Under the pieces are notes generated by a model. The model was given only the letters and a program-made list of their open reading frames with translations, ran no database searches and was not told the DNA's origin. Below, in pieces: positions 1-64,000 of a stretch of 64,000 nucleotides of DNA. A program made the position numbers and the translations under genes. Position 1 is the first letter of the stretch. The number at the start of each line of letters is the position of its first letter. The stretch comes from Botryllus schlosseri (lineage: Eukaryota): contig CM119372.1 of NCBI GenBank assembly GCA_051294905.1, forward strand, positions 34,908,001 through 34,972,000, given 5' to 3'.

Positions 1-56
1 CTGACCATAAGCCAAGGAAGGCTTCCAACAAAAAGCAAATATTAGTGACTTATATG

Positions 57-446
57 TAGAGCCCGGCCGATAATGAATTTTTGGGCCGATACCAATAAAA
101 CCGATATCTAACATCTTCACTTCACCGATAACACCGATATATTCAGCGGTTGTTCAAATAAGATGGAATCTACCTCAGAAGGCCCATTTTCAAATTTTCA
201 GGGCATTTATTCTAACAGCTTTACATCCATTGTCGTACTTAAACATGAAATAAACTAGAACGGTCGCATCTGGACACCTTGAAAGAGTAAAAGCTGAATG
301 AAATATAACAATATTCCCAGTCTAGCGGTCAAGCTTTCTGACTTCGGAGCATCATGTTGTGACGTCACAAAAATTGCCGATATTTTTCTCCTCTAATGGC
401 CGATACCGATAATTCTGTCGAAGAAACGATCATCGGTCGGGCTCTA
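57..446. mobile_element. Non-autonomous hAT MITE
   Basis: TIRs TAGAGCCCGGCCGAT / ATCGGTCGGGCTCTA; 8-bp TSD CTTATATG/CTTATAAG (1 mismatch); subterminal CCGATA repeats. Confidence 0.9.
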
Positions 447-519
447 CTTATAAGGCGACTATCACAACTCGAACCTCGTCCGAATTGATTTTTTTCACAT
501 TACAAAGTCGCTTAGTAGT

Positions 520-1200
520 TTTCGTTTTAATCCTCCAAGCAATGCAGCACCAACCGTGATGGCATTTGATTCGATTTGGCAACTTATTCAATCAAAGAGA
601 AGAAATGATCCGAATTCTTTCCTTCATTCGCGCGGCGGCTTAGCATACTTACAAAACAATATTTATTTTAGAATTGCCACAATGAAAATCAGTCAATTGT
701 TAATATCTAGTCTAGTTCATTTTTTCGGTGTCCAAGTTGTTTCCTTAATTCAGTGTGAAGGCAGTCGGCAATCCTTTGATCAGTTTAGCGTGACACTGCT
801 GCGGTTGAAGAACTAGTCGTATATCATCAAAGTTTAATCTAAGCTTGCCATGTGAGCATATCCCAATATCAGTTTCACCAATAGCGATACAATCGAAATA
901 CACTATTCAAAAGTTTGAATACAAGCATAGTACAGGACTTGTCATTCTTTTTCTACGACCTAGTGGTGCCCATTGGTGAGCAGAAATATGGTGGAGCAGT
1001 AATTTTCTCAAGCATGCTTGCACTTGCACATCTAAGATCAAAGATCGACGACAGGGGCCGGCAACTTTTTGTGTGCAGCGTGCCAAAATGTCAAAAAATA
1101 TCAATATTTTACCAGCTTGCGTGCCAAACATTCAATTTATTAATATTTAACGTTTCAAGCAAAGAATAGCACCAACCGTTGCTCTGAAGCTGGCAACGGC
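520..1200 (-). pseudogene. Decayed CR1-like LINE ORF2 C-terminal fragment
   Basis: Minus-strand translation gives LVKLILGYA (cf. LVRPILEYA), QQCHAKLIKGL (cf. QRRATKLIKGL) and NKLP (cf. WNKLP), with stops and frameshifts; boundaries approximate. Confidence 0.55.
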
Positions 1201-2179
1201 ATCCGTCATGCCAGTGATTCTTGATTGGTCGCGAAGGGAATAAATTTTGATCGCTACCGCACCTGACCTAACGCTTACATGTACGTGATAATTACATGAT
1301 TTATTTTCAGTCGCGCAATGGGGCAATGATCGATCTTCTGTGGTTGATTTGGTCGTTTCCAAGTCCACTGTGTTCGGTACCATATATAATAAGTGACAGG
1401 TCAATCAGTGTTGTTACGATGATCTGATCTGATGACGAGGAAAATGTGCCGTCCACCCCTGTATCATTCAAGTCGGTTCGGTGTCACCGCATTAAGTCAC
1501 ATTCAAATCGGTTTGGTGTAGGTCTGACACTACATTGGTATGCAAAGGTCGCGGTGAAGCGGTAAAGATTGCCGGTGCTCCAGATACAATGGAATCGCTT
1601 GCACACCAGACGAAACTAAAACAATAGCTCCTTCCGGGAGACTTCCGCTGGACTATATTTGGCGCTGGTCACTTCGGCGCCATGACAGTGGACATATCAA
1701 TGTCGAACGTTTTGGCCAGCATGTGGCGGTTATTTTGTTTCAAGGTGTTATCGCCGTAAATTATTTTACCAACTTATACAACGCATGAGAGTCGCATGGT
1801 CGCATGTTGTCCGAAACTTTATGTCTAGGCCGTGTCTTCTCTGACGTAAAAATGCCTAGCGCCGGAGTGCCGGTTCATAAGTTGCGCTCCCGTAGGACTC
1901 CTAGACCAAAGCATCCACACGGTTTCAAACGATATTCGATTGACGTTCTTTCATAACTGCTAATACTGTTGACTCAATTCTGTACATTATGCATAGTTTT
2001 TGAAAACATTTTCTATATACATATTTATTTATTGGGGGTTCCCACATCATAATCCATACATCAGGTACCAAGTAATGGCGCGAATCGCGAACAAAAAATT
2101 CACGATAAGTGAAATGTCTATGGCAGTGCTTTTCAAACCTGTGTGACGGTTCGCACTAGTGCCAATGACAAAAGTTTCA

Positions 2180-2290
2180 GTGCGAATGACAAGCGTGGTG
2201 CGAATGGTGCGAACAAAAAATCCGGATGAGTGCGAACGGCAAGCGTGGTGCGAATAGTGCGAATGAAAAATCCGGTTGAGTGCGAATGAA
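2180..2290. repeat. 50-bp tandem repeat (about 2.2 copies), rich in GTGCGAA
   Basis: AAGCGTGGTG recurs at 2191 and 2241; TGCGAA at 2181, 2231 and 2281. Confidence 0.8.
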
Positions 2291-3008
2291 AATTGTCCAT
2301 GTTTCTCACTTTTCTCGACGTGGAATAATTCAAATTAACTTAACACGATATTAAGTACAGTGAGCCCGTAAATTTTGTCGTTTGGACGCAATTCTAAAAA
2401 TATGTTGGAAGCTAGCGGCTTTTCTAGTTCACAAGTGACGAACGCTCACGATGCGTGTATATTGCAAAGTTTGAGAGAATATTTCCGCGCGAGAGGATTA
2501 CGTCACCGCATGGAGAAAAGAAGGAGTGGAATCGGTATCAGTTACTCGTAAACATCCACCGAGTATGGATATTGTGTACGGAACTTGTAGGAATGTAGGT
2601 AATAGTGGCCGATGCCAGTGTTGACATTTGGCACATTTGAATGCAAAATATTGGAATTTTTGCACACATTCATATTGGTTAACAGCATAATTTAGCGTTT
2701 CTTTAACTATAACAATTAGCACATTAGATCTATAACAACTGTTATTTACTCGTGTAGCCTACCTAAGCAAGGATTAGATAAATTAATAAAATTAGTGTAA
2801 GCACATTAGTGTCTTACGTCCAATGAATATTTATCTTGCATCACATCGAAATATTAGGTCACTGAACAGTTTATCTGCTGACCAGTGCAATGGCCTGTTT
2901 GTAATGCGAACTCCACCTTTTAGGCCTAGACACGCATTCCTGTTCCTGAACTGATGATCTCAAGCCAAGTCTAGATCGTAAAGGCATAGGCCTATATTGA
3001 CATATCGG

Positions 3009-4689
3009 CAGGCCTGTTTATTTTTGGATATTGGGTTTTATTTTTGGAGATTCTCCAAAAATAAGATTTGAAAACATCCAAAAATAAAGATTTATTTGGA
3101 TGATGTTTTTTCAAGTTTTTCAGTGAAATAAACAAGTCAGAGCAATGTAAACGACCAGAAAACTCATAAAAACACTCAAAAACAGCATCTATGTGTGGGA
3201 GGGGGTCACCGAAACGCTAAAACTACTTCCACTCAATCCACATCACGTTTCTGCTGACCTTGCCCATCCGCCTTTGTACTCCTATATATATAAGTTTCAC
3301 AGCGCGACACGTAGACAAGACGGGAAGGCAGCTTGAGTGAGGCAAAGGGGACGGCGAAATCATATACCGCCACCTCTGTCACAATCACTTCGTTCACACG
3401 ATGATGGGACTGATCTGCTGATGCTTCAGTCGGCAACACAACCTGATCCAGTAGATGGAAAGTGCGCACCCCATGTTTGTTGACGCTCGTTTATTGTCAA
3501 TGAAGAAGGTGGCCTCTTGGTTGACTGGAGACCGTACCAAACTCCTTGATGTTATGGATGAAAACAGTGCGGCGTGTGCACCTTCGCTGCAGTGGTGGAT
3601 CCATCTGATCGTTCTCGATCGCATGGTCACTTTCTCACAGAGCTGAGCACAACCGTCACGAAGCTTCATGGTCTTGACGTTCTGATCATGGAGCAGCAGG
3701 AGCTCATGCGCCAGGTCGAACGCCTTCGACCTCTGTGTCCAGGGGAGGACTGGAACAACGAGGACCGCCACAAGGTTATTTCTGGTCAGAGGGTGTTGGG
3801 CTGTCAAGTTCAATGAGGCACGCAACTTCGTGGAGGATCCAAGGTTTCAAGCGCATTACTGACGAGCGCTTTTCAGGAGCAAAGGCTTTGAAGACTGGAG
3901 AGTTTGAAGAGTTAGACCAGTGGTTCCCAACGTGGGCGATATCGCCCCCCAGGGGGCGATTTGGCGAGCTAGGGGGCGAAAATGACGAAGGGGGCGACAG
4001 GGGGGCGAAAATGGACAAAGGGGGCGACGGGGGGCGAAAATAGCGAAGGGGGCGATAGGGGGGCGATGACGCGTAGAAACGGCTGACCTTTTTTTTTTTT
4101 TTAGTCATCCACCTAGCAATGTGGAGCGAAAAAACGTTATTTTCAGCTCTGGGCGGAGAAAGATTACCTTTTTTTTTTTTTTTTAGTCAACCCGCCGGTC
4201 ATTACAGTCTGTATGCCCAATTGTCGGTGCACAAAATTTGGGGGGCGATGATCGGTGTTGACCTTGAAAAGGGGGCGATGGGTCGAAAAAGGTTGGGAAC
4301 CACTGAGTTAGACATTCCTCCATTTTTGGACCCCTAAAACCTCGATGTTTCCCACGATTGCGACGTTCGGGGCCGATATCTCGAAAATCAAGTGGGAGGA
4401 GGGTCTCGGCAGCAGGGCGTCTCGCACTGATTCATATTTTTTAGAAGGCATTCTCCAGGCCAAAGACTAAATTTGTGAAGAATGTATTGGAAAGTTAGAT
4501 CAAGATCACTGATGATATCCATGTGATGGAGGACTTGAATACATGATAATAACATATTTTTGGTGGATTTTTTCAGTAGTAATAGGGCTCAAAACACCTT
4601 TATTTCTTATTTTTGGAGAAATTGGAAAACATCCAAAAATAAGCTATTTTTTGTTATTTTTGGAGAAATCCAAAAATAAACAGGCCCTG
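3009..4689 (+). mobile_element. Internally deleted hAT element with transposase remnant
   Basis: TIRs CAGG(G)CCTGTTTATTTTTGGAT; perfect TSD CATATCGG (3001-3008 and 4690-4697); internal frames ...SMKKVASWL...CAPSLQWW...KLHG...QQ resemble a hAT transposase. Confidence 0.85.
3918..4305. mobile_element. Buster/Charlie-type hAT MITE nested in 3009-4689
   Basis: TIRs CAGTGGTTCCCAAC; perfect TSD AGTTAGAC; GGGGCGA subterminal repeats; relatives at 55192-55367 and about 15850-15912. Confidence 0.95.
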
Positions 4690-6229
4690 CATATCGGTGA
4701 TGCCACTAAGCTTGCTGATCGGTAGGAAAAGTTTGCCTAGTTTGTGTTTGTACCGCCTTTGTACTACAAACTTTGCAATATTCCGAACTCTACCGATTTA
4801 CTTTGAACACCGTCTTCATAGCAAAATCAAATCCCCCAAGACGTATGTCTTACGATATTTCTTCTGCAGCCTAATTGAACCGTATTTTGACTGTTGAAAC
4901 TTATTCCTCCTTATGTATAAGGATATGATGGTATATGTAACGATAATTTGGCATTATTTCAGTCAGTTTCTCCAATATTGTACGATTGACCTAAGAGCTA
5001 TCCCGCAGTTGGCTACCCGGGCCGATATAACTGTGTGTTAATCGTGAATCTTATGTAAGTAATAATTATTCAAGAAGGTGCAAGTGTTGGATTTTACAAC
5101 ACAAGGATGCCGAGCGTTGTTATTGAAAGAATATGTTGATTTTATGTACTTCATGGATAAGAAGTGAATGAAGCCTAAGCTTACCCATAAATAACACAGT
5201 CATCAATTACTCGGATTGTGTGGGTTTGTATAGCAATACATTTCTGATTTCAAGGCCCACCCGTACCATCCAATCGGCTAACATACCTTAGTACGCGAAG
5301 CATCTTTTCGAATGTTGTCAGAAAAATGAACAAAGGTGCTAGTCACAACATTGATGCTACGATTTCAAGTGCAGTTTCACTATTTTGTGCGCTCTAAATA
5401 CGAACACATTCACGTCGCGATGACATAACATGTGTATTTAGTGGCAACAGGTGATATTGTAGCGAATGAATATTGTTCCTGGGTTCGCCCTTTAAGCTTC
5501 GAAGGAAATCACTGCACGATACCTCCAGAAAATGCAACGAACTACTTGAGAACAAAGGGAGTGCGATATCTGTGATTTTTTTACTGCAGTGATTTTAGTG
5601 CTTGATTAATCAATAATACAATACGCTGAATGCTAAATAATGAAGTCTCTGTACCTCCAAGAAGCTCTTCGAATACAAAAGTGATAAGTTTCTTCATTTT
5701 CTTGTCGTGTACTAAATTTCGGCTGACTGGTGCGAATGAAATTGTTTTTCAAGAAAAAGGGCGAATGGAGCTCAAAAAGGTTGAAAAGCTCTGGTCTATG
5801 GTATATTCACTATATTGTGTTGATTTACGAAATAATTTGGGATCGCCTACGATCTTTGTACATTTGAAAAAACTTGTGTTTTTACCTTTTGCAAGAAGAA
5901 CCTAGGTCTCAATATGTCATTTGCGTGAAATCATTTGGCGTGCCATGAAAAATCATCTGGCGTGCCACGAATGCCACGCGTGCCGGGGTTTGGCGACCCC
6001 TGAATTCTACGACAACACAACTACAGGGGATATCAAAAATCGTTAGTTGATAGGGATAGATATTGTTGATGATATTGAGTTATTTTAGCATTTGAACTTG
6101 ACACATCCGCAATTTCTTCTGTCGATATGCATTGTCAATAGTCCGTGAAATATTTAAAGATTGGCCATTCGTCCTTTGAAAAGCAATCTACCATTTCGCG
6201 TGTCGAGAGCCGTCGAGATAGGACGAAGA

Positions 6230-6604
6230 GTGACTCGCCTATTTGACGACGATCCATTCACAAAGCCGTCAGTCGCGTAGCAATAGAACAGTTAGGCCTA
6301 TCCAGCTTTCTCCGGCTATACGCGTCGATTTTTGTGTGTATTTCTGCAATAAGAGGACAACTAGGTTATGTCAGGTAGTGGCTGAGCGCATAGACGATCG
6401 GCAGATAAAGATATCCCTTACCCGAACTTCGATAAGGTAGCGTCAGTAAATTTAGCAAGATTATCGAGTGAAATATCGGTGGTCGAAGGTTATGAGAAGC
6501 GACCAATACAACTCGCTGTCTTCAAACAATTCGCCATATTCTGAATTTTATAGTCAGCAATGAAGTAAATGCAAAAGTCCTATACTCTGGGTACATTGTC
6601 ATAA
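6230..6604 (+). pseudogene. 5' fragment (UTR plus ORF1 start) of an I-group LINE related to 16281-19125
   Basis: ATG at 6368 reads MSGSG*AHRRSADKDIPYPNFDKVASVN, matching MSGSGGAQKRSADSELPGPSSKEVATGN at 16425; upstream CGCGTAGCA is shared. Confidence 0.75.
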
Positions 6605-6965
6605 CTAGGGCGGATTTGACATGTCAAAATTTGTCAAAATTTTGTCAAAATTGTAGCGTTACGTCAAAATTTGTCAAAATTTTTCATGAAGTCAAAAAAA
6701 TTTTGACGTCTGCATTTTGTTTGTATTGTAGATTTTGCACTGTCGGTGAACTTATAATTTGATATCTTACCGCTTTTAGCCTATTTTATAGGCCTGCCGT
6801 TGTAAACGGCTAATCGTCTGCCCATTGTGAATCATAAACGTTCAAATAAAACAAATAATAGGTAGACATGGTGTTATATGGTCAACGTACCGCAATATCC
6901 TAAATGAAGAAAGACTTCTTGTGCATCGCATCATTCTTACATCAAGAAGCGCATGATGAAAAATT

Positions 6966-7150
6966 GCACGAGCGGGATTATCAAACAAATGTTTGCCAAT
7001 GGCATAGTTTCTGGCCGTTGATCGTTCAGCATCAAACTTTAGCTTCACCGAATGCGCGTTTTCTACGATGTTAATAAACAATGTTCTTTCCAATTCTCTA
7101 CTGTTTGCTGAAAATAAATGGGTTCATTTCAATATTGTACTTTCAGATTT
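6966..7150 (-). pseudogene. Penelope-like GIY-YIG endonuclease fragment
   Basis: MERTLFIN...DAERSTARNYAIGKHLFDNP, homologous to ORF 8087-8407. Confidence 0.75.
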
Positions 7151-7242
7151 GAATTTCACTTTCACGATAGAAACTCTCTGCGGGCCGGTCAAAATCCCTG
7201 CGCGGCCGGCTCCGGCCCGCGGGCCGTATGTTGCCAGCCCTT

Positions 7243-7548
7243 GGTCATTTCTGCCACGACAATGGTTTCAGTAATTCAGCCCTTTGTGATGTTTCGGACG
7301 ACGTCTATGCTCGCTCTCTTTCATCATCGGTATCTGTCGTTTTTCATGCGCTCATAGCTTGAGATTTGCTGCCTTAGACTCACCTTCACTCGGGGCTCTG
7401 GAAACGCTGCTACGGCAGTCAGGTCAGCGACTAGCCGCCCAGAGAAACCTCCGACACATAGAATTTGTGTCCGAACCGGGATTCGAACCACTGACATCTG
7501 GGTATAGTGTAGTGATTCTGGCGCTTGACCAACTGCGCTGAATGGTAG
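7243..7548 (-). mobile_element. tRNA-derived SINE (family A)
   Basis: Minus strand has A-box-like AGCGCAGTTGG and B-box GGTTCGAATCC; body homologous to 59543-59670 and 60636-60739. Confidence 0.8.
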
Positions 7549-7589
7549 ACATCGGTAAGCACAAGCTAACTAAGTGTAAATATTATTAT

Positions 7590-8407
7590 TTAGCAAGGCC
7601 AGGTCGAACAAGACGATATGAATCCTTTTGTGTTCTGGATTTCGATTCATTGGATCTACTAAACTTACTTGAAGACGCCAGACGACGTAATCAAGCTTAC
7701 GAACCATCTCAGACGTAGGCACATCTCCGTCATCTCATCCGCGTGAGCGGTGTCTCAAAAGTACTAGAAGTGGGGCGTGCTACATGTCGGCAGTTACGGA
7801 ATCAAAAATACGGACCATCGGCTAGGAGTAAATTACCATTTTTTAATCATCAAACACCATGAATACCACAAACAACCACAACCTCGCACACGTTTGCCTT
7901 ACAAGTTGACATTTCACATTCAAGAACTATCAGACGGAGAAGTTACCGTGGTGAAGGATGCCTATTTCCAATAGCGTAATCAGTGTGAAACAAATTCAAA
8001 CATTAAATAGTATATTCATATTGAAATGAACCCGAATATTTTCGGCTGATACTCGCCAGGGGTAATCGTCAGCAACTAGTAGAGAATTGGAAAGGACATT
8101 GTATATCAACAATCGTATCACAAAATTTATCAGAACACGTGCGTCACGCTCAATGAAAAGCTCACCCTTAACTCATCCACTTAAGATTGATGCTGATCGA
8201 TCAAAGGCCATTAATTCTGCCATCGGCAAACATCTGTTGGATAATCCGATTTGTGCGAATAATTATCGAGACGACCGATTTCGAATCGTAGGGCGAGGCC
8301 GTTCACAATTCCATTTGTGTGCCTTGGAATCAACTTTTATCAAAATACACCAACCAAAACTCTGTCAACAAAAGGAGTTCGTGTACCACCTAAAAATAGT
8401 ACATTGA
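7590..8407 (+). pseudogene. Penelope-like retroelement 3' fragment (RT thumb remnant plus GIY-YIG C-terminus)
   Basis: SAIGKHLLDNPICANNYRDDRFRIVGRGRSQFHLCALESTFIKIHQPKLCQQKEF is the typical C-terminal part of a PLE GIY-YIG domain; upstream portion disrupted. Confidence 0.85.
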
Positions 8408-8419
8408 ACGCCCTCGGCC

Positions 8420-9599
8420 TACGCATGCGGTCCGCGTGCGGTCCGCATGCGGCCCGGACACCATTTTGTGCGGCCCGCGAAGGCATCGAGAAACGTGATA
8501 GAAATGTTGATAAAAATGTGACGTAATAAATCAAATTACTAGAGCGACTTGATTGAACCTTTTTTTAAATACATTTTATCATGAAATTAAGTTGTAGCCT
8601 AATCTTACTGTTGCAATTTCTTATTTTATTGTTATTAAAATAGCCCTAACCTATAGGGGCCTACGCATTTTTAAACGCTTCGGTTGCTAAATATCCAATA
8701 CAATCAAAACTTAAATAAGTGAGTTCGGATCACGATTGTGATTTCAGAGTAGAATTTTCAGTGCTGTACTTGAAAAAAAACGATTCGTGCGTGTGTTTGG
8801 TGGATTCGTCCTCTATATGCGCAGTTAGTTGCAAATCATTCATAACTTCGGTCTGACCTCATCCATAACCAGTAGTCCAAAGCAATACGGAAGCGGAGTG
8901 CAAAGCGGAAAGCGGAAAGTTGATGATGAATGCTGCTGCAATCAATAAAGAATCAACTTATAGGTGGGCCTATACTTCCGTTCCGGCGCTTATGGTAACG
9001 CAATAAATATTATTGACATATGACATTATTATAATGAATTCGTTCGTTCGAGGCCAACCCTTACCGGGCCAGGATACATGAAGACCGTATGATCTGGCCA
9101 GCATATCGATATGTGAAGTTTGGTGCCAAAACCTGCCGGCGATAAAACCAAAATGACCGTCCCCGGTTGGCTAATACCTTCAATATTTATATGTCCGGTC
9201 GTCGAAATGGTTGGTACCGAACAGTCCGAGTGGAAAGTCAGTACAAGTGCGACCCGTGGTCGAATACCTCACTCTGATTTGAAATCCCCCGCGTGAGTCA
9301 GGCATTTCCCATGGAGCTGCATTGCGTACAACTGCTGTCTGCGAGTTCTCTATATCGTATACATGCCCGTAAAATGTAGCATAGTTATATTTAAAATGCA
9401 TACGATTTGATGTGTGAGGCTTGGGTCGCAAGATGCCACTAAAACTAGTCAAAATGGTTTAAGTCCACTGCTTTATAGCCTATAATAGAATAAAAGCTTG
9501 CGTTGTGGCTTATAATAACGATATTACTATATAGTGCGGCCCGCGAATCAATTCAAATGCTGAATGCGGCCCGCGAGCCGAATAGTTTGCCCACCGCTG
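8420..9599 (+). mobile_element. Buster/SPIN-type hAT derivative, left TIR missing
   Basis: GCGGCCCG subterminal repeats at both ends; right TIR TTTGCCCACCGCTG; KRKVDDEC at 8910-8933 resembles the Buster transposase N-terminus. Confidence 0.7.
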
Positions 9600-9664
9600 A
9601 CATAAAGGAACTGCTCCACACTGATTTGACGTCAGATCAGTCTGATTAAAAACACCTTGTAGCC

Positions 9665-10056
9665 TAGGCTTACCAAAATTTGGAAATCTAAAAAGAGGAC
9701 ACTTTTTCAGAAATTTGAGACTTGCAAGAGAAGAATTCTCAAAAATCGGTTAATTTCTCCCACTTTGTGATCGGTTGACTAAAAAAAAAAAAAACGTCAC
9801 CTTTTCCGCTGAGAGCTCAAAATACCGTTTTTTCTTTCCGCATTTCTAGGTTGATGACTAAAAAAAAGGTCATCTTTCCGCCCAGAGCTAAAATCACCGT
9901 TTTTCACTCCGAAATACCCGCCGGAGCGTCACTTCTGTGCTGATTTACGGCATATCACTCGCAATTTGCTCTAAATCTGACCTAAATTTTCAAAAAAGAG
10001 GACAAAATCTCAAAAAAGAGGACAAATCCTCTTAAAAGAGGACGTATGGTAACCGA
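9665..10056. mobile_element. Blackjack-like hAT MITE (family P)
   Basis: Ends TAGGCTTACCA / TGGTAACCGA; perfect TSD TTGTAGCC; AGAGGAC repeats; relatives at 54888-55037 and 60873-61161. Confidence 0.9.
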
Positions 10057-10259
10057 TTGTAGCCCATGTGTAGACGCAACTTGTCACCACACACTAATAA
10101 ACTTCATTCGATAGTCCATGCATTTGATTGTGACGTAATTAATTAGTATTTCAGAATTTTTGTGTTGCGGCTCTTTTAAAACAGGTCTGCCCACCCCTGT
10201 ATATTTTTCGTGTGCTGCGATGCGACCAATCGAGGTTTGCAGCCTTCATCAGTATAAAA

Positions 10260-11045
10260 CAGTGGTTCCCAAACGGTGGGGAATTCCCCACTGGTGGGGA
10301 ATGTTGGGATTTCTTGTGGGGAATAGACTCACTTTTGAGGAAATCTTTACAGTATTATTCTTTTTTATAAAATTCCGTTTTGGAATGCCGGTCGTAACTT
10401 TAATATATCTTAGCTCATTTGCAATTCAGCGATTCATACTATCAGTGCCTCCAATTAGCGAGAATCGCCTGGGTGTAGCGACACGCGATCTCAAGCAAAT
10501 GTTTTTATTCATTTGTACACCATCATCGGTCATGAAACGTAGTAACAGAAAATCCCTGATTCATTGTAATATGAGCTCATATTTCAAGTTATTTTAGTGG
10601 TTTGTGAAAGTGCAGTTTACGGCGGCTTGTACACCATATATATAGGCTACATCACACGCATTAGTTCGTCAACATCAGGAAGTTTATCTGAACCATGTAT
10701 GCTACCGCATTTTCCTATGTAAATTGATGCTACCCCGCCACAGTTAGTTGGAAAATTTTTCAAACTCCTCCTATTCTTCTGTTGGCTACGCGCCGGGGTA
10801 GATACATATATTTATGGAGGTGCATTTACGGTTACCAGTTCACTGCTGTGGTAATTTTAATGCGTGCTGATCAATTCCGGGGATCTTAACAACCCCCAAC
10901 AGCACGTATACTTACTAAGCAAAGTGTTGCAAAATCTTATTTGACGTAGCATTTTTAAAGAGGGATATAGAGATTTTAGGTGGGGAATGAAGGCTCGGAA
11001 TAATTCGGAAGTGGGGAATTAAGATAAAAAGGTTGGGAACCACTG
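10260..11045. mobile_element. Buster/Charlie-type hAT MITE
   Basis: TIRs CAGTGGTTCCCAA; perfect TSD GTATAAAA; GTGGGGAAT subterminal repeats. Confidence 0.95.
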
Positions 11046-12802
11046 GTATAAAAGGACAGCGTAACTATAAAACGATAAATTAATTCTAAGTAGCTAGGAG
11101 CATATAATCTCAGTACTCGAACAAAATCATCTTTCGCTATACTCTATACTCCAGGGGTTCTCAACTTTCCATGTATAACGCGCCGCATTTCAACAGCAGA
11201 AGATGCTGCAGGCCGCAAAACATTATTGCCATGTATTTCTGGGCTACTATTAAATTTAGGCTACTAAAGCCTTTTACCTTGTATTTTTATACATTCTAAA
11301 GCATTAATGGACAGCGTTCGTAAGTTTGCAATTGCTGTTTTTGTGTGAATATGTATATTCCGGCGGTGCAAGTAAATCACTTCAGGTATCGTGCATTGCA
11401 TTATTTGCCAAATCGGTATATGTACCTTCAAACCCTCTCACCAGAGAACGGAACTCTATGTTTCAATGCGTGAGCGAGCAAGTATAAATCACGGTAACTT
11501 TCTCGTTAAAGAGGCCATTATCATTTTGAGCTCTCAGTGATATGAGAAAGTCTGGCGTTTCGGGTCATTTCTGGCAAACCAATTATTAACCCTTCTCCTT
11601 TCCTTCCATGGCTGGAGCCCAGCAACAATATTTGCAGAAGTCAGCTTTGTCAAGTTGATGTTTTACGCTGTTCCTCTACCCAGGTTTGCCTTGCCAGCAT
11701 TTATGTCCACTCTGATAAGATGCACCCAGAAAATTAGCTATGTAATGTCCGTGGAGTCGGTGAATTAGTCTAATGCTAGGCTAAAATAGTCTACGCGGCG
11801 ACGTGTTTCAGAACCTGCGATAAAAGATCGACTGGCATTGCAGCTGATACTCGTCTGGTCACTGTTGAATCAGACAACTGTAGCCTCGAAATCTATCAGG
11901 TGATGTTCTCCCTGCTGTTAAGTTCCGGAAACAGCGAATATTCGCATAGTACAGTGGTTCCCAACGCTTTTCGAATAACAGATTCCTTCTCAAGCTTGAC
12001 ATGAATTTTCGCCCCCAATATTTACGGATCCAAAAAGAGGACATTGGGGAACTTTATTCATCTAATTCTGATCGCTGGTGGATTGACAAAGAATTGGGTC
12101 ATTTCCCGAGTAGGTGCTCCAAAAACCGTCTTGCAAGTTAATTTTCCGTTTAGTTATGACTAGGACGATTTTTGTACATGGAAAATGGAAGATTTTAACC
12201 TAATAAATCGCAATTTTTACATTTTTTGACCCTAAAAAGTTTGCCCAAATTTTGACCTGATGTTTGTAAATTAGGTGTTTTCCATATAATGTTAGAATTC
12301 TGCTACTTATCTTCATTTCTGTTTGGAACTGTCTGTCCTTACAACTTTTGACTTCAAAACTAACAAATTTGTACACGATAAAACATCATTTTAGGGAAAT
12401 CTGGACGTATGAAGAATTCCAGTAGTTATCTCACTCATTATGGTAGAAATAAATCAGATTTGTAGTAGTTCAACGAAAGATACTTTCCTACATTCTCGGG
12501 TAGAAAGTGTTTGTCCTGGCTACGTAGCTTGCCAAAAACGGAGAAAGAACGTTAAACAGCAGCAATTGTTGGCTGGCAACGCTGAAGTTGTGCGTATACA
12601 CTGCTGGTGATACACCGTGTTGCTTCATTCTGACAATGTTGTGGTTCTCAACCGGTGGTCCGCGGACCGGTGCCCGTCCGCCAGACATAATAAAATTTTA
12701 TACGTTAATTGTAAATGCAATTAATAAAATAATTAAAACATTCAAAACAGCGTCAGTTCATTAATTTACACCAGGCGTGCCAAACTCAACTGACGTCGCG
12801 GA

Positions 12803-13319
12803 TAGGGCTGGGCAAAATCGAGTACCTGAGTGATTCGATTCTGAATCACGTGATATGCTTCGAGTCGAGTCGAGTAATCGAGTAGCACTCATTATGACGT
12901 CATAACAGAATGTAATATGTCAAAGTTCAAATATGTACCTTTTATGCGACCACAATGAATATAATGCCTGTTATCCATCACATTAAAGATACTTTGCTAT
13001 TTTTTCGACCATACCGATTTCATTGCACTTGGTGACAATGTATGGGGATGATCATGACTTCGGAAATGTGCTCTTTCCAATAACGTTTGTAGCTCTGTAC
13101 TGTATGTTTCGTATGATACCGATACGATATCAAGGTTCTAAGGCTTCAACAGTGAATATTATTATCGAAACTATAATTCTCGTTGATCAATTAACTTCCA
13201 GTTGCGAGGAGCGTATAATTTCAGTACTCGAAAAAAATCGTATTTAACTACTCGACTCGAATCATTAAAATGTATGCTCGATTCATATTCGAGTACTCGA
13301 ATCATTGTGCCCAGCCCTA
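12803..13319. mobile_element. Ac-type hAT MITE (family R), innermost nested
   Basis: TIRs TAGGGCTGGGCA; perfect TSD GTCGCGGA; TCGAGT subterminal repeats; second copy at 62836-63350. Confidence 0.95.
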
Positions 13320-13690
13320 GTCGCGGACCGGATTACACATTTCAGATCGGTCGCGGGTATCACCAAAATTCCCCAACCAAAAATATTTCAAAATTCATGC
13401 TCTTGTTTTGTTTTTCACTTTAATACTTTATTAACCAGCCTATTTGCACCATACTATATTACAATATATTGCGGCGTAGGGGCTCTATTCTATCTGCACC
13501 TTTATTCGCAAACAGTGGAATTGGCAATGTTACGATGAATGGGCGACTGGGCGTCTGAATACACTTATAATGGCATATTTCTATGATTTCTCCGTTTTAG
13601 TGATATATTGGTATCAACCCTGCGTATGCGTTGTGAGGAATGAAAAGGATTTAGCTGTAAACGCGCACGTTGCAATTTGCTTCATATTTA

Positions 13691-14369
13691 TATTTTATTC
13701 TTTATTCATAGTAAAACTGGTAGATACACACATCGTCCGGGGAGCAACCTGCCCCCCAAAGATAAATGGCGAGATTGGTGTAAATTTTTTAAATTTCAGT
13801 AATACAGTCAAATTCTTACTCCCATGCTATACACGGAGAAGTCAGATTACAGAATTGTAGTAGATGAAGAATTGTCAAGGGTTACAGAGCAGAGGTAGAG
13901 ATGATTGAAAATGAAGAATCGAAATTACAGAAATTATGCTGTGATTCACAAGTGTAATTTTAGTCTAGTGGTGCATTCAAGGCCTTCCAAAGAATATACA
14001 CAGGGCCCAATAACGTGATCTTTTTGTTCAAGTCGAATCGAACTTTACCCGGAATCTATTGGATATGTTCCATGAGTTTTTTACTTACAACCCCTATAGC
14101 GCCAATGACTATCGGTACGATGTTTATTTGGCATCGCCACATTTTCTCACATTCCATTTTGAGATCTGCGTATTATTATTATATTCTTTATTCACGGTAA
14201 AACTGGTAAATACACACGCAATCATGGAAGCAACCTGCCGCCAGAGGAATATGGCGAGATTGGAGTAAATTTTTTAAAATTTCAGTAATACAGTGAAATT
14301 GTTATTCCTATGCAATACATGGAGAAGTCAGATTATAGAATTGCAGTCGATGAAGAATTGTCAAGGGTT
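13691..14369. repeat. Diverged ~193-bp direct repeat (13691-13883 and 14177-14369)
   Basis: Both copies run TATTCTTTATTCA..GTAAAACTGGTA...GAAGAATTGTCAAGGGTT. Confidence 0.9.
13900..14172 (-). pseudogene. 5'-truncated R4/Dong-clade non-LTR retrotransposon (restriction-like endonuclease C-terminus)
   Basis: Minus strand reads YADLKMECEKMWRCQINIVPIVIGAIGVVSKKLMEHIQ*IPG...ITLLGPVYILWKAL; the 5' junction abuts a (TAA)n tract. Confidence 0.75.
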
Positions 14370-16280
14370 TCGGGTTTCTTTCGCGGCTGGAGACCTCTAA
14401 TATATCTTTCATGTTACCTGCATATAAGTGTTTTGCGTTGGCGTTTTGGCTTCTGTGAATATTTAGTTTTTTTCAATGAAATTAATTTGCACGTTCCTAC
14501 CTTCTCGGAATTGAGTGTCAATGTCAGCGTCCTGCTCATGATGGTGACTAGAAACCACAACACCGCAGTCGGGTGGTTATAATGTGGGCTATAGACATAC
14601 TCGACATGTTCTGCCTTGACGGATTATTTAATGGAAGTATTTTTTCGTAAAAATCTCGACGTTTGTTTGAAATGTGCTGGATAATACACGAATTTGTCAA
14701 TCTACTTAGAATTGCTTCGCGGACCAGATGAAATCCTCAATCGGACCTGATGCGGCCAGTGGACCGTGTGATTGACACCCCTTATTTACAGAGTTTTTAG
14801 GTAACATTAGACCTGGGAACAAGTCCGATTTGAGTTGAAATGGTTTCCGGTGACGACATGTGAGCGACAACTCCGAGCCAACTCGCTAAACCGCGCAGTT
14901 CATCGATCATTCGTTTTCGATTCATTCATTTTGTGGATGACCGGGTTTTGCTTTTGCCAAGTGCTGTTTTCGTGCGAGGCATTGTATTCGTAGTATCCTA
15001 CGTCTATGGTGGTAGTGTGAAAGGAACGAAGTAACGCGACAATGCGTTTTGGTTCGACTCTGAAACGCTTCTTCTATCGATATTGTCGAAGAGAATGATA
15101 ATATTCGAGCTGGCATAGTTGGTTTATTGACAGGCCTTCGGCGCGGAATACTGTAATCGAGACTGGGCGGAAACACGTTTATTCGGGCAAACCAATTTTA
15201 TCTCAACTCTGCAGACACACTACCGTAAAATTGCATGAATCATGAACATGAAATATCATGAAAAAGACGGTTAGATACATTTTTACTTTATTTCAACTTA
15301 TGAAGCGCCACCGGTCCGCCGACTATTTTTTTAAATTTAGCCGGTCCGCGAACTAAAAAAGGTTGAAAACTACTGGTCTACATCACAACTTTCATCGTGC
15401 GCTTCTTGACTTAAAAACCAATATCCACGCCGTTTTGCTTCAGTTAGGATATTGCAGCACGTTCAGCATAACACCATACCATGTCAATGTCAACCTATTC
15501 GTTTCATTTGGCCGATTATGATTCACAATGAGCAGATAATGTGCCGTCTACAACGGTAGGCCTATAAAGTAGGCTAAAAGCTGTCAAATGGCGTATGATA
15601 AGCTCACCGACAGTGCAAACATTTATGATACAAACGAAATGCAGGTGTCATTTGACTTTGTAAACAGTCTTAACAATTTTTTGACCTAACGCTACGATTT
15701 TGACAAAATTTTGACTTATTTTGATATGTCAAAAAAATCGCCCTAGTAAGACCTTTTTTAGTCAACTTTCGTGTCATAAGTAGAATAAGCCGTCTTAACT
15801 TTAATTTTTAACCGTGTTAATTAAATATATCTCACACAACGTTCTAACATTTTCGCCCCTTTTTCCTCAAAATCGTCCCCTGTTGGGGATATCGCCCACG
15901 TTGTGAACCACCGGCATCGTCTGTTAAAATTTTATTGAAATTACACCTTCTCTGGCAGATTTCTTGGGTTTAGCGGCATTCCAATGCGTCTGTAACGTTG
16001 ATAGCAATTTTACCAATGCCTCGAAATATCGCTGGGCTTGTCACCTAGCTAGCAAAGTTTTATAATATCAGACGATTTGTAACTACAAAACATACTTTCG
16101 TGTTATCATTTTAAGCTTCTACGCTTCGTCACTACAACTGTTCTTCAACAAATATGACAGATCGGTTTCCATTTATATCTGAGAAAGTAATTTCATTGTT
16201 CCACGCCGGTTATCCGACAGCCAACGAGCATGTCAGCATATAAGGCGAAATACCAGCAATTTCTTCTAAATAATACAAGT

Positions 16281-19125
16281 CAGTGGTCAGCCTCCAGGAT
16301 TGCCGAACCACGACCTAACAACGTCGACGGCCGCGTAGCAGTAGGCTTATATCAGCTGAAGCGTTTTGTAGCTCTGTATACAATAGTTGTATCGCATATT
16401 GGTGTGATATAAAACAGTCAAGTTATGTCAGGTAGTGGCGGGGCGCAGAAGCGGTCCGCAGATTCAGAACTTCCTGGGCCTTCCTCGAAGGAGGTAGCGA
16501 CGGGGAATTCTACAAGATTTGGTATTGATGAGTCAGTGATTGTAAAAGGTGTAAAAAAGCGCACTCGGCAATACAATCCGCTGACTATAAATAAATCGTT
16601 TTACGCAGTTCTTGGCGGTAATTACAAGGATGTGAAAGTTCTTCCCTTAGGAAATATCTGTGTAAAATGTGCGAATAGTGACCAAGTTTCGAAGTTACCG
16701 TCATGCACCGATCTCAGATCGAGCACAAATCCGATAGAGGTGCGAACGGAATTATACAATACCAGACCAGTAGAAGTGAAAGGAGTTATTACAAACGTGC
16801 CACTAGAAATGTCGGATGAGGAGATATTGCATTCGTTGACAAACCAACATGTTACGTTCGCGAGTAGATTCTCCTATCGCGCTGATGGAGAAACTATACC
16901 CGGTAAATCAGTGCTTTTTTGCTTCGCGTCGAGAATCTTGCCAGCCGTGGTTAAGATAGGATTCCTACGATTTAGGCCTCGCCTATACAATCAACCGCCC
17001 ACTATAGGTGCTATAATTGCAATCGCTTCGGTCATAAATCGAAGCATTGTCGAAGCGCGCAGCGTTGCTCTAAATGCGGAAACCGCCACACCCATGACAA
17101 GGTTGACAGTAGTGTTTTCCACTGCGTTAATTGCGGCAATTCTCACTCTGCTCCATACACTGGTTTCCCAAGGTATCAACAGGAAATTAGGATTCCGAAA
17201 ATAATGGCGAACACCAAGGCAGGCTATTGGACTGCGCGGAATACGTTGCAAAACGAAGCTAGTGATCCGGTAGTGCCACCTCTCAGTGAATTCCCACCTT
17301 TGCCGAAACCGAACGCTACCTCGTATAGAATTGCGGACATTTCTCCAGAAGTGTCGAATAAAAACGCCCTACCAGATGAAAACCAGTATCGCCAGAGAGT
17401 ATCTCAGCAACAAGGCTCAAGAGTGCAGAAGACAGGGGATCATATCACTATCCCAATTTCCGGTTTTTTTTTAAATTTCATTGCCGAAGTCATGAAAAAC
17501 ACGCTAACAAGCTTTATAGAAAAAAAACGAATCGACATTGAAGCAATCATAGAAAAATCAGCTGGGGGAAATCTTGGTATCTCGGTGACAAATAATCACG
17601 CATTCAATCAGAGTAACGGCAACCAAGTTAACCAACTCAATGCCATGATGACCACTCCTGAAGTCAATATTGGAGGTGCGATCGATCTGACCTTTAGTGG
17701 AGGAAGCAATATGGATAATTCAGAGTGTATGGAATCGCATAACAGTCAACAAACGAGCGAGCCAACAATCGAGAATACCACGAATATGACTGCGGGTGGG
17801 GGTCCACTCCTCGCGAAAGACGTACAAGAGGTCATGAAAAAGTCGGGTAGGGACAAAGGACGTTCTTCACAATAATGCAATGGAGTTGCCGCGGCATATA
17901 TAGAAAGATCAATGAGCTGAAACATTTTTTAGAAGAATTAGCGGAAGAGCCGCAGATAATAGCATTACAAGAGTCACACTTGGTGTCCCGTTACAAGCCG
18001 AAAATCCGGGGATATAAGCTCATTCGAAAAGACCGAGACATATATGGGGGTGGGGTCTGCTTATTTATCAAAGAAAGGGTACAATACGAGGAAATTGAAC
18101 TGACCGGATTGGACCCGATAGAAGCACAGCTTATCCAGGTTGAAGGGGTCAACATCATGAACATTTACGCTCCACCAAATCGATCACTTTCTAAAGCCAC
18201 TCTAGAAGCATGCATGAACTCTCTGTCTTCGAAAGCAATTATTGTAGGCGATTTTAATCCGCATCATCCATTATGGGGTAGCAGCAGCACAAACAGATAC
18301 GGGCGGAACCTTTACGAAGTGATCGACAGCAATGATTTTGTGATTACCAACGTCACGGCAGGCACTCGCATCAACATCGCGTCTTATTTTGGTGCCACAT
18401 CTCTGTTAGACTTATGCATTGTATCAAAGGATATCGCACTCAAAATAGAAACCACGGTCACAGACCACTTACTAGGAAGCGATCACTTTGTCATATTCAA
18501 CGCGATCAATATCCCAATCGCTATACCAGAAAATTACTTTCGCTCATGGTCATTCAGCAAAGCGGATTGTGACAGGTATAGGCGAATTGGTGGACACAAA
18601 TTGATGTCAGGACTTCAAAGGGGTGATAATACTATTGAATATGCGGTCCAGGCAATCATACAAGCGGCACGAGCATGCATTCCTGTATCAAAACCCCACA
18701 GTAAGAGTTGTGTTCCTTGGTGGAACGAATCCTGCCCCAGAGCAGTTCGTCGCAAATGAGCGGCGTTTCTGAAAATGGAACTATCCCTTCATATTGATTC
18801 ACTGATCGCGTTCAAGAAGCAGCGTGAAGAAACAAGAAACACAATTCAAGCTGCCAAAAAATCTCACTGGGAAGATTTCTGCTTATCACTGAATAGCAAT
18901 TCTAAATTAACAAAGGTTTGGCGAACAGTACGATCAATGATGGGGGCCCGCACATGGAACGTCATAAATAGCATCAAGTCCCAAGGCATTAATTTAACAG
19001 ACAACGCCGATAAAGCAAACGCGCTTGCTGGACAATTTGCGTCGGTAAGTAGCGACCAAAATCTAGATTTGCAGTTCAGGGTCAGACGACAAGAGTTCAA
19101 AAACGAATACATTGTGCCAATTATC
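16281..19125 (+). mobile_element. I-group (I/Nimb-like) LINE, 5' half only (no RT)
   Basis: Inr-like TCAGT at 16280, then gag-like ORF1 and APE ORF2; homology ends before the RT domain. Confidence 0.9.
16425..17875 (+). pseudogene. LINE ORF1 (gag-like nucleic-acid-binding protein), frameshifted
   Basis: KGVITNVPLEMSDEEI...LPAVVKIGFLRF; after a frameshift near 17000, three zinc knuckles RCYNCNRFGHKSKHC / RCSKCGNRH / HCVNCGNSH; continues in ORF 17204-17875. Confidence 0.9.
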
Positions 19126-19131
19126 CAGTGA
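17875..19131 (+). pseudogene. LINE ORF2 N-terminus: apurinic-like endonuclease plus linker; in-frame stop at 18757-18759; truncated
   Basis: APE motifs QWSCRG, IIALQE, NIYAPP, GDFNPHHPLWG, LDLC, SDH, then PWWNE and KVWR. Confidence 0.95.
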
Positions 19132-20139
19132 AAAATTTATTTCCCTGTTCATCGTCATATGAAAAAATATTATAAAGAGCAACCAGAATGTTGGTAATCC
19201 CAACGCATAGTTTGATGGCATGGTAGGTTGTCACTGTTGAGAGGAATTCTCAAATATGAAATTTTCACTGACTGCTTTGTCAAAACTAATCATGTGCTAG
19301 TTCGGGGCATACAGATCTTTGAGCGATTTTGGTGTCTAATACCAACACCACGTGAGCTTAGCTCACACCTAAATTTAAAAAAACAATGGTAGGCCTACTG
19401 GTCGCGTGTCATTAATAGGCCTACTTGGCACTTCTTCACGGTACAAACAATTTTTCTCCACGGATCGCAGGTGTTCGGAAAGTGAATAATTCAATGGTGT
19501 ACTTTGGGGCTGCTATAACATGCGCTTCCTAAGAGTAGGCGTCCCTCGCACTCTTCACAGATGCTTGACAGACAAGTTATCCCAACCTAACGCAACAGCT
19601 AAACGCCTTCACCAGGATACCAACTGTTGGATACTAATGTGTTATGAAACTTCCCGTATTACGCTTGTATTCAAGTACCGGGTACTATATGCACTGTTGG
19701 TTAGCGTCATTATATGTGGAACCTGGAATAATTGTTTAAGAAGACTTAGCGTGCACCATGATATGATCGGTCGATTGAAAAGCAAGGTGTGATACTTGTA
19801 AGAGTAGTGTAATAGCTGGTGGCCATAACTTAAAATGCAATGAAACCGGTCTCAACCGAATGCTATTGCTGCACTGGAACCCATCCTCCCCAAATCACCA
19901 TCAAAGGAATCGGAATAGGAATTGTCCCGAACAATTGTGAATCCGCAAAACATTCATAAAAAAGTCGGCTTTCAGTGGAACTACCTGACAAATTTTACTA
20001 AATAATATTCAACAACTAGTTGGTCAACACTACTTCACATAAGCACTAGGCATGTTGCATCACTAAGTCAGGAAACACAGCAATGGTCATGAATTGAAAA
20101 ATATCGATGATACTAAAAAATAATTCGGTTTTTCAACTT

Positions 20140-20620
20140 AGCGCCTCATAAACCGTAATTTGGCTCCAGAAACGGAGCAAAATAAAAATGCTGTTACGTA
20201 GTGTTACTCGTATGCAATAAGGAGACATGGTTAACCAGAGGATATTTGGCAGTCGATTTGAAGCAGGTCAATTGAAAATTCAAGGCCTGACTGTTGAGAA
20301 ATCCTGGTCAAAACGACTTAAAGCAGGGGATTCCAATGTGCACCACAGCCACTTGGAAAAGGCAGCAAGCAACACAAATGAGCAATGGTATGGTACAATG
20401 TGCACTAAACTCATTAATATAAATATGTGGCACGTCGTTCGCGGAGGTGCAAGTCTGTAGTCAACAATCCTTGCCACAAGCCCACAAGCATCTCTTTGAA
20501 TGACAATGAATGCTATACCTGATATAACTTTAGTAGTTTGTGCTTACCGTGACCTGGACACAACTGCTAAATCATATTAGCATTTCTCATGTTACTAAAA
20601 TTCCTTCAAAACCGTGCATG
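20140..20620 (+). pseudogene. Possible highly decayed hAT (ZMYM1/Tip100-like) transposase remnant
   Basis: Broken frames WLQ...KNAV..C, AYRD and FLMLLKFL echo the WLEYS..KDAVFC and LAFRG..GNFL.LL motifs. Confidence 0.3.
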
Positions 20621-21297
20621 CTTGCTAACAGTTTTCCTCCTGCATCCGTACTCCGGCCGCGTGTGTGTTTGTTGAGAATGATGTAGCAGTCGGACTGATT
20701 TTATGACTCGTTTGTACCATCATCGCAGCACTGTACTGGAGTTTTCGTTGCCAGATCAATATTTGTTCGGTAAACGTTTGCTCAGATGAGAACCATATAC
20801 GTTGAAGATGTCGTTAGTATCCAAGTCCGTACATTATGACAATAATTGCGTGGTATATATTTGATGAGGAGATGAACGTTAAATAAACTGCATATAGTAT
20901 ATACGTTCCAATATACGATGACAACCAGCTTTTGCAGCAGCATTGAATCTACGAGTCTCAGGAGTATGTTGAACTACAAGTCATATTTTATCGTCGGACA
21001 ACAGGGTAGACCGACCGATGTCTTTTGCATGTCATTTTCTTCAGCATCTTTGCTTTTATCGAGAAGTTCTTATTATAAGTAAATCTTCGGCAGGATTGTA
21101 AAATTACTGAAATATTGCGTCGTAAATAATTGGAGACGTTGCTTCTGCGCGACAGTCTGAATTCTGCGCTGCCGAGTATAGGCGCAGAAGCCTGTCTAAT
21201 GGGTTATCTACGGATGCTAATCGTTGTAATTCGTACTCGTATTCCATGACTTTAATAACATAATAGTACGCTCAAGTCGGATTCGAATGAAAATAGT

Positions 21298-21413
21298 GTA
21301 GCAACAGCAACATACAACTTGATGAAGATAGCAGGCACGTGGTACAGCAACAGCAACATATACATCTTGATGAACATAGCAGGCATGTGGTATAGCAACA
21401 ACAACAGCAACAT
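21298..21413. repeat. ~47-bp tandem repeat (about 2.5 copies)
   Basis: AGCAACAGCAACATA..CTTGATGAA.ATAGCAGGCA.GTGGTA repeated. Confidence 0.8.
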
Positions 21414-24400
21414 GCGACCGACGAACGAAATAACGTAGGGCGAAAGTAAGGGACGTTAGTAAGTCAAGGGACTAACATCAGAAGACGAGTAAGATTTGCA
21501 ATCAATTTTGCGTCAAAGTAAATAACCACTCATGGTGGTTCTCAGACGCTTTATATAGCGGTAAGAACAGCCCATCTGAAAAGGCTTGATTACAAATGAT
21601 GACTGAAATCAAGATAAATAAATGGAAGGCGTCATCCAAAACAGACGTGAACAATGACCATGTCAGATGAGTTTCTTGCGTGAGTGAGTGGTTGATACTC
21701 TTCGGCAAAAAAACGAAAAACTATTCCATGCTGTGTTAGTGATATTGCGGCACTTACTGTGCACGTAGCAGTTAGCACTGACGAAATTCAATTACAGGTT
21801 CATTTCATTGTTGTATGAGTTGCTGTTAATTGTGGCAGTAGAATTAGCAGTAGAAAGTTGATTACAATTATTGCAGTAATTATGCGATGCATGCAAGATA
21901 TTCGCCAGAACAAGTGTAATGGTCAACTGCTGCGTACAATGTATATTTCAGATTCTGATATCCTTCTTGACATCGATATTTCCTGTTCTTGTTACCAATG
22001 CTCGCGCAGTTCAAAGTGTTGCCACACATTATTCAACTCATGTTCATTGTGAATTTGATTCTGTTATATTACAAGATGTATTCATACTGACAGCTCGATG
22101 GCCTTGTCTCTCATTTCTACGATGATCCCATATAACTGTTTCAGCGCTACTCTGTAGATTATATCACAATGGTTTCAGCGGTTATGGCTGTAGCAATACG
22201 AACCAGGTCTCGCAATTGCTGCGGATATGAATAAATTAACCTAGGTCCTGGAATTACTGTACGTATATCGTAGGCCTATGTTGGTATCAGCAATAATCTC
22301 AGAATCTGAATTAATATGTATGGTTTCTGCGGTATTAATTGAATGCTACGCGGAATCCGCCAGATACGACCACGTCACCATATCTTATTAACTTATTATA
22401 AAAGTCGAGTCACATTACTTGCCAATGTTTGGTGCCGCAATGCCACTATACAGCACAAGTACCCTATTCATGCGTATTTTTGCTGAAAAGAGTACCAATC
22501 AATTACGGAGCAGACTCATCTAACATAGCCTAGTCTGAAATTACTTTCACCAAATACATTTTTTTGCGTTTGCCACCCGTAATCATATATTTAAAATGAC
22601 ATCCAACAAATCATGTTCGCAGCAGACAAATCGTGAGCGAAAATGGATACTAAAACAAATAGCTATACGCGATTGTATATTTTATATATTTCACCACGCC
22701 TATGGTAGAGATGAGTGGCATTGTTCACGAAATTCCAGCTCAGGTCGGACGAATTACTGTTTATGGATAATTCAACTTTTCTATGGATGAATAAAAGACG
22801 CCGATGAACAAATTCTGATACGGAATCCTGCGCGTCCAAATCGGAAAATTCGAATGAGGCGGCGATCGACGCGGGGACCCTTGGTTACATAAACGCTAAA
22901 CTGTAAAATACAGGATTGTCGCATCACTACATTGTTTGATATCGCACATGACTCACGTTGCTCCGTTTGTTCAAATTGCAACACAGAGAGGAATATTCAG
23001 TGTTTGCTGTCTAGTTAGGTTCTTTTTTATTTTACTTCGCAAAAACTGTCCAATTAAATTACGAAATCTGGCTAATTAGTTGTTTCAGTAAAAGTGGGGG
23101 GATACGGTGTTAATTTTGTATTTATATAGGTGGGCTGTGGCTCTTTTTGGTAGCACGGTATTGCGGTCAAACTCGCCGGATCTGACTCGTTAACTCCACC
23201 AGATGTATAGTATTTTCTTTTACAGGCATCCGGTTTTATATGCTGTTAAATTTACAGTTCTTCAATATTAAACAAGAATTGAAAACTATTGGAACTTACT
23301 GCCGAGTCGCACATAGTAAGTCGCTTATTGGTGATTCGATTATAACATTATGATGTATCCCATACGTAGTGGTCTGTAACACTTAATGCTAATGCGATAG
23401 AGTAGTGCTCTTCAACCATGTTCGTGTTGGTACACCCTTTTAACGTTTAGTCATAACTCCACCCCTGGCAACATAATACACCAATTCCGTATAGTAAGCC
23501 TTATCCAGGGGTGTTCCACCTTTTTGCTATTCACGACGCATTTCGAAGAAATGTATAGCATACGGCTGCATTCCAGCTTACAGTCGTTATGACCTATCTG
23601 GACGACAGATAACCTACTCATGTTAAATTGGCTACCAGGAATTTCGCACCCCGGATAGACCTTGTGGTGTTCCGAGTCATCGCTGTTTTTCTTAAATATA
23701 CCTTGCGTATAAAAGTTTCTAACTGTATAAGCAGAACACCCCCACAGGATTACTATATATCAGTGGCTCTCAACCTTTTTGTCTTTGTGGACCCCTTTGA
23801 GTCATGACGGATTACCTCCTCCCTCCCCCCCACACACACTATGGTATAGTTCAAATATAGCTCAATTATCGTATTGTGAAAATATTAACTGCAAACTGGT
23901 GATTAACAGCAACCCAATGACTTTTCTTGAAAATACTTGTTATGCAGCACTTGGAAAAACTTTTCATATTTCAAAGCGAATTCTTCAGCTGCATTTCTTG
24001 AAATACACGGTCTTGTGCTGAAAATTCACGCGGTCGATTTGATGTGAACGAGTGCCGACTACCCATTTCCAGAAAGAACGGTTCCAACGACATTTTTGGG
24101 TGTGATCGCAACATATATGGCACCAAAATTGAGAAACAGATTTTTATTCGTTCATCCCATTCATTTCTATACAGTAGCTTATCTTGAAGTTATTTTGGAA
24201 TAAAGATTATGTATGTCACAGGCGAAAATACATTATTGCATATAATATTTTTCCAAACTCCAACAAAACATCTCTAAACTGAAACATGTTTTTATCAGCA
24301 GGTTTTGGTAATTTGACCATTAAATTGAGTTGACACAGTAAAAAGAGCGAAACTTCTAACACTAGGCGAAACTTCCGGGGTGGCCCTATCTATAAAAACG

Positions 24401-25599
24401 CGGCTTATGGGGGTTCCCCCCCCCAGACCCCAAGACCTCCAGACCCTGACACTCAAACTCGGACTCCGTCATACTGATACTGTGTTGATGTAATTATTAA
24501 GCCTAAAACCACCCACTAAATCCATTTATAACAGGCAACTAGGTGTCATTCAAGTTCAAGATGAGATTTTCATGTGTGAAAGTAATCACAAATACAGTTG
24601 CAATGAAAACTCCTAATGCAAAAGTTTATACTTTTTGAAGGAAATGATGATAGGACTACAATGACTTGAGTCGGGATATTTTGGTGACTCGACTTGGCTC
24701 AGGCCAAAATACATAAGTAAGACTGACTTTTGACTCGGAACCTTGTGACTTGGTTACAACCCTGAATGAGGACCGAGAGCAAATCGATCACTAAGGTGAC
24801 CAAACAATGCAGTTGATATAATACATAGGCCTAGATAGAATTGAAACTTCCAATGAATAAAGGAACTACTATGACCGGAAATTGAATTGATGCATTTGGA
24901 ACTTAAAAAAGTAGTAATCAAAATTATGATAGCAAATATGACAGCAAAAATAAAAAAGAGCAACTAAATGAAAACTATCATACGGGTACAAAATGATATT
25001 GACTTGGTGTAGACTTACCAAGGTAGCTGAGACATCACGTTTCATAAATACCCAAAACAACAAGAACAACAAACAATAATGACTTCCCTTCTTTGACAAG
25101 ATACCTCAACTAAGAGGGGTTTATGCTCATGAAGAATTATTACCGGATCACTCAACAAGGATTAACTTATGGACCATATTCTATGTCAACAGCGAAAGAA
25201 ATTTGATTCATTCCTAACAGCTAACACAATAACACATTGAATGCTTGCGATGGTACCGGTAATAAAACAGCTTAGCCAGATCACCTCGTCAAAAGATAGA
25301 ATATGAAGCTTTTGAAACTGATAATAAAATGAGGTCCGGGGTCAGAACCAGCAGGCTTATAATACACCGCGTCAAATTTAAATATTGTTAGCGCAACTCT
25401 GTCTACACAAAACAGTGCGAACGCTAGTTTCAATAGGAACTAAACATTACTCAATACGCCTACTTCTGCTTACAATATACATTGCTGTCACAACTGTGCA
25501 AGTATATAATAAATAAAAACTCATTTCTCAGCATTCTATGTTGCAATAGATTTGATATGACACCGCTGATGAAAATTTTAAACTTGACAAAAACGACAG

Positions 25600-26340
25600 G
25601 GTTATTCGCAAAATGATGACTAAAAATCACATAAACGGAGAAAGACTCTCATAAAATAAAAGTAAGCTTTTTTAACAGGTGCAAAAATTCAATGACCGAC
25701 AACCAGTTACGGTACCATATCCGACACATGAATTTCAACGATTATTCGCAAAATTATAACAGAAATTTGCGTAAATGTAGAAGGGGGACCCTCATAAAAT
25801 CGAAGTAAGCTCTTAAACAGGTGCAGAAATATAATGATCAACCACTGTTTTTGGTACCATATTGTACATGGGTGGGCCTACACATATTTTTACGGTTATT
25901 CGCAAAATGATAACTAAAAATCGAGTAGATGTAGGAGGGGGCCCCCTCGTAAAATCAAAGTATTCTCTTTTAACGGGTGCAGAAATTTAATGATCGACAA
26001 GTGTTTACGTTACAATATTCGACACGGGTAAATGAATTCTCACGGTTATTAGCAAAATGATAATTACATTCGTGTAAATGTAGGAGGCCCCCTCATAAAA
26101 TCAAAGTAAGCTCTTTTGACGGGTGCTTAAATTTGATTATCGGCAACTGTCCACGGTACCATATTCTACATGGGTACATGCATTTTCATAGTTATTCGCA
26201 AAATGATAACTTAAAATAAATGAGAATTGGTCATTGCTCCCCCCCCCCCCCTTACATTATCGTATCATATTTTTTATGGATCCCCGGATTTCCGCGGTTA
26301 TTCAGAAAATGGTAATAGTTGCAAAGATCGCGTAAATTTG
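25600..26340. repeat. ~140-154-bp tandem array (about 5 diverged units)
   Basis: GTTATTCGCAAAATGA-like motif recurs near 25601, 25741, 25895, 26045, 26191 and 26297; the first four units carry CTC(A/G)TAAAAT..AAGTA and a GGTACCATAT-like motif. Confidence 0.9.
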
Positions 26341-27024
26341 ATAATAGTTTTTTTTAAGAAGCGCGTAAATCGGGTAGGAGCCCCTTGAAATTGTGTAAAT
26401 CAGCCAGGGGGCCCTAGGCTACCGGCTACCTCGCCTCCCCTACAAGCCACCACTGGGCCTAGGGCGGGCAGCTTTGGAAAAATAAGTTGTATACCTGAAA
26501 TTGCCAGCGATATTCAGCAACAGGCTAGTAATTGAAATATCGGTAGCCAGAAATTGGAATGCATAAGTGTCAATTCTATTCATGTTAAATTCGTAATAAA
26601 TTTGGGTTGGTCTGTGCGGATGAATTTTTTTCAAAAAAAAAGTGCGTAGAGTTCTCTGACTGGTTGGAAAGCACTGCGATATAGTGAGGCATTTTCCATC
26701 CTTTATAAAAAATAGGTCCTTGTATACTAGTTCGCGGTGATGTATTTTTGATCCTTTCTTCATGACGTATATTCAGTATACTATCGTTGACAAAAAGAAG
26801 ACTGTACATCTAAAATCCGTTTCGGTTCGTAGCTTAGAGTTCCCCCAGAGAAGCATCGCGTCACCAGCATGCACAACGCTTGCGGTACGTTATAAGCTAC
26901 TGCCTGGCTACCCTTTACTGCAAGGCCATTGCTTTCCGTAACTACTTATCCTTTACAGCTTCCTAAATGTAAAATTCCCAGATCGCACAATGCTTTTTAT
27001 TTACAAAAATTTCGCAGGCTTTAA

Positions 27025-28879
27025 CACTAAAACGATCAAGTGGCTTTTTTGACGCATTTTCATTTTTGAAGAGCTGGCATTCAGTCAAATCTTACGCTGT
27101 TTGGCTGAAACGTCTTGACTTTTATTACTTTTATGTAGGCGACCTTACCTATGATTTTCATCACTCATCCAGTACAAATAAAAAAGTTATACACAGAACT
27201 ACCAAGAACTACCGAGTGGCTTTTTTGACGCATTACAGTTTTTCTACCTTCAGTCATCGCAGTTTCATATTCTTGAAAGTGGTTATGTATCTGATAAACG
27301 CAGAAAAGCCGTTTGTAACAACAGAACTTTGGTAATATCGACTCGGTCTAACTGTGTTAACAACAACATCCCTTGCAATAGAAGGCCCTGGATCTTCCTC
27401 GTTCCGAGTCACCAAAGCTCTGTAATATTATATTTCTAAAGCTCAGCGTGTTACAGGACATGACATTTGAAATGTACCATAGTAGATCAAGCCGACATCT
27501 GTATTGCCCATACTAATACAGTAGGGTTGTACAAGGGCAAAGGGCCTTTGCTCTCGTCTACAAGATGGATCTTCGGGGGAGAGTGAGCTGAATCTAGTGA
27601 ATTGAATGAATATGAGGACGGAGGGCATGGGTGCATTATGTTTAGTCAGGCTCTCTCGGAGAACAGGTTTATGGAAGTCATGAGCTTTCTATTGACATAA
27701 GGAGTAAAAAAAAAGTTGCGGACTCGATAAAGATAATATTATTTTCGTTCATTACATGGTCGAAATGCCAGCAAATAATTGGAGTAAAATGTCAGATGGT
27801 GGACGCTGCTGCTACCAAGTAAGGCCTATCAGTACAAGGGCGTCTCATATTTGAGCAAGGATAGGACAGGACACCTCTTCCATAATCTATACATTTGCCA
27901 AGCATAGTAATGTGAAAAGTCTGATGTAATCCATCTCGAAACAATGTTACATGAATATGGCTGTATACGCTTGGAGAAGCAAACGAAGTCCCAGTTGACA
28001 CTATTGTCAAAAGTTGCTTGAAGCTACCCAGGACCAGAAGGAACACAGGCAGCTTCATGAAGCCACACTTTTCAAAGCTATCATCTTATTGATAAGCGTA
28101 ACGGCGAGATGCCAGTGTAGAGATCGAAGTTGTACACATATATATTGAGTTCACTCCAACCGGAGGTAACTGTTTCCTTCAGAAACAACACAAACAAGAA
28201 ACCAGTGACGGTTAAATGTTATAACGAAACGAAACCAGGGGGATATTATTGGTCAGGTTGCATCATCATCATCATCATCATTGGTTTATTAGCAATTTTA
28301 TCAGTTCAATACACCACAAAAATGCGATACAATGAAAAGACAGGAAGATGTCGAAGCGACAAGGAGTAGTCTATGAGGGGCAGTATTCCATGGGGGTTCC
28401 AACAAGTCGACGATGGCCCCTGCATGTTTTCTTAGAATGTGAATGATCTACTACTTGCCAAAATGCCCACACTATAAAAATATGCAAATCGAGGATTAGT
28501 TGCGAAATTGCATTATGCAAATCTTATCTGATAAGCTTGATGATATGTCAGCAATAACTAACAATGATGATGTGGCTAAAGCGGATCTGGAACCTACTCT
28601 AAATTTTTAAAGAACGTGCTCAAATACCAAATGCGCACCAGAGCAACACTTATATGTTACACCAAAAAACGGCGATTTGTTTTGTAAGTGTTGACCTAAG
28701 GTGTATGTAAAATATTGCAAGTAGCTGTGAGCGCAATAAACAATGGTTTCTGATGCCGTTTATTGAGATTTGTGCTGATTTTTTGCTCCGGTAAATGCAT
28801 TTAATCAAAGAAAATTCAACATGCGTCAAAAAAGCCACAAGGTACCTCTAGGTAGGTCGAAGTTCCGGTAGTTCTAGTG
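27025..28879 (+). mobile_element. Decayed piggyBac transposon
   Basis: TTAA|CACTAAAAC ... GTTCTAGTG|TTAA; inverted subterminal GTGGCTTTTTTGACGCAT; remnants KKPVTVKCYNETKPG (cf. KP.I..YN.TKGGVD) and SRRWPLHVF. Confidence 0.85.
28261..28397 (-). mobile_element. 3' tail fragment of a non-LTR element inserted in the piggyBac
   Basis: Minus strand ends AATAAACCA followed by (ATG)n; it interrupts the transposase remnant. Confidence 0.5.
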
Positions 28880-29062
28880 TTAAAATACATTCAGAGAGCT
28901 GGACTGGTCCCAAGCAATGTTCCCTCTGAGCTGCACACGTGCGCAACTGCGCAGTGCTGTCACGGCGTCTGCGCACATAAAATCAAAAAATTCTGAAGCG
29001 ATGACTTTCTTTTTTGTATTCATTACGCACTGTTGTCCAGGGAACCACGCAATGAGTTACAG

Positions 29063-30372
29063 CACGGGTGGGCAATTATTTTCCTCCGCGGGCCAAATGA
29101 GAAGTTGAAGATACGTTGGCGGGCCGAGTGAAAAATTCCAGCTTTATTCTCAGCGTCTTTTAATTATGTTAATAAATGTTTTTCAAAATCTGTTGTTCAA
29201 AAGTTGTTGATGCTGTTAAGTAATGAGAAACTGACGATAAATAAAAAATAATCTATTTGCCGTCATGATTCGAAACAATGTTAAAAATGATACATCTTTT
29301 CAATATCTTTAAACCCCCACCCAAGTACTTTTTAAGGCTCTGAAACAGTGTTTCTCGAACTTTTTTAAGCATGCCTGATCCTTTTATGATAGTGAAAAAT
29401 TACACGCCATAATGCTAGCAATCCCAGCGGAGTTTGATGGCATGGAAGGTTATGGCTGTTGACGAGAGAATTCAGAAATATCAAACTCGGACAATACACA
29501 AAGCAACAACTATTAGCTGGGGGTAAATCACGCGGATCGCGAAATATTTTCTCAATAAACTCTGGATTCTGCGCCCCCTTCAGATGCTTTCACGCCCGCA
29601 GCTCGAGAACCACTGCACTGAAATGTATATGCGATAGTACAAAGCTTACTGTCTTGGTCGCTGCATTCCGAGCAGTTTACTGCATAAATAGCTTTGATGT
29701 TGGGCGAAGCTTGTAGTTTTTCTGAAATTCGCCCCCCTGCCCCCCTCGACCTTGGTCATAACCCCGACTTTAATTAAAATCCTAAATCTCGGCGACATGC
29801 TTGGCAAAAACTAAAATGACGGGATTACCCTGACTCCAGTATACAAATATTTAATGCTCGAAACCTTAAAATTTCAGTTTTCGGCTTTCTTTTTTAGACA
29901 TGCCCTTTCATCCATTATGGGTGATAGATATGATGAGTCATATAGTGATCGCGAACACTGGTTGACTTGTTTTACGGATTAAGAATTTGGAAACGTATCA
30001 CGTAACAACTTGAAACACATACCGTATTATGTGCAATGTTACAATGGCAACAAAGATGGTTTGAACCAAACTATATGGAAAGAGTGATATCTTGTGACTT
30101 TAATTGCTACTCACACTTTGCCACATTGCCTTTATTTTGAATCTGGATTACACATGCCAGGTACGTAGGCAGCGTTTAATCGTGGCGTATTAATGAACAG
30201 AGGCTTCAAAGTAAACGAATTTCCTGTTCAGTTGATAGAGCCTCTCAGCCTATGGTTTTAGTTATTCAAAAAGCAAGTTTTATGTTTTGAATTTCCATCA
30301 ACCTTTCGCGGGCCGCACAGAAAAGCTTCGCGGGCCGCATTTGGCCCACGGGCCGCACTTTGCCCAGGTCTG
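29063..30372. mobile_element. Buster-type hAT MITE (middle layer)
   Basis: Imperfect TIRs CACGGGTGGGCAA / TTGCCCAGGTCTG; perfect TSD AGTTACAG; GCGGGCC repeats. Confidence 0.9.
29346..29615. mobile_element. hAT MITE (inner layer)
   Basis: TIRs CAGTGTTTCTCGA / TCGAGAACCACTG; TSD CTCTGAAA/CACTGAAA. Confidence 0.85.
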
Positions 30373-30675
30373 AGTTACAGACTCTTGAAAAATTAGAGGG
30401 AACATTGGTCCCAAGGAAGTGCAAATGAAAGAAAACCGCCATGTTTCGACTTTGTTAGAGTAGGGTGGTTCTGTGATATCAACTGAAGACTAATAACAAT
30501 ATTGACGTGCGTTTGTGGTGACTGTCATTTGTAGAGACCAAACAACATATTTTTAAATCAGTCGGACAGCCCACGCTACATAACCGTGTTCAACAGTCGA
30601 AAAACGAGATTAATCGTGCCATGGATATCGAGTCCTTACCGGCCAAACCACACATGCTATATAGTTAGATTAGAA

Positions 30676-31523
30676 TAGGGTTGCCATACGTCCGGAATTT
30701 CCCAGACATGTCCGGAATTTCACCTTTAATACTGCGTCCTGGAGGAATTTCTAAAATATGCCTAAATGTCCGGAATTTTGAAGTAAGCTCATAATTTTTT
30801 CCTAAATCAACATAAACAATATTATTTTCGGGCAGATTGATGCTACATGAAATTTTTCTTCGCGCTGCGCGCGATTTAGTATCACACATATTGGTTTTAA
30901 TATGGGGACTACCACCCTCGCAAAAGCTGCGATCAAAAATAAATGAATAAAAATAACATTCAGTTACAGAAATAAGTCTAATGGTAATTGTAATCACAAG
31001 ATAACGGTATATTCATAAAGTCGGTTTAGGGCGTTTGGACATGACCTAACGATGTAGGCCTACATTGTACAATTACGCTCCTTGCATTTTCGAAGTCATC
31101 ATCTTCCACCAACTCTACCGCAAACTCTGATCAAGTGGGCGGAGAGAGGATCAAATTATATAGTAATATATGGAAGAACCAATATTATTGACTTAATTCA
31201 TTCAAATCTTTTAACGACCAGATGCATATAGAAACCAGATGCATATAGTAAGCACTCAGAAGCTGCATCGATTACCCTACTTTGGGCTCAAGATCAATGT
31301 TTATTTGGACGGAAGGGGGCTGAAAATGTGGCTTCGGCCCTGGTTACAACTTACGACACGCAACCACATACTACTGAATCGGATCGTGACCACCTCTAGT
31401 CGATAGACAAAGCATTGCTTGTGTGACGTCATATCCATCAATGTGCTCATACCTCATTTTGAAATCCACTAGTGGGCGCTAAAGAGCATCCGGAATTCGG
31501 GTTACAAAAATATGGTAACCCTA
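30676..31523. mobile_element. Blackjack-like hAT MITE (family Q)
   Basis: TIRs TAGGGTTGCCATA / TATGGTAACCCTA; perfect TSD GATTAGAA; TCCGGAATT repeats. Confidence 0.95.
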
Positions 31524-31732
31524 GATTAGAATCACATCTGGTGTCACATCTTTTCTAATTAAAAGGATGTTATTCACACGTTAACCTTCCCAGTTCCACC
31601 ATTAGATGTTCTCAAAAACATCATATGGCTGAGGTGTTTCGATAAATCCCGTCAAAATCATAATAGTCCATTTCGTATTCCTTGGTGACCATCACGATGT
31701 TGGAAATGTTTTCAATTCTTTTACATTTTCAG

Positions 31733-31776
31733 GGACTTACCGCAGGCATATAGAATGGAATGGAGAATGGAGTCAG
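31733..31776 (+). CDS. Candidate host micro-exon (44 nt)
   Basis: Acceptor ttttcag, donor CAG|gtatgt; open frame DLPQAYRMEWRMES; followed by a 52-nt GT-AG intron. Confidence 0.45.
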
Positions 31777-31828
31777 GTATGTTAGAATGTTATTTCTTTA
31801 TTATTATTCGCTCATATTTCATTTTTAG

Positions 31829-31885
31829 ATGCTACTTCAGAATGTGATGCTTCAGAAAAGGATACAAATACATACGTGGTCAAAG
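31829..31885 (+). CDS. Candidate host exon (57 nt, phase 1-1)
   Basis: Acceptor catttttag, donor AAAG|gtaata; reads DATSECDASEKDTNTYVVK; paralogous to 38812-38883. Confidence 0.6.
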
Positions 31886-32060
31886 GTAATACAGAAAATA
31901 TTAGAAATATATCGCACTACCCGCTATTATATAAATCTAAAGTAATTTTCATGAAACTAACTCGAGCTGGGAATACTCAGGGACGGTGGTGATTCTGTAA
32001 ATGTATTTATCTAAGTTTGCATATGTAAAGATATAAGCGATAATATGGCTTGGCCTAGAT

Positions 32061-33565
32061 CAGGGGTCACCAACCTGGTGCCCGCGGGCACCAGGTAGCC
32101 CACGAGGACCAGATGAGTGGCCCGAGAGCATGCTCTAAAAATAGATCGAATAGCAGCATTTGCCAATATTCGTCAGATTATCACCAGTGAGCTTATATAT
32201 TAATTGAGGGATTTAGCTATTCTTGTTTAAATCACACCATAACATGTGACTTAGAAATGACAATACATACACATATAAACACTTAAAATGATGATATCAA
32301 ATATCCTCAACTACAATTAGTAATATACCAACATGTATAGTATACGGCATGAATACGGCGTATTGCCCATACAGGCGATATGACGGCATGCCATCCACGG
32401 TCTTCTTGAAATGGTAGGGGGTTCCGTTATGGTAGCTCGACGTCCTGGACAATGCCAAAGTAGTAAACAACATTACTATCGGGTAGCAGATAGCGGTGAA
32501 GTACTAGCAGATGCAGTATGCTCATTACGTATTGCATCTTTTGACAATGCTTGTCTCCCTTACACTCAACTCAATTTATAGTAGGCCTACCATGTTTCTA
32601 ACTTTCTGTAATCGATGCTGCTGTCAGGTATAGTGAAATCTGTCATGTCTGGATGCTGAACAGTTAGAGATTGAAATTGTACTACTGCAAAATCGCCTCC
32701 ACCTCAAAGCCCACAAGGCTGCAGCAAACTTTTGGTGCCTATTTGACTGTGAAGGTTGCAAGCGCGTTTGGTTCAACTTATCGTTGTGAATCGGCCTTCG
32801 CGGACATGACCTTCATCAAAAAGAAAACGAACACGCCTCACTAATGCACAATGCACATCTGGAACATGCACTCACTCAGAGTTGCAGTGCAAAGTTACAT
32901 ACCAGAGTACAGCGCACTAGTTGACAGCATGCAAAGCCAGGCCTCTCACTGACTTGTACAGAAACAGAAAACACGATGTCCAGTCGAACGTTTCTTTGTT
33001 TTGTGGTATTTAAGGTGTTTCTCGACTACTATGATCATTTACACCAAGCCGATATTGTCCATTATTTTCCGTAACTGCACGGCCCAGGTCTAGGCTTTTT
33101 GTAAGACACCGCTTACGCGGATGAGGTGGCGAGGAGGAGGCTAGGTAGACCTCCAACACTTAGGTATCGGAATTCTGAAGTCGACCTCGGTCGGACTCGA
33201 ACCCGCACCCATTGGTGTTGCAGCCGCGGATTATACCACTGCGCTATCCCGCCACTCCAGTCGAATGTGTGACATGATTTATTTTAAAATTTCAGCTTAC
33301 AGTTGTTATATAATTTTACCAAACATGGTGCGAAGTAATTCGTGATTTCTTAAAAAGTCTTAGTGGCTAGCTAGTTGAAATGAGATGTTTTGATTTGAAA
33401 GAATCTCTTAGAAGTCCTACCGCTATGCGATTCCTGCCCAGTGCTATGAATATCAAAGCAGAAATTCCGTCTGGTACGGGTAAACGGCGGGAGTAATCGG
33501 TAGCCCGTCGCTTCAATCAGTACCCAAAAGTAGCCCTTGGCTGAAAAAAAGGTCGGTGACCCCTG
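32061..33565 (+). mobile_element. Buster-type hAT deletion derivative retaining the transposase C-terminus
   Basis: TIRs CAGGGGTCACC; perfect TSD GCCTAGAT; about 32660-32952 encodes ...SAFGSTYRCESAFADMTFIKKKRTRLTN...LRVAVQSYIPEYSALVDSMQSQASH*. Confidence 0.95.
32989..33255 (-). mobile_element. tRNA-derived SINE (family B)
   Basis: Head GTGGCGGGATAGCGCAGTGGTATAA...GGTTCGAGTCC; TSD TCCAGTCGAA (32979-32988 and 33256-33265). Confidence 0.9.
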
Positions 33566-34062
33566 GCCTAGATTGATATTACACAAACTCATATATTAAT
33601 GCACTCACTCTGCATTCAAATTTTTGTAGTTCTCGCCGTATCTGGCATCATATGTGCCACAGAGTCCAATATTAGTTGCCTTCTCTGCAATTAATTGGGC
33701 ACGATAGGAATTCTTTTCATGTTGGATAGCTGGTTCTTAATCCCTGCAATCCCAACGCATGCAAGTCAACGCATTTCGGTCACAATGAAAAGCAATATTC
33801 ACTGATGGAAATGTCAATACTGGCGTTCATCCGTTTGTGGTCGCTGCGGATTGTGGTTCGCCAAACCACATTTTTGAATCAGCCTGTCAGCTCACGATGC
33901 ATAACCGTGTGCAATATCCTACGAGCATGATCGAGCGTGCCACGTACACCGATTCATGGCCGACTCGGACACGTTATTTACATTAGAATCAAAGCTGATA
34001 TGTGAGCATATATTTTTGTCTGAATTGTCATGCGTCTGAATCAGTGGAATGGTATTCACAAG

Positions 34063-37000
34063 CAGACATGGGGTAATCGTGATTAGCAATCGTAATCGAT
34101 TACGACGATTACAGCATTTTGAAGTAATCGTAATCGCAATCGATTACATTCGACAAAATTCCGAAGTAATCGTAATCGTAATCGACTACTTCCCATATCT
34201 AATCGATTTCTCTGTGAAAGAACGATTACTTTTTATTTGTACAAGGACAATGACATAAACTGAACATTCGTGAACAAGGAAAAGATGTTATTTCAGGTTC
34301 GTGACAGCACAAACGCCTGATTTTTGAACGCCACTGCTCAATATTACGTCAGAAGCAGCCTCTAGCTTTGATCGTCATTGTGTAAGAAGTATCCACAGTA
34401 AATAGATATTCGATGTACCTATATCGTCCATTAGTCTGATTGTAAGAACACCCGCCGTGCTGTATATCAGGTTATCAACGCGTTCCACACGCCACTACCT
34501 CGCAGCAGTAAAATTTATCTCCGCTCTGCCCATAGTTTAAAATTGTAACTTATGTGTTGATGTTTGGCTATGCTTATGCTTAGTTAAACGCAGTTTGACC
34601 GTTGCTGCTTGGCGGGCAGTAGGCCTATCCAGTATACGTACGTACCAGTACACCGGACAAAGATTTGAAATTTTGTACTCGCCAAATAAAACATTGCGGT
34701 TTCCACAACGAAGCACTAAAAATCAACAGCTGGTGATACATATATATCATAAGCGAGCCGTTTTGCCATTTCTCGTAACGGCAGCTATCATTGCAATATC
34801 TGTACCGGGTATTAAGTTGAAGGCAGAATTTTATGTTCGCTTCGTCATATTCTCATATGACTCTACTTGAAACGGGCGCCTATCGTAATTTCAAAATTAT
34901 TTATTCAACATTGGGACCTGCCGCCATGGCCATGGGTTTATCTATCATGTTAGCGCGGGTTGTAGCTGGTACCAGGACCAAAACAGCAATTCATCTCCCA
35001 GTCCAAACGTTGGTCTTTGGCCCCCGTAGGGCGGTAATCTCAAGTTGAAGATTGAATTTCGTCAAGAAATTTAGTAATTGCAATATATTACTATTAATTT
35101 TTAACCCTCTCTCAGCCCGCGATGGTCAGATATACCTGTAGAGTTTATTTGTTTGAGGTAATTATGGTGTTTGTCGACTACCACAGACATTTACACCATA
35201 GGCCGATTTCATGCATTTTCGATTCCGTATCTGCCGACTTGTAGCACGGCCCACTTCTAAGCTTTTTGTAAGACACCGCTTACGTGGACGAGGCGGCGAG
35301 GAGGAGCCTAGATAAACCTCCAACACTTTGGTAGGAATTCCGAAGTCTGCGTCGTTCAGACTCGAACCCGCAACCCGTTGGTGTTGCAGCCGTGTATTAT
35401 ACCACTGCGCTATCTCGCCACACAATTACCTACCTGTAGAGCTGGTTTCCACTGGTTTCTTGTTATAATTACTTTAGTGTATATTCTTAATTCGTGATCT
35501 TCGGATTGTTATATCATCAAAAGATATTGTAGTGGCTCAAACGTAGCAGACCAAAATAAAAACTTCCGTGAGACGCATAAACAAATTGTCACGTCTTTAT
35601 ATCTGACTGCATGTCTAGCAACTCAAGTTGTAAAGTACTAGGGTCAGTGGCCACATTAACTATACAATATGACTTAAAAACATTTTTATCATGGTTAAAA
35701 AGCATTCATTCAATGCGGCCGTTGAACAATCAAGTCAAATAATTCATTGGTTTGCTGGTCAGATAGCGTTGTAAAACGTGTTGTAACACAGCCTGCACTT
35801 AATTAAGTCTGGTGATGAGCAGACTTAAATTTGAGTGCCGATCCAGACGCATTTGAGTGTGAGCATACTTTTTGACGTGAGTTGAGTAACGAAATCGTTG
35901 CTGAGTAGAGAATCGCTACTCGACACCAAAGCAATTGGTCTTCACCCTAAATTATAAACTCCAGATTCCAAGCAAAGCAAGTGAAATTTTTGAATATAAT
36001 TTTTTTTGTAATAGATTGATTTTTTAATATTTTTCTTGGATTTTCCAACGTCAAGGGGATCCGCCAGTTGGCTAGCTGAGAGCCACATGCGGCTCTCGGA
36101 CCCGCGGTTGGCAATCATTGATCTAGAGAGGATTTTCAAGTTAATTAGATCTCTCGAAAATACTCTAACTTATGTTGGTTTACGAAATACTTTTTGAGTC
36201 CCCTTCGAGCTCGCTCTCCACCCTATTGGGAAATTTGGGGTGCGGCAGTTATTGCCCTGGCAAGAATGCAAATCGTTGGGCGCGATAAATTGACCTCTAT
36301 GAAAATGGGAAATGGATACATTATGACGTAACAAACAAATGACGCATCTTTTTTAATGGGAGTTTATTATCTCATTAGGCCTTTTCAGCGCAATCCATAT
36401 ATTGTCTTCCAACATAGCTTCTAAGATGCAAAATAAATGTAATCGTGGGTAATCGTGATTACTTTTCCAATCTAATCGTTATCGTAATCGGCTATACTTC
36501 CTGATTTTGCTGTAATCGTAATCGTAATCGCGTCATTCAGAAGTAATCGTAATCGCAATCGATTACATTCATGAAGTAATCACCCCATGTCTGTGACGCG
36601 ATTACGATTACGATTACGATTACAGCAAAATCAGGAAGTAGTGATTACGATCACGATTACATTGGAAAATTAATCACGATTACTTTTATTTTGCATCTTA
36701 GAAGTTATATTGGAAGACAATATATGGATTGCGCTGAAAAGGCCTACTGAGATAACAAACTTCCTTTACAAAAGATGCGTCATTTACTTGTTACCTCTTA
36801 TGGTACCCATTGCACATTTTTATGGAGGACGATTTGTTGCACCCAACGATTTGCATTCTTGTCAGGTCCAAGACTGTCGAACCCATAATTTCCCAATAAG
36901 GTGGGGAGCGAGCTCGAAGGGGACTCAAAAGTATTTCGCAAACCAACATAAATTATAGAGTATTTTCGAGATATTTAATTAACTTGAAAATTATTTCTAG

Positions 37001-38585
37001 ATAAGCTTGATTTCGAAATGCATAGTCTCCCCTCAAGAAAAAAAGCATACATAATTAATAGTAGGGTTGCATGTAAAACAAATAGTCGTTTTAAACCGTG
37101 TTTCAAACAAAGGCTTTAAACAAAACAAAACTGTTATTTTAAGTTGTAAAATCATGCCATAATTGTGTAAATACATTCCACAAAAACATATGTATGACCC
37201 TACGGACAATAAACACCCGATTTAGCCGACGTAGATCGTTATGGAGGGTAGGGGGTGTGTGTGTGCTACTAAAGAAATATCTTGGCCGAAACTTGGGGTA
37301 TGTGTCCATTGTCAATAGCCGTGCTGGGAGGGCGTGACTAATAGTCCGGTCCTTCCAATCTGAGCTCACAATGTGAATGGCACGAGGGCACCCACAGAGC
37401 ATTAAAGACCTGACAACTTGTGTGTGCTTCTTACGAAAGTATTTCTTTTAGTCTGCTACGTTTGGGATACGACAATATCTTTTGATTATATAACAGGCCG
37501 GAGGTCACGAATTAACAATATACACTAAAGTTATTATAACAGGATACCAGACGTTATAATTATGAATTACGTGCTCCCAGATTTACAGGTAAATCTAACT
37601 GTCGGAGGCAGAGAGAGTATGAAAAATGAATATCAATAATAATATAACGCCATTACCAATATTATTGACGAAATTCAGTCTTCAACAGCTTGAAAATATT
37701 ACCCTATAGGGGCCAAAGACCAACGTTTGGACTGGGAGATGAATTGCCGTTTTGGTCCTGATTCTAGCTACAACCCACGCTAACATGATATATAAGCCCA
37801 TGTCTATGGCGGCAGGTCTTAATGTTGAGTAATGAATTGTGAAATAACGAGTAGAGTCATATGAGAATATTAAGATGAAAAGAACATAAAATTCAGATAC
37901 AGATACAGATAATGCACTGCAAGCTGCCGTTACGAAAACGGTTCGGTTATGCTATATATCTGCAGCTGTTGATTTTTAATGCTTCGTTGTGGAAACCGTA
38001 ATGTTTTATTTGACGAGTACCAAATTTCAAATCTTTGTCCGGTAGGCCTATATACGTACGTACTACATAGACCTACTGCTCGCCAAGCAGCAGCGGCCAA
38101 ACTGCGTTTAACTAATCATAACCAAACATCGATACACAAGTTACCATTTTAAACTAGGCAGAGTGGTGATTGATTATCCTGCTGCGATGTACTGGCGTGT
38201 GGAACGTGTTGATAACATGATATCCAGCACGGCGGGTGCACGTAATATCTATTTACTCGGGATACTTCTTACCCAATGACTAGCAAAGCTAATAGGCTAC
38301 TTCTGAAGTAATAATGAGCAATGGCATTTGAAAATCAGACGTTTGTGCTATCAAGAACCTGGTATGATATCTCTTCCTTGTTCACGAATGTTAAGTTTAT
38401 GTCATAGTCCCTGTACAAATAAAAAGTAATCGTTTTTCACGAAGAAATCGATTAGATATGGGAAGTAGTCGATTACGATTACTTCGGAATTTTGTCGAAT
38501 GTAATCGATTGCGATTACAATTACTTATAAATGCTGTAATCGTCGTAATCGATTACGATTACTAATCGCGATTACCCCATGTCTG
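34063..38585. mobile_element. Palindromic dimer of an Ac-type hAT non-autonomous element
   Basis: Complete copy 34063-36593 plus inverted copy 36594-38585 lacking its last ~60 bp; outer TIRs CAGACATGGGGTAATCG; perfect TSD TTCACAAG; GTAATC subterminal repeats. Confidence 0.95.
35144..35421 (-). mobile_element. tRNA-derived SINE (family B), second copy
   Basis: Homologous to 32989-33255; TSD TACCTGTAGAG (35133-35143 and 35431-35441); 9 extra nt at the 5' junction. Confidence 0.9.
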
Positions 38586-38811
38586 TTCACAAGACAACCT
38601 TCCCCGAGTCATAACATTACACCTTCCCAAAAACAAGTAAATACCATGTGGCTGATGCACTTTGCCAAATCAAATTCAAAATTATTATAGTCGATGTCGA
38701 ATTGCTTCATTACAATCATAGCGATGCAAGAAATTCTTGTCATTCTTTTATATTGAACTCACCCTACATGTAACTTTTCTTTATTTTCCGCTGCACCTTT
38801 TTCATTTTTAG

Positions 38812-38883
38812 AAGCTACTAAACAGCAGGCATCTTCGGATTTTGTTCCGTTAAAGAAGGATCAGAAAACAAACGAGGACAAAG
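38812..38883 (+). CDS. Candidate host exon (72 nt, phase 1-1)
   Basis: Acceptor ttcatttttag, donor AAAG|gtaata; reads EATKQQASSDFVPLKKDQKTNEDK. Confidence 0.6.
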
Positions 38884-39186
38884 GTAATACAGAATAGAAT
38901 ATAACATCATCACACTGCCTACTAGTAAGGGAAACTTATGAAAATCTGTGAACTATATTGTTACCAATAAATTTCTTCACCAATATGTTTGTTAATGTGT
39001 GTAATAGCATGTGGTAAAATGTTGAAGTTCAACTCTTGTGGGAAACCCCCGAAAAAAGTTGTTAAATTTGACGAATTAAAAATAAAATGAATAAAATATA
39101 AAAAAATCTTTATCGCCTGTAAGTAACTTAGGACGGGTTTAACAATGGTTTTCCAAGATTCTCAATTGATTGTTAACACTTATATA

Positions 39187-39252
39187 TCACTACAAGCTCT
39201 GCTTAGTGTCACTACAAGCTCTGCTTAGTGTCACTACAAGCTCTGCTTAGTG
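39187..39252. repeat. Perfect 22-bp tandem triplication
   Basis: TCACTACAAGCTCTGCTTAGTG x3. Confidence 0.95.
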
Positions 39253-39744
39253 AAAAACGCCACACTCACTTTTATATTCATGCGCAAAATAGCCTGTATT
39301 TCGCATAGCTATGTTGACTGAAGAGGTAGCCTATTTCTCATGCACAATATCAGACATTTCAACAGGCATTGCCTATGCCTTCTTCGGACTCAACATCATC
39401 GTGACTGCAATTCTTGCGTTATAAGGCCTTTACATAGTCCACATGCCGAAATGTATGTCTCCTTATTCTTCTTGCTGCTGTGTAGCCTATTCGGTCGTTG
39501 CAATCTTAATGACAACTACATCTTGTAAACTACAATAGCTCATCAGGAGCCAACGATTCCAGTATTGGAACTGGCTCATATCCCTGCACGTCTATTGTCC
39601 ATCCGTAATCGCTGGGGTTCGGAGACATGTTCTGTATAAGAATCCAATCCCGGGTCTGCACGTATTCGCGGAGTGAACGTTGTGCACTGTGCAGTTGCAC
39701 CCCTTGTTAGAGGTAGTGTCTCCGGTTTGAATGGCGGCCACGGC

Positions 39745-41326
39745 AAGGAACGAGTACGCGTACGACTCGCGAGGCTATCCACGTAGGTATTTTTGCCTAC
39801 GCAGACGACCTCACCTTGCTTGACCCGAATACCGCATCGGCACAGCGCCTCATCAACCAACTAGAGGCCGCCGCTGCTCTTATTGGCCTCCAGATCAATG
39901 CCAAGAAGACTGAGGTTCTGGCCATACCGGCTCTGTCGGAGAACGCGACACCAATTCAACTTGGAGAAGTCAGGCTCAAAAATGTCAAGAGTTTTATATC
40001 CCTCGGTATTGACGTCGCCACCTCTGGAAAAGCACTGAAGGCGAGGCGAGCAAAGGCCTGGGGCGCGGCAAGACGGCTACATTGCCTCTTCCACCTAAGT
40101 GCCTCACCCGAGCTCAAAAACCGCATTTTCCGTGCCACTGTCGAGCAGGTTGTTCTCTACGGAATAGAAGCACTCACGCTGACAGAAAAGCTAGCTAAGA
40201 CACTCAACGCCAACTACGATGCATTCCTCCGCTACGCACTCGGCATCCACCATCCGGAGCACGTATCCACCAATGCTCTGCGCAAACTTACAAAAACGGT
40301 CCCATGCCGTTTGCTGGCTGCTGAACGACGCTTCCGCCTAATCCAGTGGTTCCCAACCTTTTTCGTCTCGTTCCACCCTTGGCCGATATTTGAGCTAAAA
40401 TCCCCCCCCCCTCCTATGAAAAAGTTGCATGTGGCTGAAAAAATGTGCTTTTTAACGCGCAACCATTCGTTGACTGAGCAACTAATGGCCAAACATATTC
40501 AGATATGTGCGAACTATGGCGAATGTGGACCGCACTAAACTTTGGTAAAGTACAGTCAAATTTGAACTGTTTTTGACCGGTCGGGTAGCCTCTGACGAAA
40601 AATAAATCACCAAGTCCGCTTGCTATGGACTTGAGTTGAATCGATCAATTTGGTACGGTATGTTTTTCACGTTAGCTCATATGTTGGCTTAAAAAGTTAA
40701 ACAATTTCACTAGCAGCTTTGTGCTGAATTCGGCTTGACGTTTTCCTGCTTTGTAGCAATTTGGTTGAGAGGCTGTCGCAGACCTAACGAAATCGTCTCG
40801 TGAGCCTCACTTTGTCAGGGGGTGTATTATATACGGAAGGCATTTAAACATACAACTAGCTTGAAATCCGCTGAAGAAATATACAATTGTAAAGAACTAA
40901 TTTCTACTTAAAACAGTTCTATACCATAAAAATCTAAAAACCCAGTGTATCTTCCGATACAATGCCAAAGCCAGATTACCCCCTAAAAATTTCAAAATTC
41001 CCTCCAAGGGGGGAATTCTCCCCGGTTGGGAACCACTGGCCTAATCAGTCATCTTGTGCGGCATCAAGACGATCAACCAGCCGCCGCCATCATCAACCAC
41101 AATACGACGGAGCCATGGCGCAGAGGTGGCTGGAATAGAACCACATGGCGCTCGACAATAGAGACCGAGCTAGCGCAACGCGGGCTTTCGCTCGAAGATG
41201 CCCACGACCACCCACGCTGGAGGCGCTTAACAAGGGGCCAAAACGGATTATCTTGATGTTCTTTTGTTTCCTGTTTTCTTTTTCCCTTTTATTTAAATAT
41301 TTATTTGAAAGTCGATATATATATAT
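39745..41326 (+). mobile_element. 5'-truncated RTE-like LINE (RT C-terminal half)
   Basis: FAYADDLTLL at ~39790, GLQINAKKTEVL and VVLYGIEALTLT; the frame rejoins across the MITE at 40344-41038 and stops at 41256; T-rich 3' UTR with (TA)n tail. Confidence 0.85.
40344..41038. mobile_element. Buster/Charlie-type hAT MITE inside the RTE-like LINE
   Basis: TIRs CAGTGGTTCCCAACC; perfect TSD GCCTAATC. Confidence 0.95.
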
Positions 41327-42351
41327 CTGGTTTGATCACTCCTGCAGCAGTCTTCCTGGAGAACATGTTGTGTCTTTTGGCGAACTGCTGTAACCGTCAA
41401 AGACCACAATGACATTCTGAAAGCAACTGCCTATATACTGCACGTAGCTTGGGTAATTGTAGGCAATTCCCTGCCATGTCTGACGTTGTTCCCACTTCAC
41501 CCTGTGCATAAGCTATCCATCATCAATTATGAGGGTACAGCTTGGTTGGCTAGTCAAGTCAAGTGGGTCAGTTAGGGCCTACCGGGTTGTATTGAAAATT
41601 CTGCCTTGGTAGCCTTGTTCATCTTCTGATCTTTGTTGCTGAGCAGGGACAGCGGGAAAGGAGTGAACTCATACTGTAAGCTTGTCGCAACATCCATATC
41701 CAGCTGGGTGAAAATGATCAGTCGGTTTTGAGTGATACCGAACCTTGCACCAATAAGAAAATGTACCTGAGTGAAGTGTAATTGGTAAATACGTGAAGCT
41801 GCCATTGATTTTTGATTTAGGTTGTGGTCAGGTCTGTTCGAGCTACGCTCAAGTGGGGTAATAAAAGGGGTTACGCACCATAATCGCTAAAATATCTACG
41901 TGCTACATGCTATCATTGCACAATGCACATGGTAATGTTTAATAAATTATTTAAAGTATTCAACTGGAACTCCATATTTGAGAAGTGTCTCAACAGCCAC
42001 AATACCTCTTGTGCCACCAAACAATGCATTGGGATTGCAAATATTCTGGTTGCTCTTTTTAATATTTTCGTTATGACGATAAGAGGGGGTGAAATGTGTT
42101 ACTTTCATCTAAGGGCGTGTCGAAAAAAGTTTGAGAACCACTGATGATGGCCTGCAGGTGTGAAGCATCTTGGTAACAATGCAGAACCGATTCCCATTGT
42201 GGTCTGCGAGTCACGCGATTCTGATAAAGACCTTGGGCATATCTACCAAGTAGTGGTAGGCTACTCCAGTGCTCTTCAACCGGGGTTTTCGTACACCCTA
42301 GGGTGAACCAAAATTTTGAAAGGGTGTACCACTCACATGGGGTGTACAAGG

Positions 42352-43561
42352 CAGAGGTGGTCAGTAACGAAGTACTTCTATTTTTTCGAAGTACTCAAGT
42401 AGTTTTCCTCTACTTCTGGTACTTACTCAAGTAGATCTGATTTTCGCTACTTCTACTTCTACTTCGAATTATTTTCTGATCTACTTACTTACTTTTCGCT
42501 ATTTTCAGTTTGTCAAGTAGAAGTAGTTTAATCCTCTAATCAGGAAGATATCCTGAGGAATTTCGAAGATGTTTTCACGGAGTATCAACATTTAATATTC
42601 ACAAAAGTTGAGTAAAGCCCAGAATTTTCGTCGCGCTTCGCGCTCAGTGGATACGGAGTAACCAGCATGATTTCACGAAAGCATCGGTGAATATAATTTA
42701 GGTAGTGGGTGGGCGTGGTTCCGTTCACATCGCATTGTCGCCCTTCGCCCGTATGAAATATTTCCTCACAGTATATATGGCTCATCATAACATTTGAAAC
42801 TGATGTTTCCAAATCTAGCATTTACTTATCATATCGTAATCTAGCAGACAATGGCGTGTCCTAATCTGGAAGAGTGGAATCTGACTTTTGTTTTAGTTTT
42901 AGAGCTGTTTTTGCATACCACCTTTGAAACTTACTGAACAAACGACATGAAATACATTTTCCGCTTTTAGAAGTAGCCTAGTGTATATATTTAACTTTCA
43001 ATTCCCAGTATTTCCGGAAACAAAGCTACACAATATGGCATTTTTACGATCTACCATATTTTTAGTCACGTCTAATAATCGCGCAAAGTGTTTACATCGT
43101 ATCATATACAACTTCTCCGCATTGCCCTTCGACTAAACTACGGGCCTTATAATATGGGGGAGTGCGCCATACCATGATATTTTCTAAAACGTACTGTTCG
43201 AGTAAACAGAGGATTAGTATCGAATTTCCATATCAATACTATCATTTTCAACCTATGATGCGGACGATTGCTTATGCTGTCGAAAATTGGATACCTCATG
43301 GTATGCATCAATCTGAATAAAGCTTGGTACCTTTCGCATAGCTCAATATGCACCTTTTGACGATCCATGCGAACGAATTAAGATCGTTTTCACAACTACT
43401 TACTTACTTGAGTAGATTTAAAGTCAGTCAATTCTACTTCTACTTCAAGTAGTTTAAGGTTGCTTATAGAAAAAGTACTTCCACTCGTACTTGAGTAGAT
43501 TTTTTTGTCGCTACTTCTACTTCTACTTGAGTAGCTTTCTTGACTACTTTGACCACCTCTG
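42352..43561. mobile_element. Ac-type hAT MITE
   Basis: TIRs CAGAGGTGGTCA; perfect TSD GTACAAGG; TACTT/AAGTA subterminal repeats. Confidence 0.95.
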
Positions 43562-45169
43562 GTACAAGGGTGTACCAGATCCGAATTAAAATGGACCGAT
43601 GACTATATAGCTATCACAATGAAAAGGCCATTGTATGCTTCAGAACATTAATATGTTGGCCGGGCGTGCATTATCGTAAAATATGTTCATATCAGCTGTA
43701 CGAGCTTGTAAGCTATATTCCTTTTGGTGTATCATAAGCATATGTTTGTGCACATAACTTAAATGTTGGTATGGTCTTTTTGATTCCTTTTGGAGTAAAA
43801 AAGGATGGATATGACATGTGTTCCGCTTGCAATATCCGTCTATAATGATGCTTGAGGACACCAAGGCGACGGTTCAGAAATATTGAATTTGTACTTTCAG
43901 TGAGCTCCATATAAATATCGCAGTGTACATCATTACAGGGGCGTAGCCAGGGTGTCTCGAGGGGGTCTAGTTTGAGAACCACTGTGCTAGCTGGTGGTCC
44001 GGATCCTCAAGCCCTGATTAGTGTTTAGCATTTCAAATACGTTGCAGCATTGTTCAGTCTTATTTCAACAGACCAGCACCTGCAGACATACGGTCGCATG
44101 CAGCCGTTAAACAATATTCATGCAAAACATATTAATTAAATTAGAGCGTGTTTTGGCGTCCGTTAATATGAAATTTAAATTAACGAATTGGTTCTCAAAT
44201 CTTTGAGAGATTTTAAACTTGAAAATTTTATTCACGCTTGCGCGATTCGGGGGATCCGAATTTTTCGTATTTTATATATAGTGTAATCTAAGTCCCACCA
44301 AACAAATGCAAACCGTAAAGCAAAATGATGCACCTCATAAAGAAATACAAAGATGGATTCGTATGCGTGTATGCCTACACCCCCTCCATCAGCTCCATCG
44401 CTTAATCATTCACGTGTGCCAAGAATTGATAAATAGTTGACAGTATTATATGTAACTACCCATATTATTGACGAAATAAATCTTCCACATGTAAAGGTTT
44501 TTAGCGCCCGCGCGACTACTGTTACAATTAAAAACTTCCATACGCAAGGTATACCTCAAGAAATCAGTGATGGCGCAGAACACCACAAGCGCTCTCCGCG
44601 GTGTGAAGTTGCCAGTAGCCAATTTAACATGAGTATTAGGGTTGTTCAGAATTGACCGACTTTCAAAAATTCCAGGTTTTCAGTCCGATTCCCATGCCTT
44701 ATACCTTAAAAACATATTCTGGCTACTTTTATTTGTAACTCGTCCCCTGCATCCGTGTGCACATTGAGCTGGAAGAATAGCAGCTGAAAATAGGGGATTC
44801 TCCTAAAATCTGAGTGTCACGATTTTACCTAGCCTAGTTAAAGTGACATATAGCATGGATTTATGCAGCTGTTGCGGTTTGGAGTGCTACAAAACCCCAC
44901 TATATAAGGCATTGCTAGTTCAGAATATCATTTCCATGTCCCACACTGCCTTAGAACTGCTCAAAACTACCTAAAACTGATAGTCATTTTGTTGGATCAC
45001 ATATCCTACACCCCTCAAATTACCCGGCACTGTTCATCGATTTCCTGGATCCCCATGTGCAAGAATACAACTGTAAATGTAACATCCACTCACAGCCACA
45101 TAATAAACATCACAGGAAACGAAAAAATAAGGCAAAGAAAGAGACCAACGTGGCAAAATATTACATAAA

Positions 45170-46436
45170 TCAGGTGGATGAAATGGTTGCTTTCGAGAAA
45201 TCTGCATATCTGTTCCGGTGATCTTCCACAGCTTGTAGGAGGCTCGCTCGCTGTTTTTTGTCATCCGTTATGAACGCAGCATAGTCGGTATTCAATTTTA
45301 CCATACGCTCTGCTGCATCATTAACTACTTCAACAGTATTCACAAATTCTTGAGTCGTCACGAAATCCGGATCAGTATGCCATTCCGAAACTGGAAGACT
45401 CAACCAATCATGTTCCACATGTATAGCATCAATTAGAAACCACGATTCTGGCCCAATCAAATCGACCATACGCATTGACTCAGAGACAGAGCCAGAGATC
45501 AGACTGAGAGGCATACCTCTGCGAAATTTTTCAGGGATTGGCATTTTCAGCAATTTAGCAGCCATCGCTTCCTTCAGTTTGTCAGGAATCTTCGGATTAG
45601 CCGAGAACATGGTAAATACCACCATTTCCTAAGTTAGATACCAATGTACCAATGATGCTTTCGCAATTTCTTGTATGCCACATCAGCAACAGTGAGATCG
45701 CATAATGAAAAGTTTTTCATGTCATGAAGGAATTTGAGATCATTCCAAGGTGCGTCACATGCAATACCAGTTTTCAACCAAGCTGGAACATAAAACAAAG
45801 CAATGAATGAATTGATTCGTTCCAACTTTTCAATGAACTCTTCAGAATAGTCCATTTGGCCACTCCACATGAACATTTTTTGACAGTACAGTACTTGACT
45901 CATCCATCTAGCGCTATGAGTAGCACCAGGCTTGCGAAAACGATGATCAACATATTTGTCATCCAAAATCGCCAAGGTGCCTGTTGCACATGCTCTGTAG
46001 TCATCTCTTATCAAGACTTCTTTCTGCTTTCCATCATTAGGTTTCATCAGTGGGAATTATTTCTTGCTTTGCTTCATCAGCTTTCGTCGCCAACCAGCTC
46101 CCTTCAATAAACTTCAGCGTTTCACAGCTTCTTGATTTATCAATATGTTTCCACTTCTTCTTGAAGGTATTAAAATCCGGTTTTCAGGGCCTGTGGTTGT
46201 CGATCCAAACAAACACTTCCAAATCTCTCGAATGACCAGTTCATAAATATGATGGCGACAGGCATTGTAGAAAACTTTGCTGTTATTCAATTCTTCAAGT
46301 AACGGAACCGCACCTTTGTTTTTACCAGTGTTTGAGGATGTTGTGTCAAACACAAGAGCTCTAACAGATTTTGTTAAATTCCAAAGTTCCAGCAGTTCAA
46401 ATGATGCATCAGCCTGTGCTTTTCCTGTAGCACTTT
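45170..46436 (-). pseudogene. hATm-type transposase, N-terminus missing, frameshifted
   Basis: FDTTSSNTG, ACRHHIYEL, PGATHSARWM, LRKHHWY and VVNDAAERMVKL across ORFs 46114-46353, 45634-46047 and 45170-45625. Confidence 0.9.
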
Positions 46437-46848
46437 CCGACTATGCTGCGTTCATAATGGATGACAAAAAACAGCGAGCGAGCCTCCTACAAGCTGTGGA
46501 AGATCACCGGAACAGATATGCAGATTTCTCGAAAGCAACCATTTCATCCACCTGATTTATGTAATATTTTGCCAAGTTGGTCTCTTTCTTTGCCTTATTT
46601 TTTCGTTTCCTGTGATGTTTATTATGTGGCTGTGAGTGGATGTTACATTTACAGTTGTATTCTTGCACATGGGGATCCAGGAAATCGATGAACAGTGCCG
46701 GGTAATTTGAGGGGTGTAGGATATGTGATCCAACAAAATGACTATCAGTTTTAGGTAGTTTTGAGCAGTTCTAAGGCAGTGTGGGACGTGGAAATGATAT
46801 CCTGAACTAGCAATGCCTTATATAGTGGGGTTTTGTAGCACTCCAAAC

Positions 46849-47802
46849 CAGTGTTGGGATGACTCGAGTCATGACTTGACTCGAGTCAGACTCGAGTCAA
46901 CTTTTTCGTATGACTTGACTTGACTCGAGTCACTTTGACAAAATGACTAGACTTGACTTGACTCGGCGGTTCAGAAATGTGGATTGACTCGTGACTCGGA
47001 GCAAAATTTACGAGTCAATTTCAAGTCATCAAGTAAACGGTGTAGATTAAATATTTCTGTATCTTGTTTATGTTCGAATTATTCGCCACACGCCGCTGTG
47101 ACTTGTGAGAGCAACCGGTCATTCACTGATTGTACATTTCACTGATCCACCATTGCTATATCACAAATAAATTTACCGAAAACGAACTGATGACAGGTTA
47201 CGTTTATGTACTAGCAGTAGCATATTCTAATAGCAACGTATCTCTGTTTCTTAGACGGCTCAGTGCTTATATCGCGCAGTGCCCACCTTAACCAACCCTC
47301 TTGTATGATTTAAATCGAACGAATACAGTTTATGCGTTTATATTCTCACGGATGTGTAGATGGATAGTATATTATATCATATCATTTTGTTTCAACTTCT
47401 CGACGCTTCGTATTCGATCCTCTATTTTGGCTCACGTATTTGATTAGCTGCTCTACCTCTGCGTGAGCGATACAGCGCCCTTTTGCATGTATATTTGACC
47501 TTATACTCGATATTTGATTCAAGATATATGACCAATATATCTGTCTTTTACACATCTAGCAAAATGTAATGACTTTGAATCATCATTCATACTTTGAAAA
47601 TTCAATTTGACTTGAAATGTGACTTGACTCGTGACTTGACTTGACTTGACTCGACTTGATTCGAGTCACCTCCAAAAAACGAGTGACTTGACTTGACTCG
47701 AGTCACCTTCGAAAGTCGAATGACTTGACTTGACTCGAGTCAAAATGTGCAATGACTCGAAATGACTCGTGACTCGAAGGTAGTGACTTGATCCCAACAC
47801 TG
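46849..47802. mobile_element. Ac-type hAT MITE in the right arm of the fold-back
   Basis: TIRs CAGTGTTGGGAT; perfect TSD CTCCAAAC; GACTTGA/GACTCGA subterminal repeats. Confidence 0.95.
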
Positions 47803-50532
47803 CTCCAAACCGCAACAGCAGCATAAATCCATGTTATATGTCACTTTAACTAGGCTAGGTAAAATCGTGACACTCAGATTTTGGGGGAATCCCCTATTTC
47901 AGCTGCTATTCTTCCAGCTCAATGTGCACACGGATGCAGGGGACGAGTTACAAAACAAAGTAGCCAGAATATGTTTTTAAGGTATAAGGCATGGGAATCG
48001 GACTGAAAACCTGGACTTTATGAAAGTCGGTCAATTCTGAACAACCCTAATGAGTAGGCTATATGCAGGGCCGAAACAGCACTTCGTCAGCCCCCACCTA
48101 AAAAAACCTTGGTCTTGGGCCCCCATAGCGTCATAAACCAAACAGTAGACCCCTCATCACGGTCTACGTTTTATAACCGTTACTTTGTTAACGAAATTTG
48201 TTATACACGTTGGTGGGCTAGTTTATAGCGTAAGATCGCGCGAGGCGTGGAATTTTCTCTAATTCGTGATTGAATCCGTCAATAATATCAGAAATTACAT
48301 ACATATTGTTATAAATTTTGTTATTCTCTCTCTCTGCCCAGGTAATCAGATTTACTTTAAGATTTACAATCAAAATGAAATGTGTTGGAAAATGTATGGC
48401 CCGTAAATAAAAATAATTCGGGCGGGCCTCTTGATCTCCTCGGGGTTTTCAGTCAGCACAAGGGTAGTCCTTTTTGACCAATGTTTTCTCGCTGCCAATC
48501 ATTCTGGCACACTTCTAGGATCGCATTTTGTTACATGGCCTAAAACTTCATATGTCTTGGAGCGTCGTGGCGCGGTAATGGTCGACACCGAAATGCCTAT
48601 TGCTATTAATCTTGCATATTTTTCTTGGGGAAGGTTACCCAATAATCAAGAAATTTGACATTAAATCGAGCGTAGGGCGAAAGAAATTGAATGAAGTTGA
48701 ACAAATTTTTGAAAATATACTCAATAATTTGGGACCCCTTCGAACTCCCCCCTCCCCCCCAATCGACGGGTTTGGGGTGCGGCAGTTAGGGTCCTGATTA
48801 TATGCGCCGGAATGCGGTAGTATGCTATGTAAGGAATCGAAGCACGGCCGTGAATAACAAAGAGGTTTAACACCCCTGGTCTAGGCTTACTATACGCAAT
48901 CAATGAGTTATCCGGTTATGGGTGTAACAGTTTCAAGTAAACCTTAAAAGGGTGTACCACGACGAAAAAGGTTGAAGAGCACTGGGCTACGCCCCACAGA
49001 GAGCAGGTTTTCTTCCTCGTTTTACGAATCGATTGAACGTTTCTTCAAACCTTCGCCCAATTACTCGCACTCTGGGTCACAGTGTCTGGCTTTCATTTCC
49101 CCATCAGCCACCTTTTCCACGAATGACTTTATGTCACCACGCTTATCCTCAGTTAAGGCAATTTCCTTGGTATGTTGATCGATGCATCGATGAGGAGGTG
49201 AGCACAGATTGCCTTGTCGAAAAACCATCCATGATGTGGCTGGTTGGTGTGCTTCCAGCATGGATTAACTGGATCACATCTAGTAGCCGTGAATATTCCA
49301 TATTGTTACCAATTGATCCAAGATATTATTTCAATAGGTGAAAACCACCCAACCTTGGAATGACTGGCAAATTTGTCTTCTTCATTATATATATACCCTT
49401 CAGTAGAATCGGAAGACCGACGGTCACTATAGCGACCATATAATGCTGTGTTCACTTTTTAAGCGTGGTGAAGAAGGTTTGAGTTCATCAGGGTCTCCTT
49501 CAATAACTGGAATGAACTCGATATGTGTGCGTTCTTATGCATCATTAGCATTGCTTCTCTTCATCCAGCCATTCCAGTTGGAATATTAAAAGTCAAGAGC
49601 GTAGGCTTTGTTGACCCAAACTGCTGTTCATAGTGTGTTACCTGAAGAGATCAGAGGCTGATCCAAGCTGATCCATGAGCCAAGGATCGGAAATTATGGT
49701 GAAACAGCGACGATCCATTCAGTAACAATCGACAATGAACTCACACATAGCCGTGCTGGGTTCATAGTCGCTTTCGTACTTCGTTACAATTGCGTCTATC
49801 TTACAAAACGGATTGATACAGAAATACCGTTTTACCTCTTTCTGCATTGCTTAGTACTGTAATTGAGGAATTACTATAATGGTTTTAAGCCTATATATGT
49901 GTGTTTTACCCAGTATTACAGTATGCAGAATTTGTTGAATCGCTCGGTATCGAATTATGAATGGTGCAGCCCTACTTGTGACGGTACAGTTATGCCATCA
50001 GTGCCATTACTTTTACATATATTTCCACAAAACAGTTTGTAGTAAAATGTATATTTTAACAATCAATTGAGAATGATGGAAAAACCATTATTAAACCCAT
50101 CCTAAGTTACTTACAGCCGATAAAGATTTTTTTTAATATTTTTAATTTATATTACTTTTTAAAATTTGTCAAATTTCACAGCTTTTTTTCATAGTTTTCC
50201 ACAAGAGTTGAACTTCAACATTTTAACACATGTTATAAGAGACCTTGAAAGACATATTGGTGAAGAAATTGTTTGGTAACAATAAGTTCACAGATTTGTG
50301 AAATATTTCATAAAATACCCTTACTATACGTAATAAGTCCAATATACCGTTCTTTAAACGGACCAGGGCTGCGAAAACTTAGGCATGGTGACGATTCTGT
50401 CAAGACATATCTAAATTTATATATAGAGAGATGTAAGTGGTGTTATGGCTTTCTACACTGCGCAGTCTGCATTCAAATTATCGTATATTGATGCATAGTT
50501 CTGTCGTGTCGCTGTTATTTTACTCTCTAGAA

Positions 50533-51031
50533 CAGTGGGTCTCAACCGAAGGTCCGCGAGGTATTTACATGCTGGGTTCCACGAAACCTATAAATTTGCG
50601 TCAAATTTGTGGTCAATCAGGGTAACATCGTAATGTTTGCAAAACTTTCTGGATTTGAAACCGTCGCTGGAAAATGGATTCCTGAACAATTTTCGTGATC
50701 TGTCTCAGAAGAATATTTGTTCGTCACACGTTCTTGATCCACTTTCGGCTCTCGTTCATATCGAGTTGCACGCGTGGATTTCCAAGACACGATCACGCAT
50801 TTTATGATTTACTTGTGACGTGCAAATCCAATTAGCTGAAGTCGTTTTGAGACAATGAATTGTCTTTGCAGACTCCTCGTGGTATGAAGTCTGTTTTTGA
50901 AGTGTACAAGTACAGCCGACAGTTAACATTCGCGTAGGGCAGATGACGGTTGAAGGATGGTTGAGCTAAATTTGAACTAAAATGTGACTACCCAAAACGA
51001 CCTGCGAATACAAAAAGGCTGACAACCACTG
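50533..51031. mobile_element. Buster-type hAT MITE
   Basis: Ends CAGTGGGTCTCAACC / GGCTGACAACCACTG; TSD CTCTAGAA/CTCTACAA. Confidence 0.8.
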
Positions 51032-54000
51032 CTCTACAATGTGCAACTTGTATGCATTCAGTTTGGAAACAAATAATGTACTTCCGATAATCATAGGATT
51101 AAACAGAGACCTGATATAATGTACGACTAAATTGCTCACCGCCATGTGGTTGCTATCTCGAAACTTATATATCGGCTTATATAAATCAATGAGAGGACAA
51201 TTAACTCTATATACACATTGATACACAGTACCATTTAAATCATTATTAGGTCAAAGTTATCACAGTCGACTTCTAATTGCTTCGAACGATCTTGATAGCA
51301 TGCGAACATAACCATGCGTGAGAAAGTTAATTCAGATTTCGTGACGCATGACATACGAACTGGCATCTATAAAAGTTAGCATTTTATGCTGTACCCTTCG
51401 GCATGCGTTTGGGGTCGCTTGGGTATAAGCTATGTGCCGTTCCTTCGTTTGACTCACAACGTTGCTGGACGATGGCGACATCTATATAGATAGGATATGA
51501 AATATAGAAATAGATATACTCTTACTCCGTGACCCTGTTTTCCTAACTGCCAGACGATGTTCTACTTAATCTAAATAGAAACATATTCCTAGAGATAAGA
51601 ACTAGGAATGGTGTGAACGTGAGGTTCATGTTCGTGTTCTATGTGTGAACCTCAGAAGTTTAGAGGTTCACGTTTACAAACGAACCTTGGTAGGCTCTGC
51701 ACTGTGAACCTTTTTCATATATTAAGATTTTCATTTCATCATAACCTTTTTCGCTGAAGTTTATTGCATTTGAACTGCGGGCCACTCTCTGCATGGCGCT
51801 GGCAGCATAGAACAATCAACACTAAACAAGCATACACTTTGGCAATCTCATAAATCTTTTTTGCTTAGTTATACTAAAGTTTGCTCGAAATATCCAGCTT
51901 TCCGTTCGTGAATATTTAGTGAATCTCTGCTGTGAGCTTGACCCGCAATCGCACAACATCAATATATAGGGAGATACACCACATGTAGTCAGCGAATGAT
52001 GCTTATTCACTCAAACAATGGAACTTATATCGTTGCCTGATGTAAAAAAAATCTAGCGAATGTACGGGGTCAATCTTGACTTCATATCTTTATTGCATCA
52101 TTAAAACAAAGTCATTGCTATTTGGGTGTTGGCTACTGCTTTATAATTTGGTAAAGGGGTAATCGGTAGCAAGTATAGAAACCCGTTTACACTCCGCTCA
52201 ATATCATCGTCGCAATGCTCAGACGCCGAATACATTGTCCAGTCTGGCATAGACCGTTGAGGAGTAAGCTTATATTCCACTGTCAGTTCATATATGGCTC
52301 TTTTGGGTATAAGAGAAAATTTAAATTTTGTACTCAATTTATTAATATTGCAGCAACTTGTTCGTACTTTTTCATGGCGGCCAGAATGGTTATTCTCGTG
52401 GCAGCATAAACATTTCTTTGAGAGCTCAAGACAGTTCTAATTTACGGCGAGAAATAAACTGGCTTGGGAGTGACATTCACAGTTACAAATTCGAATTATA
52501 ACAACGTCATAGCTATACATGTTCTCTATTGGTAAGTAGCTTTCTAGCATCGCCGTAAAACTGTGGGTGTGCAGCGCAACGTTACGCTACGCCGAATACT
52601 TTGGACGTCGATCAATACTTGGATTTTCGGAATCACCGCGACAATTACATTTCATTAATATCAGTGATTATAAATGCAAAGTTATTTACGATGAGTGGCG
52701 CTATCAGTGGCGAGACTTGTCCCATCTGTGCCTCATCTGTGCCTTTACCTCTCCTTTCTCTCGCGCTCTATTTTCAAACAATAAATATGAAAATTTAGTG
52801 ATTTTCAGAATAAAAATCTCCAAAATCTAATCATTCATAAACATCGATAGAAAATATCAATATCATTGAAGGTTTCACAATTTTCCTTCACTCGTCCCTG
52901 ACGACATCTGGGGCACTGCCTCACTTGCCTCCCCTATCCCCACGTCACATACGTATCACACCCTGCAGTTGGTATATGTACTGCTCAGTGACCGTATTTG
53001 GCTCCTCCTACAAATGTGATCACAAAAATGTCGAACATTACGGATCCCACATATATGAGCTACCGATACGTCACTGATTTTAATTGAGACGTAACAGTTG
53101 ATTGACTCTTTGGGAGTTACAGTTGAAAATATTGGCTGAATGTGGCTCTTCGGTCGAGAAAGGTTCCCGACCCCTGCTTTACCGAGACAATGGACCAAGC
53201 AATAGCTCCTCACAGAGGCAAAAACTCAAATGCGATACCCTTCTTGTTGCGTGTCTGTTACATGCGAAATATAATGCCTCTACAAAGGATATAATTGTGT
53301 GGTCTCAATGCTGTATAAAGTTTGATTTTTGGCAAGTACTTTGTTTGTTCCGTTGTTCCGAATAAATTTCTTGCTAGGATTGAGCACCTATCTTTCGTAA
53401 TATAACATATACTACTATTACATACAAGCTTGAAGAAAGCATTCCAGTGAAAACAAAGATATGGATTTGAAGGTATCATTGTGAAATCAGTTGACTAGTG
53501 CAGCCCGCAAGCAAACCTGTTATAGAGACCTAATGAATATGATGAATGATGAATGATGAATAATGAATACTCACAACGAATTTTATTTTAAAATATATAG
53601 GTGGAATACTGCACCCAGTTCTTTCAACACGCATTTATCAAAAGAAATAACAAATAATTTGTATATGTAATCGTTGACCGAACACTAAACTGAATAATTC
53701 TTGAAGGTATGATAAAGAAATATAATTTCATGTTATAAGTCTCAAACACATGTACATTTAGGGCATACCGGGGACAAATGTAACTAGGGGCAAATCTAAC
53801 AATCTACCTCACCGCTAGTAGGGTTGAGAAATATATTCTCTTGTCAATGCTCAATATCTTTGTTCATGTGTTGGTATAAATATTTATCTACTGCAAATGA
53901 ATCTTGTAAAAGCCAGACGTTCAATACCAGAACAGATCCTACCTTGCCATACCAATTCTAAGATGATCATCCGTCGGAACGGCCATACAGACGTGGTGAT

Positions 54001-54449
54001 ATGAATCTTAGGGTTCGGTAATTTCCGTGCTTATACCAGCTTCTCTCATGTTGATCGACCTTTGTTGTATCAACCTTTAATGGTCACTTAGAAACTTGCC
54101 GATGATTGAAGCTTCATACGCCCTGACTTTAAGCATGGCCCAGGTACATTTTGTCATTTGGTGCGAGCAAATTATTTTAATTTTGTACAGAACAGAAGAA
54201 TGCCAATAGCTTTGACCCCGCACATTGTTGCTACACTATCATCAGCCCATTACAGCAATATATTTTAGCCGGATCGGTATTGCACCTTCGGAGGTGACCG
54301 ATTGCCAGCCCATTATGCACGCTGAACAACAGCACCTTAGCAAAAGAGGACGAATTCGTGTGGGGAGATGGTGGAAAGAATTTGTTTCTCATCCACATTG
54401 AGTTTTCTCGAATTCAAGTCTATTTTGAAATTGCGAACTCTGTAAAATA

Positions 54450-54640
54450 CAAGCCAATGGAATGCAAACACACACGGTTCTTATTGGGGCAAGCATTTCT
54501 GTCACTTTGAGTGTGCTGATCACGATTTGAAATAATCGGCACGACAGGCCCGGCTTGCGTATGACGTCACACGCGCGTTGCGTGAGAATGGAGTACGCGG
54601 GTAGAGGTGCCGACGTGTGACATCACACAAAAGGTAAGCA
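54450..54640 (+). promoter_or_regulatory. Possible promoter and non-coding first exon
   Basis: Local CpG-rich patch with CRE palindrome TGACGTCA (54562), CCAAT (54454), ATTGG (54483) and a strong donor AAAG|gtaagc near 54633. Confidence 0.25.
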
Positions 54641-54887
54641 CCTTGGCGTTGGTATTGTTAAGTATTATTTCAGCTATTTCATCGCACCGTTTCTGTTCAT
54701 TGATGGTCGATTATGAAATCAATTACTCCACACGTGATGACTGTATTCTGATGCCAAAACGCGATGGGGCGTAGCCTGGAAGCGTTCCAACTTCTCTTTC
54801 TTTAGTTTAATGCAGTAATACAATTTGTGCTCCCATTTTCGTTGTTCCTTTCCTTTGTTTTCAGTTATAAATTACACTTTTATAATA

Positions 54888-55037
54888 TAGGGTTACCATA
54901 TTTTGGGAATCTGAAAAGAGGACACTTTTTCGAAATTTTCAGACTTATATTACTCGAATAAAATCCTGAAAATAATGGCACATTTTAGCAGACTTTGTGG
55001 TCGGTTGACTAGAAAACAAGGACGTATGGTAAACCTA
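54888..55037. mobile_element. Short Blackjack-like MITE (family P deletion derivative)
   Basis: TAGGGTTACCATA ... TATGGTAAACCTA, homologous to 9665-10056; no TSD found. Confidence 0.7.
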
Positions 55038-55040
55038 GTC

Positions 55041-56068
55041 CAGGGTTAGCCAACCTTTTTGCTATTCACGGCCGCATTACGAATAGTCATGCAGCCTACG
55101 GCCGTTTTCCAGGGCATACCTTGTAATGAACAAACTTGACGCCAAATACCCATTTTAAACTGTTCATGTCCATTTTCAGTGAGCTCTAGACCAGTGGTTC
55201 CCAACCTTTTTCGAGTCATCGCCCCCTTTTCAAGCTCAACTCCGATCATCGCCCCCCAGATTTTGTGAACCGAAAAATCGGTATACAATCTGTAGTCATC
55301 ATTTTTGCCCTCTTTGTCCATTTTCGCCCCCCCTAGGCCGCCAAATCGCCCACGTTGGGAATCACTGCTCTAGACTAATCTATTTATTCATTTCGCATTA
55401 TTATACGCACCGAAATCACGAGTGGTTATGTTATGAATAGATTCTCGGATTCGTAATGGTCGCGCGAAGCGCGAAAATGTTTCAGATTCACGAGTGAATT
55501 TCGTCATTAATATTAGTAGTTTGACATATTCCTATCAAACATTTATCGTTTCTCAGCCCATATGATCAGATTTCCCGATAGAGTTGATGGCGGGCGTGTT
55601 TTCGAAAATTTGGGGCAAGTTATAAATGATGATGTATCTTCGGGTGGTCAATTGTAATGAGTTACTTTGTTGCATGCTGTTATTTCTTGACCCCCATCAG
55701 TATAGTCGGTATAGTGGAAAGATAATGAAATCGCCTGAACGCTCCCGAAACCAATTTATTTCGTGATGAAGACACCATTCCAAGTTGGTATTTCTATATG
55801 GGGTGCATCATTTTTCTCTGCTGTTCACATCTGTACTACGGTGCTCAGATTGAAAATGCACTACTACATCAAAATCGGACAATGAAGTACCATTGAATCG
55901 TGCGCAAGGCGAAGAAAATTACAAGGTTGATCGAAATCTTTTAAAAATGTGGCAGTCAAATCTTGAATTCAATTTTCATGTCGCCGACGGCCGCCAACGC
56001 ATACTAATTTAATTTCGTGTCCACGGCCGCACAAATTTCCTTCTACGGCCGCAGGTTGGCCACCCTTG
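55041..56068. mobile_element. Buster-type hAT MITE
   Basis: TIRs CAGGGTTAGCCAACC / GGTTGGCCACCCTTG; perfect TSD ACCTAGTC; relative at 58339-58852. Confidence 0.9.
55192..55367. mobile_element. Buster/Charlie MITE (family of 3918-4305), nested
   Basis: TIRs CAGTGGTTCCCAAC / GTTGGGAATCACTG; perfect TSD CTCTAGAC. Confidence 0.95.
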
Positions 56069-58221
56069 ACCTAGTCCATTAGAGATTTAAATTGGCCCGC
56101 TAGATACATACCTGTTGACCATGTGTACCCGAGACGCGAGAACACTTCCTTACCAGATATAGTAAATGCATCTGTACAGATGAATACCCATGCATTCTAA
56201 TAAGCGATTTTGTTCATGTTCGGTTATGCAACAGTTACTTTCTGCTCTCTAAGCAATCCAAGCAGAAATCAGCTGGGATACAATACAGCATCAACGCGAT
56301 TAATTAAATACTATATTACGAATATATTGCATACGGATTGGTATCATAAATCATCAGTTTGGAGAATTTTGCAGGAACTTACTCTTTGTGTGATTTAAAT
56401 AAAGCAAGTGAGTATTATACTCCAATGATAAGCAGTCAGTGTTCACGAAAATCGCATAATTTATTTAACGGCACGAAGTATATTTCGAGCTCGAATAGCT
56501 ACGAGTATGCTTATACAGATATGATGGTTACAAAATATATTTCGACGAAAAGCTATTATAAATAATACTTGATAGACATGCCTGATAATATGAAAATTCG
56601 ATGTCGGTGCTATGGTGCAAAATGATATATGATCCTTCCATTCAATATAAATTAATCATAATATTGCTGATTAATGCATCGCACAACTGTTATGTCATAC
56701 CAACCAGGACTATAGGCTAACTTTGACTAGCACAAAGGGTCCACCGTAGATAACCACATTGATTTAATAAATAAATAAATAAATAGCTGGGATGGTGTGA
56801 ACCCCTGAGAAATTCTGGTTCGTGCGGACACGAATCTTTTTGAAAGGTTTTATGTGAACGCGAACGTGACGTCTTGGCGCTAATATCATTCCTATATTTC
56901 CATAAATTGATAAATTGATAAATTAATATACACGATACAAGGCGACGACTCGGGCCACATTATGCCACAATGCTGAGGTGAAATCTAACAGTTTGAGCGT
57001 CACCAAATGTATCAAGTGGATCAATCAAATACGAACAGTGTTTTAGATGCAACCCAATAAGGTACAAATATCGGTGGCCTTTTGCAGTGGAACGTTCGTA
57101 AAGTGATTTGAAATATGAAATTGGATAAGGAGTATTTATTATTTTGATTATTCAATTGTATAATAATGCAACAGTGGCAAAATAATTTTTTTGTATAGAA
57201 TAACACCTTCTGTTTTAAATGAAAGCTCAGCTGCAACGGATATCACTAAGTTTTTACTGACTCATATGATCGTTTCCACTCAGGTATTCAATGAAGCAAA
57301 AGCAGGGGGATCTGGAGTTGGCGCTCCAGTACTTTAACATTCAATAATAATATTAATAACATTTGGTCGTATTACTAAATTAATTATTAATTGAATAATT
57401 ACTTTAACTTAACCTAACTTCTAAACTGACACATCACCGCTGTGGAAGCCTTCCAAACAATCTGGATATATCGCACCTGGACGTACCCGCCGTAGGAACA
57501 GGCCAGTGACCCCCAAGGACATGTAAGTAGTTTAAGTACCTGGTGATGATATGCTAATATAATAAATAAACAAAGACACCGGAAATCAGAAAAGCTGCAT
57601 TTCGGAAGTCACAAACGCTGCATTGTGAGCTGCCTGGTGGTCTAAAATCGGCCTATCGGAAATCAGAAAAGCTGCATTTTGACCTGTGTGATACGCTAAA
57701 AGCGTCCTATATCGTTTCGCAAAATAGGCTATAATAAATAAGCCAACACAGGAAATTCAGAAACGCGGCGCGTTGTGCATTTCATCGCAAGCGGATTTTG
57801 AAACAGATGTTCGATCGCGCTCGACCTATATGCCTTGCGACAAATGACTCTGGTATCCTGTCCGCTCACATACTGAATTGTTTCCCGTGAAAACAGCTGG
57901 TTGGATGTTTTGTGTCGCTACAGTATACTGAACTTATCGTAATATGGTATCGAGTATTACACTAGTCCGGTCAGTGCTATAACATTCAGCAGTATTCAGT
58001 ATTCAGTATTCAGCAGCGACACCAAAATATCACTTATTTCTGCTCTAACCCTAATCCTTTGCGAAGTTTACGCTTATTCAAAAAAGGTGTGAAATAATTG
58101 TAAAATCCTACGGTCGCTCACAGGATAATGGTTCAGACATAGCGATCTCTCACTCACTGGACAACCCAAGTTTATTTATTTATTTTATTCACACAGACAA
58201 AGTGGCGCTTATCGCCTATAC

Positions 58222-59534
58222 CAGCGGTTCTCAACCTTTTTTGACACGTGCCTCCCTTGGCGATGGTCAAAAAGATCGCGTGCCCCCCTGACCCCCCTTA
58301 CATTTATCGTCATGTCAAGAAGAGCATATTATCTAATATCGAGGTGGGCAACCTTCCTGCTAATCATGGCCGCATTTCAGTTACTTATGTAGCCTAAGGC
58401 CGCATTCCAGGGCATAGCCGCAATGAGCGATCTGGACGCAAAATAGGCTACCTATGGTAAACTGTCCATATCCATTCCCGGTGAACTCCGGACTATTCTA
58501 CTTTTCACAACGGCCCATTGTACGCACCGAAATCGCGAGTGGCAATGTTATGAATAGTTGCTGGGAGTGCATATTGTCGCGCCAGGCGCGAAAATTTTTC
58601 GAAGCCGCGAATGAATTGTTATTTCTTGAGGATTCCCATTCCTGCTCCAATTAAAAGGGCGCTACTGCATTAAAATCGAAAAATGAAGTCTTGTTGAATT
58701 GAGCGGAGCGAGGAGAAAATTTCAATCTCAAAATCGAGAGTGAATTCGTAATTGCAAATTGCATGTCTACGGCTGCCAACACATACCAATTGAATTAGGC
58801 TTCGGCGGTCGCACAAATTCCCTTCTACGGCCGTACGGGCTGCCCACCCCTGATCTAATAGTATACATAAGGTATATCTTACGCCAGTTTTGAAACCGCA
58901 TTCCAGTTGTTTAGTCTTTTACATTGCTGACAAACCTCCCCAAACTTGTTTGAAAATAACAAAAAAAACATTGAAAAGGACATCAATTAATTTCAAGGTA
59001 GGCTGCACTGAGAATAATCCTGATGCTGGTAGTGACTACAAAGAGCACGGCGTCGTTCTGTCCTGCAATGCTAAATTTTATCAGGTTTGGAAATGAATTA
59101 AATTGTGTTGATTTATAGCCAGATTGAGGGCGAAACCGGGCAATCTATATTGCATCTAACTCTGTTTTAGGCAGTGCAGTTCGCCAGCTATCAACAACAG
59201 CTACCTAGCGCACAGAGATTTAGGCTACTGCCAAAGCTATAAAGTAATGAATGACTTGCACGTAGGAATTTCACTAAATCTTCAAAGAATATCAAAAATT
59301 TGCTCAAATGAAGTTGAAGTCAGCCTATACTCCGTTGAGCGCGACTGCTGGAGTTTGACTTTGGCAAGCTTTCTAGAATACGAATTAAGTTTAATCGTCA
59401 ATAATCGTATCTTGAAAATCGTTGTGAAACACATGTTTAGTCACAATTTATACAGACATTGACAAAATTGACGAAAAGATCCCGCCCACCCCCCCTGAGA
59501 GCCTACCGCGCCCCCCCCAGGTTGAGAACCCCTG
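58222..59534. mobile_element. Buster-type hAT MITE
   Basis: TIRs CAGCGGTTCTCAACC / GGTTGAGAACCCCTG; TSD GCCTATAC/GGCTATAC. Confidence 0.9.
58339..58852. mobile_element. Buster-type hAT MITE (family of 55041-56068), nested
   Basis: Perfect TSD ATCTAATA; right TIR TGCCCACCCCTG; degenerate left TIR. Confidence 0.85.
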
Positions 59535-59670
59535 GGCTATACGGTCATTTGCACCACGACATTAATTGCAGTAATTTCATTCCTTTGTCTTTGTAATGTT
59601 TCGGACGACTTCCAGTCTCGCTCTCTTTCATCATCGGTCACGCTCGTTTTTCATGCGCCCGTATCATGTA

Positions 59671-60633
59671 GGGGGAGATGTGGTACCGATGGATCACTGG
59701 GACCGAAAATACTTTGAAAATTCTCTACGATAATTCCATGATTGCACTCCGTGAACTTGTCTACAATTGCATGCTGGCAAAATCTTTCCTCACGTACAAA
59801 AAAATTTGACGTGCGCGAGCAATGGGGTCTCTCACAGGTGATTTTTGTTTTAGGGGGTGTAAACTAAATTTAGATCGACATATACATTTTTCTTTGTAAC
59901 CTTCAACACGAACAAACGAGCAATCATTTTTATTGTGAAGTGTAGGGCTTGTATCAGGCTATATAATGGCACCTATTATTTTTTTCAGTACTTTCCTTGA
60001 GTTGACTTTTTTTCGATTTATGTATAAAATTCGTAGGCTGGGGACCGATGATACAATAGCCAAATCAAGCAAAATTATCAAGCATACTAATCACGAAACA
60101 AATGAAACATGCCTACGTACAAAAAATCTTTATGTAATAATTGCATATGATATTTTATCGCTATAGCGAGGTATTTGGAAGTCACACTGTCGATTTTCAG
60201 GCAATATGTATGTACCCTCAAATTTATAAGTCCGAGCGTAAATCGAAACGTGATTTTATGACAACATTTGAGTTTATATTTATTCTATTTTTTGACAGTT
60301 GCGACCAAACATTCTTCTTTGGCTTGCTGTAGCTTAGATTATATTACTGAGAAAGAAAAGTAGTCACATTTGAGTTTTTTTGGGTATATGTGTCATAGGT
60401 CCCCGGGTCGTATGTCATTGGACCCACCGGGTGGGGACCGATGACACGTTCGAGCAGCAAATTTTGAACGTCCATTAATATTTTTTGAGAAGACGGATAT
60501 TCATGTATATGTGCGCGATAGGTAGAGCTTGTATCAAAGTGCTGAGCCAGCAAAAGATCTGCTGTTTTCGGCTGAACATTTCAGGGTCAGCGATCATTTT
60601 CCGATTTTTTATCCATCGGTACCACATCTCCCC
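59671..60633. mobile_element. TA-flanked Tc1/mariner-pogo-like MITE
   Basis: TA|GGGGGAGATGTGGTACCGATGGA ... TCCATCGGTACCACATCTCCCC|TA; internal GGGGACCGATGA copies; splits SINE A. Confidence 0.85.
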
Positions 60634-60872
60634 TACTTTGCTGCCGACTTTAGGCTCGGCTCACCTTCATTCTGGGCTTTGGAAACACTGCTACTGCAAT
60701 GGGGTCAGCGTGAGGCGCCCAGGCTGAATTGTATCCGAATATGTTAATTTACCGCCTTGTCATCAGGATAATATTATTCTTGACTTGACATAAACATATT
60801 ATGTTTCGAGTACACAAGATTTGATTACCCGGTCAATCGCAGAAGAGAATTAATTTATCGCAAGTGAATAGG

Positions 60873-61621
60873 TAGGCTTGCCATACGTCCCGTTTTAAGC
60901 GGGACAGTCCCGCTTTTTAACGTCTTGTCCCGGCGTCCCGACCAGTCAGCCAAACGTCCCGCTTTTTAAGGCCGACGGGTATTTCGGAGTGAAAAACAGT
61001 GATTTGAGCTCTGAGCGGAAAGAAGACCTTTTTTTTACTTAGTCAACCGATCAGAAAGTGGGATAAATTCACCGGTTTTTGAGAATTCTTCTCCGGTTTT
61101 GCAAGCCTAGGATTTCTGAAAAAGTGTCCCCCTTTTAGATTTCCAAAATATGGTAAGCCTATGACTTAACGATGTACGTACATCGTACAATTATGCTCCT
61201 TGCATTTTTGAAGTCATCATCATCCACCAGCTCGACCGCTAACTCTGATCATGTGGGCGGAGAAGAATCAAAATTATACAGTAATATATGGAAGAACCAA
61301 TATTAGTGACATTCAAATCATTTAACGACCAGATACATATAGTAAGACCCCAGAAGTTGCATCGAATACCCTACGGGAGGCCCAAGGTCAGTGTTTATTT
61401 CGGCGGGAGCGAGCTGAAAAAATGTGACTTCGGCCCTGGTTCCAATTTACAATATACAACCACATACTCCTGAACCCGATCGTGACCACCTCTAGTCGAT
61501 AGAAAAAGCGTTGCTGGTGTGAGTCATATTGATCGACAATGTGCTCACACCTCATTTTGAAATCCGCTAGTGGGCGGCGAAGAGCGTCCGGAATTTGTGA
61601 TACAAAAATATGGTAACCCTA
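60873..61621. mobile_element. Chimeric Blackjack-like MITE (family P 60873-61161 plus right half of family Q 61162-61621)
   Basis: Perfect TSD TGAATAGG around the whole unit; internal TIR TGGTAAGCCTA ending at 61161. Confidence 0.9.
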
Positions 61622-61968
61622 TGAATAGGTATATTACAGTGTAAAAAATATCGGAATGTCAGCAACTCTTACGGGTATAGTTATTACCACATTACCTGAT
61701 TTATCCGGCTAACTCGTCATGATCATTCTTGAAATCAACGCAAACCTGACTTGAGTTAGCAACAAAACAGCAGCAATTTTTAAATTCTGCTTGTAGCTGT
61801 TGAATTATTCGCATTCGTCGATAGAGAATATTATTGAATTCGTAAGTATGCTATTTCAACGAACTTTCGTTTTATTCCAACCGCGAAAAATAACGCCTAA
61901 TCGTAAGACTTGAATCAAATCACACATTTGTTTGATGATAAAACACATACAACAAAAACATTATCGTG

Positions 61969-62211
61969 ATTTTGTAAACTGGTCATACTAATCAATGCAT
62001 TTGTCAATATTAAAATACAAGTCGTCAGACCCTTTTGTTTAAACTATCATTTTGTAAACTGGTCATGCTAATCAATGCATTTGTCAATATTAAAATAAAA
62101 GTCGTCAGTCCTTTTGTTTAAAGTATCATTTTGTAAACTGGTCATGCTAATCAACGCATTTGTCAATATTAAAATACTAGTCATTAGATCCTTTTGTTTT
62201 AAGTATCATTT
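61969..62211. repeat. 79-80-bp tandem repeat, 3 copies
   Basis: TTTGTAAACTGGTCAT at 61971, 62051 and 62130. Confidence 0.95.
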
Positions 62212-62835
62212 CAAATTGTAGAAATAGATTTGTTGTTGTCTATGTCATTCATACAAAATTACATTTCTGCGAGACCGAGGCAAAGTATTTTTTATCTGAA
62301 TAACGCAATTCATTCATATTCGACTTGTGGTCTTAAATCACATTCGACAATTCATCACGAATGCGTTGCAACGAAGTTACGAAAAAGTCGCACAGCAAAA
62401 TTTTCGAAAACTGTGTTATTACTATTTCCATTTGTGAATCTACCTAACACAATCGTGTATCGATGTTTCCAAGTACACCGCAGCGTAATAAACTCGCTAG
62501 AGTTGTCAATGTAAAATTACGTATGTGTTCAAATTTCGTAAGGAAATATTCTTGATTAGGAATAATTCTATTACTCACCTCTGTCTGTATTACAGAATGC
62601 GATAATGTGCTTACCAGCTAAGATTTTACAAATCGGTCAGTTGTAATCGCCATGGTCAAATGTAAAGCAACAATATCGTTAATGTTGAATTTACAGACCA
62701 ACGCGAAATATATTTTAATAATTTTCGTTGGCAAGTCGTTATTGATACATTTAACAATCGGTTCAATATTTTATTATTAGAATGTGTGGTGAGAATTGAA
62801 ACACTTACGTGCATTTCCGGGTTTCAAGATATCAC

Positions 62836-63350
62836 CAGGGCTGGGCAAAATCGAATACCTGAGTGATTCGAGTCTGAATCACGTAATATGCTTCGAGTCG
62901 AGTCGAGTAATCGAGTATCACCAATTATGACGTCATAACAGAATGTATTACGTCAAAGTTCAAATATGCACCGTTTTTGCCAATACAAAGAATATAATGC
63001 AGTTTATCCATCTCGTAAAAGATACTTTGGTATTTAATCGACCATACCAATTTCATTCTACTTGGTGGAAATGTTGTGGGATTATCATGACTTCGTAAAT
63101 GCGCTACGTCCAGAAACCTTCGTAGGTTTGTACTATGTTTTGTAAGTTACAATACCGCCAATCAAGGTTTCAAGGCTTCAACAGTGAAAATTATAATCGA
63201 AACTAGAATTCTCGTTGATAAATTAACTTTCAGTGGCGAGGAGCGTATAATTTCATTACTCGAAAAAATCGTCTTTTACTACTCGACTCGAATCATTCAA
63301 ATTAATACTCGATTCAGATTCGAGTACTCGAATCATTGTGCCCAGCCCTA
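62836..63350. mobile_element. Ac-type hAT MITE (family R), second copy
   Basis: TIRs (C/T)AGGGCTGGGCA; perfect TSD GATATCAC; colinear with 12803-13319. Confidence 0.95.
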
Positions 63351-64000
63351 GATATCACACTATGCGAATTGACATACCGCCGCTTGATTATAGCTTAATC
63401 CGTTCGCACCATTTCAGAAACACTTTGATCATCGCAAAATAAATTTCGAAAATGTTTGTTACCGTTATCTTAGTTGGATAGACTTGAGTTATTTGTAGAA
63501 CACGTACTATCAAAGAAATCAGAAACACAACCTACGTAGAAATATGGTAAATGTGTTTGTTCATTAGTACTATTGATATAACTTTCTCCATTTCCATTTT
63601 GGTAAAGTAATTTTCACCACAACACTTAATCACTAAAAGATCTTACTTGTATGTGGTTGAATTGTAGACAACATCAGTCCTGACTTAGCAGTACAAGACC
63701 CCGGAAGTATCACTGAGCTGTCAACATAGCGCACATATTTGAATATATCACTTAGTAGATTAAAGCTAAAGCATCGATAGTAACAACCGACGTGATTATT
63801 ACTATTATTTATTTCGTAATCATTTCAAAAAAATTACACACACTGTATAATACATTGGTTGTTGTTTCGTGACATGAGAATAATCGGACCTCAACAAACT
63901 CAAGGTGTATTTTAGTCACTCGTCGCATTATGGGCATTTTCCAACATCGGCTCCGTCGTATGGATAGTTTTTCTAGATACAAATTATATTAGTGTCGCAG

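Follow-up and report, generated by a model that had tools for sequence, protein, structure and literature searches.

The window analysed here is a 64,000-nucleotide stretch of the Botryllus schlosseri genome (GCA_051294905.1, contig CM119372.1, positions 34,908,001 to 34,972,000 of the forward strand), to which all coordinates refer. Positions 44637–48049 hold an hATm DNA transposon that lacks its 5′ half and carries an inverted copy of its own last 652 bp in place of it. The features of the locus are as follows.

44629–44636, no strand: left target site duplication (TSD) ATGAGTAT, the last base of which differs from the ancestral G
44637–45288, minus strand: left arm, the native hATm 3′ end (terminus TAGGGTTG..., 3′ UTR and last 39 codons), matching family contigs and RNA
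44637–44780, no strand: putative natural TIR of the family, approximate, with its inner edge between ~44750 and ~44850
45170–46438, minus strand: broken transposase 3′ half, residues ~360–771 of the homologue P0001 at 51–55% identity
45289–46436, minus strand: single-copy loop of 1148 bp separating the arms
46437–46438, no strand: junction with a 2-bp microhomology (CC), where family copies diverge into normal upstream coding sequence
46437–46848, plus strand: inner part of the right arm, an inverted copy of 44877–45288 with 4 differences from the left arm and 4 derived changes in common
46849–47802, no strand: MITE of 954 bp with TIR CAGTGTTGGGAT, GACTTGACTCGAGTC subterminal repeats and an 8-bp TSD CTCCAAAC
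46841–46848 and 47803–47810: the two copies of the MITE TSD CTCCAAAC
47803–48049, plus strand: outer part of the right arm, an inverted copy of 44637–44884 with 9 differences from the left arm and no shared derived changes seen
48050–48057, no strand: right TSD ATGAGTAG

Once the MITE and one of its two TSD copies are taken out, the right arm (46437–46848 plus 47811–48049) aligns to the 652-bp left arm with 13 differences, nine in the outer 239 bp and four in the inner 413 bp, and the element measures 2.45 kb. The arm includes 119 bp of coding sequence and ~100 nt of 3′ UTR, and the C-terminal codons DYAAF...KATISST* are present on both sides, in agreement with an earlier sequence-only reading that had described an element with two 3′ ends. 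The MITE is confined to the right arm. The outer TSD pair, ATGAGTAT and ATGAGTAG, is identical at 7/8 positions, whereas random 8-mer pairs of the window match at 7/8 or better with a frequency of 0.0006. A copy of the flanking repeat near 23615 preserves the empty paralogous site, in which ATGAGTAG occurs once at the corresponding position; the proposed flanking duplication is thus real. In the left TSD, the change from G to T lengthens the stem by 2 bp, which is compatible with chance.

Homology to the transposase ends at 46437, equivalent to residue 360 of a 777-aa homologue, and the remnant is interrupted by frameshifts near 46179, 46052 and ~45640. The first catalytic Asp (HWDGK) is missing, while FDTT, CRHH and NDAAER are retained. 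A PDB sequence search gave no name for the protein and only a fold search did: for the predicted model of P0001 (pLDDT 89.8), the top 10 PDB fold matches were all Hermes (best E 8e-8), in line with the DDE fold and helical insertion domain of that hAT transposase, and D323, D390, C419/H422 and E728 are conserved. Matches in a protein atlas were eukaryote clusters without names. Three window pieces and five homologues gave no match to the hAT Pfam domain (PF05699) at E up to 1; the hATm family is too divergent for this model. The terminus TAGGGTTG agrees with the hATm 5′-TAGGGTG...CACCCTA-3′ at six of the first seven letters, and published hATm termini also vary (PMC6004678). Among 49 of 80 related loci, picked by eye for longer flanks, 34 had paired TAG(G/A)G termini, six of them with a perfect 8-bp TSD. 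The element itself has a TSD of the 8- or 9-bp type of hATm, as seen from the 7/8 match and the empty paralogous site. One relative, L081, ends on either side in the hATm-6_CcBV terminus as published (20/20), and its transposase is matched by the three ORF pieces of the window (28–41% identity, E 3e-12 to 5e-25). One viral locus was found by alignment search and none with P0001 as query. Judged by termini, TSD and a transposase homology that is pairwise rather than drawn from a tree including Repbase hATm, the element is assigned to hATm, as the earlier reading had proposed.

We compared the rearranged copy with normal family members in two public contig sets (X1 and X10) and one RNA run (X24). 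Past 46438, family copies read EGKLLGIQTL (consensus of the loose ends) in all three runs that contain the family, where P0001 has SGKLLGIQRL; such loose ends occur in 11 contigs of X1, two contigs of X10 and 25 reads of X24. Because normal copies match up to 46438, the breakpoint lies inside the CC microhomology. The transposase is truncated as first described, at what corresponds to ~residue 360, with the exact point shifted from 46436 into 46437–46438, and autonomous copies do have a different left end, since they continue into 5′ coding sequence. In X10, a single contig covering 44750–45404 at a depth of 77.5 passes the arm edge, and 44853–45150 is covered by one contig alone, unbranched through 45288. 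Depth in this set is 158 at 44731, 119 at 44801 and 77.5 at 44853, and is 0 at 46446–46500; the bin beyond the junction has depth in X1, where ambiguous contigs can explain or hide a signal. Neither set has a depth step at 45288. Among relatives with both ends preserved, the closest, L002, has a ~143-bp TIR, and in none of the 80 related loci, many of which are cut by contig ends, does an inverted repeat of high identity reach into the coding region. From one contig set, the inverted ends of normal family copies are put at less than about 200 bp. Since family copies run into the 5′ coding region and their inverted ends appear to be this short, the symmetry is a derived rather than a natural feature.

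Relative to the family, the left arm and loop show a uniform divergence of 1.5–1.7% (4/239, 6/413 and 20/1148). The outer arms carry nine private and no shared changes and so diverged independently, whereas the inner arms have four derived changes in common that are absent from the family (44914, 45019/20, 45039 and 45145) alongside four private ones. This difference (shared/private 0/9 outer, 4/4 inner; Fisher p=0.029) suggests that one arm was later copied onto the other up to the MITE, a two-step history that draws on 17 mutations and on a boundary picked out after seeing the data, with polarity at 44666 and 44730 inferred from absence among the matches listed. The proposal that the MITE post-dates the duplication accordingly stands for at least the outer part; in the inner 413 bp, the four shared changes suggest later copying.

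We consider it likely that the element is a dead, non-autonomous derivative of an otherwise normal, still transcribed hATm family, produced by end replacement and now probably in neutral decay, with no silencing role. The replaced 5′ half comprised the promoter end, the N-terminal ~360 codons and the first catalytic Asp. In the mechanism that we propose, gap repair or replication involved DNA synthesis that came in from the 5′ end, changed over to the 3′ end by way of the shared ~140-bp natural TIR, ran inward and reconnected with the gene at 46438. This copying, of the outer part at least, would roughly coincide with the insertion and would have occurred in place or shortly before another copy's transposase drove a jump. 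After the MITE had inserted, a second round of arm-to-arm copying may well have overwritten or added to the inner 413 bp, halting at the MITE. With a single copy to go by, a template switch looks the same as a deletion between two inverted copies. The element most likely persists as a single or rare allele, an estimate taken from contigs, which drop rare variants.

It is possible, though rather unlikely, that the two-3′-end element formed once elsewhere and was moved in trans by transposase, giving a mobile non-autonomous subfamily of several copies like Rpmar49. In its favour, termini and TSD alike are intact, divergence between the outer arms has been independent over the full age of the copy, family ends seem to have been symmetric already over ~140 bp, and Rpmar49 itself provides a precedent with 13 independent copies (PMC4678618). 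However, X10 contains no junction signal, and neither X1 nor X10 has an excess of arm over loop depth, although depth measures this only weakly. Metagenome contigs yielded 0 hits to the junction pattern, which says little about an animal locus, and for the hAT element Hermes, RE/RE ends are reported to be inactive and LE/LE ends to have little activity (bioRxiv 2022.09.16.508221).

A role as a hairpin silencer is improbable. Here, read-through from a flanking promoter would end at the family poly(A) region in the sense-read arm, forming a ~200-bp stem against the transposase mRNA, and the resulting siRNAs would silence the family in trans. Family RNA depth drops at about 45040–45110, so that the mRNA has ~200 nt in common with the arm. 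Pairing is perfect in 152 of 194 21-nt windows of 45075–45288, with a computed duplex energy of about −400 kcal/mol, and the stem forms in the computationally folded strand despite the 1148-nt loop. The mRNA-matching inner arms are also the more alike part, the inverted duplication includes transcribed transposon sequence as in killer alleles, and Mu killer (PMC3440606) and Ac killer (bioRxiv 2020.01.07.897926) are precedents. Yet the element's own promoter end is gone and no promoter was found. Nor did any of 146 window ORFs of at least 72 aa contain a host-gene Pfam domain, with short exons or a large intron still possible (the scan covered 146 of 152 ORFs; the other six lie in the element, three of them scanned separately and three being right-arm frames). 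None of the poly(A)-type hexamers listed occurs on the minus strand of 44950–45172.

The family is expressed in X24, the sole RNA run with reads, which contains no small RNA and no diagnostic read of this copy; the animal may lack it. In the 849 reads on the stretch, the family letter stands alone at 26 of 30 diagnostic sites (e.g., 65/65 at 45145), and two of the four exceptional sites adjoin a 100% family site. A>G changes numbered 19, against 21 T>C and 23 C>T, hence no A>G excess in this possibly copy-free animal. The allele looks polymorphic, and silencing could thus be put to a direct test on carriers and non-carriers found in nature. That it is a natural animal killer allele, with a ~200-bp read-through stem against the mRNA 3′ end kept near-perfect by MITE-bounded arm copying, and with carriers silencing a family that is expressed in non-carriers, strikes us as very improbable. 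Were it a silencer, Mu killer and Ac killer would have their counterpart in an animal, acting on a still-transcribed family, and the onset of transposon silencing could be studied by setting carriers against non-carriers.

We dropped as highly improbable, and largely refuted by the public contigs, the idea that autonomous copies already have an inverted repeat of at least 650 bp and that a simple internal deletion produced the element. Long TIRs are known from hATm-6 (417 and 575 bp; PMC6004678), L081 (~440 bp) and L076 (313 bp), but those of L081 and L076 end short of the coding region, the X10 contig over 44853–45150 and through 45288 is unbranched, and the four changes common to the arms are missing in the family. 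An assembly artefact, whether an inverted chimeric read or a collapsed repeat, is extremely unlikely: although no read or contig across the whole structure was seen in public records (the right arm being compared only to 46500) and X1 and X10 lack the private letters of the window entirely or almost entirely, the 13 arm differences, with private changes in each arm, and a MITE that sits with a TSD of its own in a single arm speak against an inverted chimera, and the outer TSD fits the empty paralogous site.

With the hATm described by Zhang et al. 2018 (PMC6004678), the end-replaced element shares a TAGGGT-type terminus, an 8-bp TSD and a transposase homologous to that of the element with the hATm-6_CcBV terminus, but it has TAGGGTTG rather than TAGGGTG and is defective and rearranged. 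The rearrangement type is real and already known from mariner, a precedent that the sequence-only reading had missed, as it had the hAT-superfamily Ac killer. In Rhodnius prolixus, end replacement was published for Rpmar49 and Rpmar17, with abortive gap repair proposed as its cause (Filee et al. 2015, PMC4678618). There too, the 5′ part is replaced by an inverted 3′ copy, giving long TIRs that hold transposase sequence (PMC4678618), and here as in Rpmar49-type elements one end is an inverted copy of the other, an arrangement absent from autonomous copies. Rpmar49 and Rpmar17, however, are Tc1/mariner elements of about 0.9–1 kb with at least 13 independent copies (PMC4678618), as against a 2.45-kb hATm element with a 652-bp arm and one copy known. 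Seven Drosophila mariner MITE sublineages of Dromar7, 11, 28 and 36 likewise have one end replaced and unusually long TIRs, but they belong to another superfamily, have the opposite polarity (3′ replaced by 5′) and were amplified (PMC4161770). The literature searched contained no published case in hATm; the element extends end replacement from mariner to hATm and may serve as a small datable record of two copying rounds between inverted arms.

Maize Mu killer (Muk), too, has a deletion, carries one of its ends twice and contains transposase sequence duplicated in inverse orientation (PMC3440606). In Muk, which lies between transcribed genes, the duplication comprises ~1.3 kb of mudrA and the promoter end (5′, TIRA), silencing is proven, and the account in PMC3440606 ties that silencing to antisense transcripts initiating inside the element, not to read-through. 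Here, in contrast, the 3′ end is duplicated, just 119 bp of coding sequence lie in the stem, and the element is known from DNA alone. The Ac killer composite insertions of maize are also hAT-superfamily inverted duplications capable of forming dsRNA (bioRxiv 2020.01.07.897926; PMC13635294), but they arose in a plant host by alternative transposition with re-replicated flanking DNA, and their siRNAs and heritable silencing have been demonstrated (bioRxiv 2020.01.07.897926).

The left 652 bp of the fold-back unit are present again, inverted, at 46437-48049, where a MITE interrupts the copy:

44637-48049, fold-back hATm unit, 3413 bp; termini TAGGGTTGTTCAGAATT...AATTCTGAACAACCCTA
46849-47802, MITE inside the inverted copy, 954 bp; TIR CAGTGTTGGGAT; 8-bp TSD CTCCAAAC

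The arms differ at 13 sites, nine in the outer 239 bp and four in the inner 413 bp. The unit is flanked by ATGAGTAT / ATGAGTAG and lies in an old repeat; the pair is a true TSD, for the paralogue near 23615 has ATGAGTAG once only, followed by sequence like that of the right flank. The sequence-only reading had described the inverted 652-bp arms, the MITE and the TSD accurately. A further insertion (~48066-48800, right limit approximate), beginning CAGGGCCGAAAC, sits directly right of the TSD within the same host repeat and is absent from the paralogue near 23400-23730.

The element is an hATm, since terminus, TSD and transposase homology agree with the definition in the accessible portions of PMC6004678 and its supplementary file 5. 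Its minus strand (46437-45170) codes, with frameshifts, for residues ~360-771 of P0001, a 777-aa transposase homologue, at 51-55% identity. No Pfam model names the transposase; an AlphaFold model of P0001, predicted with 66 relatives as input, retrieved Hermes as all top 10 PDB matches. Most of the relatives that come with flanking DNA measure 2.8-3.8 kb, and paired TAG(G/A)G termini were present in 34 of the 49 tested, six of those 34 with a perfect 8-bp TSD. At locus L081 the published hATm-6_CcBV terminus stands at both ends and the transposase matches all three window pieces; the main element of this viral contig has a second hATm-type terminus, TAGGGTGG, 540 bp upstream of it, at position 1828. 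Internally shortened relatives with both termini were observed at L077 (3797-5626, 1.8 kb, perfect 8-bp TSD) and L080 (622-2773, 2.2 kb).

The two 3' ends of the unit are derived. The main rival, a long TIR native to autonomous copies, draws on the 417- and 575-bp TIRs given for hATm-6 elements in the accessible part of PMC6004678. We compared four public runs with window 44300-46500. In all three that hold the family, its records leave the window at 46438 (11 contigs in X1, two in X10, 25 RNA reads in X24) and continue into sequence that we read as EGKLLGIQTL, as expected of the coding region upstream; as they match up to 46438, the junction (46437-46438) carries a 2-bp microhomology. One X10 contig spans 44750-45404 and crosses the arm's inner edge; no other contig covers 44853-45150, and past the junction the depth is zero. 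This contig, together with an approximately twofold depth at 44731, places the natural family TIR below about 200 bp; it is probably near 140 bp, as in L002, the closest relative with both termini. Contig depth is not copy number, and contig structure was weighted above depths. Among 80 related loci, many of them truncated, none has a high-identity inverted repeat reaching the coding region. Natural symmetry, which the sequence-only reading had named as an outcome that would count against it, is thus rejected by the continuation past 46438 and the contig crossing the arm edge: normal copies differ in all three family-holding runs.

Relative to the family letters (bases of normal copies), substitutions accumulate uniformly over the left arm and loop (4/239, 6/413 and 20/1148). 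Over 44750-45404, 45465-45880 and 46006-46315, the differences listed are as many as those counted for the three X10 contigs themselves (10, 8 and 8), so nothing is missing from the list there. All nine outer-arm differences are private (four in the left arm, five in the right, two of these five deduced from missing rows) and none is shared, whereas in the inner arms four changes absent from the family majority are common to both arms (44914, 45019/20, 45039, 45145) and four are private (Fisher p=0.029; raw arm divergence p=0.019, with the boundary at the MITE chosen from the data). Judging from these substitutions, we prefer a reading in which the outer arms have evolved separately from roughly the time of insertion onwards, and arm-to-arm copying later overwrote the inner 413 bp, or made them in the first place, ending at the MITE. 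An old junction with late conversion and a short early replacement with late extension both fit the one copy; chance heterogeneity is the alternative reading of the outer/inner contrast.

The end was replaced with microhomology, and the TSD stayed intact. We infer a template switch via the natural TIR while a gap was being repaired or the DNA replicated; the alternative, proposed for Rpmar49 (PMC4678618), is that two neighbouring inverted copies lost the DNA between them by deletion. The fold-back may itself have jumped, its ends being intact, but according to the accessible part of bioRxiv 2022.09.16.508221 Hermes with symmetric ends shows little or no mobility, and neither X1 nor X10 gave any hint that a junction class had been amplified. 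In X1, depth is zero for the window's private letters at 45145, 45658, 46125 and 46286 (contigs can drop rare variants), suggesting that those samples lack the fold-back allele or carry it only rarely. Over 44596-44817, X10 depth is much higher, with many differing loose flanks at the terminus (44636/44637), a pattern suggesting that the family has several insertion sites and includes short derivatives that are non-autonomous.

That the unit is a hairpin silencer of its family, as had been proposed, is very improbable. Arm geometry would permit it: family RNA depth in X24 drops at about 45040-45110, so ~200 nt of arm match the mRNA, 152 of 194 21-nt windows in this part pair perfectly, and a stem forms in the computed fold. 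However, the promoter end of the element is lost, and Pfam matches among 146 window ORFs are limited to LINE endonuclease and reverse transcriptase. X24 yielded 849 reads on the compared stretch out of 12.9 million, with both directions represented alike; the library seems to be unstranded, and of the matching reads 92% continue into unlike sequence, e.g. adapters. Because 26 of 30 diagnostic sites carry the family letter alone, the family is expressed in this sample and the fold-back copy is unseen there, although X24 may not carry it; the reads show no A>G excess, with the same proviso. Two X24 RNA records jump over 45174-45646 (joint 45173-45647, five other letters inserted); a family copy with an internal deletion may explain this, as may a library chimera.

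The window also holds LINE remnants and an old 4.5-kb palindromic element (34063-38585) whose arms are about 80% alike right to the centre, with termini CAGACATGGG...CCCATGTCTG, an 8-bp TSD TTCACAAG and a tRNA-like SINE within the left arm; a Pfam search of it gave no match.

16413-19128 and 39717-40538, LINE remnants: CCHC-motif ORF1-like frame; endonuclease PF14529, PF03372; separate reverse-transcriptase fragment PF00078
34063-35140/37584-38585, 35452-35599/37403-37550 and 36121-37002, arms of the palindromic element

The fold-back feature is real and its structural interpretation supported; the silencer role is unshown. From the accessible portions of their sources, Mu killer and Ac killer are alike in shape alone: they duplicate transcribed or promoter-side sequence beside active promoters, and small RNAs or silencing were demonstrated for them. 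The literature searched, which lay mostly outside subscription papers, contained no hATm example of end replacement. Seven Drosophila mariner sublineages (PMC4161770, accessible part) are the mirror image of the window's unit; Rhodnius mariner lineages (PMC4678618) have the same structure as the unit, with the 5' part replaced by the 3' part.
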